56,309 bases of DNA, taken from the IMG/VR virus record IMGVR_UViG_3300046171_000013, positions 1 to 56,309 of that record. One strand, 5' to 3'. The translations under genes were made by a program, and so were the position numbers. The notes under the pieces were generated by a model. It had not been told where the DNA came from, made no database searches, and saw only the letters and a program-made list of their open reading frames with translations. How positions within the stretch are numbered: position 1 is the stretch's first letter; each line of letters begins with the position of its first letter. This document shows positions 1 through 56,309 of this stretch, one piece after another. This DNA comes from a virus (lineage: Duplodnaviria > Caudoviricetes).

Positions 1-170
1 TTGACACCTGTTACATCACCCAGATGCACCGTGTCAGGAAAGTTGGCCTTTGCAACTTGGATCGCATACTTGTCGATCTCGCTGGCAAAGTAGTTGGTAA
101 TAGGAAAGCCAGCCCTTTCCAAGGCAAGCCTTCCACATGACATTCCGTCAAATAGCGATAGCACGTTCAC
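1..170 (-). CDS. DNA (cytosine-5) methyltransferase, N-terminal part (continues across the window junction into 55227..56309)
   Basis: Manual translation from GTG at 170: MNVLSLFDGMSCGRLALERAGFPITNYFASEIDKYAIQVAKANFPDTVHLGDVTGV. This contains motif I (FxGxG-like) and motifs II/III of C5 MTases. Confidence 0.9.
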   Translation of the reverse strand, partial: MNVLSLFDGMSCGRLALERAGFPITNYFASEIDKYAIQVAKANFPDTVHLGDVTGV

Positions 171-570
171 CGTATTTCTCCTTCATTTCCGTATGCGTTA
201 ACTCATCAATCAAAACCCAATCATATGTGTACTTGTCCACATGCTGGCGATCATAAATCTCAATCCACAAATCTTGGCTGTTATGCTTTGAGATCACATA
301 ATGATAGTCGCACCAATCATTGGCCTCCAACATCTCTTCACGATCCTTGAACCTCGCATTTACCAAACGAACCTCACCGCCCTTGCGGTTCTTGTTCGCC
401 GCAACAAATGCCGCCGCAAACTCATCAGCCTCAAACCGAGGGAGCGGCCACGCATACGCCTTGGCCTCCTCAATGAAATGCACCGCACCTTCTGGGTAGT
501 TGTCATAGTGCTTGTAAACATGAACCTCTTCATGCTCGTCCTCAAAAATGTAAATCGCTCTAGTTCCCAT
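148..570 (-). CDS. Phage hypothetical protein (MGTR...HYDNYP type)
   Basis: 140-aa ORF with GGAGG RBS; its stop overlaps the MTase start region. Confidence 0.75.
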   Translation of the reverse strand: MGTRAIYIFEDEHEEVHVYKHYDNYPEGAVHFIEEAKAYAWPLPRFEADEFAAAFVAANKNRKGGEVRLVNARFKDREEMLEANDWCDYHYVISKHNSQDLWIEIYDRQHVDKYTYDWVLIDELTHTEMKEKYGERAIAI

Positions 571-743
571 CTGTCTGCCTCCAATACTTTCTGCATTAAA
601 ATCTTCACAATATTCCCATGTCCGGCATAGAGCTTCGCCTCATCCGAACCATCATCAACCTGATCCTCAATGAAACGATCCAGAGCTACCTCCAAAACAT
701 TCCACTGCTTCGCGGTTAAAGATATTGAAATCAAATCATCCAT
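360..743 (-). CDS. Small hypothetical protein (3' end uncertain)
   Basis: ATG at 743 (MDDLISI...) with GAGGAGG RBS. The long overlap with 148..570 suggests the true stop is near 565. Confidence 0.45.
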   Translation of the reverse strand: MDDLISISLTAKQWNVLEVALDRFIEDQVDDGSDEAKLYAGHGNIVKILMQKVLEADRWELERFTFLRTSMKRFMFTSTMTTTQKVRCISLRRPRRMRGRSLGLRLMSLRRHLLRRTRTARAVRFVW

Positions 744-879
744 TGTCTGCCTCCTCAAGATTCTCAAACCGGACATAAATCTGCCCTTCTTCCTCATCAC
801 CAACATAAACCTCCAAGAAATCTACGTCAGATTCTTTGACCAAATCCCAAAGACCATCAAACAAAACTCGCTTATCCAT
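736..879 (-). CDS. Small acidic hypothetical protein (47 aa)
   Basis: Manual translation MDKRVLFDGLWDLVKESDVDFLEVYVGDEEEGQIYVRFENLEEADNG; GGAGG RBS; overlaps both neighbours by a few nt. Confidence 0.65.
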   Translation of the reverse strand: MDKRVLFDGLWDLVKESDVDFLEVYVGDEEEGQIYVRFENLEEADNG

Positions 880-1051
880 CGTCTTCCTCCACTATCTGAT
901 GAAACTTGAATCCCGAACCATGGCACTTGTGACAATCAACAACATCGCCGCGCCTGCCTGACTCAAACCCATGACCGCAGCACCAGTCGCAATAAATAGC
1001 GTACTCGATGCGTGAACCTTGAATCACGAGCCTTTCCTGTACTTCCTGCAT
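872..1051 (-). CDS. Small DnaJ-type zinc-finger protein
   Basis: CDWCCGHG and CHKCHGSG (CxxCxGxG x2); ATGGAGGAC RBS. Confidence 0.7.
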   Translation of the reverse strand: MQEVQERLVIQGSRIEYAIYCDWCCGHGFESGRRGDVVDCHKCHGSGFKFHQIVEEDDG

Positions 1052-1082
1052 ATCGTCCTCCATGACTGATATTTATTTGTTA

Positions 1083-1112
1083 ACTATACAGGAAACAAGA
1101 CAACATGCAACA
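1083..1112 (-). promoter_or_regulatory. Leftward sigma70-like promoter
   Basis: TTGCAT-N16-TATAGT on the minus strand; shares a 13/14 match (TGTTG[C/T]ATGTTGTC) with the promoter at 5767-5797. Confidence 0.55.
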
Positions 1113-1159
1113 AGTTATTTTACCGAACCCAGAGAACCGATACTCTTCCTCAATCGGCT

Positions 1160-1434
1160 TGGTACACTTGTCTCATTTGTTACACCTCTTTTGCTGAAAA
1201 AAAAGTTTTGAAAAAAGTTCAAATGTAGTGTGACAAGTGTGACAAGTGTGACAAGAATGGCTGTGATCCACGGATATCAAGGGTTTGAGCTTGGCACACT
1301 TCTAAGCATTTTTGGCACACTTGTCACACTTTGGAGACTCTATAGGACTACAAGTACAAATGTTGGTTTTTTGGCCTTTTTTGAAAAGGCTTCAAATCAT
1401 TGTTTTTTTAGGGTACAAGTGTGACATGTGTACC
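1160..1434. repeat. Direct and inverted GTGTGACAA repeats; candidate replication origin or terminase-binding region
   Basis: GTGTGACAA x3 in tandem (1228-1254); inverted copies CACTTGTCTCA (~1165) and CACACTTGTCACAC (~1316); CAAGTGTGACA (~1416); A/T tracts at 1196-1217. Confidence 0.65.
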
Positions 1435-1998
1435 AAGAAAACCGATATTCTTGCAGATGATATAGAGGCCGAGACTGGACGAAAGTTGACGAATCGTCAG
1501 CGTGAGTTCGCTCGTTACTATGTTGAAGGAATCTACTCCAATGCGGAGTGCGCTAGAAAAGCTGGATACGCATCCAATAGTGCGGCGTCCATTGCTGGTC
1601 ATCTTTTGGCAGGCAAAAAGTTTCCACAGCTTGTCGATTACATCCAAGAACTAAGAGAAGAACGAGAACGCCGATATGGCGTAACCGTAACAGGTCAGCT
1701 AAAGCGATTGCACGAGCTGTCTTCTGGTGCGGAAGAGGCTGGCCAGTTTTCAGCGGCGATTAACGCTGAGAAGATTCGTTCCGCTCTTGGTGGCTTGACC
1801 GTAGATAGGCGAGAACAGATTCACCAGCTTGATGATCTTTCCCGTGAAGAGATCACCGCCCGTTTGTCTCAACTTCGTCAGCAGTATCCACAAGCCTTCA
1901 TTGAAGGCGAGTATAAGGAGGTAACTGATGCCGACACCGGAGGCGAACTTTTGGAACACCGTCCGCAGGAATCTGCCGAAGAGCTGTTATCCGACTAG
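1426..1998 (+). CDS. terS: Terminase small subunit
   Basis: LTNRQREFARYYVEG...NAECARKAGY HTH typical of TerS; SAAINAE oligomerisation segment; start probably MCTKK at 1426. Confidence 0.8.
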   Translation: MCTKKTDILADDIEAETGRKLTNRQREFARYYVEGIYSNAECARKAGYASNSAASIAGHLLAGKKFPQLVDYIQELREERERRYGVTVTGQLKRLHELSSGAEEAGQFSAAINAEKIRSALGGLTVDRREQIHQLDDLSREEITARLSQLRQQYPQAFIEGEYKEVTDADTGGELLEHRPQESAEELLSD

Positions 1999-2467
1999 AA
2001 TCGAGAACCGCCATGGTGGCGGCGTGCCTGACGTACATTTTGCATGGTCTGGGCTTGTATTCTGGATAGAATTAAAAACAACTAAAAACAACACGGTTCG
2101 ATTATCGCCGCAACAAATCGCGTGGAATACCGCGTATTCGCGTAATGGCGGCTTGTCATTCATCTTGGTTAAGCACCTCCCTTCGGGTGACCTAATTTTG
2201 TTTGAAGGCGCCCAGAGCCTTGAAATCGGGCGCAATGGGCTAAGATCGGGGAGCTTGTTTCGGGGTTCGGGACACCAGGACCTGTGGCACCAGGTTCGGG
2301 AGTCGGGGATCGGGCATCTTGAATCGGTACTGGCGCAGCTTCGGGGTTCGGGAGTCGGGGATTCGGGTTCGGGGATCGGGGATCCTGGACCTGGGCAGCC
2401 AGGGACTGGTGCCCCAGTACCAGGGTTACAGCAACCTGGGCTCGAGGCAAAAGAAAAGGAGGCCTAA
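1928..2467 (+). CDS. VRR-NUC-like / Holliday-junction resolvase-like PD-(D/E)xK nuclease
   Basis: GVPDV...WIELK...LSPQQIAW motif; the low-complexity C-terminus is encoded by the TCGGG array. Confidence 0.8.
   Translation: MPTPEANFWNTVRRNLPKSCYPTRIENRHGGGVPDVHFAWSGLVFWIELKTTKNNTVRLSPQQIAWNTAYSRNGGLSFILVKHLPSGDLILFEGAQSLEIGRNGLRSGSLFRGSGHQDLWHQVRESGIGHLESVLAQLRGSGVGDSGSGIGDPGPGQPGTGAPVPGLQQPGLEAKEKEA
2226..2382 (+). repeat. TCGGG repeat array 1 (G-quadruplex-capable)
   Basis: More than 10 same-strand TCGGG(G) copies; six G-tracts in 2343-2381. Confidence 0.85.
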
Positions 2468-2483
2468 GCCTCCTCCTCCTTTA
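2449..2483. terminator. Terminator between convergent genes
   Basis: AGGAGGC-CTAA-GCCTCCT hairpin with an A-tract on the left. Confidence 0.6.
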
Positions 2484-2607
2484 TGCTATCCTCGATCTTG
2501 TCGATCAAGGCGCCGAAGGCTGCGAATATGTCTCTATCCTCCGGATCCTTTTCGCATTGCTCAACGACAATGTGCTTTATGTGCATGATGATATCTTCTT
2601 TGGTCAT
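2464..2607 (-). CDS. Small hypothetical protein (47 aa)
   Basis: MTKEDIIMHIKH...; ATGA overlap with the upstream gene. Confidence 0.6.
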   Translation of the reverse strand: MTKEDIIMHIKHIVVEQCEKDPEDRDIFAAFGALIDKIEDSIKEEEA

Positions 2608-3212
2608 TTCACAGCCTCTACAATTTGAGTAACGCCATTGTTCGGCGTATAGCATAGCAAGCAATCCTTGCATTTTTGGCCGGTGCAATTTTGTGGCGCG
2701 TCACTGTCCGGTGATACGTTGTTAAACGTCCGGTCAAAGAATGCCGGCGGATTGTCCATTACCGCGTCAATGCGCGGGTTGCTATAGATAAGGATAAGAT
2801 TCGCGGGTTTTTGGTTCTGCATATAAAACTTGCGAATCCATCCTTTGCGCTTTGTCCACAATGCAAAAGAGCAATGCGGATTATGTAACGTGATGTTGTG
2901 GAAATTTTCCAGCATGGTCAGGTTTATCAATTCGCCATGACCGGAAAACCTAAAAAATGCGTCTAGGATTGTCGGCAACATATGCTCCGGAATCAATCCA
3001 CCGGACAACATATCGCTATTGTGTTGCCATGCGGGAGCGCAATTTTTGCGCAATCCGTTTAGCATCTCAACGCTATAGCACTCTGTGCATATGATTGACG
3101 GATCCCCGCACGCGCTCATTTTCATGCAATATTCATTGGTCAGCGTGTTCGTGTTCAATGCTTTGAACCCGTCCAGCTTGCCTGTCATTTTAGAAATTTT
3201 CAAAACGTCCAT
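2604..3212 (-). CDS. Gp88-like Cys-rich phage protein
   Basis: Start MDVLKISKMTGKL with ATGGAGG RBS; C..C..CxxCY, FRFSGHGE, LWTKR and C-terminal CxxxxCxxCxxC motifs recalled for the Gp88 family. Confidence 0.65.
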   Translation of the reverse strand: MDVLKISKMTGKLDGFKALNTNTLTNEYCMKMSACGDPSIICTECYSVEMLNGLRKNCAPAWQHNSDMLSGGLIPEHMLPTILDAFFRFSGHGELINLTMLENFHNITLHNPHCSFALWTKRKGWIRKFYMQNQKPANLILIYSNPRIDAVMDNPPAFFDRTFNNVSPDSDAPQNCTGQKCKDCLLCYTPNNGVTQIVEAVK

Positions 3213-3238
3213 TGTAATCCTCCATAGTTTACAAGTTA

Positions 3239-3267
3239 AATATAAACTAAAAACAATCAGGAAACAA
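3239..3267 (-). promoter_or_regulatory. Early sigma70-like promoter
   Basis: TTGTTT-N17-TATATT immediately upstream of the RBS. Confidence 0.55.
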
Positions 3268-3276
3268 ACAAAAAGA

Positions 3277-3349
3277 TTCGGGTTCGGGTTCACCTGGACC
3301 ACGACCTGGTCGGGCAGCCTCGAGTCGGGTTCGGGTTCGGGATTCGGGA
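3277..3349 (+). repeat. TCGGG repeat array 2
   Basis: GGGTTCGGGTTCGGGATTCGGG at 3327-3348 plus three further copies. Confidence 0.85.
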
Positions 3350-3354
3350 CTAAT

Positions 3355-3407
3355 AAAAACGCCCAGGGACTGGCCCTGGGCGCCGCTCTAGTATGGAGGA
3401 CTAGAAA
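3355..3407 (-). ncRNA. Putative anti-Shine-Dalgarno hairpin RNA module followed by a terminator
   Basis: TCTAGT-CCTCCAT-ACTAGA stem-loop, then CGCCCAGGG-CCAGT-CCCTGGGCG-TTTTT; 15 nt identical to 18609-18623. Confidence 0.55.
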
Positions 3408-3418
3408 CAAAAACAAAT

Positions 3419-3443
3419 AAAAGCCCAGTCTCGAGGACTGGGC
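3419..3443 (-). terminator. Intrinsic terminator
   Basis: GCCCAGTC-CTCGA-GACTGGGC-TTTT. Confidence 0.7.
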
Positions 3444-3482
3444 AGCCGGATGGATGGGGCTGGCATCACCAGCCCCATCGCT

Positions 3483-3941
3483 CTAGGCGTATTCAGATTG
3501 GAGATGTTCGTCTATCTCATCCCCATCCTGTATTTCATTGTGATAGAAATCCCCATCAACAGAATATTCGCCATGGTATCCCATGCCATATTCCACATAT
3601 TTGGCGACTAGATTGAATCCCTGTTTAATCATCTCATCATATACAGGGATTGGTGGCGACCATGCTGTGTCGAATTTGAACACATATGTCTCGCCATTCT
3701 CATCGCTATAGATTTCATCTGTATCCCATGGCGAACAGACATCCCATTTCGTGCCCCAATTATCGCACGCCCAATCATACCAATTAGGAGAGTCTGAAGG
3801 AGATGTTGTATCCTTCAATGCTTCTGGCATGGGTTTGATATGGTCGCACATCTCGCCATTGATGATGGCGTCTTTCAACGCCACCATCTTGTTTTTGTCT
3901 GCATGAGACACATAGATTACATTCTGACACCAATTAGGCAT
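3483..3941 (-). CDS. YubB/DUF1281 ferredoxin-like family protein
   Basis: MPNWCQN...WYDW...NWGTKWD...FDTAWSPP signature. Confidence 0.8.
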   Translation of the reverse strand: MPNWCQNVIYVSHADKNKMVALKDAIINGEMCDHIKPMPEALKDTTSPSDSPNWYDWACDNWGTKWDVCSPWDTDEIYSDENGETYVFKFDTAWSPPIPVYDEMIKQGFNLVAKYVEYGMGYHGEYSVDGDFYHNEIQDGDEIDEHLQSEYA

Positions 3942-4302
3942 AGATAGATACCTCCGTTTCTGAGAGACGAATGTCCAATTCACCATTCCGGCGGACACGA
4001 ATCATTTGTTGTTCTGACAATGGGATGAACTCCGCGAAATCATCTCCGCTTACATCATGAGTCTTTTCCCATAAATCCTTAACGCGCGGAGAATATCCAC
4101 GCGCATAGATAACGTGACATTTGTTTTTGCTAACAATGTCACGCTCTGACGATGGTGACATCAGATAGATGCCCTCATCCTTTACAAGCCACAAACCATA
4201 TTCATCTGTGGTCTCATCCACATAAGGAATTTTGCGGTCATGCTTGACCATGTGGTCAATCATTCTCGCGAACTCTTTACTTCTAAACTTTAGTCTATGC
4301 AT
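3934..4302 (-). CDS. DUF3085 family protein
   Basis: LVKDEGIYLM...YARGY.P...GDDFAEFI signature. Confidence 0.75.
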   Translation of the reverse strand: MHRLKFRSKEFARMIDHMVKHDRKIPYVDETTDEYGLWLVKDEGIYLMSPSSERDIVSKNKCHVIYARGYSPRVKDLWEKTHDVSGDDFAEFIPLSEQQMIRVRRNGELDIRLSETEVSIYA

Positions 4303-4331
4303 CTAATCCTCCATTGGTTATTGCATATCTC

Positions 4332-4360
4332 ATTATAACTAATAACAAACTAAACACAAA
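4332..4360 (-). promoter_or_regulatory. Early sigma70-like promoter
   Basis: TTGTGT-N16-TATAAT, directly after a terminator. Confidence 0.6.
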
Positions 4361-4361
4361 C

Positions 4362-4405
4362 AAAAAGAGCGGCATCTCTGCCGCTCTTTCCGTCCTATGG
4401 AGGAA
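4362..4405 (-). terminator. Intrinsic terminator preceded by an anti-SD sequence
   Basis: TTCCTCCATAGGAC, then AAAGAGCGGCA-GAGA-TGCCGCTCTTT-TT. Confidence 0.75.
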
Positions 4406-4669
4406 CTAAATCCTATCCCATGATCTTGGATTGTCTCTGTGATCCTCGTCAACATAGCGATCTGTGATCTCATATTTCGTGCCCATGCTGTCAAGTTTGT
4501 TCAGATACTTTGGAAAATCGCAATCTTCCTCCAGCGCGTATATCTCACCATTAGGCGTTTGGTATGAGCATTGTGAGAAATCTGCCGCAGACATCCGCGC
4601 AGCCGCGAGCTGTTCTCTTGAAACGATGCCCCAGCCATGTCCTTGGTCTGTGATAAATACGATATTCAT
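4406..4669 (-). CDS. Conserved phage early hypothetical protein (DxGHGW...LEEDCD)
   Basis: MNIVFITDQGHGW...YALEEDCD; ATGGAGGAC RBS. Confidence 0.75.
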   Translation of the reverse strand: MNIVFITDQGHGWGIVSREQLAAARMSAADFSQCSYQTPNGEIYALEEDCDFPKYLNKLDSMGTKYEITDRYVDEDHRDNPRSWDRI

Positions 4670-4694
4670 TTTGTTGTCCTCCATAGACAGGTTG

Positions 4695-4786
4695 AAAAGA
4701 GTAGGGAGAGCTGTTCGCATCACTGGTCGGCGGTCATCGCGACTCCCTACAAGAATGATTATACACATTAACAAACACAAAACAAA
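4695..4786 (-). promoter_or_regulatory. Promoter followed by a 50-nt 5' leader hairpin
   Basis: TTGTTT-N16-TATAAT (4758-4785), then a GTAGGGAG...CTCCCTAC stem (4701-4750) followed by TCTTTT. Confidence 0.55.
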
Positions 4787-4793
4787 CTAAATT

Positions 4794-4838
4794 ATTCGGA
4801 TCGGGTTCGCTATGATTCGGGTCGGGTCGGGTTCGGGA
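4794..4838 (+). repeat. TCGGG repeat array 3
   Basis: GGGTCGGGTCGGGTTCGGG at 4819-4837. Confidence 0.85.
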
Positions 4839-4915
4839 CTGGTGGCTTTAGTCACCAGTAGGGCGCCGCCCTTTGCTATAGGCGTAAGACTATAGCATCT
4901 AAAATCTAGGCAAAT

Positions 4916-4944
4916 AAAAAAGGAGACGGCTAGCGCCGTCTCCT
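4916..4944 (-). terminator. Intrinsic terminator
   Basis: AGGAGACGGC-GCTA-GCCGTCTCCT-TTTTT. Confidence 0.8.
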
Positions 4945-5118
4945 CATGATATGCAATAAGCCAGCGCAATAGAATGCCGCGCCAGCGTGTAGGATCATGG
5001 CTAGTCGCATGACCTGATGACCTAGATCATCGAGCGGTTCCACCAGCCCGAAGATTAGATGGGCAGACGCTAGCAGGAATAATCCTGCTAGCACCATGCT
5101 AAGTTTAACCAGCCGCAT
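4930..5118 (-). CDS. Small two-TM membrane protein
   Basis: Two hydrophobic segments and an RRRR C-terminus. Confidence 0.55.
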   Translation of the reverse strand: MRLVKLSMVLAGLFLLASAHLIFGLVEPLDDLGHQVMRLAMILHAGAAFYCAGLLHIMRRRR

Positions 5119-5416
5119 GATATGCCGCTTTCCAGTCTGGCGTGCATTCAATCAGCATGAAATTGTTCATGATCTCATCAGCGTATTGATCGCCATAATC
5201 CCATGATCCATAGGTCGCATCCGACATCGCGGCAGTAAACCACCGCGAATAAGGATCGGCCTTACAGTTATCAGGCTTTTTGTATGTCTTCAAAATGGCG
5301 ATAGTGATAACGCCAAGATCGCCAGACCTAGCCTGATAGACTGCATAAGGTTGCTGATCCCCTACCATAAACTTTTCGATAGAGACCGATTTACCAAATG
5401 GGTTTTTCTTAGTCAT
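5105..5416 (-). CDS. Conserved phage early hypothetical protein (KNPFGKS...PYAVY...RWF)
   Basis: ORF with TGGAGGAC RBS; motif pattern recalled from other phage early proteins. Confidence 0.7.
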   Translation of the reverse strand: MTKKNPFGKSVSIEKFMVGDQQPYAVYQARSGDLGVITIAILKTYKKPDNCKADPYSRWFTAAMSDATYGSWDYGDQYADEIMNNFMLIECTPDWKAAYHAAG

Positions 5417-5471
5417 ATTGTCCTCCAAGACAAGGTTGCGGCGGTGGCATGATTGCCACCGCCTAGGGTTG

Positions 5472-5693
5472 CTATTTCCAAGTGAACATCATGCGCGTCT
5501 GCACATATGCCGCCTTGGCTTTCACATTGAAATCTTGAGGCTGCTTGAATGCCAAGTCAGCCTCTATGGCTTCCGCCTCAATATCCGCTTTGGCTTGCGT
5601 CCATGCTTTGACCATCTCTTTGGCCATGTCATGTTGCGCTTTGATTTCAAGATTGTTGAACTCACCGGCGCGGATAAATTTGGTTTTAGTCAT
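5472..5693 (-). CDS. First gene of the early island, hypothetical
   Basis: MTKTKFIRAGEF...; ATGGAGGAC RBS. Confidence 0.65.
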   Translation of the reverse strand: MTKTKFIRAGEFNNLEIKAQHDMAKEMVKAWTQAKADIEAEAIEADLAFKQPQDFNVKAKAAYVQTRMMFTWK

Positions 5694-5766
5694 GTTGTCC
5701 TCCATATGACAAGTTTGCTTTGGGGTCGCTTGGCTATTGCCGTCCGATTTCCCTTAATGTCCTATG

Positions 5767-5797
5767 ACATTACACCAACATGGGACAACATACAACA
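5767..5797 (-). promoter_or_regulatory. Leftward promoter of the early island
   Basis: TTGTAT-N17-TAATGT; shares a 14-mer (one mismatch) with the promoter at 1083-1112. Confidence 0.5.
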
Positions 5798-5800
5798 CTT

Positions 5801-5965
5801 AATAGGGGTTACTTGGTAAAAAAATTGGGGAATATTGCAAATAAAATACCCCCGACCCCCTTGACAAAAAAACGGGCAGCGCCGCCCCACCCACCCGCCC
5901 TAGTTGGGTAGATTCATTCCCGTGTTTTTCCATTGAGCCAAGGTTCAAGTTGCAAGATCCACAAA
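5801..5965. other. Non-coding divergent region with G/C and A tracts; candidate packaging site or physical genome end
   Basis: GGGG, AAAAAAA, ACCCCCGACCCCC and CCCCACCCACCCGCCC tracts between the divergent early island and late operon. Confidence 0.4.
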
Positions 5966-5999
5966 TTAATTGTACGAATGCCTAAAGGAGTCCCTGGGC

Positions 6000-6416
6000 A
6001 TGGAAAAAAATTCTGATGTAAATTCATTTGAGATGTTTGGTCGTATGTGTGTGTTACTGGACAGTGCGCCTTGGTACAGGGATCAGCGGATCAGGGATCT
6101 TGGTTATCGGTTCATTCCTGCGATTGAGCATGGTCGTGTTCGGTATTGGATGCGTGATGGTTCGTTAGTTGGTTTTTGCACATGGTGTTTTCTGACATTT
6201 GAGGAGGGGGAGACGCGCAAGTACAGTGGTAGCGAGGTTTTTTCGCGCACTGGCGGCGATCAGTTGTGGGTTATGGACATGGTGGCGGTTGATAGTGTAT
6301 TATATATTGCGAGAGACATGCGTCAGTTCCTCAGTGATGTTACCGATCATGAGGTGGCGTATTGGAAACGTCCTGATGGTAGACAGGGTAATGCTTGGAG
6401 ATTGAAGCATGGGTGA
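6000..6416 (+). CDS. Toxin-activating lysine acyltransferase (HlyC/RtxC family)-like protein
   Basis: PAIEHG...GFCTW.FL..E...GDQLWVMDMVA...YWKR matches the HlyC-family pattern; AAGGAG RBS before ATG 6000. Confidence 0.75.
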   Translation: MEKNSDVNSFEMFGRMCVLLDSAPWYRDQRIRDLGYRFIPAIEHGRVRYWMRDGSLVGFCTWCFLTFEEGETRKYSGSEVFSRTGGDQLWVMDMVAVDSVLYIARDMRQFLSDVTDHEVAYWKRPDGRQGNAWRLKHG

Positions 6417-8378
6417 ATCTTCTGATAGCGGCAATGATGCTGGCAGCGATGTTCCAGATCGTTCTAATCCGAATGAGATGGCTGCTCGTGAAAGGGCGGC
6501 GGCGAGGGCTGGCACGGTTACTGACGGCAGGGGCAATCCTGTAACATCTACGAATGCGGACGGCACGAAGAGTGTTGTGACTTCTGGCAATGCCACGGAC
6601 TTTGAGCGTTCTATGGCGCAGCAGCAGTTTGCGGCTGAGACTGGTAATCCGTTATCACGGGGTGCGCAGGATCTGGCGGCAAGTGTCGCGGAGCGTGAGA
6701 CGGCGGCACTTCAGCGTGCTTCGGACGCTGGCAGGTTGGCTGGCGCTCCTGCTAGTTCGGCTTTGGCGAATGTTGGTGACATCACTCAGCCTACATATGG
6801 TCCGTTTCCTGCGAACCAGCCGCAGTTGAATTTTGTTGCTCCGCAGATATCTCAGCCTGACGTTAATATTACGGCTACGTCTCCTATGACGCTTCCTGAA
6901 CCTAGCCCGATTCGTGGTGTGGTTGACACGGGCGTATCATCTGGGTTGTTGGCGCGGCAGTTGAGCAGTGACTTGGCTAGTCCGGAGGTTAAGGAGTCAG
7001 CGGCGCGGCAGTTGTTATCTCGGTCTGTTTCTGGTGATGCGGAAGCTACGGAGCTTATGACGGACGCGCAGAATCGCGGTGAGTTTCCGGGACTTGTTGG
7101 TCCGGCACGCACGGTTAATGTGCCTGTTGGAATCATGAACACTCCTGCCGCCACTGCGGCGTCTGTTTTGCAGGGTCCACCGCAACTAACGGAAGAAACA
7201 GTTACGTTACCGGATGGCGCTAGTTTTGTTTCTCAGACGTTTGATGCTCCCGGCACGAGTCGTGATTTAATGACCGCAAAGCCGGGGTCTTATACCTCGG
7301 CTCCCGAATCTGACTTCTTGGTTGGTCAGCAGAGTTCTGTTGGCCGTCCTGGTTTGGTTGGCACGGCAGCGGACGGCAGTCCGATTACTACGAATGAGTT
7401 TCAGTCTGTGTATGTTGATGGTCGCGGCATGAGCGTGCCAAGGCCAGAGATGAGTGTTATCAATACGGCGGCGGCGGATCCGATGACGCAGTTGTCACAG
7501 CAGCAGGCCATCTTTGGTCTGGGCGATAACGCTCCACAAAGTGTTTTTGAGGGTCTGGGTGGTAGCCTTGGTTTAGGGCGGCGTGAACTCTCGCCTCTCG
7601 AGCAGAGTGTTCAGGCAGCGGTGGACGCTTCTACTCGCACACCGGAAGAGCAAGCGGGTGTCACGCCTACAGGCCCGATGGGTCAGCAGGCAGCGGCGGG
7701 GACTCCGGCGCAAGACTTCTATGCTGACGCATATCGTGAATTGAACCCTGACATTGAGACGATCCCCGGCGAAGGGTTGTTTGGTTTTACCAACGCGCTG
7801 GGTAAGATGAGTCCGATAGGGTTGTTGACGGGTGCGACTTCTGATCCCGCTTCTGCGGCAGATCAGGCAGCGTTTCAGTCTGGTCAGCTTTTGTCTATGG
7901 GTGGAACCATGGATCCTGAGACAGGCGCCATCAGTGACGTACCGGCGGGTCGTGGCACATTGAACATGAACCGTTTTGGCATGGTCACTTACTCTGGAAT
8001 GCCGGATCCGAACTACGATGGGCCATACGCCAATCTGGTCAATCCACCAGCGGATACGGGTGGTGACGGCGGTCAGCAGATGCAGCAGGCTACGGCAGAT
8101 CCGTGTCCTGAAGGGTATCAGATGCGTGACGGTGTATGTCAGCCGGTAGACGATTGATCACAGCAGATGAGCCAGCCCCTGGTTCAGACTTCGTAATCAA
8201 TCCGACCACTGGTTTGCCTACGTTGTTCCAGCCTACGACACAGGCCACACAAGTTGGGCAGATTAATCCGTTTGTCTTGCAGCCTTACACACCAGTGCAG
8301 GCGCAGAACATTCAGCAGGCTCGTTCCGGTATTCAAGCACTTTCCCCGACAGGAGCGGCTCTCGGTAGGCAGGTCTAA
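6409..8378 (+). CDS. Large low-complexity (A/G/P/Q/S/T/D-rich) probable virion protein; one frameshift near 8155
   Basis: ORFs 6409..8157 and 8136..8378 join by a single inserted base; CPEGY...GVC motif; abuts terL. Confidence 0.6.
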
Positions 8379-9839
8379 ATGAACCTAGAGACAGTTCCAG
8401 AGGACGTTCTAAAAGAGATATATGCTCTTCAGAATCAGAGCGTGCGTCTTACGATTCGTGAGAAGGCTCGTGAAGAGTTCATGCCCTTTGTTCACCATGT
8501 GTACGATGGGTTTATTGAGGGGAAACATCACCGGATCATTGCGGAGAAGCTGGAGCGTGTAGCGAGGGGCGAGTTAAAGCGTCTCATTGTTAACATGCCT
8601 CCGCGTCATAGTAAGTCTGAGTTTGCGTCATATTTGATGCCTGCTTGGTTCTTGGGTCGCAATCCGAAGTTAAAGATTATTCAGGCAACGCATAACACGG
8701 AACTTGCGGTCAGGTTTGGTCGTAAGGTTCGTGATTTGATTGACACGCCTGATTATCGGACTGTGTTTCCTGACACTGGGTTGAAGGCGGACGACAAGGC
8801 GGCTGGTCGTTGGGGGACATCGGCAGGCGGAGAATACTTTGCGGCTGGTGTTGGTGCGGCGATGACGGGTCGTGGTGCGGACTTGTTGATTATTGACGAT
8901 CCGCATTCGGAGCAGGACGCTTTGTCTAGCACGGCGTTTGACAATGCGTTTGAGTGGTATACCTCTGGTCCTCGTCAGCGTTTGCAGCCGGGTGGTTCTA
9001 TCATCATCGTTATGACGCGCTGGGGTCAGAAGGATCTGACGGGCCAGGTTATCAAGATGCAGGGTTCGGACACCTTGGCGGACGAGTGGGAGGTTGTGGA
9101 GTTTCCTGCGATTTTGCCGTCTGACAAGCCTTTGTGGCCGGAGTTCTGGGATCATGACTCGTTGGTCAAGGTCAAGGCGTCTTTGCCTGTTGCCAAGTGG
9201 AATGCTCAGTGGCAGCAGAATCCGACTGCGGCGGAAGGTGCGATTGTAAAGAAGGAGTGGTGGAACATCTGGGAGAAGGAGGACATTCCTAGTGTTAAGT
9301 ACATCATTCAGTCTTACGATACGGCGTTCAGCAAGAAAGAGACGGCTGACTATTCTGCCATAACGACATGGGGGGTATTCACGAATGACGAGACTGGCGC
9401 CGATAATGTCATACTTATGGATGCTCGCCGTGGTCGTTGGAACTTCCCAGAACTTAAAGGTGTGGCGGCAGAGGAGTATGAATATTGGGAACCTGACATG
9501 GTTATTATTGAGGCCAAGGCGTCAGGGCAACCGTTGACGGATGAGTTGCGTGCAGCCGGCATTCCGGTGATGAACTATACACCGAGCAAAGGTCGTGATA
9601 AGATAACCCGTATGCACACGGTAGCACCGCTGTTTGAGGCGGGGATGGTGTGGGCACCGGAACAGAAGTTTTCGGACGAGGTTATTGAGGAATGTCTTGC
9701 TTTCCCGCATGGGGAGCATGATGACTTTGTTGATAGCATGACGATGGCTTTGATGCGTTTCCGGCAGGGTGGTTTTATCGAACTCGAGGGTGAGAACGAT
9801 AATACGGATTGGTATCCAAGGAAACGGGAGTATTACTAA
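8379..9839 (+). CDS. terL: Terminase large subunit
   Basis: MPPRHSKS Walker A, LLIIDDP Walker B, SYDTA and HDDFVD RNase H-like nuclease motifs. Confidence 0.97.
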   Translation: MNLETVPEDVLKEIYALQNQSVRLTIREKAREEFMPFVHHVYDGFIEGKHHRIIAEKLERVARGELKRLIVNMPPRHSKSEFASYLMPAWFLGRNPKLKIIQATHNTELAVRFGRKVRDLIDTPDYRTVFPDTGLKADDKAAGRWGTSAGGEYFAAGVGAAMTGRGADLLIIDDPHSEQDALSSTAFDNAFEWYTSGPRQRLQPGGSIIIVMTRWGQKDLTGQVIKMQGSDTLADEWEVVEFPAILPSDKPLWPEFWDHDSLVKVKASLPVAKWNAQWQQNPTAAEGAIVKKEWWNIWEKEDIPSVKYIIQSYDTAFSKKETADYSAITTWGVFTNDETGADNVILMDARRGRWNFPELKGVAAEEYEYWEPDMVIIEAKASGQPLTDELRAAGIPVMNYTPSKGRDKITRMHTVAPLFEAGMVWAPEQKFSDEVIEECLAFPHGEHDDFVDSMTMALMRFRQGGFIELEGENDNTDWYPRKREYY

Positions 9840-10174
9840 TGTCCAGCAAATTTAACACTCCCAAGGCACGTTCTAATCGCAAGCGCCAGTTAGAGCGGCT
9901 TGGCTATGATGCTGATAGGGTCGCGGACATTCTGGACTACGAGTTTGATCTGGAGCTTGGGTTCTATCCAAAAACTCCTCTTCCGGGCAAGAGTTATGAA
10001 AAGGGCGGCTTGGTAGAAGCCAAGAACAAGCTGAAGAAGGTTAGCGGTCAGCTACAAAAAGCATCAAACATGCACGCGCAACAATCCAAGAAGATTGAGT
10101 CTATAGCTAACTCTTTTTCTAATGGTGGTGTCATAAAGGTCAAGCGGCGCGGCACTTTTAAGGGGATTTTCTAA
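9839..10174 (+). CDS. Small basic protein with two xxxGGxV motifs
   Basis: YEKGGLV, FSNGGVI; TAATG coupling on both sides. Confidence 0.65.
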   Translation: MSSKFNTPKARSNRKRQLERLGYDADRVADILDYEFDLELGFYPKTPLPGKSYEKGGLVEAKNKLKKVSGQLQKASNMHAQQSKKIESIANSFSNGGVIKVKRRGTFKGIF

Positions 10175-12648
10175 TGGCATTACCTCCACAGCCCATGGGC
10201 AGTTTGACAGATTCAGGAATCGAGGCTCCGCAGGGCATGGAAGTAGATGTGCCGCAGGTGGAAGATTTCGCTGGTGGCGCGGAGGTTATGCAGCAGGCTG
10301 ATGGTAGTGCACTGATTCAGGCACTCATGGGCGGAGAGCCAGATGGCATTGAAGTAGAGGCTGAACAGTATGATCACATGGCTAACCTAGCCGAGGTGAT
10401 TGACGAGGCTGTTCTGGGGGAGATCTCTAGTGAGTTGCGTGGTCTGTATGAAGAGGATACGGAGTCTCGCGAGGAATGGGAAGAAGGCTACACCAAGGGT
10501 TTGGATCTGCTTGGTATCAAGTATCAGGAACGGACACAGCCTTTTGAGGGTGCATCTGGCGTGACACATCCGTTGATTGCGGAGTCGGTCACTCAGTTTC
10601 AGGCGCAGGCATATAAGGAGCTTCTTCCTGCTGGCGGCCCTGTAAAGACGCAGGTTCTGGGTTCCAAGACCATGGAGAAGGAATCACAGGCTAGCCGCGT
10701 GAAGAACTTCATGAACTATCAGGTTACTGAGGTCATGGAGGAGTTTGATCCTGACACGGATCAGATGCTGTTCTATCTACCGCTCTCTGGTTCTACATTT
10801 AAGAAGGTATACTTTGATCCGACTAAGGCGCGTGCGGTTTCTGCGTTTGTGCCTGCCGAGGATCTGGTTGTGCCGTACTCGGCTACGGATCTGGCGACAG
10901 CTCCGCGTGTGACGCATGTTTTGCGTATGGACGGCAACCAAGTTCGCAAGATGCAGTTTGCTGGCATGTATCGTGATGTGGAGGTTTCTGCTGACGATGA
11001 CGCGGACGATCCGGTTCGTGACAAGGTGGATGAGATTGAGGGTGTAAGCCGAGGTTACACTGATGAGATTCATACCATCTTGGAGATGCATGTTGATTTA
11101 GATCTTGAGGGGTTTGAGGACACAGGGCCAGACGGTCAGCCTACTGGTATCAAGTTGCCGTACATCGTGACGATTGATCATGGGTCAGGGGAGATCTTGG
11201 CGATCACCCGTAACTATGATGCCCAGGACCAGCTTAAAACCAAGCGGCAGTATTTTGTTCACTACAAGTTTCTACCCGGTCTGGGTTTCTACGGCTTCGG
11301 TCTGATTCATATGATTGGTGGCCTTGGTCGTGCGGCGACCAGCATTCTGCGTCAGTTGATTGATGCGGGTACGCTGGCGAACCTGCCGTCTGGTTTCAAG
11401 GCACGGGGCATTCGTATTCGTAATGATGACGAGCCTCTGTCTCCTGGTGAGTTCAGGGACATTGATGCACCTGGTGGTGACATCCGTAACTCTATTATTC
11501 CACTTCCGTTCAAGGAACCGTCTGGCACGTTGGCACAACTGCTGGCTTCTTTGATTGAGGGTGGGCGCCGTTTTGTGTCTATTGCTGATCAGCAGATTGG
11601 TGAGAGCCAGAGCGGTGATATGCCCGTAGGCACAACTGTGGCATTGCTTGAGCGCGGTATGAAGGTCATGTCGGCTATTCATAAGCGTCTGCATTATTCA
11701 CAGAAGACAGAGTTCCGGCTCCTCGCCAGAATCTTCGCGGAAAATCTCCCTCCAATATATCCGTATGAGGTAGCCGGAGCACCTTCCGAAATCAAAGCAC
11801 AGGACTTTGATGGGCGTGTGGATGTGATCCCTGTATCGGATCCTAACATCTTCTCGATGGCACAGCGCGTGACGTTGGCACAGACACAGCTTCAGCTAGC
11901 GCAGTCAAACCCCGGCATCCACAATCTGCACGAAGCATACAAACGTATGTATCAGGCGCTTGAGGTACAGAACATTGACGAGATCTTGCCAGCCAAGAAA
12001 GAGCCACAGCCTACCAGTCCGAGCATTGAGAATGCCAAGGGTATGCAGGGCGAGTTACTGACAGCCTTCCAAGAACAAGACCATGACGCGCATATCATGA
12101 CACACATTGTGTTTATGAAGTTGCCGTTGGTTTCGACATCCCCCAATATTTATGCTATATTTATGGGGCATCTTCAGGATCATATATCCATGAAGGCACG
12201 TTTGACTGTAATGGCTCAAGTCCAAGAACAGCAGGCGCAGGCGCAACAAATGGCATTAGCGGCACAGATGGGTGCAGTAGACCCGATGATGGCGCAACAA
12301 CAAATGCAGGCAGCATCTGCGATGTCTGAGGACATGATTGAAGCCGAGGTCGCGAGACTAGAAGCACAGTTTACTCAAGAAGTCACCGCAATGCTTGCAC
12401 CGCCGGAAGGGCAACAAGATCCTCTTGTAGCAATCCGGCAGCAGGAATTAGCTATCAAGGCATCCGAGTCCGAGCGTAGAGCACAACAGGACGCGGCTGA
12501 ACTTGCACTTGAACGCCAGAAGCTCCAACAGCGAGCTATGACTGACGCAGCGCGAATCGAACTCCAAGAGGAGATCGCGGAAGACAGGGCAGATGTGAAT
12601 AGGGAACGCATCCAGACCCAGCGTGAGTTGGCGATGCGTAATAGGTAA
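10174..12648 (+). CDS. Portal protein (podovirus type, long C-terminal coiled coil)
   Basis: 824 aa after terL; HPLIAESVTQFQA, YLPLSGSTFKKVY and GFYGFG motifs. Confidence 0.9.
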   Translation: MALPPQPMGSLTDSGIEAPQGMEVDVPQVEDFAGGAEVMQQADGSALIQALMGGEPDGIEVEAEQYDHMANLAEVIDEAVLGEISSELRGLYEEDTESREEWEEGYTKGLDLLGIKYQERTQPFEGASGVTHPLIAESVTQFQAQAYKELLPAGGPVKTQVLGSKTMEKESQASRVKNFMNYQVTEVMEEFDPDTDQMLFYLPLSGSTFKKVYFDPTKARAVSAFVPAEDLVVPYSATDLATAPRVTHVLRMDGNQVRKMQFAGMYRDVEVSADDDADDPVRDKVDEIEGVSRGYTDEIHTILEMHVDLDLEGFEDTGPDGQPTGIKLPYIVTIDHGSGEILAITRNYDAQDQLKTKRQYFVHYKFLPGLGFYGFGLIHMIGGLGRAATSILRQLIDAGTLANLPSGFKARGIRIRNDDEPLSPGEFRDIDAPGGDIRNSIIPLPFKEPSGTLAQLLASLIEGGRRFVSIADQQIGESQSGDMPVGTTVALLERGMKVMSAIHKRLHYSQKTEFRLLARIFAENLPPIYPYEVAGAPSEIKAQDFDGRVDVIPVSDPNIFSMAQRVTLAQTQLQLAQSNPGIHNLHEAYKRMYQALEVQNIDEILPAKKEPQPTSPSIENAKGMQGELLTAFQEQDHDAHIMTHIVFMKLPLVSTSPNIYAIFMGHLQDHISMKARLTVMAQVQEQQAQAQQMALAAQMGAVDPMMAQQQMQAASAMSEDMIEAEVARLEAQFTQEVTAMLAPPEGQQDPLVAIRQQELAIKASESERRAQQDAAELALERQKLQQRAMTDAARIELQEEIAEDRADVNRERIQTQRELAMRNR

Positions 12649-13308
12649 TTGGATCCAGTATCAGCGATGGCTACCGCTACGGCGGCATTTGGAGCTATCA
12701 AAAAAGGTTTTGCGATAGGACGGGACATCGAGTCGATGGTATCCGACCTTTCGCGTTGGATGGGCGCACTCTCCGATCTTGATCAGATGGAGAAAGAGGC
12801 CAAGAACCCTCCTATGTTCAAAAAGCTGTTCGGTGGTAAATCTGTTGAACAGGAAGCATTAGAAGCCTTCGCCGCTAAACGAAAAGCAGCCGCACAGCGT
12901 GACGAACTAAAACAGTGGATTGGCCTGACAATGGGCCAGTCGGCATGGGAAGAACTCGTCCGTATGGAGGGGCAGATTAGAAAGAGGCGTCAAGACGCTG
13001 TTTACGCTCAGAGGGAAAAGCGCCGGAAGTTTGTCGAGATCGTGGCATGGATATTTATGATCGGTCTTGCTGTTGGTTTACTGGTGCTGTTTGTACTCTT
13101 GCTCAAGTCTCACTCTGCGAAAGCGGATGAGACCACTTGGGTTGAGTGTCGATTAGCCAAGTATGAAAAGGTCGGCAAGGAATGGCACTGTTACTACTTG
13201 GGCGCCAACAGAACCACCGAGTCTATGATCATCACCGAGTTCTGTCCTCGCTCATATATGTGTGAGTACAGTCCGAACACGGATAGTAAGATTGTGAAGT
13301 GGGAATAG
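12649..13308 (+). CDS. Coiled-coil membrane protein with a Cys-containing C-terminal domain
   Basis: One TM segment (IVAWIFMIGLAVGLLVLFVLLL). Confidence 0.65.
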   Translation: MDPVSAMATATAAFGAIKKGFAIGRDIESMVSDLSRWMGALSDLDQMEKEAKNPPMFKKLFGGKSVEQEALEAFAAKRKAAAQRDELKQWIGLTMGQSAWEELVRMEGQIRKRRQDAVYAQREKRRKFVEIVAWIFMIGLAVGLLVLFVLLLKSHSAKADETTWVECRLAKYEKVGKEWHCYYLGANRTTESMIITEFCPRSYMCEYSPNTDSKIVKWE

Positions 13309-13309
13309 C

Positions 13310-13630
13310 ATGTCTCAGAAAAAGTTACAGTCAGAAAGTAATTACGAACAATACGACCTAGATGGTGACGGGGTAGTCACGGACGAGGAGTTAGAGCACG
13401 CAAAGCTCATCAAGGAGACGGAGCGTGAGTTGCGTAAGAGCCTAGCGCAGCTTCGTATGGCGCGGTTTACGCTGATCGGCATGGGCGTATTTACAGCGAT
13501 GATGTTTACCCCGTGGATTAGCATTGAGCGGATTGAAGCACTGAGCGAGATCAGCAATCTGTTCTACATCAGTGGAGCTGGTATCGTTGGTGCGTACATG
13601 GGCACTACCGCTTGGATGAATAGAAAATGA
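13310..13630 (+). CDS. EF-hand-containing two-TM membrane protein (holin-like)
   Basis: DLDGDGVVTDEE canonical EF-hand loop plus two hydrophobic helices. Confidence 0.65.
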   Translation: MSQKKLQSESNYEQYDLDGDGVVTDEELEHAKLIKETERELRKSLAQLRMARFTLIGMGVFTAMMFTPWISIERIEALSEISNLFYISGAGIVGAYMGTTAWMNRK

Positions 13631-13854
13631 TAGATGCGTTTCTACTTCTTGTGTATTTGGGCACGGGAGAGTTTCGCAAACTAGAGAGTGGAAACATGTA
13701 CTTTTATTCGATTACCGAATGTAACTATTTTGCGTCACAGGTGACAAAAAGGTACGGTAATTACGTCTCTTCGCAGTTCACCGATCCGCGTGATAGAGCC
13801 ACGGCATACTGCGTTCCTAGACAAGTAGACCCAAATCAGGTAAAGGTATATTGA
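13627..13854 (+). CDS. Small hypothetical protein with hydrophobic N-terminus
   Basis: 75 aa, two Cys, coupled to neighbours. Confidence 0.6.
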   Translation: MIDAFLLLVYLGTGEFRKLESGNMYFYSITECNYFASQVTKRYGNYVSSQFTDPRDRATAYCVPRQVDPNQVKVY

Positions 13855-14240
13855 TGTTACAAGCTCTTATAGGACCAATATCGTCCCTAGCCGGAACATG
13901 GTTAGAGGGCAAGGTCGAGAAAACAAAAGCGGAAGCTGGAGCCAAGGTCGCCAAGGCCAAGGCTGAAGCTACCATCATGGAGAAGAAGGCCACCGGAGAG
14001 ATCGACTGGGATCTTGAGATGGCGAAAGGCAGTCAGAACTCGTGGAAAGACGAGTGGCTGACAATCTTGTTCTCTGTGCCTTTGGTGCTAGCGTTCTGTG
14101 GAGATTGGGGCAGACAGGTCGTGACAGACGGTTTTGTCGCATTGGAAGCGATGCCGGAGTATTACAGGTATACGCTTGGAATTATCGTAAGTGCCAGCTT
14201 TGGCACAAGGGCAGCAACAAAGTTCTTCGGAAAGAAGTAG
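13851..14240 (+). CDS. Holin (GTA 3TM-like)
   Basis: SWKDEW...P...F...Y...IVSASFG pattern. Confidence 0.7.
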   Translation: MMLQALIGPISSLAGTWLEGKVEKTKAEAGAKVAKAKAEATIMEKKATGEIDWDLEMAKGSQNSWKDEWLTILFSVPLVLAFCGDWGRQVVTDGFVALEAMPEYYRYTLGIIVSASFGTRAATKFFGKK

Positions 14241-14249
14241 GAGTCTCTC

Positions 14250-14657
14250 ATGCCAAAATCTAAATACACTGAAAAGCAGATGAAGATTGCCCGTGTGGCA
14301 GAACCGCGTGATGCAATCACAGGCGCTGACTTTGAAGCTATGAACAATAGCAAGATGGGCGGCGGTATGATTAAATACGCTGAAGGTGGAGATGTCCGCG
14401 CTGAATATTTGCGTTCTCAACTTCAAGAACTTGATCCTACGAATGAAAAGGATAAAGAAGAAATTGAGATCATCAAATTAGAACTCTTCCAAATGGGTGA
14501 CGGTGAAGGCATGATGGGCGGCGGCATGGTAAAACGTCCTGGTTATAAGCACGGTGGCAAGGTTAAGGGCTATCGTAGCGGCATGTCTGTTAACACAAGC
14601 AAAGGTCGTGGTTGCGGTGCCGCAGTTTCTGGCCGTGGTTACAGCGGAACGTACTAA
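14250..14657 (+). CDS. Small protein with multiple xxxGGxV motifs
   Basis: YAEGGDV, MMGGGMV, YKHGGKV, GRGCGAA. Confidence 0.7.
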   Translation: MPKSKYTEKQMKIARVAEPRDAITGADFEAMNNSKMGGGMIKYAEGGDVRAEYLRSQLQELDPTNEKDKEEIEIIKLELFQMGDGEGMMGGGMVKRPGYKHGGKVKGYRSGMSVNTSKGRGCGAAVSGRGYSGTY

Positions 14658-15016
14658 TGCCTATTATTACGATCAGCATATTACCGGATGGTGCGATACC
14701 CGTAGACAAGATGTCCGATGGTGGGGACAGCTGCCCAGCACCCACCAAAGATGATGTGTTGAACGCTGAGAATAGGCGCAAGGCAGAGGATGAAGCGGCG
14801 TATGGTAGCGCGACAGACTCTAGCCGGATTTGTGGCACTTGCGCGGCCTACAACCAGACTGACGAGATGCTTGAATGTATCGGAGATGACTCTGGAGATT
14901 TGGGCTATTGTCAAATTTGGAAGTTTACTTGTCGGTCAGAGAAGTGGTGCGAGAGTTGGGCAGAGGGTGGCCCAATGACAAGTGACGCACAAGCAGACTA
15001 CAAAGATATTATATAA
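14657..15016 (+). CDS. HiPIP-like Cys-rich protein
   Basis: CGTCAAY...GYCQIW...WCESW spacing resembles HiPIP 4Fe-4S ligands. Confidence 0.5.
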   Translation: MPIITISILPDGAIPVDKMSDGGDSCPAPTKDDVLNAENRRKAEDEAAYGSATDSSRICGTCAAYNQTDEMLECIGDDSGDLGYCQIWKFTCRSEKWCESWAEGGPMTSDAQADYKDII

Positions 15017-15228
15017 TGGATGTTGCAGACTTCGCAAAATTTGTTTATAACTTGTTGGCGAAGCGAGAAGAACAGATCGCTGACATGTTGACATCTGGTG
15101 GTGTTTCAAACTTTGAGCAGTACCAGCGGTTGGTGGGAGAAGTACAGGGACTTGTCTACGCCAAGGAAGAGATCAAAGCCCTGCTGGAGAAAAACGTAGA
15201 CGATGGCGAAGACATTATACGTTCCTGA
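15016..15228 (+). CDS. Conserved hypothetical head-module protein
   Basis: 70 aa, YQRLVGEVQGL; coupled to groES. Confidence 0.7.
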   Translation: MDVADFAKFVYNLLAKREEQIADMLTSGGVSNFEQYQRLVGEVQGLVYAKEEIKALLEKNVDDGEDIIRS

Positions 15229-15670
15229 TCACATAGCGCGATCAAAAGCAAAAGACCCAGTTTCCGCAGAATCTGCATATGTAGAGTCAGAGAAACGAGT
15301 TTTAGACCCCAGTCTCATAGACAAATCCCTGAAAGAACGCCTGCCGCAACCAACTGGTTGGCGGCTTCTTGTTATGCCTTATCAAGGCAAGACCAAGACC
15401 GAGGGCGGGATCATCATACCTACCGAAGCTCGTGAGCGTGAGGCGTTGGCTACTGTTGTGGCCTATGTTCTCAAGCTAGGCCCGCTAGCGTACCAGGACC
15501 CCAACAAGTTTGGTGACAACCCTGAAGCGTGGTGCCAAGAGGGCCAGTGGGTATGTATTGGTCGGTATGCAGGTTCACGGTTTAAGATTGACGGCGGCGA
15601 GGTTCGCATCATCAATGATGATGAGGTAATCGCTACCATCCTTGAACCCGATGATGTGAAGCATGTCTGA
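15203..15670 (+). CDS. groES: Co-chaperonin GroES (Cpn10)
   Basis: PTGWRLLV...KTEGGIIIP...V..GP..Y...YAG.RFKIDG.E.RIINDDEV. Confidence 0.9.
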   Translation: MAKTLYVPDHIARSKAKDPVSAESAYVESEKRVLDPSLIDKSLKERLPQPTGWRLLVMPYQGKTKTEGGIIIPTEAREREALATVVAYVLKLGPLAYQDPNKFGDNPEAWCQEGQWVCIGRYAGSRFKIDGGEVRIINDDEVIATILEPDDVKHV

Positions 15671-16562
15671 GGAGATGGTGATGGCAGAAGCTCAAGCAGT
15701 TGAAGAAGAGAATGTTGAGGTAACACTTGACGAGGATCAGAAACAGCCAGAGGTACAGGAAGACGCTCCTCAAGTAGAGGAAACGTCTGCTAAAGATGCT
15801 GATGGCGATGAACTGGACAATTATAGCAAGGGTGTGCAGAAGCGCATCAAGAAGCTAACAGAAAAGTATCGCTATGCAGAGCGCGACAAAGAAGAGGCTG
15901 CCCGTCTGGCAGAAGTGCTCAAGCAAGAGAACGAACAGCTAAAGACTAAACTTAGCAATCTTGATCAAGGTTATCTGTCTGAGTACGGCACTCGGCTTGA
16001 CTCGCAACTTGATACAGCTAAACGCTCGTATCGCGAGGCTCATGATCGCGGTGACGTTGATGCGATGTTTGATGCGCAACAAGCGCTATCTAAAATCTCT
16101 ATTGAGCAAGAGCGGTTCCGTCTGGCTAAACAGCGGCAGGAACAGCAAGTTGCACAGCCTGTGCCTCAACCCACAGAGGTTCAGCAGCCGGCGCCTCAAG
16201 CGGCGGCGAAGCCTGATCCGAAAGCTGAGAAGTGGGCAGAAAAGAACACATGGTTTGGTGAAGATGAGATCATGACCCAAGCCGCATTTGTTATTCATAA
16301 TAATCTAGTCAACGAAGAAGGGTTTGACCCGAACAGCGATGACTACTATGATGAACTAGACAGCCGTATCAAAAATCGGTTTCCGAATGATATGGGTGTC
16401 AAGCAGAACGAGGGAAGTTCTAGGGTCGCCTCGGCTTCAACTTCCGCATCTCGTAGTAATCGACAGGGGCGCAGGACCGTCAAGTTGTCACCATCACAGG
16501 TGGCTATGGCTAAGAAACTGGGCGTACCTCTTGAAGAATACGCCAAGTATGTGAAGGAGTAA
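15663..16562 (+). CDS. Capsid scaffolding protein
   Basis: Acidic coiled-coil protein ending in LSPSQVAMAKKLGVPLEEYAK; lies upstream of the capsid genes. Confidence 0.75.
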   Translation: MSEEMVMAEAQAVEEENVEVTLDEDQKQPEVQEDAPQVEETSAKDADGDELDNYSKGVQKRIKKLTEKYRYAERDKEEAARLAEVLKQENEQLKTKLSNLDQGYLSEYGTRLDSQLDTAKRSYREAHDRGDVDAMFDAQQALSKISIEQERFRLAKQRQEQQVAQPVPQPTEVQQPAPQAAAKPDPKAEKWAEKNTWFGEDEIMTQAAFVIHNNLVNEEGFDPNSDDYYDELDSRIKNRFPNDMGVKQNEGSSRVASASTSASRSNRQGRRTVKLSPSQVAMAKKLGVPLEEYAKYVKE

Positions 16563-16565
16563 GCA

Positions 16566-17024
16566 ATGGCTGACCAGAACAACCGCGTCAAACGCAACAC
16601 GCGATAAAGAAACGCGCAGAAAACCATGGGCACCGCCCAGTCACCTTGATGCACCTGACGCCCCGATGGGTTTGTGCATCGTTGGATACGATTCGCAATG
16701 CGAGGCGAGGAAGACAAAATGAACGTCCACTGCCAAGCTTCGTGAAGGATGGGAACCTGTCCGAGCGACGAGTATCCACGACTATGAAGCCCTGATATCG
16801 ACGATGGCAATATGCAGGTGTTATTGGACAAGGTGGACTGATGCTGTGCCGTATACCTGAAGAGACAGCGCAGAAAGAACCGCAGTATTACGGGGGCCGA
16901 ACCCGCGAACAAATGACTGCTGTAGATCAGGACTCTGATGAAGGAACAACATCCTTCAATGCCGATCAGTAATAATCGGCAAAGTCGTGTAACTTTCGGA
17001 GGTCGTCAACGCGACTCCGAGTAA
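16566..17024 (+). CDS. Conserved head-module protein (several apparent read errors; missed by the ORF track)
   Basis: Pieces read RKPWAPPSHLDAP.AP.GFVHRWIR...KLREGWEPVR...GVIGQGGLMLCRIP...RQSRVTFGG in shifting frames. Confidence 0.7.
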
Positions 17025-17043
17025 TTAGAGGAGTATTGCTATC

Positions 17044-17682
17044 ATGGCAAATACTAATGGTGCCTTCGGACTTCGTCCGATTGGTGTGGTCGGTCAGGCC
17101 GCAAACACCACTGGTGCGACTGAATATCGTATCGCCTCTGGGAACACAAACGCGATTTACCAAGGATCCCCTGTTATCCCGCTGTCAACTGGCTTCATTG
17201 ACATTGTTGGCGCGGCGGCTGGTGGATCTGTAGGTCTTGTTGGTGTTTTCTGGGGTTGCGAATACGTTTCGTCTACCACTGGTGAGAAAATTTTCTCAAA
17301 CTACTGGCCTGGTTCTGGCGCGGATTCAAATCACCCCGTCAAAGCCTTCGTGTATGACAATCCAATGCAAACATTTGTTATCGCATCAGACGCTTCATTG
17401 ACTGATGAATCGACTGCACGCGGTCATGTGTTCGCTAACGCAAACTTTGCAACAGGTGCTTCTGGTTCAACAACCACTGGTATCTCTTCTGCTAAGTTGG
17501 GTGTCAGCACAATCGCTACTACTGCTGCACTTGCACCTTGCGTATCATGGGCATTCAGGATGACCCTGAAAACTCAGACTTACGCAGCGGCTGGTATCCC
17601 TGTAATCGTTCGATTGAATAACAGCTTCAACTCCGCCAACGGTGCGATTGTCGCTGGTACTCCATCGACTACTGGCGTATAA
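17044..17682 (+). CDS. Capsid cement / decoration protein
   Basis: MANTNGAFGLRP..., Gly/Ala/Thr-rich; immediately before the MCP. Confidence 0.7.
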   Translation: MANTNGAFGLRPIGVVGQAANTTGATEYRIASGNTNAIYQGSPVIPLSTGFIDIVGAAAGGSVGLVGVFWGCEYVSSTTGEKIFSNYWPGSGADSNHPVKAFVYDNPMQTFVIASDASLTDESTARGHVFANANFATGASGSTTTGISSAKLGVSTIATTAALAPCVSWAFRMTLKTQTYAAAGIPVIVRLNNSFNSANGAIVAGTPSTTGV

Positions 17683-17695
17683 GGAGGCTCACTAA

Positions 17696-18603
17696 ATGGC
17701 TATTTCTCGCGCACAACTAGCGAAAGAGCTGGAACCGGGCCTCAACGCCTTGTTTGGTATGGAGTACAACCGGTACGAAAACCAACACGCAGAGATCTTC
17801 ACAACTGAATCTTCAGATCGAGCATTTGAAGAAGAAGTTATGTTATCCGGTTTCGGCGCGGCACCGACTAAATCGGAAGGTTCCGCAGTCAACTTTGACG
17901 ACGCTAACGAAGCATACACTGCTCGTTACAACCACGAAACATTGCGCTGGCATTCTCAATCACTGAGGAAGCTATCGAAGACAATCTCTATGATCGTCTT
18001 GGTTCGCGTTATACTCGTGCGTTGGCTCGTTCAATGGCACACACAAAGCAGGTTAAAGCTGCTGCATTCTTAACAACGCGTTTACGGCTGGTGCGTCTGC
18101 TGGTGGTGACGGTGTTGCACTTTGTGCGACATAACCATCCGCTTACTAACGGTGGTACGTTTGCCAACGAACCAGCACTGCTGCTGATTTGAACGAAACA
18201 TCTCTTGAAGATGCTTTGATCAACATCGCAGGTTTTGTTGACGAGCGTGGTTTGAAAGTTGCTCTTCGTGGCACTAAGTTACTTATCCCTCGTCAGCTGC
18301 AATTCGTTGCAGAACGTCTGATGGTTTCAAACCTTCGTGTTGGTACAGCGGACAACGATACAACGCACTTCGTCAATGGGAATGTTGCCTGACGGTTATG
18401 CCGTTAACGACTTCCTGACAGACCCAGATGCGTTCTTCATCATGACAGATGCTCCTCGTGGATTGATCCACTTTGAGCGTACTCCACTGTCCACAAACAT
18501 GGAAGCAGACTTCGACACAGGCAACATGCGGTTCAAGGCTCGTGAGCGTTACAGCTTCGGCTTCTCAGACCCACGTTGTGTGTTTGGTTCACCAGGCGCA
18601 TAA
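17696..18603 (+). CDS. Major capsid protein (HK97 fold, Mu gpT-like); frameshifted in this read
   Basis: MAISRAQLAKELEPGLNALFG...SDRAFEEEV...; C-terminal DFDTGNMRFKARERYSFG.SDPR; pieces 17696..18073, 18189..18392 and 18337..18603. Confidence 0.9.
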
Positions 18604-18657
18604 AGATCCTAGTCCTCCATACTGGGTAAAGGGCGGCTTTTCAGCCGCCCTTTTTTC
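18604..18657 (+). ncRNA. Anti-SD hairpin plus terminator at the 3' end of the capsid transcript
   Basis: CCTAGT-CCTCCAT-ACTGGG, then AAAGGGCGGC-TTTTCA-GCCGCCCTTT-TTT. Confidence 0.6.
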
Positions 18658-18666
18658 TGTTAGCCT

Positions 18667-18738
18667 GTAAGAACCTTACGCGATGTAAGTTTCCTCCCTA
18701 AACTCGGAGCCGTCTTAATTGCGGCTTCGCTTTTTTTC
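18667..18738 (+). ncRNA. Putative stand-alone small RNA with a CCUCCC loop (cuckoo-like)
   Basis: GTAAG-AAC-CTTAC; AGTTT-CCTCCCT-AAACT; CGGAGCCG...CGGCTTCG-CTTTTTTT; possible TTTTCA-N17-TAGCCT promoter. Confidence 0.5.
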
Positions 18739-18800
18739 GTGTATGCTAGATTTACCCTGACAGGTCCAGTGTGGATCTGACACTAGCCACGACAGGAGAT
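18719..18800 (+). promoter_or_regulatory. Promoter and structured leader
   Basis: TTGCGG-N17-TATGCT; CCTG...CAGGTCCA-GTG-TGGATCTG...CAGG nested stems overlapping the AGGAG RBS. Confidence 0.4.
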
Positions 18801-18804
18801 TTAC

Positions 18805-19287
18805 ATGGCTAATACTACCTTTAGCGGACCAGTCCGCTCCGAAAACGGATTCAGTGCGATTGCAAAGAACGCAACCACAGGCGCCGTGACCAGCAACATT
18901 TCTATGACCACCTACACAGCAAGCATTACGATTGCTGCTAGCGGTACATCTCACAAAGAAGCGTCTATTGGCATCCCTGCCAACTTCATTCCAATGGGTG
19001 TAGCGGTTGTTGTGACAGGTGCTACTGCTAACAACATCAACCTTGTAGACATCGGCACAGACGCTGATACAGATGGTTTTGTTGACGGCATCTCTGTTGC
19101 TCTCAACTCAACCGGTTTCAAAGGTTTCTTCCCTTGTAACGGTGTTCTTGGCATGTCTGGTGGCACAACCACTGCCGCTACTGAAACTCCGGACGAGGTA
19201 GAGGTTGTGATTTCTGGCACTGCTGGTGCTGGCGGTGTTTTGGTACTGAAGTTCTTCGGAATTGATACTACTTCTGACACAGCTTAA
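18805..19287 (+). CDS. Virion structural protein (head fibre/decoration-like)
   Basis: MANTTFSGPVRSENGF N-terminus; Thr/Gly-rich. Confidence 0.7.
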   Translation: MANTTFSGPVRSENGFSAIAKNATTGAVTSNISMTTYTASITIAASGTSHKEASIGIPANFIPMGVAVVVTGATANNINLVDIGTDADTDGFVDGISVALNSTGFKGFFPCNGVLGMSGGTTTAATETPDEVEVVISGTAGAGGVLVLKFFGIDTTSDTA

Positions 19288-19299
19288 TAGGAGGGCACT

Positions 19300-19572
19300 A
19301 TGGCTGCTTCTATTTTTGCAAAGACGGCGACAGCGACTGGCACCTTAAACGGTGGCAGAACTCGACTGAAGGCTTTCTATGTTCAGACCGCGTCTAGTGG
19401 TTCCCCACAGGTCGTATTTAAGAACGGCAGTGGTGGGGCAACCTTGTTAGATATGGTTTTTAACACTTCAGACGATACGCAGGTCAGTATTCCGGATCAC
19501 GGTATAATTTTTGATGATGAGTGTCATGTAACACTGACAAACATTACATCAATAACAGGGTTTTTCGGCTGA
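19300..19572 (+). CDS. Small virion structural protein
   Basis: 90 aa, beta-rich, strong RBS. Confidence 0.7.
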   Translation: MAASIFAKTATATGTLNGGRTRLKAFYVQTASSGSPQVVFKNGSGGATLLDMVFNTSDDTQVSIPDHGIIFDDECHVTLTNITSITGFFG

Positions 19573-19859
19573 TGGCTAGAAAGCCATCAAAAATGCCTGC
19601 GCGAAACAAAAAGAATTTCCGCTCCACTAAATCTGGAGCGGGAATGACTAAAGCTGGTGTGGCTGCGTATCGTAGAGCTAACCCCGGTTCTAAATTAAAA
19701 ACAGCCGTTACAGGCAAAGTAAAAAAAGGGTCTAAGGCGGCAAAGCGCCGATCTTCATACTGTAGCCGTTCAAAAGGGCAGATGAAGATGCATAACATCA
19801 ACTGCAAGAAGACGCCTAAGAAGCGTATTTGCGCGGCTCGTAGGCGATGGAAGTGCTGA
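19572..19859 (+). CDS. Highly basic protein (DUF6321-like)
   Basis: GMTKAGVAAYRRANPGSKLKTAV...RRSSYCSRS...RWKC. Confidence 0.65.
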   Translation: MARKPSKMPARNKKNFRSTKSGAGMTKAGVAAYRRANPGSKLKTAVTGKVKKGSKAAKRRSSYCSRSKGQMKMHNINCKKTPKKRICAARRRWKC

Positions 19860-20086
19860 TGGCCGATATTTCAACAGAAGACAGACAATGGAAGTTTATT
19901 TCGTCTATGGAAGGCGACATTAAAGTTATTTTCACTCGATTAGATACGATTGAAAACAACCATTTGAAACATATGCAGGATGATCTGTCTCAACAAAGTC
20001 AGCGCCTGTGGATGATTCTAATGGTCGTGTTCGCGCAGCTATTTGCTATCTGTGGGGGCATGATTGTTCTCTGGATAACTAGATAA
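19859..20086 (+). CDS. Small coiled-coil plus TM protein
   Basis: IENNHLKHMQ followed by a C-terminal hydrophobic helix. Confidence 0.6.
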   Translation: MADISTEDRQWKFISSMEGDIKVIFTRLDTIENNHLKHMQDDLSQQSQRLWMILMVVFAQLFAICGGMIVLWITR

Positions 20087-20319
20087 TGGCAATTAGTAGG
20101 GCACAAACAAGTAAGCAGGTGACGAAAGGTGGACGAATGGCAAAGGACGCATGTTATCGAAAGGTTAAGGCAAGATATAAAGTCTTCCCGTCAGCGTATG
20201 CTTCAGGGGCTATCGCAAAATGCCGAAAGGTCGGAGCCAAAAACTGGGGGACTGGAGGAAAGAGTAAGCGTTCTAAAACTAAAAATAGCACAAGCAAACG
20301 CAAGGGTAAGACCTACTAA
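20086..20319 (+). CDS. Small basic protein with a capsid-like MAISRAQ N-terminus
   Basis: MAISRAQ...YKVFPSAYASGA. Confidence 0.65.
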   Translation: MAISRAQTSKQVTKGGRMAKDACYRKVKARYKVFPSAYASGAIAKCRKVGAKNWGTGGKSKRSKTKNSTSKRKGKTY

Positions 20320-20453
20320 TGAAAGTTCCAGAAACAAAACCGAAGCGCAAGTTCCGAGGGAAACCTATCAAGGGCACAGCAGTAGCTCGAGGTTGCGGAT
20401 GCGTCTTGCCGAAGCGGCGGAAGAGAACTAGAGGTTCAGTGGAGCAATCCTGA
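20319..20453 (+). CDS. Small basic protein (44 aa)
   Basis: Manual translation MKVPETKPKRKFRGKPIKGTAVARGCGCVLPKRRKRTRGSVEQS; TAATG/TGATG coupling. Confidence 0.6.
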   Translation: MKVPETKPKRKFRGKPIKGTAVARGCGCVLPKRRKRTRGSVEQS

Positions 20454-20734
20454 TGGCAGTTCGTAAGACAAAGAAAGGTGCGGCGCTCAAGCGTTGGTTT
20501 AAGGAAGAATGGAAAGATGTCCGCACTGGCAAGCCTTGTGGCAGAAAGAAGGGTGAGAAACGTGGTGTCCCTTATTGTCGCCCGTCTAAGCGGGTTTCAT
20601 CCAAAACGCCCAAGACTGCCAGCGAATTGTCTAAAAGCGAAAAAAAGAGTAGGATATCCCAGAAGAAGCGTCTGGGGCAGCCTGCTGGCAAGCCGAGGCG
20701 CGTTAAATCCGTTAAAAGGAGAAAAAAGTCATGA
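20453..20734 (+). CDS. Highly basic protein (LKRWFKEEW...CRPSKRVSSKTPKT)
   Basis: Lys/Arg-rich; coupled. Confidence 0.65.
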   Translation: MAVRKTKKGAALKRWFKEEWKDVRTGKPCGRKKGEKRGVPYCRPSKRVSSKTPKTASELSKSEKKSRISQKKRLGQPAGKPRRVKSVKRRKKS

Positions 20735-20919
20735 AGGGCATGAAAAAAGACAAAAAGGGCTACAAAGATGGTGGCGTGGTCAGCCCTCGCAAAGCCATGG
20801 CTATGGGTTACCAGATGGGTGGCAATGTAGATGTGAAAAGAGCGCAGCTATTTGCTCAAAATCTTGGAAACATGATGCAGGGTTCTGTTCCTACTCGCAA
20901 ACCTAGAGGAAGAATGTAA
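20731..20919 (+). CDS. Small protein with xxxGGxV motifs
   Basis: YKDGGVV, YQMGGNV. Confidence 0.6.
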   Translation: MKGMKKDKKGYKDGGVVSPRKAMAMGYQMGGNVDVKRAQLFAQNLGNMMQGSVPTRKPRGRM

Positions 20920-21584
20920 TGGCGACTTCTGGGTCAAGAGACTTTAATCTTGATGTCTCTGACATCGTTGAAGAGGCGTATGAACGGTGTGGTATAGAAG
21001 TTCGCACTGGATATGACGCACGCACTGCACGGCGGTCTATGAATCTAATGTTTGCTGACTGGGCGAACAGAGGCGTGAATCTGTGGACTGTGCGTCAAGC
21101 AACGATTACCTTGACCCAAGGTCAGGCTACCGAGACGCTGACGGCGGATGTTGTTGATCTGCTTGAAGTTGCGTTGCGCCGTAGCGGAACGGACTATGAT
21201 TTGAACAAGATTAGTCGAGGGGACTACCTTTCGGTGCCTACAAAGACGACACAGGGTCGTCCATCGCAGTTTTACTTTAATCGGCAGGTCCTGCCGCAGA
21301 TTACGCTTTGGCCTACGCCAGAGAATAGCACAGATCAGCTCGTTTATTATTACATCCGCCGCCTTGAGGATGCGGATGCGTTAGTTAACGATGTCGAGCT
21401 ACCGTTTCGCTTTCTGCCTTGTGCGGTGGCTGGGATGGCGTACTACATTGCACTGAAAAAGGCTCCAGAACGGATTCAGCTGCTCAAAACGGTGTATGAG
21501 GAAGAGTTCCAACGCGCCGCAGACGAAGACGAAGATAGAGTTTCGTTGAAACTTCAACCTGACATTCAATATCTGAGGGTCTAA
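20919..21584 (+). CDS. Head-tail adaptor protein
   Basis: IVEEAYERCG...WANRGVNLW...GRPSQFY...LWPTP pattern. Confidence 0.75.
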   Translation: MATSGSRDFNLDVSDIVEEAYERCGIEVRTGYDARTARRSMNLMFADWANRGVNLWTVRQATITLTQGQATETLTADVVDLLEVALRRSGTDYDLNKISRGDYLSVPTKTTQGRPSQFYFNRQVLPQITLWPTPENSTDQLVYYYIRRLEDADALVNDVELPFRFLPCAVAGMAYYIALKKAPERIQLLKTVYEEEFQRAADEDEDRVSLKLQPDIQYLRV

Positions 21585-21910
21585 TGGGTAACTATGCTTC
21601 CGGAAAAGATGCGTATGGAATATCTGATCGTTCCGGATTCCGCTATCGCTTGCGGGACATGAAGGTTGAATGGAACGGCTTGAAGGTTGGGCACGATGAG
21701 TATGAGTCAAAGCATCCCCAGCTTGACCCAAGACGCAAAGTGATCGACCCACAAGCTCTTCGTAATCCACGACCAGATCCCACGCTAGTGGACACTAGAA
21801 CGATTCAGTGGGGTTGGAATCCTGTGGGCTTGTATGACAACGGTGGGTTGAACACAAATGATCTAGTTGGGACGGGCGCCGTTGGTAGCGTCACGGTGGT
21901 GACAGCATGA
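21584..21910 (+). CDS. Hypothetical virion protein
   Basis: ISDRSGFRY...KHPQL...DPQAL.NPRPD; C-terminal GAVGSVTVV. Confidence 0.7.
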   Translation: MGNYASGKDAYGISDRSGFRYRLRDMKVEWNGLKVGHDEYESKHPQLDPRRKVIDPQALRNPRPDPTLVDTRTIQWGWNPVGLYDNGGLNTNDLVGTGAVGSVTVVTA

Positions 21911-22560
21911 GTTTTACATACAATGAGCTGAAACAGGCGATTCAGGATTATTGCGAGAATCAGGAAACGACTTTCGTTAACAACTTGGACATATTCATCA
22001 CTGAAGCAGAAGAGCGCGTATTAAAAAGCGTAGGTCTTACTTTCTTCCGCCGTAATCAGACTGCCACGCTGACACAAAACAATCAGTTTTTGAACTGCCC
22101 AGCGGATTTCTTGGCTCCGTTTTCTTTGTCTGTTACAGACGCCACAACGAGTGATAAGACCTTCTTGTTGTATAAGGATGTAAACTTCTTACAGGAGTAT
22201 ACTCCGGACGCCACAACAACTGGGTTTCCGAAGTATTATGCGTTCTTTGACATCACTAACTTTCTGATCGCCCCTACGCCAAACGCGAATCTAGCAGTCG
22301 AACTACACTACTTTTATCGCCCTGCCAGTCTTACAGCGCAAGCGGGAGGCGGAACTACATGGCTAAGTACAAACGCTCCAATGACGCTTTTGTACGGATC
22401 TTTGATTGAGGCATATACATTTATGAAGGGCGAACCAGATGTCCTTCAAAACTACAATCAACAGTTTCAGCAGGCTCTTCTGCGTCTCAAGAACTTCGGT
22501 GAAGGACTTGAAACATCTGACGCATATCGTGAAGGACTTGTTGTTAGGGAGAAGACCTAA
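21907..22560 (+). CDS. Head-tail adaptor / tail tubular A-like protein
   Basis: YNELKQAIQDY...PKYY...APTP...LLYGSL.EA..FMK. Confidence 0.7.
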   Translation: MSFTYNELKQAIQDYCENQETTFVNNLDIFITEAEERVLKSVGLTFFRRNQTATLTQNNQFLNCPADFLAPFSLSVTDATTSDKTFLLYKDVNFLQEYTPDATTTGFPKYYAFFDITNFLIAPTPNANLAVELHYFYRPASLTAQAGGGTTWLSTNAPMTLLYGSLIEAYTFMKGEPDVLQNYNQQFQQALLRLKNFGEGLETSDAYREGLVVREKT

Positions 22561-22853
22561 TGTTCAAGATGAATTTTGATCTGCCGGACACTCCCGTAGT
22601 AAACGTGAAGACTACAGAACACCGAGGTTTTACCCCGGAAGAGGTCGCTTCACGCTGTGCAGAAAAGATTATTTCTGTGTCGGACACCGCACATCCTGGT
22701 ATCCGAGATCAAGCCAACGCTTTCAAAGGTCATATTGAACGAACAATAGCCTTTTACATGCGTGAAGCTATTCGTAGTGATCGAACTACGATATACAATG
22801 CGTTATCGGATGCTGGGCATCCAGAACTAGCCGAAGCTATAAGGAGACTGTAA
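22560..22853 (+). CDS. Conserved hypothetical protein
   Basis: 97 aa, coupled within the tail operon. Confidence 0.7.
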   Translation: MFKMNFDLPDTPVVNVKTTEHRGFTPEEVASRCAEKIISVSDTAHPGIRDQANAFKGHIERTIAFYMREAIRSDRTTIYNALSDAGHPELAEAIRRL

Positions 22854-23296
22854 TGGCTATTACACAAGCAATGTGTACCTCTTTTAAGGTGGAACTGCTT
22901 CAAGGTAAGCACAACTTCACCGCATCGTCAGGTCACACTTTCAAACTAGCACTTTTCACAAGTTCTGCTTCTCTTGATGCAGCAACCACGGATTATTCTA
23001 CATCTAACGAAGTTAGTGGTACAAACTATACCGCTGGCGGAGCCGCTCTGACTAGCGTCACTCCAGTATCATCTGGCACAACAGCCTTTGGTGATTTTGC
23101 CGATTTGACGTTTTCTAACGCCAGTGTCACGGCGCGAGGTGCGATAATCTATAATACCACGACTGCTGGTGGTTCAGGCACAACTGATGCGGTTGTTGTT
23201 CTGAACTTTGGTGCAGACAAGACATCTACTGCCGGTGATTTCACGATTCAGTTCCCAACTGCTGACGCGAGTAACGCGATCATCCGCATCGCCTAA
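22853..23296 (+). CDS. Virion structural (tail) protein
   Basis: MAITQAMCTSFK.ELL.G.H.F...FKLALF...Y.AGG..L. Confidence 0.75.
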   Translation: MAITQAMCTSFKVELLQGKHNFTASSGHTFKLALFTSSASLDAATTDYSTSNEVSGTNYTAGGAALTSVTPVSSGTTAFGDFADLTFSNASVTARGAIIYNTTTAGGSGTTDAVVVLNFGADKTSTAGDFTIQFPTADASNAIIRIA

Positions 23297-23307
23297 CGGA
23301 GTCCGTT

Positions 23308-24204
23308 ATGGCTAACATTACGGGTTGGGGTCGAGGTACATGGGGATCAGGGGCGTGGAACAGTGTTGTTCCGGTCTCTGTCACTGGTATCGCGGCCACA
23401 GGTGGTGTTGGCTCTGTAACGGTCACCGGAGAAGCTAATGTTGCTGTAACAGGCGTAGCTGGAACTTCGGCGCTAGGTAGCGTTGCAGTCTCCGCAGCCG
23501 CGAATGTGCCGACTACCGGCCTCGCCGCTACAGCAGGAGTTGGCTCTGTCACTGTCAGTGCCGCCGCAAACGTAGTTCCAACCGGAGCTACGGCCACAGG
23601 AGCGGTGGGTTCCGCCACAGTATCTGCGGATGCAAACGTAACAGTTACTGGTGTTGCTGGAACTTCGGCAGTTGGTTCTGTCACGGTATCTGGTGCGGCA
23701 GATGTACCTGTCACGGGTCTTGCCGCTACAGGTGGTGTTGGTTCTGTCTCTGTCGTGGCGGAGGCGAATGTAACGCCGACAGGGGTTGCCGCTACAGGTG
23801 GTGTTGGTTCTCCAACCATCATTGGTGAAGCAAATGTCCCAACCACCGGTCTATCGGCCACAGGCGGTGTTGGTAGTGTTACGGTCCAGGCAAATGCTGA
23901 CGTAGGTGTCACTGGTCTTGAAGCAGAGTCTAACGTAGGCAACGTAGAAGTTGGCGTTAGAGTCATCGTTCCTACGACAGGATTGCAAGTTACCGGAAAT
24001 GTTGGTACTGTAAGCGTAAGCGCAGATTCAAATGTCAGTCTGACAGGTGTGTCTGCCACAGGACAAGTAGGTACTATATTTGTGTGGGGTCAGATAACCC
24101 CGAATCAAACGCCGAATTGGACTGCTGTTTCACCGTCACAATCACCTGGCTGGGGCGCGGTTACGCCTTCGCAGTCACCTAATTGGACGGATATTGCGGC
24201 ATAG
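23308..24204 (+). CDS. Repeat-rich fibre protein (~24-aa TG..ATG.VGSVTV..A.V repeats)
   Basis: About ten tandem peptide repeats; GWGRGTWG N-terminus; (S/T)PxQ(S/T)PxW x3 C-terminus. Confidence 0.75.
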   Translation: MANITGWGRGTWGSGAWNSVVPVSVTGIAATGGVGSVTVTGEANVAVTGVAGTSALGSVAVSAAANVPTTGLAATAGVGSVTVSAAANVVPTGATATGAVGSATVSADANVTVTGVAGTSAVGSVTVSGAADVPVTGLAATGGVGSVSVVAEANVTPTGVAATGGVGSPTIIGEANVPTTGLSATGGVGSVTVQANADVGVTGLEAESNVGNVEVGVRVIVPTTGLQVTGNVGTVSVSADSNVSLTGVSATGQVGTIFVWGQITPNQTPNWTAVSPSQSPGWGAVTPSQSPNWTDIAA

Positions 24205-24213
24205 GAGACCATA

Positions 24214-24822
24214 ATGGCGAGTTCATTTACTACCAACTTTGCGATTGAGAAGCCAAACACAGGCGAACAATCCGGTACTTGGGGCGACACCACCAACTTC
24301 AACTTTGATTTGTTTGATCGGTTGGCGGGTTACAAGTCTATAACACTGTCAAATACGTCTTCTACCCTTACTGTACGTCCGTCATCACCTTCTCAAGGCT
24401 CGAGTAACGTAGAAGATGGGATGTATCGTGCCATTAAGTTTGTAGATGGTGGCGACATTGGCGGTACAGTAACGCTTACGGTAGGTCCAAATACATCCGC
24501 TACATTCTTTCTGTTTCAGAACGCGCTATCTGGTAGCCGCGATATAAGCGTTACGCAAGGTAGCGGCGCCAACGCTACGGTTACTAACGGTCAGACAGCC
24601 ATGGTTTACTGCGATGGAGCTGGATCTGGCGCGGCAGTAATAAGCATCAGTGATAGCTTGGCTATGTCCAGTCCGAAGATTACAGGCGGTACAATTACAG
24701 GAATCACTGATCTAGCCGTTGCGGACGGCGGTACAGGAGCCAGCAATGCTGCAGCTGCGCGAACAAACTTAAACGTAGATGAGGCGGGAACCGCAGTCGC
24801 TCTCGCGATTGCACTGGGGTAA
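24214..24822 (+). CDS. Tail fibre / baseplate-like protein
   Basis: GEQSGTWG.TTN.N; DGGTGAS.A.AARTNL; ALAIALG end. Confidence 0.7.
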   Translation: MASSFTTNFAIEKPNTGEQSGTWGDTTNFNFDLFDRLAGYKSITLSNTSSTLTVRPSSPSQGSSNVEDGMYRAIKFVDGGDIGGTVTLTVGPNTSATFFLFQNALSGSRDISVTQGSGANATVTNGQTAMVYCDGAGSGAAVISISDSLAMSSPKITGGTITGITDLAVADGGTGASNAAAARTNLNVDEAGTAVALAIALG

Positions 24823-24825
24823 CAG

Positions 24826-25170
24826 ATGGCAAACACATTTTTAAGTCAGACACAAACAGCGGTGGGGACGAGCGGTCTTAATATTTACACTTGTCCATCT
24901 TCAACGCAGACAACCGTTATCGGTCTTTCCTGCGCCAACATTGTGACTACACAGGTCACTGTGGACGTACAGCTTTTGGCAGCAGGCCGCACATCTGGTG
25001 CGGAGGACAACGTATTTTTGGTGAAGGATGCACCGGTTCCAGTAGGCGGCAGTTTAGTTGTTGTTGGCGGGGATCAGAAGGTGGTCATGGAACCAGGCGA
25101 TATTATCAAGGTGATTTGTGACACGGCGTCTGGTGTAGATGTTGTGATGAGCCACTTGGATATAACATAA
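24826..25170 (+). CDS. Small tail structural protein
   Basis: MANTF...YTCP...IGL..ANI...K.V.E.GD.I.V. Confidence 0.7.
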   Translation: MANTFLSQTQTAVGTSGLNIYTCPSSTQTTVIGLSCANIVTTQVTVDVQLLAAGRTSGAEDNVFLVKDAPVPVGGSLVVVGGDQKVVMEPGDIIKVICDTASGVDVVMSHLDIT

Positions 25171-25180
25171 GGGGTAGCTG

Positions 25181-25630
25181 ATGGCGTATCAGGGTAATAA
25201 ACCAGCCGTAAACTATCAGGCGGTTAAAGCTGTACAGCGGTTCAATGGTGATGGCAGCGATACCACATTCACCCTGACCACTGCTGTATCCTCTGTGCAA
25301 GACGTACTGGTGTCAGTGGACGGCGTTGTCCAAGACACTGCCGCATACACCATCCCAGATGGCACAACACTTACATTTACTGCCGCGCCTTCTTCTGGCA
25401 CGGGTAACATTTTCGTAAACTACCTCGCACCGCAAGTGGGATCAGTTGTACCTCCCGCCGGTAACAAGGGCACGTTTAAGGCTGGCGGCTTGTTCCGTAC
25501 CAACGCACAATCCCTTACAGCAGATACAACCATCCTTGCTACAGAGAACGCCAATGTAACTGGCCCGTTTACTGTGGCTTCTGGTGTTACATTAACCGTT
25601 GAAAGCGGTGGGACATTGGTGACGCTATGA
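25181..25630 (+). CDS. Tail fibre connector, block A
   Basis: FNGDGS.T.FTL...V.VDGVVQ...FTAAP; C-terminal ENA..TGP motif shared with 29341..29805. Confidence 0.7.
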   Translation: MAYQGNKPAVNYQAVKAVQRFNGDGSDTTFTLTTAVSSVQDVLVSVDGVVQDTAAYTIPDGTTLTFTAAPSSGTGNIFVNYLAPQVGSVVPPAGNKGTFKAGGLFRTNAQSLTADTTILATENANVTGPFTVASGVTLTVESGGTLVTL

Positions 25631-26019
25631 GTACATTAAAAGCAGATACCATACAAAGCACAGGCGGTGGTGCGGCTACGCTGACTAAGCAAGACGCTTC
25701 AAAATTGTGGCATAATTTTAACGGCACAGGAACTGTCGCAACTCGCGATTCGTTAAACGTAAGTTCATTAACAGATGATTCGACAGGAAGATACGGCACT
25801 TCAATTACATCTGCTTTTGATAATGCAGATAATTATAATCTTGTGTTTTTTGCTAATGCTGATAGCGGCGTGAACGAAAACAATTTTGTTAATGCTAGAT
25901 GTGGAATAGCTGGTCAAGGGCAACGTGCAACTAACAGCTTTAGAGTTAGTAGTTATAACGGCTCTGCGTATACAGACAGCTATTGGGTTAATATTACTGT
26001 TAACGGAGACCTCGCATGA
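25627..26019 (+). CDS. Short tail-fibre module (GDLA paralog 1)
   Basis: K.W..F.G......DS.NVSS.TD...G motif; ends GDLA. Confidence 0.75.
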   Translation: MSTLKADTIQSTGGGAATLTKQDASKLWHNFNGTGTVATRDSLNVSSLTDDSTGRYGTSITSAFDNADNYNLVFFANADSGVNENNFVNARCGIAGQGQRATNSFRVSSYNGSAYTDSYWVNITVNGDLA

Positions 26020-26852
26020 GTGAAGTAAAGACAAACAAAATCACCAGCCTTGCGAGTAACAACGACATCACCCTCGACCCCGATGGCACTGGTGACACTA
26101 TTATTGCATCAGGTAAAGTGGGCATCGGGACTGCAACACCATCCAGTTACAACAGTGGTGCAGATGATTTAGTTCTAGCCACCACAGGCGCAACTGGTAT
26201 CACTATTGCTTCTGGCACAAGCAACAATGGTTCTTTGTTTTTTGCTGATGGTACTTCTGGTGCAGACCAATATCGCGGTTATATCCAGTATGAGCAAACC
26301 AATAATGCTATGGCTTTTGGAACTAACGGTGCTGAACGGATGCGTATTGATTCGGCAGGTAAAGTTCGGATTGGTACTTCAAGCGGAGTATATACGGAAC
26401 AATTTCTTGTTCAAAGTGATACGTCTAGCGTAAACCCAATGACGGTCAATAATACACGGTCATCTGCCGCGACTGATTATGCAATTATTTTTGGTAGAAA
26501 TGGTAGTATCGTAGGTTCCATACAAACATCTTTGTCGGCTACATCTTATGTAACAAGTTCAGACTATCGCTTAAAAACTAATGTTTCATACGATTGGGAC
26601 GCAACAAGTAGGTTGAAACAACTCAAGCCAGCACGTTTCAACTTCATTGCTGACGCAGATACCACAGTCGATGGCTTCTTAGCACATGAGGCACAGGCGG
26701 TTGTCCCCGAAAGTGTCACTGGCACTAAGGATGAAGTCGATGACGATGGCAATCCTGTGTATCAGGGCATAGACCAAGCCAAACTTGTGCCATTGCTGGT
26801 AAAGACAATCCAAGAATTAGAAGCGCGTATTACGGCGTTGGAGGCTGAATAA
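26016..26852 (+). CDS. Tail fibre with C-terminal intramolecular chaperone (peptidase S74)
   Basis: TSSDYRLK cleavage motif; GFLAHE; LVPLLVKTIQEL. Confidence 0.9.
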   Translation: MSEVKTNKITSLASNNDITLDPDGTGDTIIASGKVGIGTATPSSYNSGADDLVLATTGATGITIASGTSNNGSLFFADGTSGADQYRGYIQYEQTNNAMAFGTNGAERMRIDSAGKVRIGTSSGVYTEQFLVQSDTSSVNPMTVNNTRSSAATDYAIIFGRNGSIVGSIQTSLSATSYVTSSDYRLKTNVSYDWDATSRLKQLKPARFNFIADADTTVDGFLAHEAQAVVPESVTGTKDEVDDDGNPVYQGIDQAKLVPLLVKTIQELEARITALEAE

Positions 26853-27217
26853 TGGCACTAGGTAAAATCAAAGCAGATACCCTAGAACACAGCACCGCTG
26901 GCGCACTTGATACGCAGTACGTTGTGCAGGGTAGTGCGAAGGTGTGGCATACAGGTACGGCAGACGGTACTAGCTTAGAGGACAGCTTTAATGTCGCTTC
27001 TCTTACAGATACTGCCACTGGCAAACAAACAATTAATATAAGTAGTGCTATGTCTAATGATGATTACTCTGCAATGGCAACTTGTAATAATAATACTCTT
27101 ATATGTACACGGATAAGTGCAAAAGGAACTGGCTCATACGCATCTACAATGTCAACACCATCAAATACAGACACAGATGTTAGGAACAGCACAACCGTTC
27201 ACGGAGACTTAGCATAA
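26852..27217 (+). CDS. Short tail-fibre module (GDLA paralog 2)
   Basis: GSAKVW...DSFNVASLTD; ends HGDLA. Confidence 0.75.
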   Translation: MALGKIKADTLEHSTAGALDTQYVVQGSAKVWHTGTADGTSLEDSFNVASLTDTATGKQTINISSAMSNDDYSAMATCNNNTLICTRISAKGTGSYASTMSTPSNTDTDVRNSTTVHGDLA

Positions 27218-27693
27218 TGCAGACACCTGAGTTTCAAGGCACACATCTATGGGATAGGCTCTGCTGGGCTAAGGAAAACCTTGATGGTGTGCAGTCAGAC
27301 TATCGGGTTGTCTATGAGGACAGTGTAGACGAGTGCGCTAAGATACTTGTTCCCGATCCGAATTGGATGGCTTGCGCTTTGCAGGGTGGGATACTGCCGC
27401 CGGTCCAGGTGTATTGGGAGCTAGCCAAAGATGAAGCACAGCCCGACTTCAAGAAGCACACTCGTGGCTACTTGCTGCACAACACCAAGCCTATCGAGGC
27501 GATGACAGAAGAACAGGCGATTGAGTATCTGATTATGAAAGACTGCCCACAAAGCGTGTGGCGTAACTATGATAGCGGAAACAAGCCAAAAATGGTAATA
27601 TGCCGCAAGGAACAGCTTCCAGCGACTCGTGAGTGGCGCAATGCTTGGAAGATTAGTGAAGACCTCGCCACTGATGAAATCGAAGCCGCTTAG
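27217..27693 (+). CDS. Tail-associated hypothetical protein
   Basis: MTEEQAIEYLIMKD...LP..R.WRNAW. Confidence 0.7.
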   Translation: MQTPEFQGTHLWDRLCWAKENLDGVQSDYRVVYEDSVDECAKILVPDPNWMACALQGGILPPVQVYWELAKDEAQPDFKKHTRGYLLHNTKPIEAMTEEQAIEYLIMKDCPQSVWRNYDSGNKPKMVICRKEQLPATREWRNAWKISEDLATDEIEAA

Positions 27694-27707
27694 AAGGAGT
27701 AAATCTA

Positions 27708-28079
27708 ATGGCAACAACATATATCGTAGACAAGGACGGGAACCAGATTGACGCTTCCACGGCTACCGTTCCATCTGATCGTCACTTTCGCGGTGCATGG
27801 TCATTGAGCGGAAGCGTGATTTCTGAGGACATGACAGCCGCCAAGGAAATCTTCAAAGACAAAATTCGTGAAGTACGGGCACCGCTGCTTGATGCAGAGG
27901 ATGTCGTGTACATGAAGGCTTTGGAAGCTGACGATGCCGATGCAAAGGCAGCCTCTGTAGCTAAGAAGAACGCACTACGCAACGCACCAGCGGCCTCTGC
28001 TATTACAAGTGCGGATACCATTGCAAAGCTGAAGGCAGCTTGGGATACAGACGTACTTGGCGACTCTCCCTACGCATAA
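27708..28079 (+). CDS. Tail assembly chaperone-like protein
   Basis: VPSDRHFRGAW...IR..R.PLL...D...K..LR.AP. Confidence 0.65.
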   Translation: MATTYIVDKDGNQIDASTATVPSDRHFRGAWSLSGSVISEDMTAAKEIFKDKIREVRAPLLDAEDVVYMKALEADDADAKAASVAKKNALRNAPAASAITSADTIAKLKAAWDTDVLGDSPYA

Positions 28080-28090
28080 GGATAACTAGC

Positions 28091-29158
28091 ATGGCTCTGA
28101 CAACAGTAAGACCACAAGGTATGGGCTTCAACACTGGTAGGAGAAATCTTATCATCAACGGAGCCATGCAAGTTGCCCAGCGGGGGACGAGCTTCTCATC
28201 CATTACAGCTAATGTTTATCCTGTCGATAGGTTTTTTGTGCGAGATGTTAATTCTGCGGCTGGCGAAGCCACCGTATCTCAATCTACAACGACGCCAGAC
28301 GACTTCAAAAACTCTTTGAAAATTGACGTGACTACTGCGGACACTTCTTTAGTGGCGGCGGACCAGTACAAGATTGAGTATCGCGCTGAAGGTCAAGATG
28401 TCGCCCATCTAAACTGGGGAACATCTGCTGCTAAAGCTGTCACACTGTCTTTCTGGATACGTTCAAACAAAACAGGTAATACACAGGTTGCTGTCTTAAA
28501 CAGTGACAACAATAGAGCATATGTTGCTACTTTCAGTATTAGTGCGGCTGACACTTGGGAACGCAAAGAATTAACTATTGATGGTGATACAAGTGGAACG
28601 TGGCTCACTACAAACGGCATTGGTTTGCGATTACGTTGGGGTTCGTATGGTTCTACTTATCAAACATCATCTGTCAATCAGTGGGTTGGCAGTCAGGTAA
28701 TGTCGCGAGACGATAGCCCAATCAACTTCTTTGACAGCACAGACAATGAACTTTATCTGACCGGCGTCCAGCTTGAACTTGGCGATAACGCATCAGACTT
28801 TGAACACCGCAGCTTCGGCGAGGAACTGGCCCTGTGTCAGAGGTATTACTTTGAATCTCAACCAACAACTTCTTATGGGATGCAGGGCATAGGTGCGGTG
28901 TTTGATGGTGATTCTTCGGATATTGTTGTTTATTTTCCCACAACAATGAGGACTAAACCAACTTTTACATTTTCTAATTTGGCAATTTTTGTAGGCACAT
29001 CTGGTCAGGCCGTAACATCAGCGGGAGATGCAGGAAGTACAACAAACGCAAGTTTCATAAGAACAACGTATTCTTCAGCATTTACAGTAGGTCAAGCTGC
29101 TGTACTCGTAAACAATAACAATGTTGATGGTTACGCTAGATTTGATGCGGAGATATAG
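28091..29158 (+). CDS. Tail fibre / receptor-binding protein, carbohydrate-binding-like (paralog A)
   Basis: RNLIINGAMQVAQRG...TLSFW...TGVQLE.G..A..FEHRS...EL..CQRY. Confidence 0.8.
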   Translation: MALTTVRPQGMGFNTGRRNLIINGAMQVAQRGTSFSSITANVYPVDRFFVRDVNSAAGEATVSQSTTTPDDFKNSLKIDVTTADTSLVAADQYKIEYRAEGQDVAHLNWGTSAAKAVTLSFWIRSNKTGNTQVAVLNSDNNRAYVATFSISAADTWERKELTIDGDTSGTWLTTNGIGLRLRWGSYGSTYQTSSVNQWVGSQVMSRDDSPINFFDSTDNELYLTGVQLELGDNASDFEHRSFGEELALCQRYYFESQPTTSYGMQGIGAVFDGDSSDIVVYFPTTMRTKPTFTFSNLAIFVGTSGQAVTSAGDAGSTTNASFIRTTYSSAFTVGQAAVLVNNNNVDGYARFDAEI

Positions 29159-29341
29159 ATGGAAAACAAAATGAACATTTCATCAGCACAGTATTTTCAA
29201 ACCTATGGGCAAAACGTTAGTATAACCATAGTTGTTGATGGTGAAAAAATGTCCGTACCCCTTGACCCAGCCAACCGCCACTACGCTGAGATACAACGCC
29301 AAGTAGATGCTGGCGAATTAACTATAGAGGATGCGGATTAA
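29159..29341 (+). CDS. Small fibre-associated protein (paralog A)
   Basis: VPLDPANRHY.EI...V..G.LTI.DA. Confidence 0.75.
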   Translation: MENKMNISSAQYFQTYGQNVSITIVVDGEKMSVPLDPANRHYAEIQRQVDAGELTIEDAD

Positions 29342-29805
29342 TGTCATCATATATTGGTAAATCCCCATCAGTTGGTGTTCGTAACCGTTACCTGTATCAG
29401 GCAACGGCTGGTCAGACTACGTTCAGCGGATCGGATGCTGATGCGAAGGTACTGAATTACCCGGACAGCAACTATTTGGACGTTTACCAAAATGGTGTGC
29501 TTTTGAAGCCGGTTACGGATTATACAAGCACGACAGGCACCAGCATTATCTTGGTGACTGCGGCCAGCTTGAACGATGTCGTTGAGATGGTGGTTTACGA
29601 TGTCTTCTCTGTAGCTAACAGCTACACAGTGACAGAGAGTGACACACGCTACCCATTCAAAGGTAACAACAGCATCATCCGCTTGAATGGTCAAAGCATA
29701 ACGGCAGACGTTACTATTGATGCAGATGAGAACGGCGTGAGTGCAGGTCCGATTACACAGGACAATGCCACCGTCACTGTTAACGGATATTGGAGTATCG
29801 TATGA
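29341..29805 (+). CDS. Tail fibre connector, block B
   Basis: YIGKSP...ATAGQT.F...DVY.NGV.L; ENG.SAGP. Confidence 0.7.
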   Translation: MSSYIGKSPSVGVRNRYLYQATAGQTTFSGSDADAKVLNYPDSNYLDVYQNGVLLKPVTDYTSTTGTSIILVTAASLNDVVEMVVYDVFSVANSYTVTESDTRYPFKGNNSIIRLNGQSITADVTIDADENGVSAGPITQDNATVTVNGYWSIV

Positions 29806-30224
29806 CCAGTCAGTTAAACGTAGACACCATTGTAGATAAGGCTGGCTCTGGTGGCACGAATGTAAAGGTTGGTAACACCTCTACATATGTATCTGATGGT
29901 GGTTCCGCCACACAAGACCTCGTAGAAAGTTTGTTAAAAGCGTATACACACGGTTCTAATTCTGCTGCCCTACCGTCTTCTTTCAACATTGCAAGTGGCA
30001 CTGATAACGGAACAGGGGATTACATCTATGCTTTCACTAACAATATGAGCAGTATAAATTATGCGATTACTACATCGTGTCATTCTGCTGGTTTGGCTGC
30101 AACAAATAGAGATAGTCAAGCCACTGCTTCGTACAAGGTTCAAGTTTTTGCACGGGGTGATAGCACTCTGGGAAGCGCATCTGACCAAGTAAACTACAGC
30201 GCAATTCATGGAGACCTCGCATAA
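29802..30224 (+). CDS. Short tail-fibre module (GDLA paralog 3)
   Basis: SFNIAS.TDNGTG.Y; ends HGDLA. Confidence 0.75.
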   Translation: MTSQLNVDTIVDKAGSGGTNVKVGNTSTYVSDGGSATQDLVESLLKAYTHGSNSAALPSSFNIASGTDNGTGDYIYAFTNNMSSINYAITTSCHSAGLAATNRDSQATASYKVQVFARGDSTLGSASDQVNYSAIHGDLA

Positions 30225-30655
30225 TGGCAAGCATACTCAAAGTCGATGAAATGCAGGGTGTAACCAGCACAGGTGATATCACGATTACCAGCGAGGGTGG
30301 CAGTGCCACGATGCAGTTGCAGCAGGGGCTGGCGAAGGCGTGGATGTTTTTTGACACCAATACAGGCGCAGTTGTTAATGATTCTTTGAATATCAGTTCT
30401 ATAACAGATGTTGATGTGGGCAGAACAACCGGCTCGTGGACAAACAGTTTTGGAAACACCACATACTCAGGAGTATGTAACACCAACGCTGGTTCGGGAA
30501 CGCTTTATACGAGTTTTGGAACGCAAGCTATAGTAACTTTGGTTACAAGGGCCACAACTGGCTACCTTGGTGTTGCTTCTAACAGCGAAGAAAACAGTGC
30601 GTGCAAAGATGGCGACTTAAATGATCTTGATCTCGCATTTGGAGACCTCGCATAA
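30224..30655 (+). CDS. Short tail-fibre module (GDLA paralog 4)
   Basis: GLAKAW...DSLNISSITD; ends FGDLA. Confidence 0.75.
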   Translation: MASILKVDEMQGVTSTGDITITSEGGSATMQLQQGLAKAWMFFDTNTGAVVNDSLNISSITDVDVGRTTGSWTNSFGNTTYSGVCNTNAGSGTLYTSFGTQAIVTLVTRATTGYLGVASNSEENSACKDGDLNDLDLAFGDLA

Positions 30656-31050
30656 TGGCTAGTGAACTGAGAGTAAACACCCTGAAGGATGCCAGCGGGA
30701 ACAACAGCGTGGCTACGTCGTATGTTGCACAGGGTAGTGCGAAGGCGTGGGTTAACTTCAACGGCACAGGTACTATTGCGGCACGAGATAGCAATAATGT
30801 AAGCAGTTTGACAGACAATGGTACTTCTGATTACAGGACAACTTTTACATCCGCTATGAACAATGATGATTTTGCGGTATCTGCGCAGTCGACTGCTCTT
30901 GGAACTGGGTATCATTGTAACGCACCAAAAAATGCAGCAGATGCAAGTGTTTCTACCACTATAATACGGTCTATAGGCACTGATTTTAACGGCAATGACA
31001 ACATGACGCACCAATTTGTGCATCATATCATTCACGGAGACCTCGCATGA
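30655..31050 (+). CDS. Short tail-fibre module (GDLA paralog 5)
   Basis: GSAKAWVNFNG...DS.NVSSLTDNGT; ends HGDLA. Confidence 0.75.
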   Translation: MASELRVNTLKDASGNNSVATSYVAQGSAKAWVNFNGTGTIAARDSNNVSSLTDNGTSDYRTTFTSAMNNDDFAVSAQSTALGTGYHCNAPKNAADASVSTTIIRSIGTDFNGNDNMTHQFVHHIIHGDLA

Positions 31051-32159
31051 GTAAGGCAGCAGAACTCGCCGCACTGATTGGTTCGCAGACGGCGCAGGGT
31101 AATCGGAACCTGATAATTAATGGTGCGATGCAGGTCAGCCAGAGGGCTACGTCAGCAACTGTAGGGCCAAACGGCACTGGCGAAGGCTACACTGTAGTAG
31201 ATAGATTTCAGAACTCTCTAACCGGCTCTGTTGTGTCTACATTTTCACAGAGTACAGATGCGCCTTCAGGGTTTGCTAATAGCGCAAAGATTGAAATAAC
31301 AACTGCCGACACCTCTCTGGCTGGTACAGAGTTTTGGCATCTTAGGTACGGATTTGAAGGACAAGATTTACAGTCCATTGCTAAAGGCACGTCAGATGCC
31401 AGAGCATTAACTGTTTCTTTCTGGGTAAAGTCCAACAAGACAGGCACTTACACTGTAGAACTGCAAGATATAGATAATAGTAGACGCAACTCTTTGGCAT
31501 ACACCATCGACAGTTCAAATACGTGGGAGCATAAATCTTTAACTTATAATCCAGATACTGCTGGGTCGGGATTTGCCAACAGTAATGCCCAGTCCTTGCG
31601 TATAAACTTTTGGTTTGTCGCAGGTGCAGACTTTAAAAGCGGCACCTTTTATAACGGAACTTGGGGTGCAGAGGATAATGCGAAAAGAGTCCACAGCAGT
31701 CAGGTAAATCTTGGCGATACTGTCGGTAACGAGTGGTACATCACCGGAGTCCAGATGGAACTTGGCGAACAGGCCACGCCGTTTGAGCATCGGTCATTTG
31801 GCGATGAGTTGCACAGATGCCACAGATATTTTCAAGGTCAGGGGACAACTGCGGCGGCATTAGATGCAAGTGGCAACACTAAACAAAGTGCACTTTTCGC
31901 TAATGGAAAATTAGCATCAACAGGTAGTTCTACATATCATCGTCTGCAAGCTCCTATGCAAACCAGAATGAGAAGTGCGCCAACAGCTTACGTCAGTGAC
32001 AACAATGGGACTTTAGGGAAAGCATACTATAATGGCGCAAATGCAACGGTAACGACTTACATAGCGACAGAAACTACGGTTGTTTTTCGACCTCAAGCCG
32101 CTGCCACATCAACCGCAACGGATATATGGATAAACTACTCATTAGAGTCGGAGTTGTAA
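31047..32159 (+). CDS. Tail fibre / receptor-binding protein (paralog B)
   Basis: RNLIINGAMQVSQR...TGVQME.G..AT.FEHRS. Confidence 0.8.
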   Translation: MSKAAELAALIGSQTAQGNRNLIINGAMQVSQRATSATVGPNGTGEGYTVVDRFQNSLTGSVVSTFSQSTDAPSGFANSAKIEITTADTSLAGTEFWHLRYGFEGQDLQSIAKGTSDARALTVSFWVKSNKTGTYTVELQDIDNSRRNSLAYTIDSSNTWEHKSLTYNPDTAGSGFANSNAQSLRINFWFVAGADFKSGTFYNGTWGAEDNAKRVHSSQVNLGDTVGNEWYITGVQMELGEQATPFEHRSFGDELHRCHRYFQGQGTTAAALDASGNTKQSALFANGKLASTGSSTYHRLQAPMQTRMRSAPTAYVSDNNGTLGKAYYNGANATVTTYIATETTVVFRPQAAATSTATDIWINYSLESEL

Positions 32160-32160
32160 T

Positions 32161-32346
32161 ATGATGGAAGGGATGACAATTTCAAACGCACAATACGCCC
32201 AAAACGACGATGGCGACAACGTATCTATAACAGCCACCATTGATGGGCAGTTGCTGTTAGTGCCTGTGGCTCTCGGCAACCGCCACTACGACGAGATAAT
32301 GCGACAGGTCGAGGCCGGTACTTTGACCATAGCTGACGCGGAGTAA
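32161..32346 (+). CDS. Small fibre-associated protein (paralog B)
   Basis: VP...GNRHYDEI...V..G.LTIADA. Confidence 0.75.
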   Translation: MMEGMTISNAQYAQNDDGDNVSITATIDGQLLLVPVALGNRHYDEIMRQVEAGTLTIADAE

Positions 32347-32349
32347 TGA

Positions 32350-34211
32350 ATGCCGCTCACCAAACTCCAATTCAAGCCCGGTATCAACAGAGAGGGCACT
32401 AATTACTCTAACGAAGGCGGATGGTTTGATGGGAATTACATCCGCTTTCGCTATGGGTATGCGGAGCGTATTGGCGGCTGGATCAAGGTAGGTTCTGCTC
32501 AGTTTCTAGGCACGGTACGCAAGCTGCTGAACTTCGTGACCCTTGATTCTTTGAATCTCTTATTCTTGGGTTCCGAAAAAAAGATCTATCTTGAGGACTC
32601 TGGCACGTTTAACGACATCACGCCTATCCGCTCAACAGTCACTTTGCCTAATAATCCGATTAACACCTCCGGCGGAGCTGGAAGCGGAGTAGTCACCGTC
32701 ACTACGTCCTTGGCTCACGGTGCTATCGTTGGTGACTTTGTTACGTTTGCCAGTCTAACGGCGGTGGACGGACTGACCACGGCGCAGCTTAATAAAGAAC
32801 ATGAAATTCTATCTGTTCCTACGACCACGACTTTTACAGTCAACACGGGCGGATCTGCTTCGTCTGGTAGCACGGCTGGTGGCGGTGCTTCCGGCACGGC
32901 GGCGTTTCAATTAACGTGGGACTAAATACCTACGATTCTTGGTCCTGGCTGGGGTGCAGGAACATGGGGTCGTTTTACTTGGGGTTCTGGTGCCGGATCT
33001 CTGGCCGGTAACACCCTGCGCTTGTGGTTTGCGGACAACTTCGGTGAAGATCTGATCTGCAACATTGGTGACGGACGCATTTATTATTGGGATGCAACGA
33101 ATGGAACAACCACCCGTGCGGTGGAGTTAAGTTCTCTGTCTGGTGCTTCCAATGTGCCTACGGTAGCACGCAAAGTTCTTGTGTCTGAGGTTGACCGACA
33201 TGTTCTGGCCTTTGGTGCCAACCCCTTGGGTGAATCTGGGCAAGACCCATTGCTTATACGGTTCTCGTCTCAAGAATCTGCTACGGACTGGACACCTACC
33301 GCTACGAACACAGCCGGTGATCTTCGCCTGTCGCAAGGCTCAGAGATCATTACGGCACTGCGTACAAGCCGTCAGATTCCTTGTCTGGACAGACACATCA
33401 TTGCACTCAGTGCAGTTCACTGGTCCTCCCTTTACTTTTGGCACGGCGTTGCTGGCAGACAACACTCGTATTGCCTGGTCCTAATGCCGCGATCAGTGTA
33501 AACGATACGGTGTTCTGGATGGGTCAGGAGAACTTCTATGTCTATGATGGCCGCGTCATGCCGATTCCGTGTTCGGTTCGTGACTATGTGTTCAGTGATC
33601 TAAACCGCAACCAGTCCTTCAAGATTCACGCTGGTAGCCTTGGTAGCCAGACCGAGGTGTGGTGGTTCTATTGCTCTGAGTCATCTAATGAGATCGACAA
33701 GTATGTGATATACAACTACGGCGAAAAGGTCTGGTACTATGGCTCGCTCGCTCGTACTGCATGGAATGATCGTGCAGCCGGCCAGCGTAGCTATCCACAA
33801 GCTCCAAGCACTGACAACTATCTATACGACCATGAGCGTGGGTTGGATGACGGCAGTCAGACTCCGTCCATCGCCGTACCGGCGTTTGTTCAATCGTCAG
33901 ACTTCGACATCGGTGATGGCGATCAGTTTATGCTGATCCGCAGGGTTATACCGGACTTGTCTTTCAACGGGTCAACGGACTCTACACCTGCCGTAACCAT
34001 GTCCATGCAATCTCGTGACTTCAACGGTAAGGCCGTAACCGAAACGGTGACGGGTAGTGTGGAGGAGACGAGTTCTGACATTTACACGAATCAGGTATTT
34101 ATGCGTGCTCGAGGCCGTAGCATGAACTTCAAGATCAGCAACTCCGATAAGGGCGTGCGCTGGAGGCTGGGTGCACCGCGTCTTGATGTACGAGCGGATG
34201 GGCGCCGATGA
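32350..34211 (+). CDS. Tail nozzle / stabilisation protein (tubular B / P22 gp10-like); frameshifted in this read
   Basis: Pieces 32350..32925, 33022..33501 and 33381..34211: KPGIN.E.T.Y..EG.W...DNFGEDL...P.ATNTAG..RL...WRLG..R.D...DGRR. Confidence 0.75.
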
Positions 34212-34489
34212 CAAAGGTAGTTCGCACGATTCTGCCTGTTGCGCCTAGTGAGTATGATCAGACCTATGTGAATCAGCTAGCGCGTAACCTTGATCGCGTA
34301 ATTGATGACCAACGTAACCCGATTCTGAACTTTACAGGGGTGCCTAGTGACGGTGTGGCTAATACGCTTGAGATAGGTGATATCTACGATTCAGGCGGTT
34401 TTTTGCGTATTGTGCGACAAGGTGATATATTGTCAGGAAGCGAAAGTGCAACTGGCGCAGTAGGAACAGTAACGGTGGTGGTGCCATGA
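34208..34489 (+). CDS. Hypothetical virion protein
   Basis: LP.AP.EY...; C-terminal TGAVGTVTVV. Confidence 0.65.
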   Translation: MTKVVRTILPVAPSEYDQTYVNQLARNLDRVIDDQRNPILNFTGVPSDGVANTLEIGDIYDSGGFLRIVRQGDILSGSESATGAVGTVTVVVP

Positions 34490-34722
34490 GTGATGATGTA
34501 ATTGTAATGCCTGACGGTAGCCGCTGGTCACCGAGCACAAGTTCTGATAAAGTATATTGCGTCAGCTGCCCTAATCAAGTTGACACGCCCGAAGAGGTAG
34601 CGAGTTACCCCGATGGCAACTGCCCAGATTGCGGTGAGCCATGGACTGGCGCAGAAAGAAGAGACACCACAATCACGGTGACTATGCCACAATCGCTCGG
34701 AGGGTCTACTCTTGGGTCTTAG
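34486..34722 (+). CDS. Small zinc-ribbon protein
   Basis: CVSC...CPDC. Confidence 0.6.
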   Translation: MSDDVIVMPDGSRWSPSTSSDKVYCVSCPNQVDTPEEVASYPDGNCPDCGEPWTGAERRDTTITVTMPQSLGGSTLGS

Positions 34723-35545
34723 TCTGAAATCACTACTTCCTATTGCTGGTGCCGCCGCAGGATATTTCTTCGGCGGTCCTGCTGGTAGTGCGGCTATGAA
34801 CGCGGCTCTTGGCTCTGGCATTGGTACACTTGTGGCTGGTGGCAAGCCTAAAGACGCCGTAATGAACGCTATTCTGGCTGGTGGCGCAGGCGCTGGACTC
34901 GGTTCCTTGGGTGTCCAAGGTGCGGGAGCCGCAGCTGCAGGTAGCGGAGCGAGCACTGCTACAGGGCTTAGTGCCGCAAATAAACAAATTCTAGCAGATC
35001 AGGCTCGTATGCAGGCTGGACAACTTGGTGCTAAACAAGTCGCAACTGAGGCCGCAAAGGGCGGTATCTTTGGTTCTGGTATTTCGGTTGGTGACGTAGT
35101 GGTTGGTAGTTCCTTGCTGGGCATGGCTGGTGTAGGCGAAGAGGACGTTACAGATGACGGTCCTCGTGAACTTGAATCTCGGCCTGATTACAAGGGCACA
35201 CCGATTGCGGGTTTGTTTGTTGATCCTGTCACAGGCGAAGCATATGACACTGCGGAAGAGTTGGAAGACGCTATCAACTCTCGCAAGGACGACACCATGA
35301 CCATGGCGTTGGGCGGCATTGTTACGTTGAAAGAGGGCGGGTACATCGAGGGTCCAGGCACTGGAACCTCTGACAGTGTAAACGCTGGCATATATCAGAA
35401 TGGTAAGAAAGTTCAGGAGGCAAGACTCTCGGACGGTGAATTTGTATTTAAGGAAAAGTCTGTCGTAGGCGCAGGCAATGGAAACAGGGAGCTTGGTGCC
35501 AAGCGTCTGTATGCCATGATGGATAAGTTTGAGAGGATGGCATAA
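34712..35545 (+). CDS. Internal virion (ejection) protein
   Basis: Gly/Ala-rich hydrophobic N-terminus; GPGTGTSDS...RLSDGEFV. Confidence 0.7.
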   Translation: MGLSLKSLLPIAGAAAGYFFGGPAGSAAMNAALGSGIGTLVAGGKPKDAVMNAILAGGAGAGLGSLGVQGAGAAAAGSGASTATGLSAANKQILADQARMQAGQLGAKQVATEAAKGGIFGSGISVGDVVVGSSLLGMAGVGEEDVTDDGPRELESRPDYKGTPIAGLFVDPVTGEAYDTAEELEDAINSRKDDTMTMALGGIVTLKEGGYIEGPGTGTSDSVNAGIYQNGKKVQEARLSDGEFVFKEKSVVGAGNGNRELGAKRLYAMMDKFERMA

Positions 35546-36441
35546 TGGCTGAAACAGTCCGCACCGAACAACTACAGGTATTACCGGAGTATCAGGAAAC
35601 ATTCCTGAAAGACCTGCTCGCCAGCACCTCTACGATGGCGAATCAGCCGACTACGATCCCTGAGTATCAGGTAGCTGGTCTGACTCCAGCACAGCAACAA
35701 GCTATCCAGCTCGGCGTCTCAGGTGTGGGTGCCTATCAACCGATGATGCAGGCTGGAGCGGCGACTCTGGGTCAGGGTGTAGCGGCGTTACAACCTGGTG
35801 CGTACCAGCAGTATATGTCGCCGTACACACAGGACGTTATTGATCAAAGCCTGTCAGATCTACAGCGGCAGGCGGACATGGAGCGTCAGCGTATTGGTTC
35901 GGCGGCGGTACAGGCGGGTGCGTTTGGTGGTTCACGCCAAGCTATCGCAGAGCAAGAACTACAGCGCAACACGGCGGATGCCTTTGCTAGGCAGTCGGCA
36001 CAGCTTCGTGCGCAAGCGTTTGAGTCTGCACAGGATCGCTCACAGCAAGCTGGCGAACTGTTTGGTAAGCTGGGTCTACAGCAGGCAGCCATGGGTGAAT
36101 CTGCACAGGCGGCACAAGCAAGAGACGTTGGAATCCTGTCACAGCTTGGTGGTCAGGAACAACAGCAACAGCAGGCAGAGCTTGAGGCACAACGCGCTAC
36201 AAGCCTTGAGCGGCAGTTTGAACCTTATCAGCGTATTGGATTCATGTCTGATATCTTCCGTGGCGTGCCTACCACGACCAGTACGCTTACAAGCAAGACG
36301 GCGCCTTCGCCTAGCATGTTGTCTCAGGTCGCTGGTCTGGGCATGGGTGTCGCTGGTCTTCAGCAGGCTGGAGCCTTTGGCTCTGGGGGCATCTTTGGTG
36401 GATTAGGTAACATGTTGGGGTTGGGAGCGACTAAAGGATGA
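35545..36441 (+). CDS. DNA transfer / ejection protein
   Basis: Q/A-rich; YMSPY...GAFGGSR; hydrophobic Gly-rich C-terminus. Confidence 0.75.
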   Translation: MAETVRTEQLQVLPEYQETFLKDLLASTSTMANQPTTIPEYQVAGLTPAQQQAIQLGVSGVGAYQPMMQAGAATLGQGVAALQPGAYQQYMSPYTQDVIDQSLSDLQRQADMERQRIGSAAVQAGAFGGSRQAIAEQELQRNTADAFARQSAQLRAQAFESAQDRSQQAGELFGKLGLQQAAMGESAQAAQARDVGILSQLGGQEQQQQQAELEAQRATSLERQFEPYQRIGFMSDIFRGVPTTTSTLTSKTAPSPSMLSQVAGLGMGVAGLQQAGAFGSGGIFGGLGNMLGLGATKG

Positions 36442-38858
36442 GCGTATATAACCGCAAGATGTTTAAGCCGCGTAACGCTCGTAACGCTTTGAATCGGTCA
36501 GCGGGGGTTGCCCCTGTACAGACGTTTCATGCTGGTGGTCCTGTTGGACACACTCATCAAGGAAACATTTTTCAAAGATTTATGAACGCCCCGAATACTG
36601 TGAGTGGAGTAGTTAGCGCACTTCGTGGCAACGCGACCCCATCCGCTTCCGCCTCCGCTACACAACCCATGATCCCTGTTGGAGCGAATCCAAAGCCTCC
36701 CATCTCAATGTCTCCTATAGAAGCGGCGGCGATACGAGAGGCTAGAACTCCACGATCCATAGGAGATCGAGTAACCAGTTTTCTTGGCTATGATGCTGGC
36801 ATAAGCGGTGCTGTGGGAGATGCTGTTGGCCCTGACTCATCTAATTTAGGCATTCGTTCCTTACAGGAGCTTGCTAAAGGATCCGCTTATGTCTTGGGTG
36901 ACTTACCTGCTACAGCGGGAGCTGCATTAGTCGCTCCGTTTGCGTCTCAAACAGACATGGGTGCGGGGACTAAACCCGCTCCTGCGATACTGGCGCCCGG
37001 CGTTTTGGATGCCATAAACAAAGGTGAAGGTGCCTTCCCAGAAGATTTACTTGGGGTAGATTTGATGACTATCCCCGGCTTCCAGAGCGGAACGAAGACC
37101 GCACCACTTCCAGCGGGGACAGCGCCTGGAACGAGCGTAAAAATTGGTGAGCCTGGTGCAGTATCAAAACCTCGTCCGGAGACCGCCGCTCAAATGATGG
37201 AACGAATTGCCACCGCTGACGCTGGCATGACAACGGATATGGGTCCAGACGAAGCTCTTATGCAACAGATCGCCATGGACGATGCTGGCATGACAACGGA
37301 TATGAGCGCGGAGGAACAAGAGGCCGCTGCCGAGGCGGCATTTCAAGAGAATGTTGATCAGACAGACCGCGATGACGCAACCGTAGATCTTGCGCCGGAT
37401 GCTACTGCCGCCGCCGCAGAAACCGCAGAAGCTGAAGCCGCCGCCGCCGCACGCACGGACACAGATCCAAACGCTGGCGCAAGCATTACCGCACCAAAAC
37501 CAAAGCCAGAAAACTTTGCTGAAATTGTTGCACAGGCTAAAGCCGCGAATGCATCTGAAGGCGTTCCAGATCAAGGCTCAGATCAACAAGAAATAAAAAC
37601 TGCGATGGAAACAGGAACGGGATCTCCTGAAGACATTAAAGCTGAGTTCCTAAAGCTGTTGCCTAAATACGAGGAAGATCCATCTATTCAAGGCTTGAAT
37701 ATAGCCATGATGGGTTTTGCTATTGCTGGCGGTGAAAGCAGTAGCGCGATGAAAAACATCGCAGATGGCATGAAGAAGACTCTACCTGCATTCATCAAGT
37801 CCAAAGAAAAACGTAAAGCCTTTGAGCGAGAAACAGATTTGCTCGCTTCTAAGTATGCTATTCAAAGATCTGAAGGAGATCGCACGCGCGGTCTTACAGA
37901 GAACACTTATTTTGCCACTGCTGCTTTTGATAATCCAATTACTGGTGAAAAAGTTGAGGCGGGGCAGATCTTTCGTTTAAACGACAAGGCATTTAAGCTG
38001 GCCGAACAACAAGGTCTTACTAAGTTCTTAACCACTCCAGCGTTGCAAGCACAACATATTGCGGCTCAAGGTAAGGTTGATGCAGCAAGAATCAAAGACG
38101 CAGGCGGTGGTTTGGACGACTATTACGAGAAGTCTGTTTTTGTAGAAGTTCCTGGTCTTGATCAAAAAATCAGAGTTCGATATCCAACTGCCCAAGGTGA
38201 AGCATTGGGGCTACAGGCTCGTCCTGCTGGAGGGAAAGGAGGCTGGGATAAATTTACACAAGGATATGTTGGTCAGTTAGACCGAATTGTGTTTGCCGAT
38301 CAAGGAATACAAGCGGCTATTGACCTAGCCGACCAAGGTGAAGCATTGGGTGCTTCTGGAGTTATTGGTCGTTTAACAGATGCAACTAAGGCTCTCATTC
38401 CTGAAAAATATGGAAAGAGATTAGGTATTGACTACAAGACTCTAAGTGATGGTGGTCAATATGAGGTCTTAAATAGAAACCTCGCACTTCAACTAGCTCC
38501 AATTATTCTTAATGAAGGTGGTAAAACAATCTCAAACCAAGATAGAGCACTTGTCGCTCAAGCACTTGGCTACAACATTGACGCTAATGGAAACATCTTG
38601 TTTGGTGGAGGTTTGGTGAATACCTTCAAGACTAAAGGAGAGGCAATGACTGCTCTTAGGAGCATTCAAGGAATTTTGCGTAAAAACGCTACTGAACTAC
38701 ATACTGTTTATCAGTCACAGGCTAGTGAGTTTGGGTATACCATGCCCTCCGTAGATGAGCGTAGGCAAGCCGCAACATCTTCTGCCAATACAGCACAAAC
38801 AGGGGGCTTTAGTTGGCAAGAAGATGACGATGGTATCTTAAATTTAGTGGGGTCATAA
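36438..38858 (+). CDS. Large internal virion protein
   Basis: 806 aa; V.NR.MF N-terminus; FHAGGPV; internal DAGMTTDM repeat. Confidence 0.7.
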   Translation: MSVYNRKMFKPRNARNALNRSAGVAPVQTFHAGGPVGHTHQGNIFQRFMNAPNTVSGVVSALRGNATPSASASATQPMIPVGANPKPPISMSPIEAAAIREARTPRSIGDRVTSFLGYDAGISGAVGDAVGPDSSNLGIRSLQELAKGSAYVLGDLPATAGAALVAPFASQTDMGAGTKPAPAILAPGVLDAINKGEGAFPEDLLGVDLMTIPGFQSGTKTAPLPAGTAPGTSVKIGEPGAVSKPRPETAAQMMERIATADAGMTTDMGPDEALMQQIAMDDAGMTTDMSAEEQEAAAEAAFQENVDQTDRDDATVDLAPDATAAAAETAEAEAAAAARTDTDPNAGASITAPKPKPENFAEIVAQAKAANASEGVPDQGSDQQEIKTAMETGTGSPEDIKAEFLKLLPKYEEDPSIQGLNIAMMGFAIAGGESSSAMKNIADGMKKTLPAFIKSKEKRKAFERETDLLASKYAIQRSEGDRTRGLTENTYFATAAFDNPITGEKVEAGQIFRLNDKAFKLAEQQGLTKFLTTPALQAQHIAAQGKVDAARIKDAGGGLDDYYEKSVFVEVPGLDQKIRVRYPTAQGEALGLQARPAGGKGGWDKFTQGYVGQLDRIVFADQGIQAAIDLADQGEALGASGVIGRLTDATKALIPEKYGKRLGIDYKTLSDGGQYEVLNRNLALQLAPIILNEGGKTISNQDRALVAQALGYNIDANGNILFGGGLVNTFKTKGEAMTALRSIQGILRKNATELHTVYQSQASEFGYTMPSVDERRQAATSSANTAQTGGFSWQEDDDGILNLVGS

Positions 38859-38862
38859 TTTT

Positions 38863-41800
38863 ATGGCAGTAGTAAAGATACGGACTCCTCAAGGTGTGAA
38901 ACAATTTCGTATTGCTGGAGACACTCCTTCTGAGGAAGAAACAGCGGCAATTAAAGCACAATTTTTTAATCAGGCACCTGCTTCTGCGGCGGATCCGGCG
39001 CAAGCAGCACCTGAAGAACCTGCGGCTCCAGTGCGTGACATTGACTATGACACGGGCGTTCAAGACACAGGATTCCGTTATACGTTCTCAAAAGGTGACA
39101 ACGAAGCTGAGAGGCGTGCTCGTCTTGAAAGTCTTGGCGTTCCGGCTGAAGCTGTGCAGATAGATCAAGATGGTGAGTTCATTCTTGATCGCGATCTTCT
39201 GCCAGAAGACATTAAATCTAAATACAATATTAAAGGGCACTGGTCTTCTTGCGATTGATGAAAAGAAGGGCTTTACCAAAAACGATTGGGTAGACTTTGC
39301 AGGGGAGGCTCGCGGGCCTCTGGTAGGTGGTTTAACAGCCTCGCTCGCCGCATCTGGTGTTGGACTGATTCCTGCCGCGATTGTAGCGGGTACTGGTTCT
39401 GCACTTGGTTATCTGTTTGACGAGTATCAAGAAGATCAAGAAGGCCTGCGTAGAGAGACAGACGAGGAACTTGGTCGTGGTGTTATACGCGAATTTGCTT
39501 TTGGCTCGATTGGTGAAGGCGCTGGTCGTGGCTTAACGGCGCTTTTGGGTCGTGTGTTTAAGGGTAGCGGGTCACAATCGGCTAATGAAGCTCGAGCCGC
39601 AGCAAGAGAAGTTCTTAAAGGTGGTGGTAGACCCACGCTTCGCGAAGCTAACGAGTCTCCGATTCTTGGTCGTTTGCAGGCGATTTATGAGGGCGTTTAT
39701 CCCAACAAGAAGGCCGCGAAAGCTAACGCTGATTTTGTGGCTAGAGAAATGGCTACTGCGTTTAAGGCGGCAGGAACAAAGGCCGTTGATGAAGATGCGC
39801 TTATCAATCTTCTCAACAGAGATATTGAACGGATATATGGCAGTCCAGAAGATTTGATTCGTCAAGCTAATGGTGACTTAAAAAACCTAGTTAACACCGG
39901 CCTTGATGATTTGATCCGTATGTTTGGAGATGAAAGCAGACCTCTGGATAGTAAGCAAATTGCCAGAACCATTGACATCGCAAAACGTATATTTGATGAA
40001 GATGTTGATGTTTTATACACGCAAGCCAATCAGCTCTTAGGCAAAAAAGAACTTGTACCAACTGAAACACTGGTCAAAAAGTTCAAGCAGTTGGCGGACG
40101 ACAACCCATCTTTCAATCTAAAAGACTCTGGCCTTGGTAAGTTTATTTCAAGGTTTGAGACTTCAGACGGTGTGTATCGAGACGCTACCGTTCTTGAAAT
40201 GAACGGTGTCGTACCTGCGCTTCGTGAAGCAGGCTTTGATCCCACGCTTGTCGGAACCATGAACGGTAAGTTTATTGGCGACATGCTTGGCACTATTGAT
40301 CAGTCCTTTCAGGCAGGCTCGTGTAAAGATACGCGAAGATATGCTGGGCGGAGCAACTCGCACACGAAACGTCAAAAGGAGGAGCAGATCACAGGCACGA
40401 CCGAAGATGCAAAAGCGGGATTGGATCTACTAGACAAGGCGAACACATTCTACGGTAAAGGCATCGAGCGGTTCAGAGACACAAACGCTGAACGGATCTT
40501 CCGCGCATACAAGGACAAGTCTTTGGATGTAGAGGAACTTTTCGATCCCTAACGGCGTTCTTCTTACACCAAACAGAGGTGCAACTCTCAACAAGTTCTT
40601 CAAGTCTGTTGTGCCTGGTGGTCGTGATGCCGTAGAAACTCCAAGAACATTTGAAGCGTTCTTGCAGGCGCGGCGGCATGGACGCCGACATGATCAAAGC
40701 GTTACCAGATGATGATTATTTAAAATCAACATTAAGGCGCAAATTTACTGAGAGTGTTCGCTTTGCTGATGAGGTCAATGCCGCAAGGGGCGCGGGTGTT
40801 GATGTGTCTCAGGCTGTGCGTAACTCGATGGCAAAGAATTATCTAACTAGGATTGCGCAACAGAACACCAATATTTATGGCACGTTCAACGCCTCTGCTA
40901 TGGTTGATCAGATAAGCAAGCTCGGCAGTACCGGAGAGGTTCTGTTCGGCAAGCAGTACAAGACAGTCATCAACACTCTCTCGGATCTTGGAACGATTAA
41001 TCCTAAAATTGCAGATGATGAACTAGCCAGAATGGCTGGTCTTCCAATCGCGGATCAGGTTGCTCGGATTCGTGGCATTCTCAAAGAACAAGATACGCTA
41101 GCTACAAACACCTTGGCTAAAGGGTTAAGTCGTGCCGCCGCTGATGCAGATCCAGAAAGAGTAGTAGACTTAATCTTCCGTAGGCGTAGTTCTGCGGCGA
41201 TCAAACAAGCCGAAAGAGAACTGGGCGCCGATACGATGGATGCAATCCGTCAGAAAGCGATGGAACGTATCCTCTCGCAACTCCCTGATGCGCAGACTGG
41301 CGGCAAGGAGTTCATGGAGAAAGTTCTTAGCGGTCAATACTCAACGCAATTAGACTCAATTCTTGATGCCTATGGTAAAGAAACTATTGATGCCATGTTC
41401 GGTGAGGCTGGACCTCTGCTTCGTCAAACGGTGAAGAAGTCTGCTACAGCGTCAAATATGGCGACCAAGGGACTTGGCGCTCTTGCTCCTGCTTCTATCG
41501 CAACGAGCCTTGGACTTGTATCGTTTATCGCCAATCCACTTGGCACGGCGCTTACCATGGCTGGCATCAAACTGGGCGCGACTATTTTACGTTCTAGGTC
41601 ATATCTAGGAATGGTCACTAGACCTACTGGTGTTCGCCCCGGCAAAGGTGAATATGATCAAGTTGGACGGTTGTTTGAAATGGCATATGAAGCTGGCGGT
41701 CAATCTGCGGCACAGCAAGTTGGAAATACTTCGATTGGACTACCTAGCCTGCCAACCGTACAATCCACACAAGCGCAGCAACAACAACAACAACAAGCCG

Positions 41801-41943
41801 CTCCGCAGGCTTTACCAGATGTATACACACCTCTTAACATCCAGCCTCCGCAAGCCGGAACCGCTGGACAAGTATCACCAATCTTGCTGCCCGACCCTAC
41901 GACTCAGGCTCTGGCGCAATCTCTTGGAAGGACAACCCCATGA
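38863..41943 (+). CDS. Largest internal virion (ejection) protein; frameshifted in this read
   Basis: Pieces 38863..39258, 39170..40552 and 40651..41943 are joinable by small indels; position typical of podoviral ejectosome genes. Confidence 0.65.
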
Positions 41944-42389
41944 ACAAAGATCAGCTTCGTGAAGAGCTTGCAGAGGATGAGGGCTGCAAGTTTGAAATTT
42001 ATTTGGATCATTTAGCTCTACCAACCTTCGGAATAGGTCATCTCGTGGTAGAGAGCGACCCAGAATACGGACAGGCCGTTGGTACGCCCGTAGATGAAGA
42101 GCGTGTCCGTCAGGTGTTCAACCTTGATATTGCTGTCACGTTGGACGAGTGTGAGGTTCTGTACCCAGACTTCTATGACCTGCCCGAAGAGTGCCAGCTC
42201 ATTATAGCAAACATGATGTTTAACATGGGGCGTCCGCGTTTGAGTGCTTTCAAAGGTATGAAGGCTGGTGTGGATGCACGAGACTGGAACCGCGCAGCTG
42301 ACGAGATGGTAGACAGCCGCTGGTATGACCAGGTCACCAACCGCGCCAAGCGTTTGGTAAAACGCATGAGAGCGTTATCCGAAGAATAG
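41940..42389 (+). CDS. Endolysin, T4-lysozyme-like (GH24)
   Basis: DEG...YLD....TFGIGH catalytic region; NM.FNMG; DSRWY.Q...RA.R. Confidence 0.9.
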   Translation: MNKDQLREELAEDEGCKFEIYLDHLALPTFGIGHLVVESDPEYGQAVGTPVDEERVRQVFNLDIAVTLDECEVLYPDFYDLPEECQLIIANMMFNMGRPRLSAFKGMKAGVDARDWNRAADEMVDSRWYDQVTNRAKRLVKRMRALSEE

Positions 42390-42436
42390 ACCACCACAAA
42401 AACTAATGAAGCACAGGATGATGAGAATATCTTTTG

Positions 42437-44336
42437 TCATCCTACTTCTCCCCAGTTGTCGCCCAACTCCTGATCGACCTTGCTCGGCACCTTTAGTTCC
42501 GTGCTGTTCTCCATAATGTCCGTGATTCTTGCGGCTTGCTCCTCGGACTCTACGTTGAAACAAAGTTCGTCATGCACTGTCAGGAGCGGCACCAAGCCTT
42601 CCTTGTAGCACTCTGCCATGGCAACCTTGGTTTGGTCTGCCGCAGAGCCTTGTATCAGCCTGTTGAGTGCCTTGTAGGTAAATGCGCGTCTCAGTATAGG
42701 CCCGTACTCTTTCTCGGCCTCCTCGCGCTTCATGGGCTTGTTGTAGCCAAATGTCTTTGGCTCCCACATATCAAACCGGCATAACCGCCCCGACATCGTG
42801 CGAATCTGTCCGTTGTTGCTGGCTCGTAGCGACACCATGTCTGCCAGATCCTTAACAAACGGAACCTTCTTATGGTACTGCGCCAACAGTCTCTTGGCTT
42901 CATCCTTAGATATGTCCATGGTATGTGACAGCTTGCCTACGCCCATGCCATACATGATACCAAGATTGACCGTCTTGGCCTGCTTTCTGGTAATCTCTGC
43001 CAGATCCGCAACCATCTGGTGGAAGTCGGCATCACCTTTGTGATACTCCGCCACAACATCATCAATGGACGGATGACGATCCTTGGGTGCCAAAGACGCA
43101 CAGTAGTGCACCAAGAGTCTCGGCTCCTGACTCGAGTAGTCGAAGCTGCCCCACTTGCATCCTTCGTCCGGCACAAACAGACCTCGGATCATGGCCTTAA
43201 TCTCTGGGTCACGCGCTGGGATCTGCTGGAGGTTGGGGTTGCTTGAGGAGAAACGCCCAGTGACCGTGCCGCCATCATCAGATCGAAGCTGATGAAACTC
43301 GCAGTGTATACGACCCTTGTGTGAGAACTTGAGGATGTTGTCGATGAAGGTATTGCTGGCCTTGTCTAGTTCACGCAAGCGCAGGATCTTTGCCGCGACA
43401 GGATGAGGACTAGCCTGCAAGAACGCCTTGGTGAAGGACGGCTGGCCGTTGTTCTCTGTTCTATTGTAGTACAGGCCGTGATGGTCAAAGACGGCGGCAA
43501 CGCTTCTGGCTACCCATGGCTCTACATCCACACCTGTTTCATGCTTTATATCTGCAATTAGATCTTTCTTGAGTCCGATCAGCTTTTTCTTAGCCGCCTC
43601 GGCGCCGTCAATGTTTACCTTTACGCCCTTCTCACGCATGTCCAATAGCACTGGTAACAGCGAAGTCTCTAGGTCAAAGACATCCATGAGGCTCTGCTTC
43701 TCCAGATCCACACGCATCATGTTCCACAGCTTCAAGGTCAGTTCGGCATCCTTCTCGGCATACGCCCCCACAAACCGTGAGTTGAGACGCCACATCTCTG
43801 CCTTGGGATCAAAACCATGATCCGCCGCAGCGGCACGCAATGTCTTCTCGTCCTTACGCTCGTTCAGATAATCCCTTGCCAGATTGTTAAGGCTGTAGCT
43901 AAACCGGTTCTCGTTTAGTAGAGGCGCAGCTACCATGGTGTCGATGATCGTGCCTTGAATCTTGACCCCTGCCCACCGGAGCCAACCGGCGTCATAGGTG
44001 GCATTGTGCATGATCTTGGGAATGTTCGGCGTAGCGAGCTGGTCTGCTAGCCACTTCATAACTTTGTTTTGTGGGATATTGCCACCACCCTCATGAGCGA
44101 TAGGGGTAGTAGCCAACGAAGTCGCCGGCTGCGATAGCCACGCCCACGATAAAGCCATCACCACGCGCCCAGCCTGGACCTAACGTCATCAGGTTCGGAT
44201 CGCTGGTCTCAAGGTCGATTGCGATGTACTGGCTGTTTCGCAGATCAGGAAACACCTCCGGCGGCACCCAATCCTTCTCGATGGTGTCCAAGTCCAGCCT
44301 GTGTAGGAACGTAATCTGACTACTTTCCTTTGCCAT
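42437..44336 (-). CDS. polA: Family A DNA polymerase with 3'-5' exonuclease (frameshift ~44095)
   Basis: ExoI IDLET; TGRFSSSNPNLQQIP; motif A DYSSQE; motif B RKQAKTVNLGIMYG; motif C VHDE. Confidence 0.95.
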
Positions 44337-44589
44337 CAATCTCTCCTCCGAGGCTGGCGTATCCAGCAATGTCTACCCATGAATCCTGATGCGTTGGTGT
44401 GACTATAAGTCTAGCAAGTTTTAGGGCAGTAAGACACTGATAAACTTGAGAAACTGATACGTCCTTGTCTAGGATCACAGACCACAGTTGAGCCACACGC
44501 TCGTGGTTCTCGTATGCGTCACCATAATCTCTGGCTCTTGGCCCGTTGACTAGATCTTTGGCTGTATCAAGTAACTTATCTCTTTTCAT
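44320..44589 (-). CDS. DUF6378-like (nucleotide pyrophosphatase-like helical) protein
   Basis: R..DYG...N..R.A.LW...K.AR.....DS.VD.AGY. Confidence 0.7.
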   Translation of the reverse strand: MKRDKLLDTAKDLVNGPRARDYGDAYENHERVAQLWSVILDKDVSVSQVYQCLTALKLARLIVTPTHQDSWVDIAGYASLGGEIDGKGK

Positions 44590-44758
44590 GCTTATCTCCG
44601 CGTAAGTACCGTTCATGCGCCATGCCATTGTCAAAACCTTTTTGATACGCTTGGTTCAGCGCAGATGTCATCTCAGGTCCAATCGAAAGGTTAAAACTTG
44701 TTGTGACCCTTTCACGAAAGCCTTCAATTATTTCCTCTACAAGTTCATGCTTTGTCAT
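44576..44758 (-). CDS. Small hypothetical protein
   Basis: 60 aa, coupled; AYQKGF. Confidence 0.55.
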   Translation of the reverse strand: MTKHELVEEIIEGFRERVTTSFNLSIGPEMTSALNQAYQKGFDNGMAHERYLRGDKHEKR

Positions 44759-46277
44759 ATCACATACCTATATTTTGCGTGGGAATCGACAATGTGCAGG
44801 TTATGCCGTGCTCTGGTCACGGCAGTGTAAAAGACACGATGCTCATCGTCCTGATCTGGTGCGTTGACCGCAGGGTATGACGAGTCCGTCAACAGTAGGA
44901 TGTTGTCGTCCTCACCGCCCTTCATCCGGTGGATGGTAGACAGGTTGATGCGCGGCTTGGTCAGATCCTCGCCCCTGCGGCGCACAGCACCCATGTACCG
45001 TATGTCCTCAAGAGACATGTTGACCACGACCTCCGGCCTTGCGTCTTGGCTAGCAAGCAAACCATGTTCGGCCACTAGATTGTCGTAGTTGTGGTAGCCT
45101 TGTGGATCTACCGCATCAAAGGTCTTTGGTCGCCGCACGCTTGAGCAATGCTCTGTCGCCCTGCTTGGGCATGAAACCGTAGAGCTTTTTTGATATCACC
45201 AACGCTTGCCGTCTCGCCCTTTGCCAGCCGCTCCCAGATGGTCATGGCTTCAAGTAGTTCAAGCGAGATCATGGAATTACCGAATCGTTCAAACAAATAG
45301 CCGTCTTCGCGTAAAGAATGGTGAATTGAGTTCAAGGCTTTGTTGGTTCTAGCCATAATAGTCCACGAACCTTCATCAATATTCACATCATACCAATTCA
45401 TGTGAAAATCCACGTTGCCGTCTTCATCCCTCGGTTGCCAGTCCTTCTCCTGCCGGACACTGATCCGGTTAACCAGATGGTTCGCTAGTTTGTACACGCT
45501 ACCCGGCACACGATAACTCTTGTTCAGAACGGTCTTGTTATCGCAAGCGTTCATGAAGCTGTGTAGATTTACGCCGTTCCAGCGGTGGATGCACTGGTCA
45601 TCGTCCCCCGCGTAGTACACGCGGCTGGCTCTCTCTTTCAGTATCGCTACCTGCTTCCACTGTAGCGGAGTCAGATCCTGCGCCTCATCAACAATCAGAA
45701 CCTCGAGCACAGGGCCAGTGCCCTGACGAACAAACAGTTCAATCATGTCGGTGTAGTCATACTTCCCAGCGTCTGACTTATAGGCGGCATATACCTGATC
45801 CACGCGCTTGAGCATCGACCAATGCAGATCATAGTCGCCACGATCATTGTACTCCTGTTCCATGGAAATACAGCGCAGCTTGGATCGACTGATCACTTCC
45901 AGATAGCGGTTGCCCTCCTTCATAGACAAAGGAACCATGCCCTCTTCCATGGCCTCGGCAGTGCCCTTATCAAAGGCCATGCCTAATATGTCACCCAGCT
46001 TACGGAAGTCTGACGGCTGAACCGTCTCTTTGCTGTCCATGCCCAGCCAGTTGAAGCCTATCGAATGTAGCGTCTTGAACCACGGCACATCCTTTTCGGT
46101 GAGCTGTAGTTCGGCACCCACACGCTCCCTCGCCTCTTGGATGGACTTGCGTGAAAACGATACGAAACCAATCCTGTCCGGTGGAGTGCCTTGCGCTAAC
46201 TCCTTCCGCACGATTTCAATCATCGTATGTGTCTTGCCGCAACCTGGTGGTCCGAAGATCAGGGTTTCATCAGCCAT
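44755..46277 (-). CDS. UvrD/Rep-like SF1 helicase (frameshifts ~45120-45190)
   Basis: GPPGCGKT, VDEAQD, AGDDDQ.I, STIHRMKGGE, FYTAVTRAR. Confidence 0.9.
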
Positions 46278-46488
46278 CGGTCTTCTCGCGTGGACGAGAC
46301 TCAAGCCATTGCTCAACCTCTGTGCGCAGCCACCTCGTTGTACTGTTCTTTTCCTTCTCAGGACCAAGCACAACTGGTTTAGGGAAATGACCTTCCTCTA
46401 CCCATCTGTAGACGGTAGATCTTGCCACTCCTAACCAAGCAACCACTTCACCCACTTTGAGATACCGTTCATCAGAATGGTATGTCAT
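46270..46488 (-). CDS. AlpA/excisionase-like HTH protein
   Basis: LKVGEV...LGVARSTVYRW...G.FPKP...RW...EV..W. Confidence 0.85.
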   Translation of the reverse strand: MTYHSDERYLKVGEVVAWLGVARSTVYRWVEEGHFPKPVVLGPEKEKNSTTRWLRTEVEQWLESRPREKTDG

Positions 46489-48004
46489 GTACGTTCTCCT
46501 CTGTTGGTAGATCGACTTCATTGTCGTCAAACTCTGGCACATACCAGACGCGAAGATTCTTCCATTGACCTGTATCTTCGTCTTTGAACTTGTATGTGGT
46601 GTTGCATTCCTGCCCACCATTTAGGTCTTTCAACCGTTGCTGGATCTGCGGACGGCGCAGTTCTCTGAACCCACGATTCCGCAAAAACTCCGTCAGACCC
46701 TTGAGCGTGAACATAGTCATGTCGCTCTCTGTCCAAGGCTTGCCCAGCATCATCTCCTGTGGAGACTTGGCTCTGATCCGACTGGTGCAGTAAACTTCCA
46801 GCAGTTCCTCAAACTGACCCTTGATCGTCAGTTCTTTTGGCACCTCGATATGCGTGGCGCTCTCCAGCAAACCGTTTACATAGTTCTGCCAGTCCGGCGC
46901 CTTCATGATAGGCGGCATGACATCAAGCTGCTCCATACACGCACGTTGGAACTGCAAAGGCATCTGCAACTGCTCGGTGGATAACTCCAAGCGTTTGCCG
47001 TCCACATCTAGGAAGTAGAGCCTTGGCTCTGACTTCTGGATTGTCAGACCTGTAATCCCTGGCATTGAGCCATTCTTGCCCACACCGAACTTGGCTTGAC
47101 GACAGGCGGCTTTGTCACAATGACTGCCCATCGGCTCTTCCTTACACAGATAGCCATAGTCCTTCTTCTTGTGCTGTTGCTGGATCGTTACAATCTCGTT
47201 GGCTGGCAAAGACGGCTTGCAGTATTTCTGGTTCCACTTCTCAAGCGTGGTCTCCCATGAGTCCGGATGCATCATCTTGGCGGTCACCGCCGCATGAAAC
47301 ATGACTTTATTTCTAGTTCCATCCGGCACCGAAGTTGCAAACATAATCCGCAAACACGGCGGCATCTCCCGCAACTCATCGTCTTCACTAGCGAACTCCA
47401 GCTTGCGAAGATCATCTAATGTGCATTTGACTTTATCTACCTGATCTAAAAACTCCTCAAGGGACAGCTCGTCACCCTTGTTGTTTATGGCATAACGTAA
47501 TGTATTCTCGGCTTGGAAGTAGGGCAGATTGATAAAGTTGCCTACATCCCCACGCTCGGCCAGAATCTTGTTCTGCTTTGGGAACACTTCGCATCCCCCA
47601 TAGCCAAGCACCGCAGCGAACTCCGTAAGGTGATCACGCATATCCGTTGCGCTAATCCAATCCTGCATGAACAGGAATAGATGCGCCCCACCTGACTTTG
47701 ATCGGCAAACAACTAGGGGTAGCTTAAAACGGCGGCACTTCTTCAAGATCGCAACGTGATCGACTGGATATGTGTCGATGTCTAGTGCACCAAACTTGCA
47801 CATGTTTTGATCGTTAATAGGTATTGATCCAACTCCATGTCCGCCTTCAAGATGCGCCGCCAACAATGTCTTGGTCAGTGGCTCTCGGACAATGAAACTT
47901 TTTGCCTCTGTCTTTCCGTTCTTCCTTACGCTTCCTACCGTTGTTTGACCGTGTGCTACGCTGGAGCCTTCAAAGGCCGCAGCGAAACGATCAACTAAAC
48001 TCAT
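46472..48004 (-). CDS. AEP-type primase (primpol) with PriCT-like domain
   Basis: GALDID, RSKSGGAHL and NLPY AEP motifs; PPC...GTRN. Confidence 0.8.
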   Translation of the reverse strand: MSLVDRFAAAFEGSSVAHGQTTVGSVRKNGKTEAKSFIVREPLTKTLLAAHLEGGHGVGSIPINDQNMCKFGALDIDTYPVDHVAILKKCRRFKLPLVVCRSKSGGAHLFLFMQDWISATDMRDHLTEFAAVLGYGGCEVFPKQNKILAERGDVGNFINLPYFQAENTLRYAINNKGDELSLEEFLDQVDKVKCTLDDLRKLEFASEDDELREMPPCLRIMFATSVPDGTRNKVMFHAAVTAKMMHPDSWETTLEKWNQKYCKPSLPANEIVTIQQQHKKKDYGYLCKEEPMGSHCDKAACRQAKFGVGKNGSMPGITGLTIQKSEPRLYFLDVDGKRLELSTEQLQMPLQFQRACMEQLDVMPPIMKAPDWQNYVNGLLESATHIEVPKELTIKGQFEELLEVYCTSRIRAKSPQEMMLGKPWTESDMTMFTLKGLTEFLRNRGFRELRRPQIQQRLKDLNGGQECNTTYKFKDEDTGQWKNLRVWYVPEFDDNEVDLPTEENVHDIPF

Positions 48005-48016
48005 TATTCGCTCCGC

Positions 48017-48043
48017 AAAAAGAGGGGGAGGCGAACCTCCCCC
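48017..48043 (-). terminator. Intrinsic terminator between the SSB and primase genes
   Basis: GGGGGAGG-TTCG-CCTCCCCC-TCTTTT. Confidence 0.75.
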
Positions 48044-48049
48044 AAGTCA

Positions 48050-48871
48050 CTAGAATGGGATGTCGTCATCCTCTACAGGCTTGTCGTCCACAGGAGTAGC
48101 AGACGCCATCGGCGCCTCTTCCTGCTGGGCTTTAGCCTCACCCTTCATGACAGATTCACGGAACAGCTTTGCTTCGTTGAACAAAGCCTTGTCCTGTACA
48201 AGGCCAACCTTTTCAATCGCCCAGTTGTACCAAGTACGCATTTCACCATCGACAGTCTTGGACTCCTCGACCACCGTCAGCTTCCACATGGTAGCGAACA
48301 GAGCCGGTGTCTTCATCTCACCAGTCTTTGGGTGCTTTACCTTCTGCATTGCAATCTGGGTCTTCCAACGGCGGCTGACCTTGAGACCAGTAGACTTGAA
48401 GTCCACGATGGCTGGCTCATACATGCCGTCCTCACCCAAGATCAGGCAGAAGTGCTGGTCACTCTTGATGACCTCATTACCGTTTGGCAGATATTCTTTT
48501 GCACCAACCCGCGTGGTTTGAGACAGATCCGGATCGTCCGGTGCTCGTACACCTACAAAGCCGCCACCTTGGTCACCAGAGACGAACTCTGGATAAGTGG
48601 TCACTTGGTAGCATGGGATCACGGTGATGCCCTTCTCGCCGTCCCAGATCTCGTTAGACACGGTGTTGAAGATATCCCCTTGGCGCAGATCAGCGATATG
48701 CTTCATGTCGCTCTTCTTGAGTTGGGGGGATGTGCCTTGTGCTACACGCACAAATGGAATCTGCAACTCGCTAGCTTCGTAGGTTGTGCCCTCACCAGCG
48801 GTGTCAAAGATGTCTTCCATCATTTCGGCTGGCAGACCAGCCTCTTCTTTTTTTGCTACTTGATTAGCCAT
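48050..48871 (-). CDS. Single-stranded DNA-binding / annealing protein
   Basis: Acidic C-terminal DDDIPF tail; lies in the replication block. Confidence 0.7.
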   Translation of the reverse strand: MANQVAKKEEAGLPAEMMEDIFDTAGEGTTYEASELQIPFVRVAQGTSPQLKKSDMKHIADLRQGDIFNTVSNEIWDGEKGITVIPCYQVTTYPEFVSGDQGGGFVGVRAPDDPDLSQTTRVGAKEYLPNGNEVIKSDQHFCLILGEDGMYEPAIVDFKSTGLKVSRRWKTQIAMQKVKHPKTGEMKTPALFATMWKLTVVEESKTVDGEMRTWYNWAIEKVGLVQDKALFNEAKLFRESVMKGEAKAQQEEAPMASATPVDDKPVEDDDIPF

Positions 48872-49443
48872 TACTTCTTCCTCTTAACTTCAGCAGTTCT
48901 TGCTACATAGGCTCCAAACATATCCAGATCTATCGGCTGGCCCTGTTCAACACGTTCACGAACAAACGCCTTGAGGGTCATCGAATGGATATGCGTCTTC
49001 TGTTCTGGGTGGAAACCCTTCTGCTCGAGGTCGTACATAACGTCCCCAGCAGCGTTGTCCTGCCCACGACCAAACGACACGATGATGTCGTTCTTAATGA
49101 TGTCGTCCAGACCATGTTCTCGGAGCCAGTTGAAAGCCTCCTGCTTCCGGTCAGCAGGGATTGACGCAGACACAAACGGCTTCAGCGTAACGGTTGCACC
49201 GTCCACATCCACACGCTCTATCCCCATCTCATCCATGAGCATAGGGATTTGCTCAAACGCAATCCGCTGTTTTTCTGCTTTTAGTTCTTTGAGATACTTT
49301 TCAGTCTCATCAATTTGTTCTTGTTTAGCGTTAAGCTGGCGAACTAGACCAGATAACTGCTTGCCCCCATCTGCATCAACGCCGGATAGCGTATCCGCAT
49401 CTGCGAACATCTCTTCGTCAAAGATTGTTTCACTCTGCTGCAT
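48871..49443 (-). CDS. Conserved phage replication-region protein
   Basis: A..WLREHGLDDIIK...H..TLKAFVRE. Confidence 0.7.
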   Translation of the reverse strand: MQQSETIFDEEMFADADTLSGVDADGGKQLSGLVRQLNAKQEQIDETEKYLKELKAEKQRIAFEQIPMLMDEMGIERVDVDGATVTLKPFVSASIPADRKQEAFNWLREHGLDDIIKNDIIVSFGRGQDNAAGDVMYDLEQKGFHPEQKTHIHSMTLKAFVRERVEQGQPIDLDMFGAYVARTAEVKRKK

Positions 49444-49475
49444 AGCAAGTACATCCTCTTCAGGTTTGATGGGCT

Positions 49476-49504
49476 TGACGGAACCGTTCCGTTACCCTAT
49501 GTTC
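49476..49504 (+). promoter_or_regulatory. Promoter with a palindromic operator at the divergence of replication genes
   Basis: TTGACG-N17-TATGTT containing ACGGAAC-C-GTTCCGT. Confidence 0.55.
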
Positions 49505-49525
49505 AGACCATATAGGAGGACATGG

Positions 49526-50998
49526 ATGGAAGTCAACTACAAATTCAAAACAGAACCCTATGAGCATCAGCGGGAAGCTATGAACCGCAGTATACCTATG
49601 AATGCTTACGGATTCTTTATGGAAATGGGAACTGGTAAGTCTAAGGTTCTGATCGACAGTGTCGCGTATCTGGGCAACACACATAAGATCGACTTCGCAT
49701 TAATCATTGCACCAAAGGGGTGTACCGCAACTGGATCAACAAGGAGATTCCGGAGCACTTCCCAACTGATATCCGTCACACGGTATGCGCGTGGCAGGCC
49801 AACCAGACCAAAGGCTATAAGGAGGAGGTCAAGGCGTTCTTCTTCAATACCGACCCAGGCGTCAAGATATTCATAATGAATGTGGAGGCGTTCTCCAGTT
49901 CAAAGGGTAAAGCAGCCGGCGAGTGGATGGCGGAGAAGTTCGGGCAGAATGGCCTTATAGCTATTGATGAAAGTACCACCATCAAGAACCATAAGGCCAA
50001 ACGCACCAAGTCTCTACTCAAGATCGCGGCCAAGTTCAAGTACAGAAGACTGTTGACAGGCTCGCCTGTTACAAAATCCCCCATGGATCTGTTTGCGCAG
50101 TTTCAGTTTCTCAACCCCATGATCCTCGGCTACGACTCCTACTATGCCTTCCAAGGGCGTTACGCCGTCTTACAGAAGCGCAGCATGGGTGCACATAGTT
50201 TCCAACAGATTCTTGGCTACAGGAACTTAGAGGAGCTTTCTGGGAAGATTGACCCCTATACATATCGGGTGCTGAAAAAGGATTGTCTGGACCTGCCAGA
50301 AAAAACCTACACCGTGCGTAATGTCGGCCTGACTATGGAACAGATCCGCATGTATAAGGATCTGCAAAAGGAGGCCATGACGCTTCTGGAGAACGGCGAA
50401 CTGGTATCGGCGCCGCAAGTCATCACACAGATGTTGCGCATCCAGCAGGTTCTCTCCGGTCACATAAAGACTGACGAGGGCGATCTGATTGAAATCCCAA
50501 CCCAGCGCCTGTCTGCCATGATGGATTGTATCGAGGAGGTGTCAGGCAAGATCATCATCTGGTCCAGGTTTCGCTACGACATCATCCACATTCGGGCAGA
50601 GCTAGCCAAAGTGTATGGCGAACAGTCGGTGGTCTCCTACTACGGAGACACATCAGACCAGGATCGGCAACTTGCCATCGACAGATTCCAGAACGGAAAC
50701 GCAAGATTCTTCGTGGCGAATCCAGCCACCGCAGGATACGGCCTCACGCTGACCGAGGCCAATACAGTGATTTATTATGCTAACGACTTTAATCTTGAAA
50801 CTCGGATCCAGTCCGAGGATCGCTGTCATCGTATAGGTCAGAAGAACCCTGTCACATATATCGACCTACTTGCGGACGGGAACCATTGATGAGAAGATCG
50901 TCAAGGCACTTCGTGATAAGATAGATATAGGTGCACGAGTATTAGGAGAGGAAGCTAGAGAATGGCTGAAGCTGACACCAAAATCACAGGCAGCATAG
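49526..50998 (+). CDS. SNF2-family (SF2) helicase (frameshifts ~49719 and ~50880)
   Basis: PYEHQ, EMGTGKS, IDES, LTGSP, GYGLTL, QSEDRCHRIGQ. Confidence 0.9.
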
Positions 50999-51180
50999 AT
51001 GTGCTGGTTGACTACAAGAAAGGCGGTCTGACACTCGCTCAAGCTGTTGACCGGTTTGGGAAGCTAACAGGTCTGACACCAGATATTGCGGAGAAGTTCA
51101 TCAAAGGTTTGGGGAGAGACAATGTCATATCGCTTGAGGCAAAAAGAAATGTTTATAAGGCAGAGCCGGAGGCGGAATGA
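50962..51180 (+). CDS. Small hypothetical protein
   Basis: 72 aa with GGAGAGG RBS. Confidence 0.55.
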   Translation: MAEADTKITGSIDVLVDYKKGGLTLAQAVDRFGKLTGLTPDIAEKFIKGLGRDNVISLEAKRNVYKAEPEAE

Positions 51181-51362
51181 TTTGGCTTCTCGTTCTGGTC
51201 ACAGCGAACAGCATAGACAACCTAGATGCCAGAGTCCTGTCGGTGCATCCAACAATAGCGGAGTGCCATGTGACAGCGACTCAGGTCTTCTGGGAGAACA
51301 TGCCGGTAAATCAGGAGGCCGTGTGCCTGAGAATGGAGGAGAAATATGATAGATCAAGGTGA
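51177..51362 (+). CDS. Small protein with hydrophobic N-terminus
   Basis: MIWLLVLV...two Cys; coupled. Confidence 0.55.
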   Translation: MIWLLVLVTANSIDNLDARVLSVHPTIAECHVTATQVFWENMPVNQEAVCLRMEEKYDRSR

Positions 51363-51543
51363 TGGCACTTTTGCAAAACGAATGGCAGCGGGGCACTGCC
51401 CTCGATGCCAGACGATGATGCCGCCAGTTGATGTGCATGGGCACATACAATGCACGGTATGTCATCTGGTTATTAGCGAATGTTGTCAGGGAGAACAGGC
51501 TTGTGACTTTGATACCACCGATAAGGCTGGGTCATTGTCGTGA
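51346..51543 (+). CDS. Small zinc-finger protein
   Basis: CPRC...VHGHIQC..C....ECCQGE. Confidence 0.6.
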   Translation: MIDQGDGTFAKRMAAGHCPRCQTMMPPVDVHGHIQCTVCHLVISECCQGEQACDFDTTDKAGSLS

Positions 51544-51992
51544 AACTTGAGGTCACACCCGTTAGTATTCGTGAAGCGAATGAGTTCGTAGATAACTTCC
51601 ACCGTCATAACAAACCTACTGGCGGTGGGAAGTTTGCTATCGGGGCGACCTATGCAGGAGAACTTGTCGGAGTAGCCATTGTGGGCAGACCTGTAGCTCG
51701 GATGCTGGACGATGGCTCAACCGCCGAGGTTACCAGAGTTTGCGTTGTAGATCACGCACCCAAAAACTCGTGCAGTTTTCTTTACGGGCGGTGTTGGCGA
51801 ATCTGGCAACAGATGGGCGGCAAACGCATGATCACATATACCTTGCAGGAAGAGTCTGGCTCCTCGCTTCGGGGCGCCGGTTGGAAGATTGTCGGGGAGG
51901 TCAAACCTACCTCGCAGGGCTGGGATCGCAAGAATCGGAGCCGAGAATGGCAACCAATCTATGGGCAGCTGAAGTTTAGGTGGGAGGCATAA
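51540..51992 (+). CDS. XF1762 / Mom-like GNAT-fold protein (possible DNA modification)
   Basis: ANEFV..FHRH...GVAIVGRPVAR..DDG...EVTR...ITYTL..ESG.SL.GAGW. Confidence 0.7.
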   Translation: MKLEVTPVSIREANEFVDNFHRHNKPTGGGKFAIGATYAGELVGVAIVGRPVARMLDDGSTAEVTRVCVVDHAPKNSCSFLYGRCWRIWQQMGGKRMITYTLQEESGSSLRGAGWKIVGEVKPTSQGWDRKNRSREWQPIYGQLKFRWEA

Positions 51993-52102
51993 TGAAAGGG
52001 GCGGATTGACCGCCCCTTCCTTGTATATACCTTCTTGGATTTTACGACACGCTTCCTGAACCTCGGCTCACGAATCTTGCGTGCTACCGGATTGCGTTTC
52101 AT
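51959..52102 (-). CDS. ArfA-like small basic peptide
   Basis: MKRNPVARKIREPRFRKRVVKSKKVYTRKG. Confidence 0.55.
   Translation of the reverse strand: MKRNPVARKIREPRFRKRVVKSKKVYTRKGRSIRPFHYASHLNFSCP
51996..52018. terminator. Bidirectional terminator lying inside the ArfA-like ORF
   Basis: AAGGGGCGG-ATTGA-CCGCCCCTT. Confidence 0.7.
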
Positions 52103-52314
52103 TTCTTCTTGTTCTTGCTTCCCTTCGGACGACCACGCTTCTTCGGCGCCGCCTTGGGTGCAACCTTCTTCGCCGGAGCCTGACCCCCGACCCACGCTTC
52201 ATTGAACGTAGGTGTCTTCCTGTCGTCACCAACAAGCCTGCCCCGACTATCCCGCGCACGCTCTGGCTCGGAATAAAACATCGGGAAAAATGTCTTCAGA
52301 AAATTTTTAATCAT
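52099..52314 (-). CDS. Small basic protein with AT-hook
   Basis: RARDSRGR...TP..NEAW; KKRGRPKG. Confidence 0.65.
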   Translation of the reverse strand: MIKNFLKTFFPMFYSEPERARDSRGRLVGDDRKTPTFNEAWVGGQAPAKKVAPKAAPKKRGRPKGSKNKKK

Positions 52315-52493
52315 ACCGTCTCTCCATTTTTCTGCTGGTATGCGTCTTTGATCAGGACGGCTAGTTGCCTAGCAATCGTCCGCTCTTCAGCCTTCGACAA
52401 CTCGCGGATCATGTTATAAATCTCCATCGGAACCGCTACGTTACGAAAAGCTGCCTTCTCCTCAACTTGAGGTCTTCCGCGCTTTGCTGCCAT
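52311..52493 (-). CDS. Ribbon-helix-helix regulator with an AT-hook-like N-terminus
   Basis: KRGRP...NVAVP.E.Y..IR.LS....RTIA.QL..LI. Confidence 0.6.
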   Translation of the reverse strand: MAAKRGRPQVEEKAAFRNVAVPMEIYNMIRELSKAEERTIARQLAVLIKDAYQQKNGETV

Positions 52494-52842
52494 TGGCCTT
52501 ACCTTTCTTCTTTTTTGCGTGATACCGCTCTCGCGCCTTGCGGTTTGTCTCTTGACGCTTTGCCTCTGGATCGTGCTGGCTGTACGCCTTCCCGAACAGC
52601 GCGTTCAGACCTGGCTCGAGTTCCTTTGCTAGTTGCGCTCGGCTCTTGCGCCTTGCTTCTTTGGCCTTTCGATCCTGATACGTCATCGACTCCTGATCGT
52701 ACTCCAGACCCAGTTCGTCCGCTGTTGCCACGAGGTTTGCGATCATCCGCATGTCCCCGTCCTCCAGAATGAACCGTACTAGCTTTCCGCGTAGCAGGTT
52801 TAGGGTGTCGTTTATCAACACCGCTTGGTTTCCTAAATACAT
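52462..52842 (-). CDS. Accessory protein containing an exact copy of the MCP N-terminal peptide
   Basis: SRAQLAKELEPGLNALFG at 52591-52644; AAGGAGG RBS. Confidence 0.75.
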   Translation of the reverse strand: MYLGNQAVLINDTLNLLRGKLVRFILEDGDMRMIANLVATADELGLEYDQESMTYQDRKAKEARRKSRAQLAKELEPGLNALFGKAYSQHDPEAKRQETNRKARERYHAKKKKGKANGSKARKTSS

Positions 52843-53038
52843 CTTTGTACCTCCTTACTTCGACTTCGATGTAGTAACCATGGTGACCGTCTCCCCTTCT
52901 GGGGACGCTGGCTTGCTCGTCCAGTTCGTCAATCACCTTCTCCACTTCGGTGGGCTTACAGCTCACCTCCTTCACAATCTTCAGCTTGTTTGAATACAAG
53001 GTAATTGTGAAATCATAGATTTTATTATCATTGCCCAT
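52499..53038 (-). CDS. Hypothetical protein (true stop probably near 52855)
   Basis: MGNDNKIYDFTI...; its C-terminal half overlaps the next gene. Confidence 0.45.
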   Translation of the reverse strand: MGNDNKIYDFTITLYSNKLKIVKEVSCKPTEVEKVIDELDEQASVPRRGDGHHGYYIEVEVRRYKDVFRKPSGVDKRHPKPATRKASTVHSGGRGHADDRKPRGNSGRTGSGVRSGVDDVSGSKGQRSKAQEPSATSKGTRARSERAVREGVQPARSRGKASRDKPQGARAVSRKKEER

Positions 53039-53219
53039 GTTTATAGCTTGTTATCTTCTTACAGTCCACAAATTTCATGGTCTTATTTTCATAGTATTTT
53101 GGACGCATATCCGCGATCTCATACAAGCACTGCCACTCGTGCTCATGAGTCGAACCTTCAACCCACTCGCATTGGTTTCCAGTACACATCAACACGATTG
53201 TTAAAAAACTAACTATCAT
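53028..53219 (-). CDS. Small Cys-containing protein with signal-like N-terminus
   Basis: MIVSFLTIVLMC...; GGAGGAC RBS. Confidence 0.55.
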   Translation of the reverse strand: MIVSFLTIVLMCTGNQCEWVEGSTHEHEWQCLYEIADMRPKYYENKTMKFVDCKKITSYKHGQ

Positions 53220-53436
53220 AATTGTCCTCCGCTTCGGTATATCCAGCGATAACGATGTCATGCGCTTCGCTATGATCCGGACGAACCTCCGGATCGTTTT
53301 CGATCAACGCCACCGCCTCACCCATAGTGTCAGCCTTAACGCAATAATAATGAGTGCCATGCAGGATGTAGTCCTGCGCAATCAGGTACTCCTTATCCAT
53401 ATCTTTGGGCGCGGAATCTTCGCTCAATCTCATCAC
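53209..53436 (-). CDS. Small hypothetical protein
   Basis: YCVKADTMGEA; start uncertain. Confidence 0.55.
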   Translation of the reverse strand: MMRLSEDSAPKDMDKEYLIAQDYILHGTHYYCVKADTMGEAVALIENDPEVRPDHSEAHDIVIAGYTEAEDNYDS

Positions 53437-53773
53437 AGGTCTTCTCCATGTGCATGTCGATACACAGGCGGATGATGTCCGCTGCGCTGACTTGCTGGTT
53501 GGTGATGTGCGTCAACTCATCGGACTTTCGGGATAAAATTTCCCATGTCCGCTGACGCATCAACAGATTATAATTCTTGGTGGCACTAGCCAGTTTTGTT
53601 GGTCTTGTCATCGCCCTTACCTTTTCCATAAAAATCACCGCGCTTTGATTCCTGTAACTACGGTCCTGCCGTGTGCCAGCAACCGTCTTAATGAACCACG
53701 CCTTGTTGCGGAGCCGCGCTAATTCCTGCGCGAACTCATCAACCGTCATGTCAGCCGCATTCTTCATTGCCAT
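53393..53773 (-). CDS. Hypothetical protein, C-terminal RHH-like
   Basis: VSAADIIRLCID; GGAGG RBS. Confidence 0.55.
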   Translation of the reverse strand: MAMKNAADMTVDEFAQELARLRNKAWFIKTVAGTRQDRSYRNQSAVIFMEKVRAMTRPTKLASATKNYNLLMRQRTWEILSRKSDELTHITNQQVSAADIIRLCIDMHMEKTCDEIERRFRAQRYG

Positions 53774-54495
53774 GCCCTCCTTCTGCCCTCGGATCTCATC
53801 TGACCCCTCTTAATCATCTGATTCTCAGACTCCAGACCCTTGCTCCTCAACGCTTTGTCCTGAGCTAATGATTGTCTGCAATGATTGCGGATCATCTCAC
53901 GAGTTATGCGCTTTCCGAGCTGAGTCCGTTTCCCAACCAGTTCGATTTCGCTACTCAACTCACGGTTTAATTCATCGTCTGCCTGTTCTATCGTCAAACC
54001 AAATTCCGACACCAAAAGGTTAATCTGGTTAACGTATTCACGCGCTCCACCCAACATTTGAGACATTTGAGTCAGGCTCAACCGCTCCGCATCAGACTGC
54101 ACTTTGAATTGTTCGGAGCGTTGCTCACGCGCCCTTTCACGACTAAGAGGGATATCTCGGTAAAGTTCAGCGGGAACCAACCAACACTGCCCCTTCGGAG
54201 CCTTGCAATTCTGCCCCGACTTCCAGAATGATTTGCCTGCCCATGCCTCATGATCGTGATCCACAACAATCCGACCCCTGTCGGTCATCGCCTTGATTCT
54301 TGTCACATGCGGCTTTTGCATTTCGTAATGCGAGGCCGTGTGCAACACCACAACCAAATCACCAACTTGCGGGGGGTGCTGCTCATGATATTCACGAGTC
54401 GCGTCAAGGTCTGCCCGCTTGTTCCGCATCTTGTAAACCCAGTCCAACCAGCGGTCTTCAGGACGCAATCCTGGAATTATTTCAAGTTTCAGCAT
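53764..54495 (-). CDS. Hypothetical protein
   Basis: Long ORF, start at MMLKLE after GGAGG; PQVGDLVVV. Confidence 0.6.
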   Translation of the reverse strand: MLKLEIIPGLRPEDRWLDWVYKMRNKRADLDATREYHEQHPPQVGDLVVVLHTASHYEMQKPHVTRIKAMTDRGRIVVDHDHEAWAGKSFWKSGQNCKAPKGQCWLVPAELYRDIPLSRERAREQRSEQFKVQSDAERLSLTQMSQMLGGAREYVNQINLLVSEFGLTIEQADDELNRELSSEIELVGKRTQLGKRITREMIRNHCRQSLAQDKALRSKGLESENQMIKRGQMRSEGRRRAWQ

Positions 54496-54712
54496 CATCA
54501 TCCTCCAGCTCTGGACCGCCCCAATCCTTGCGGTCATCCTCGTTTTCATAGGCGCGGAGGTAATCCTGGACCTGCTCATCCGTCATATCCTCGCGCTCGA
54601 TGCGCTTCATCGAACCGTTTTCCTGCACCTGATTGTAGTGCGGTTCAGGACGGCGCCCATAATATGCGTCCGCCGAACCACGATCCGCCGGACTCCCATG
54701 AACCCTACTCAT
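54482..54712 (-). CDS. Conserved phage hypothetical protein (HGSP.DRGSADAYY)
   Basis: HGSPADRGSADAYYGR...PHY...Y...E...KDW. Confidence 0.7.
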   Translation of the reverse strand: MSRVHGSPADRGSADAYYGRRPEPHYNQVQENGSMKRIEREDMTDEQVQDYLRAYENEDDRKDWGGPELEDDDAET

Positions 54713-54989
54713 CGTCATCCTCCTCCGGCAGACTCTCGTCCACCTCACATTGAATGCCATGGTACTCGCAGTAACCAATCACAGAATACAACTGCGGGTG
54801 CGGAGCAATGAATGACACAATCCTCACGCCCTGTTTGCCGTTGTCATCCACAATGTAAAACAGCCAATAATTAGCCACCTCCGGAGATGCCCACGCAAAC
54901 AAACGTGTCGTGCTGCCCTCACCTGATGACGTTGTGATCTGACCTGCCACCTCCGACAGGAAGCTCAATGTCCAGTCCATGTCACTCAT
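54705..54989 (-). CDS. Hypothetical protein
   Basis: MSDMDWTLSF...; coupled. Confidence 0.55.
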   Translation of the reverse strand: MSDMDWTLSFLSEVAGQITTSSGEGSTTRLFAWASPEVANYWLFYIVDDNGKQGVRIVSFIAPHPQLYSVIGYCEYHGIQCEVDESLPEEDDDE

Positions 54990-55137
54990 CTTCATCCTCC
55001 ACCAAATCCGCGTACTTGCGCCGCGCCTCGTGATAAACCTCAATCAGGCTTTCGCCATGTTTGGTTGTCCACTCCTCCACGGTCATGTCGATGGCATCCT
55101 CCTCCATGTCCATGACCCATGCTTTTACTTTTCCCAT
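54982..55137 (-). CDS. Small acidic protein
   Basis: MGKVKAWVMDMEED...; GGAGG RBS. Confidence 0.6.
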   Translation of the reverse strand: MGKVKAWVMDMEEDAIDMTVEEWTTKHGESLIEVYHEARRKYADLVEDEDE

Positions 55138-55243
55138 TTCTACCTCCGTAGATTTTGAACCAACAATCCGTGCAAAGAAGCCTATTGCCATCCTTCGCAT
55201 CCGCCTTCTCGCCACATGTGTGGCATCTACTGATCGGCAACAT
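55040..55243 (-). CDS. Small zinc-finger protein (3' end uncertain)
   Basis: CHTC...CTDC. Confidence 0.5.
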   Translation of the reverse strand: MLPISRCHTCGEKADAKDGNRLLCTDCWFKIYGGRNGKSKSMGHGHGGGCHRHDRGGVDNQTWRKPD

Positions 55244-56309
55244 CCCTCATGCCCTCCAGCAAATGACATATAACGTCAATCGTCCAGCCATTGCCCAACA
55301 TCCTATAACGCTGGGTGTTCGACACATGGTTGGTGTAATTGTCCGGCACAGTCTGCAACCGCTCACATTCGATGGGCGTCAACTTGCGCCACATCAAACG
55401 CATCTCATCGCTGTATGCGTCCGGATACCTGCCCTCCGGCAACGGCGAAACCAATGTGTCCTTCTCCACCGTGGACAAACAACGTGACTTGCCCTTCGTG
55501 TCATGAACCTCCAAACACTGATTGACCGGAACGTCCTTGTTATAGTCATCGCGGACTCCATCCTTCAAACGGCGCCCAACAATAGATGCCGGATACAACA
55601 CAAAATTATTGTGCTCCCATGACGATCCGCTCAACGTGGGAACCTTCCCATCGTCCGCCTTGATGCCGCCTTGGTTCTTGCCCCTCGCAACTTGAAGAAT
55701 CTTAGGCTCCAGATTGCCGCCAGATGCCGCGCACAAACTTGGTGCCTTGCCATCCGGATGATAGACGCGGCGATTGTAGCCGTGACCTTTGAGGTCTGCC
55801 TCGCCAGCCAACTGCAATCCGGTTTCCGTTGGATCGTCAAAATCAAACACAAGCTGGCGGCGGTTCTTCTGAAAGTACGACTTCAGATTGCCGCCCTTGA
55901 AGTAGTTCGCGTCAATGCAATGCGACTTCTCGCGATCCGTGAACCCATCCTCCAAGATGTCCTTCAAATAGACATGCTTGTTCTCCGGCAAAGACTTGAC
56001 TGGAATGTTCGTCCAATACAAACGCCGCCGATTCTGCGCACTCACACGATTAGAGTTGATATCCACAGGCTTGCATCCCAGAAGGTCAGATATAACGTCC
56101 TGATATTCTTTCTTCATATTGACGTTCTCCAACAGGAAATACTTTGGCTTCAACGCTTTCAACAGCCGCACAAACTCAAAGAAGAGTTTGGAACGCGGAT
56201 CGTCAAAATTGAGTTGCTTGCCAGCAAACGAAAATCCCTGACAAGGTGAGCCGCCAATCAGCAGGTCAATTTTCTGGTGCCCATTGCCATCTTCATGCGG
56301 AATAACCAG
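55227..56309 (-). CDS. DNA (cytosine-5) methyltransferase, main part, with an expanded variable region
   Basis: Frame open to the window end: DLLIGGSPCQGFS (motif IV), LLENV (VI), QNRRRLYW (VIII), RKLTPIECERLQ (IX), LGNGW (X). Confidence 0.95.
   Translation of the reverse strand: MVIPHEDGNGHQKIDLLIGGSPCQGFSFAGKQLNFDDPRSKLFFEFVRLLKALKPKYFLLENVNMKKEYQDVISDLLGCKPVDINSNRVSAQNRRRLYWTNIPVKSLPENKHVYLKDILEDGFTDREKSHCIDANYFKGGNLKSYFQKNRRQLVFDFDDPTETGLQLAGEADLKGHGYNRRVYHPDGKAPSLCAASGGNLEPKILQVARGKNQGGIKADDGKVPTLSGSSWEHNNFVLYPASIVGRRLKDGVRDDYNKDVPVNQCLEVHDTKGKSRCLSTVEKDTLVSPLPEGRYPDAYSDEMRLMWRKLTPIECERLQTVPDNYTNHVSNTQRYRMLGNGWTIDVICHLLEGMRDVADQ

Follow-up and report, generated by a model that had tools for sequence, protein, structure and literature searches.

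Terminator-linked RNA modules with a candidate anti-ribosome-site function in an uncultured marine phage of the HTVC023P type

Results

The 3′ Region of the Capsid Gene

The DNA under study, referred to below as the window, is the whole 56,309-nucleotide stretch of the IMG/VR record IMGVR_UViG_3300046171_000013, and it represents an uncultured marine phage of the HTVC023P type, an abundant group. In four modules of the window the motif CCUCC(A/C)U is immediately followed, on its 3′ side, by a strong intrinsic terminator: M1 (18608-18659) and M2 (18688-18737) on the plus strand and E (3404-3351) and E2 (4405-4358) on the minus strand; an earlier note on this DNA had pointed out all four sites as anti-Shine-Dalgarno (anti-SD) modules preceding terminators, and all of them are present as described. 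Genes were called with a crude script, and the label "early" reflects gene order, not expression.

M1 lies in the 3′UTR of the capsid gene and begins 5 nt past the stop codon (18601-18603). Its 6-bp stem (18608-18613/18621-18626) carries the 7-nt loop CCUCCAU (18614-18620) and is followed by terminator 1 (18628..18659, plus strand), which has an 11-bp stem with seven G-C pairs and a U-run; the fold has a predicted energy of −25.0 kcal/mol (z −3.6). A candidate extended −10 element of the M2 unit, TGTTAGCCT (18658..18666, plus strand), overlaps the end of this U-run. The sequence TGTTAnnn after terminator 1 is kept in 18 of the 21 distinct relatives, with variation at positions 3-5 of the hexamer.

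The seed of M2 (18688..18704, plus strand) consists of CCUCCCU (18693-18699) between AGUUU and AAACU, and is followed by terminator 2 (18705..18737, plus strand), with a 9-bp stem and a U-run. The stem that the earlier note had drawn from AGUUU and AAACU is absent from the minimum-energy fold (−20.1 kcal/mol, z −1.8), in which CCUCCCU is unpaired. Among the relatives, the seed (C)CUCCC-N1-3-ACU(C/U) is kept in 21/21 distinct sequences, and the stems of terminator 2 vary with compensating changes. The 5′ part of M2 is also a 12-nt complement, including two G-U pairs, of the ribosome site of the next gene; this match is treated as chance, since relatives such as L309 differ there.

Further downstream, outside the four modules, the plus strand contains a −10-like sequence, TGTATGCT (18740-18747), and the Rfam element Mu-gpT-DE (18755-18807; 67.3 bits against a gathering score of 49), which covers the 5′UTR, the ribosome site and the AUG of the next gene. 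Sequence from the capsid region was found in four RNA libraries, and one near-identical contig (3 differences in 346 nt) spans 18668-19013, crossing terminator 2 to reach the next gene; these data are contigs of mixed relatives, possibly including DNA, which are uninformative on starts, ends, strand and short RNAs, and stretches lacking such cover carry no meaning.

Related Modules in the Early Arm

Module E contains the hairpin CUAGU-CCUCCAU-ACUAG (3388..3404, minus strand), in which a 5-bp stem, extendable to 3406/3386, presents the same loop as that of M1; an 11-bp terminator stem with eight G-C pairs and a U-run follows (3351..3384, minus strand), and the predicted energy is −26.0 kcal/mol (z −4.1). 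The module is located downstream of an operon that includes genes 3934-4302 and 3483-3941. A terminator scan indicated a weaker terminator upstream of the hairpin (3415..3443, minus strand), so that E is flanked by two terminators; the weaker one is missing from relatives of the L207 type. Conserved CCCGA[AC] repeat arrays are found downstream of the E terminator.

The motif of E2, UUCCUCCAUAGGAC (4392..4405, minus strand), comes directly after the stop codon TAG (4406-4408) of gene 4406-4669 and is joined to a terminator at 4358..4395 of the same strand; the fold has the lowest energy of the four (−30.5 kcal/mol, z −5.6), with the motif outside any conserved hairpin. The combination of CCUCCAUAGG and terminator is kept in 14/14 loci listed, where it stands behind at least three different upstream coding ends.

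M1 and E share an exact 15-mer at 18609-18623 (plus) and 3390-3404 (minus); the identity and the first position had been given correctly in the earlier note, which placed the second copy at 3389-3403. When up to two mismatches are allowed, 0.12 matches to the 15-mer are expected. The shorter sequence TCCTCCAT occurs 11 times in the window against 1.50 expected, a count reached in 0/100 shuffles. Three of these copies are in the sense of transcription just before a terminator (18613-18620 plus, 3393-3400 minus and 4397-4404 minus), and five are complements of minus-strand ribosome sites of the left arm (1056, 3218, 4307, 4677 and 5698). The longer GTCCTCCATA is found exactly at 18612-18621 (plus) and 3392-3401 (minus), and its complement, as had been claimed, matches the ribosome sites at 4676-4685 and 5697-5706 without any mismatch. 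There are 12 terminator-like sites (at least 7 pairs, at least 5 of them G-C) in the whole window, and the motif lies within 32 nt upstream of four of them.

Conservation of Loops and Stems

The exact 15-mer hairpin was placed in one of two contexts in 49 of the 69 IMG/VR stretches holding the 15-mer: it follows the capsid stop in 32 and belongs to the early arm in 17, and it is coupled to several different terminators. All four modules recur in relatives: four near-complete genomes retain the element at four syntenic positions, and it is present in dozens of lineages.

The loop of E, (C/U)CCUCCA, is kept in 23/23 homologous loci. Unconstrained folding of 15 distinct sequences gave a hairpin plus terminator in 15/15, with CCUCC in a loop of 6-10 nt, and at least five unrelated stems, which co-vary, are represented among them; thus the conserved loop and the compensatory stem changes that had been proposed as a check were both found. 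In the model-fitted alignment of E, 89.0% of the cells are paired, compared with 80.1% after shuffling and 29-56% in slid controls, and the covariation score is 0.234 versus 0.109 for shuffled alignments, a level reached in 0/500 shuffles. Sequences with a 6-nt loop are one column off register in this alignment, so that the pair counts understate the pairing, and the unconstrained folds were used alongside it. The terminator of E shows compensating changes at 3/9 pairs. A scan for the E-terminator pattern returned 15 stretches, 14 of them already known; the remaining match (L271) is an unrelated high-GC sequence and was rejected.

The segments between the capsid stop and the terminator (142 distinct segments, mean length 28 nt, 103 lineage clusters) have CCTCC as their top pentamer, with 36/142 sequences and 26/103 clusters containing it. 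The number of clusters predicted by composition shuffles is 1.5 (maximum 6 in 1000), which corresponds to an approximately 17-fold enrichment, and the reverse complement GGAGG is found in only 5/103 clusters, so that the enrichment is strand-specific. At least six further unrelated stems after the capsid gene of relatives show CCUCC(C) in the loop. The motif is absent in about three quarters of the capsid-downstream lineages, including the cultured phages HTVC023P and DSL-LC04; at the capsid 3′ position, many relatives, e.g., L037, L040 and L058, have a plain hairpin that lacks the motif, and the loop motif of M1 is missing in G002 and L058 with the stem retained. The cultured relative CRP-901, whose host is a Roseobacter, carries a hairpin with a CU-rich loop at the 3′ end of its capsid gene.

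Many relatives represent another arrangement, designated class b, in which the fold of the read-through RNA pairs CCUC with a GAGG located upstream, and an invariant TG-n-TA resembling an extended −10 element follows the capsid stop. A transcript starting 7 nt downstream would lack the GAGG arm; class b may have masked and unmasked isoforms or may carry the motif as part of a helix.

Early Ribosome Sites and Predicted Pairing

The ribosome sites of the early genes, of which UAUGGAGGAC (before the AUG), AUGGAGGAUUAG and AUGGAGGAUUAGAUG are examples, differ from the late type GGAGAC. Among early or non-structural genes, 12/38 have the hexamer GGAGGA within the ribosome-site window, compared with 0/52 late genes (Fisher 1e-5), and GGAGGA[CT] in 10/38 early or non-structural and 0/54 late genes. 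The split is repeated in the genomes G001-G003; G006 shows GGAGG in 12/30 versus 1/29 and GGAGGA in 4/30 versus 0/29 genes, the latter not significant (p 0.11), and G007 and G009 have neither the modules nor the split.

Four minus-strand sites are predicted targets: the ribosome site and spacer AUGGAGGAUUAGA (4302..4314) of gene 3934-4302, the first gene of the E-terminated operon; CUAUGGAGGAC (4676..4686) of gene 4406-4669, predicted for E2, E and M1; the above-mentioned UAUGGAGGAC (5697..5706) of the first left-arm gene, 5472-5693 (AUG 5693-5691); and UAUGGAGGAUUA (3215..3226) of the gene that follows E, 2604-3212. With G-U pairs allowed, E makes 13 contiguous pairs with the site of gene 3934-4302 and M1 makes 12. 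E and M1 each form 10 Watson-Crick pairs with the sites of genes 5472-5693 and 4406-4669, and E2 forms 10 Watson-Crick pairs plus one G-U with the site of its own gene 4406-4669; the match of M1 to the site of the capsid gene itself is 5 pairs only. The complementarity of E, M1 and E2 therefore exceeds the GGAGG core and reaches into the spacer after the Shine-Dalgarno (SD) sequence, over 10-13 nt. Runs permitting G-U pairs also yield spurious long matches, e.g., 14 pairs between E and gene 36438, of which Watson-Crick pairing alone leaves 5.

In cofolding, M1 has a median gain of −9.1 kcal/mol on 13 left-arm sites versus −3.7 kcal/mol on 52 late sites (p 0.0035). The preference of E for left-arm sites is not significant (p 0.098), and none is seen for M2 (p 0.9). 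A generic anti-SD tail likewise favours the early sites (p 0.0053); beyond such a tail, the E/M1 seed has a modest additional preference (p 0.015); the contrast between early and late sites is largely a contrast in SD strength.

One lineage, L219, shows a joint change of loop and targets. Its E loop is GCCCUCCAAU, where the other lineages have GUCCUCC, and at three of its early sites UGGAGGGCA takes the place of the UGGAGGAC found elsewhere; the natural double change is U to C in the loop and A to G in the site. The L219 loop forms 12 perfect pairs with its own changed early sites and pairs over at most 8 nt with the sites of other lineages. E2 of L219 has no accompanying change. The cross-genome comparison indicated own-genome specificity in L219 only, the other E elements pairing equally well across lineages; the permutation p values, calculated on non-independent rows, are 0.052 with Watson-Crick pairs only and 0.0011 with G-U pairs.

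Source Phage and Its Relatives

A megablast search with positions 16500-19500 of the window found no match among cultured phages, and a protein search (terminase) with the 582-aa gene as the query gave a single weak match. The relatives of the capsid protein and DNA polymerase come from phages of Pelagibacter, Roseobacter, cyanobacteria and one gammaproteobacterium, and the host is not assignable from them. The main texts of the genome papers searched do not contain the words terminator, sRNA, promoter or non-coding.

Discussion

Proposed Function of the Modules

The interpretation that we prefer, and to which we give about an even chance, is that the phage encodes, in the four modules, anti-ribosome-site RNA elements that pair with the sites of early genes. 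As judged from the sequence, they probably throttle the translation of these genes by base pairing. The proposal builds on the folds, their conservation, the covariation of the stems, the complementarity, the difference between early and late sites and the single co-change of loop and target, and from these we infer that the RNAs accumulate and pair, as well as the direction and timing of the pairing. The motif (U)CCUCC(A/C)U is exposed shortly before a strong terminator hairpin and would lie next to a stable 3′ end; the modules would pair with the SD sequence and spacer of those early phage mRNAs whose sites are of the UGGAGGA(C/U)UA type, and 30S binding would be blocked, perhaps with decay of the mRNA.

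The individual modules would have different roles. E and E2 may be 3′UTR elements that each find their best partner in the gene opening the transcription unit to which they belong; the early operons would then be self-limiting, with action possible in cis or in trans. M1 would be the E hairpin placed on the capsid mRNA, acting in trans only and adding repression late in infection. M2 may be a separate small-RNA gene composed of the extended −10 element, the seed and the terminator; its seed resembles that of the alphaproteobacterial MmgR, and its targets may be host mRNAs. The earlier note had suggested an early-to-late switch, in which the capsid mRNA 3′ end silences early mRNAs. The match to early sites agrees with this suggestion, which is supported only in part: two of the modules are on predicted early transcripts, the M1 motif is absent in G002 and L058, and M2 has no preference for early sites. 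Since E and E2 are matched to their own operon, built-in feedback is suggested rather than a silencer made late.

A broader version of this proposal, an RNA-only temporal programme, is doubtful, though it deserves description. Early mRNAs would be marked by UGGAGGA(C/U)UA and late ones by GGAG(A/U)C sites; a reusable 17-nt hairpin, joined to early-operon terminators as well as to that of the very abundant capsid mRNA, would recognise the early code and shut early translation, first as feedback inside the operons and then as a global early shut-down, and a captured MmgR-like seed (M2 and the element of the L015 type) would reprogramme host translation.

Alternative Explanations

The modules may instead be directed at the host, as mimics of MmgR- or cuckoo-like sRNAs or as general blockers of host GGAGG sites, the match to phage early sites being a side effect of strong SD sequences. 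We regard this as unlikely. It would account for the lack of a left-arm preference in M2, for the early-site preference of a generic anti-SD tail and for the nearest Rfam families, which are alphaproteobacterial sRNAs with anti-SD seeds (RF00519 and SorX, both sub-threshold); it does not account for the 10-13 nt over which E, M1 and E2 match phage sites, spacer included, nor for the joint change of loop and phage sites in L219, and the gathering score of RF00519 was reached by none of the 36 sources.

Improbable to a similar degree is a role as cis-acting furniture of 3′ ends, where the hairpins would aid termination or protect from exonucleases and the loop would have no pairing role. Every module adjoins a terminator, and the plain hairpins of L037, L040, L058 and many other relatives, as well as the two relatives in which the M1 loop motif is dispensable, fit this idea. 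However, the loop is conserved far beyond the stems (23/23 for E), CCTCC is 17-fold above shuffles and strand-specific, E2 and many relatives carry the motif without a hairpin, and the complementarity continues into the spacer of the targets.

Still less probable are protein-binding hairpins comparable to lambda nut/boxB, which would decide on polymerase read-through at the adjacent terminator; the lambda system combines a boxA element, a boxB hairpin and a cognate N-like protein. Small hairpins directly before terminators of early transcripts, conserved in the loop and co-varying in the stem, have such an appearance, as does the position of E between two terminators; the RNA-library contig crosses terminator 2, and the CCCGA[AC] arrays past the E terminator suggest protein control nearby. 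Against this, loop lengths differ (6-10 nt), neither E2 nor the class-b elements present the motif in a hairpin, a candidate binding protein was not identified, and the L219 co-change with the ribosome sites would be left unexplained. Finally, functionless inverted copies of early sites, spread by recombination together with promoter and terminator cassettes, could explain why the 5′ arm and loop of E are the reverse complement of a ribosome site and spacer, why its 3′ arm resembles that same spacer, why the 15-mer is identical in E and M1 in front of different terminators, and why the early sites are near-identical cassettes, but persistence at four syntenic places, the conserved loop, the maintained pairing and the strand specificity make this origin very improbable.

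Bacteria are known to have small RNAs with anti-SD seeds, and a few model phages have single antisense RNAs covering a ribosome site. If the preferred reading, pairing of phage-encoded RNA elements with early ribosome sites, is true, a lytic phage would have a new, protein-free means of timing gene expression; the novelty would lie in a modular cassette reused on the 3′ ends of early operons and of the capsid gene and matched to an early SD-plus-spacer code. The natural double change of loop and site in L219 offers a ready compensatory-mutation pair.

Comparison with Known Systems

Mu-gpT-DE (RF03012) is the only family that matches any part of the window at its gathering score, and it does so in 20/20 relatives scanned; it lies beside the modules and leaves them uncovered. 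Both occur in the intergenic region downstream of a gpT-like capsid gene, but Mu-gpT-DE is a separate element, and the modules at 18604-18738 are upstream of it and outside its model. A search of positions 18300-19000 with E values up to 10 gave 19 Rfam matches, none of them named cuckoo, CcsR or alpha-r14. Over the window and its relatives, the sub-threshold matches include MmgR, ncS025, SorX, SorY and MicX, and they are driven by the seed and the terminator. SorX scored 28.1 bits on the relative L032.

One of the closest resemblances is to MmgR/alpha-r8 (RF00519, "suhB"), an sRNA that controls polyhydroxybutyrate and depends on Hfq. Like it, M2 has an unpaired UUUCCUCCCU-type seed a few bases from a Rho-independent terminator (18705-18737): the M2 sequence GUUUCCUCCCUAAACU stands against GUUUcCUCCCUAgACU in the RF00519 consensus, and L015 aligns over both seed and terminator. 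The scores are 24.3 bits for M2 and 35.8 bits for L015, the best relative, against a gathering score of 41, which none of the sources scanned (the window, 15 loci and 20 loci) reaches, so that by this measure they lie outside the family. The 5′ stem-loop of RF00519 is represented in M2 and L015 only by an unshown insertion with aligned flanks of low similarity, and in L015 its region would extend into the last part of the capsid gene. Unlike MmgR, M2 is phage-encoded and directly follows the capsid gene.

The earlier note had also compared the modules with the cuckoo (alpha-r14) sRNAs CcsR1-4 and NfeR1. These have variable-stem hairpins with a conserved anti-SD-like C/U-rich loop and are thought to base-pair at ribosome-binding sites; they comprise 2-4 adjacent hairpins of 24-50 nt, whose 9-27-nt loops each bear CCUCCUCCC (PMC4615179). 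The modules share the display of such a loop on variable stems. Unlike cuckoo RNAs, each unit has a single 17-19-nt hairpin and its own terminator, and the loops are CCUCCAU or CCUCCCU, with a length of 7 nt in the window and a range of 6-10 nt among relatives; CCUCCUCCC occurs in some relatives within a helix arm or tail, not in a loop. Hfq binding and a chromosomal location in Alphaproteobacteria also characterise the cuckoo group, and the modules belong to a virus record. The adjacent hairpins, hairpin size, loop and covariance model of the cuckoo group are not those of the modules, and the kinship is reduced to a functional analogy.

A 3′UTR anti-SD motif of the icaR mRNA of Staphylococcus aureus is reported to pair with the 5′UTR of the same mRNA (PMC3868564). 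Pairing of the icaR type reduces translation and favours cleavage of the RNA. In a like manner, the E2 motif complements the SD region of its own gene, and E that of the first gene of its operon, the placement of E and E2 on one transcript with their targets being deduced from promoter- and terminator-like sites; M1, with 5 pairs to the capsid site, has no match of this type. The system differs from icaR, a chromosomal regulator, in belonging to a phage, in having the motif in or beside a small hairpin fused to a terminator, and in the reuse of the module on the unrelated capsid mRNA, where cis action is impossible.

The accessible part of a 2025 review of phage sRNAs contains no comparable class of elements; it describes the c4 RNA of phages P1 and P7, which blocks translation of a phage gene and has loops complementary to that gene's ribosome-binding region (PMC12197685). 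The c4 RNA has one specific target mRNA (ant) and a function in immunity. The modules are set apart from c4 in that they are present in four copies and, by way of an SD-plus-spacer code, match early sites as a class.

Genome organisation and the capsid gene

The 56,309 bp IMG/VR virus record (completeness estimate 97%, G+C content approximately 50%) can be assigned to an uncultured phage of the HTVC023P type, because its capsid protein has 81% identity over the first 83 residues to the counterpart in Pelagibacter phage HTVC023P and 58% to those of Roseobacter phages CRP-901/902, and its DNA polymerase shares 50–55% identity with HTVC023P-type phages. The minus strand carries small genes at 1–5.9 kb and small genes together with replication genes at 42.4–56.3 kb, and the plus strand carries the structural block (6.0–42.4 kb); the labels "early" and "late" were inferred from this layout of strands and genes. 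The capsid gene (17696–18603) is broken across four reading frames. Comparison with the relatives L058, L036 and L029 indicates five single-base deletions and one insertion, eight relatives have an intact gene (300–307 aa), and one RNA-library contig contains an additional A after 17940. Probably the split is an assembly artefact, the gene being micro-diverse and deeply covered; the copy may also be defective.

Anti-Shine-Dalgarno modules in the window

All four motif sites claimed in the earlier note are present as described there. The modules M1 (18608–18659 (+), in the capsid gene 3′UTR), M2 (18688–18737 (+)), E (3404–3351 (−)) and E2 (4405–4358 (−)) contain CCUCC(A/C)U 5′ of an intrinsic terminator, with a seed complementary to Shine–Dalgarno (SD) sites. 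Across the window, 12 sites resemble strong terminators, four of them with the motif just 5′, and TCCTCCAT occurs 11 times versus 1.5 expected. The exact 10-mer GTCCTCCATA is found twice in the transcription sense (18612–18621 (+) and 3392–3401 (−)) and twice opposite a ribosome site, as its complement (4676–4685 and 5697–5706); the 15-mer reported as common to M1 and E lies at 18609–18623 (+), and its minus-strand copy at 3390–3404, one base away from the coordinate first proposed. Folding predicts a CCUCCAU loop for both M1 and E, on stems of 6 bp and 5 bp, respectively, and a strong terminator directly follows each hairpin. E2 begins right behind a stop codon, and no conserved hairpin holds its motif; the motif of M2 is predicted to be unpaired, and the small A/U stem drawn for it previously was not recovered by folding.

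Several other terminators are made of GGAGG/CCUCC arms (e.g., GGGGGAGG..CCUCCCCC and GGAGGCGGC..GCCGCCUCC), at 2456–2475 and 48024–48043 (−) of the window and near position 540–610 of the relatives' loci L207, L212, L213 and L216; the anti-SD-like sequence is paired there within the 3′ arm.

Conservation of the early-arm modules

Module E was found in all 23 loci homologous around gene 3483–3941 (E-values 2e-12 or better). Unconstrained folds gave the same hairpin and terminator shape for 15 of 15 distinct sequences, where the loop holds CCUCC on stems CUAGU, UACUAGU, UAUGGU, CGUAGU, CUUGUUG and CUUGUUA. In the model-fitted alignment, which puts sequences with 6-nt loops out of register, paired cells reached 89% versus 80% in shuffles and the covariation score was 0.234 versus 0.109, with none of 500 shuffles attaining 0.234; slid-alignment controls were 29–56% paired. 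E2 (CCUCCAUAGG and a terminator) is kept in all 14 loci displayed, behind three different coding ends. The window, G001, G002 and G003, all near-complete genomes, have E2, E and M2 in syntenic positions, and the more distant G006 contains an E2-like module and an MmgR-like element downstream of the capsid gene. The exact 15-mer hairpin, combined with several different terminators, was found in 69 IMG/VR stretches (32 after the capsid stop, 17 in the early arm, 20 elsewhere); since chance could yield about 69 matches in a collection of this size, the contexts, rather than the count, constitute the evidence.

Direct repeats CCCGA(A/C) are located on the minus strand (2363–2373, 3278–3288, 3325–3341 and 4827–4837), directly past E-type terminators and upstream of the early promoter and ribosome site that follow; CCCGAMCCCGA has five exact matches in the window versus 1.14 expected. 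The repeats are kept at all E loci, even in lineages with other terminators, and may represent a protein-binding array.

The region downstream of the capsid gene

The capsid C-terminus is encoded on at least 600 IMG/VR stretches, 80 of which were examined, and a further 120 were sampled via the Mu-gpT-DE motif downstream of the capsid gene. The capsid end was present in 189 of 204 loci and followed by a terminator in 188 of the 189; the stop-to-terminator segments comprised 142 distinct sequences (mean 28 nt) in 103 clusters. The top pentamer was CCTCC (26 of 103 clusters, 36 of 142 sequences), found in 1.5 clusters of shuffles (maximum 6), and GGAGG occurred in 5 of 103 clusters; the motif is therefore present in about a quarter of lineages and absent in about three quarters. 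The cultured phages HTVC023P and DSL-LC04 do not have it after the capsid gene; in its place, CRP-901 presents a CU-rich loop on a hairpin, and in G002 and L058 the M1 stem persists without the loop motif.

Three placements of the motif occur: in loops of 6–9 nt, carried by six or more unrelated stems; unpaired, 5′ of the terminator; and in "class b", where a co-varying hairpin has CCUCCCUG at its 3′ foot and an invariant TG-n-TA lies upstream of that hairpin, just past the capsid stop codon. The order TG-n-TA, co-varying hairpin, CCUCCCUG, terminator is seen in L032, L044, L024, L006 and 21 other loci (alignment A4). The class-b element resembles a stand-alone sRNA gene; its anti-SD would apparently be paired in read-through RNA and free if the RNA starts at a TG-n-TA promoter.

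Among 21 distinct relatives having M1, the M2 seed (C)CUCCC-N1-3-ACU(C/U) is found in all 21, TGTTAnnn directly past terminator 1 in 18, and the sequence runs on into Mu-gpT-DE in all 21. Between the −10-like element and the M2 seed, both length and sequence differ freely among relatives, as is usual for small-RNA genes. An RNA-library contig (three differences in 346 nt) that starts at 18668 and crosses terminator 2 into the next gene is a weak hint of the M2 unit. Mu-gpT-DE (18755–18807, 67.3 bits), the sole Rfam family above the gathering score, covers the 5′UTR, ribosome site and AUG of gene 18805–19287, whose homologue in phage DSL-LC04 is annotated as a cement protein; it adjoins the modules and excludes them. 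It looks like a translational leader, because the CCUG on its 5′ side forms pairs with CAGG in the ribosome site.

Ribosome sites and predicted pairing

According to genes from a crude caller, the phage has two distinct ribosome-site dialects: among early or non-structural genes, 12 of 38 have GGAGGA within the ribosome-site window, versus 0 of 52 late ones, GGAGGA(C/U) sites number 10/38 versus 0/54, and GGAG(A/U)C sites are found in 8/54 late versus 0/38 early or non-structural genes. G001–G003 show the same split; G006 shows it significantly with GGAGG (12/30 vs 1/29) and not with GGAGGA (4/30 vs 0/29), and G007 and G009, both without modules, show no split. A shared host preference could explain this correlation between modules and split.

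The longest predicted pairings are 13 pairs of E with gene 3934–4302, the first of its operon, and 12 pairs of E and M1 with gene 2604–3212 (G-U allowed in both), 10 Watson–Crick pairs of E and M1 with genes 5472–5693 and 4406–4669, and 10 Watson–Crick pairs plus one G-U of E2 with its own gene 4406–4669; M1 forms five pairs with the capsid gene's own site. In cofolding, M1 preferred left-arm sites (median −9.1 vs −3.7 kcal/mol, p 0.0035), for E and E2 the preference was less clear (p 0.098 and p 0.065, respectively), and M2 had none (p 0.9). The stronger SD sequences of early genes account for much of this preference, and the excess specific to the seed, beyond SD strength, is modest (p 0.015).

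By eye, the leader of gene 4406–4669 (−) contains GUAGGGAG at 4750–4743 and, 33 nt further, CUCUCCCUAC at 4710–4701, which could form a long-range helix just 5′ of the ribosome site; CUCCCUA in this leader is similar to the M2 seed.

In the lineage L219, the E loop is GCCCUCCAAU and three early sites are UGGAGGGCA, versus GUCCUCC and UGGAGGAC in all the others; within its own genome the L219 E pairs over 12 nt, in any other over at most 8 nt. This co-change is a single supportive event and no general pattern, because the remaining lineages pair about as well with each other's sites and E2 did not change along with the loop.

Proposed function and relation to known systems

The modules are real, conserved elements at the RNA level, whose most likely role is to base-pair with the ribosome sites of early genes. 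In this reading, E and E2 would be brakes inside their own operons, M1 a copy on the capsid mRNA acting in trans, and M2 a separate sRNA gene, maybe aimed at the host. The early-to-late switch proposed in the earlier note is one plausible reading, with partial support.

Literature searches on phage sRNAs with anti-SD features and on Mu-gpT-DE returned no description of such modules, and none of the terms "terminator", "sRNA", "promoter" and "non-coding" occurs in the main text of PMC9599517 or PMC10149686. The closest sub-threshold Rfam family is MmgR (RF00519; M2 24.3 bits, L015 35.8 bits), whose gathering score of 41 was reached by none of the 36 sources scanned. PMC4615179 describes the cuckoo family as two to four adjacent 24–50-nt hairpins with CCUCCUCCC in 9–27-nt loops; the modules differ from that description in hairpin number, size and loop features, and the cuckoo/CcsR likeness suggested earlier is one of function only. 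Functional analogues are the 3′UTR–5′UTR pairing of icaR (PMC3868564) and the c4 RNA of P1/P7 (PMC12197685).
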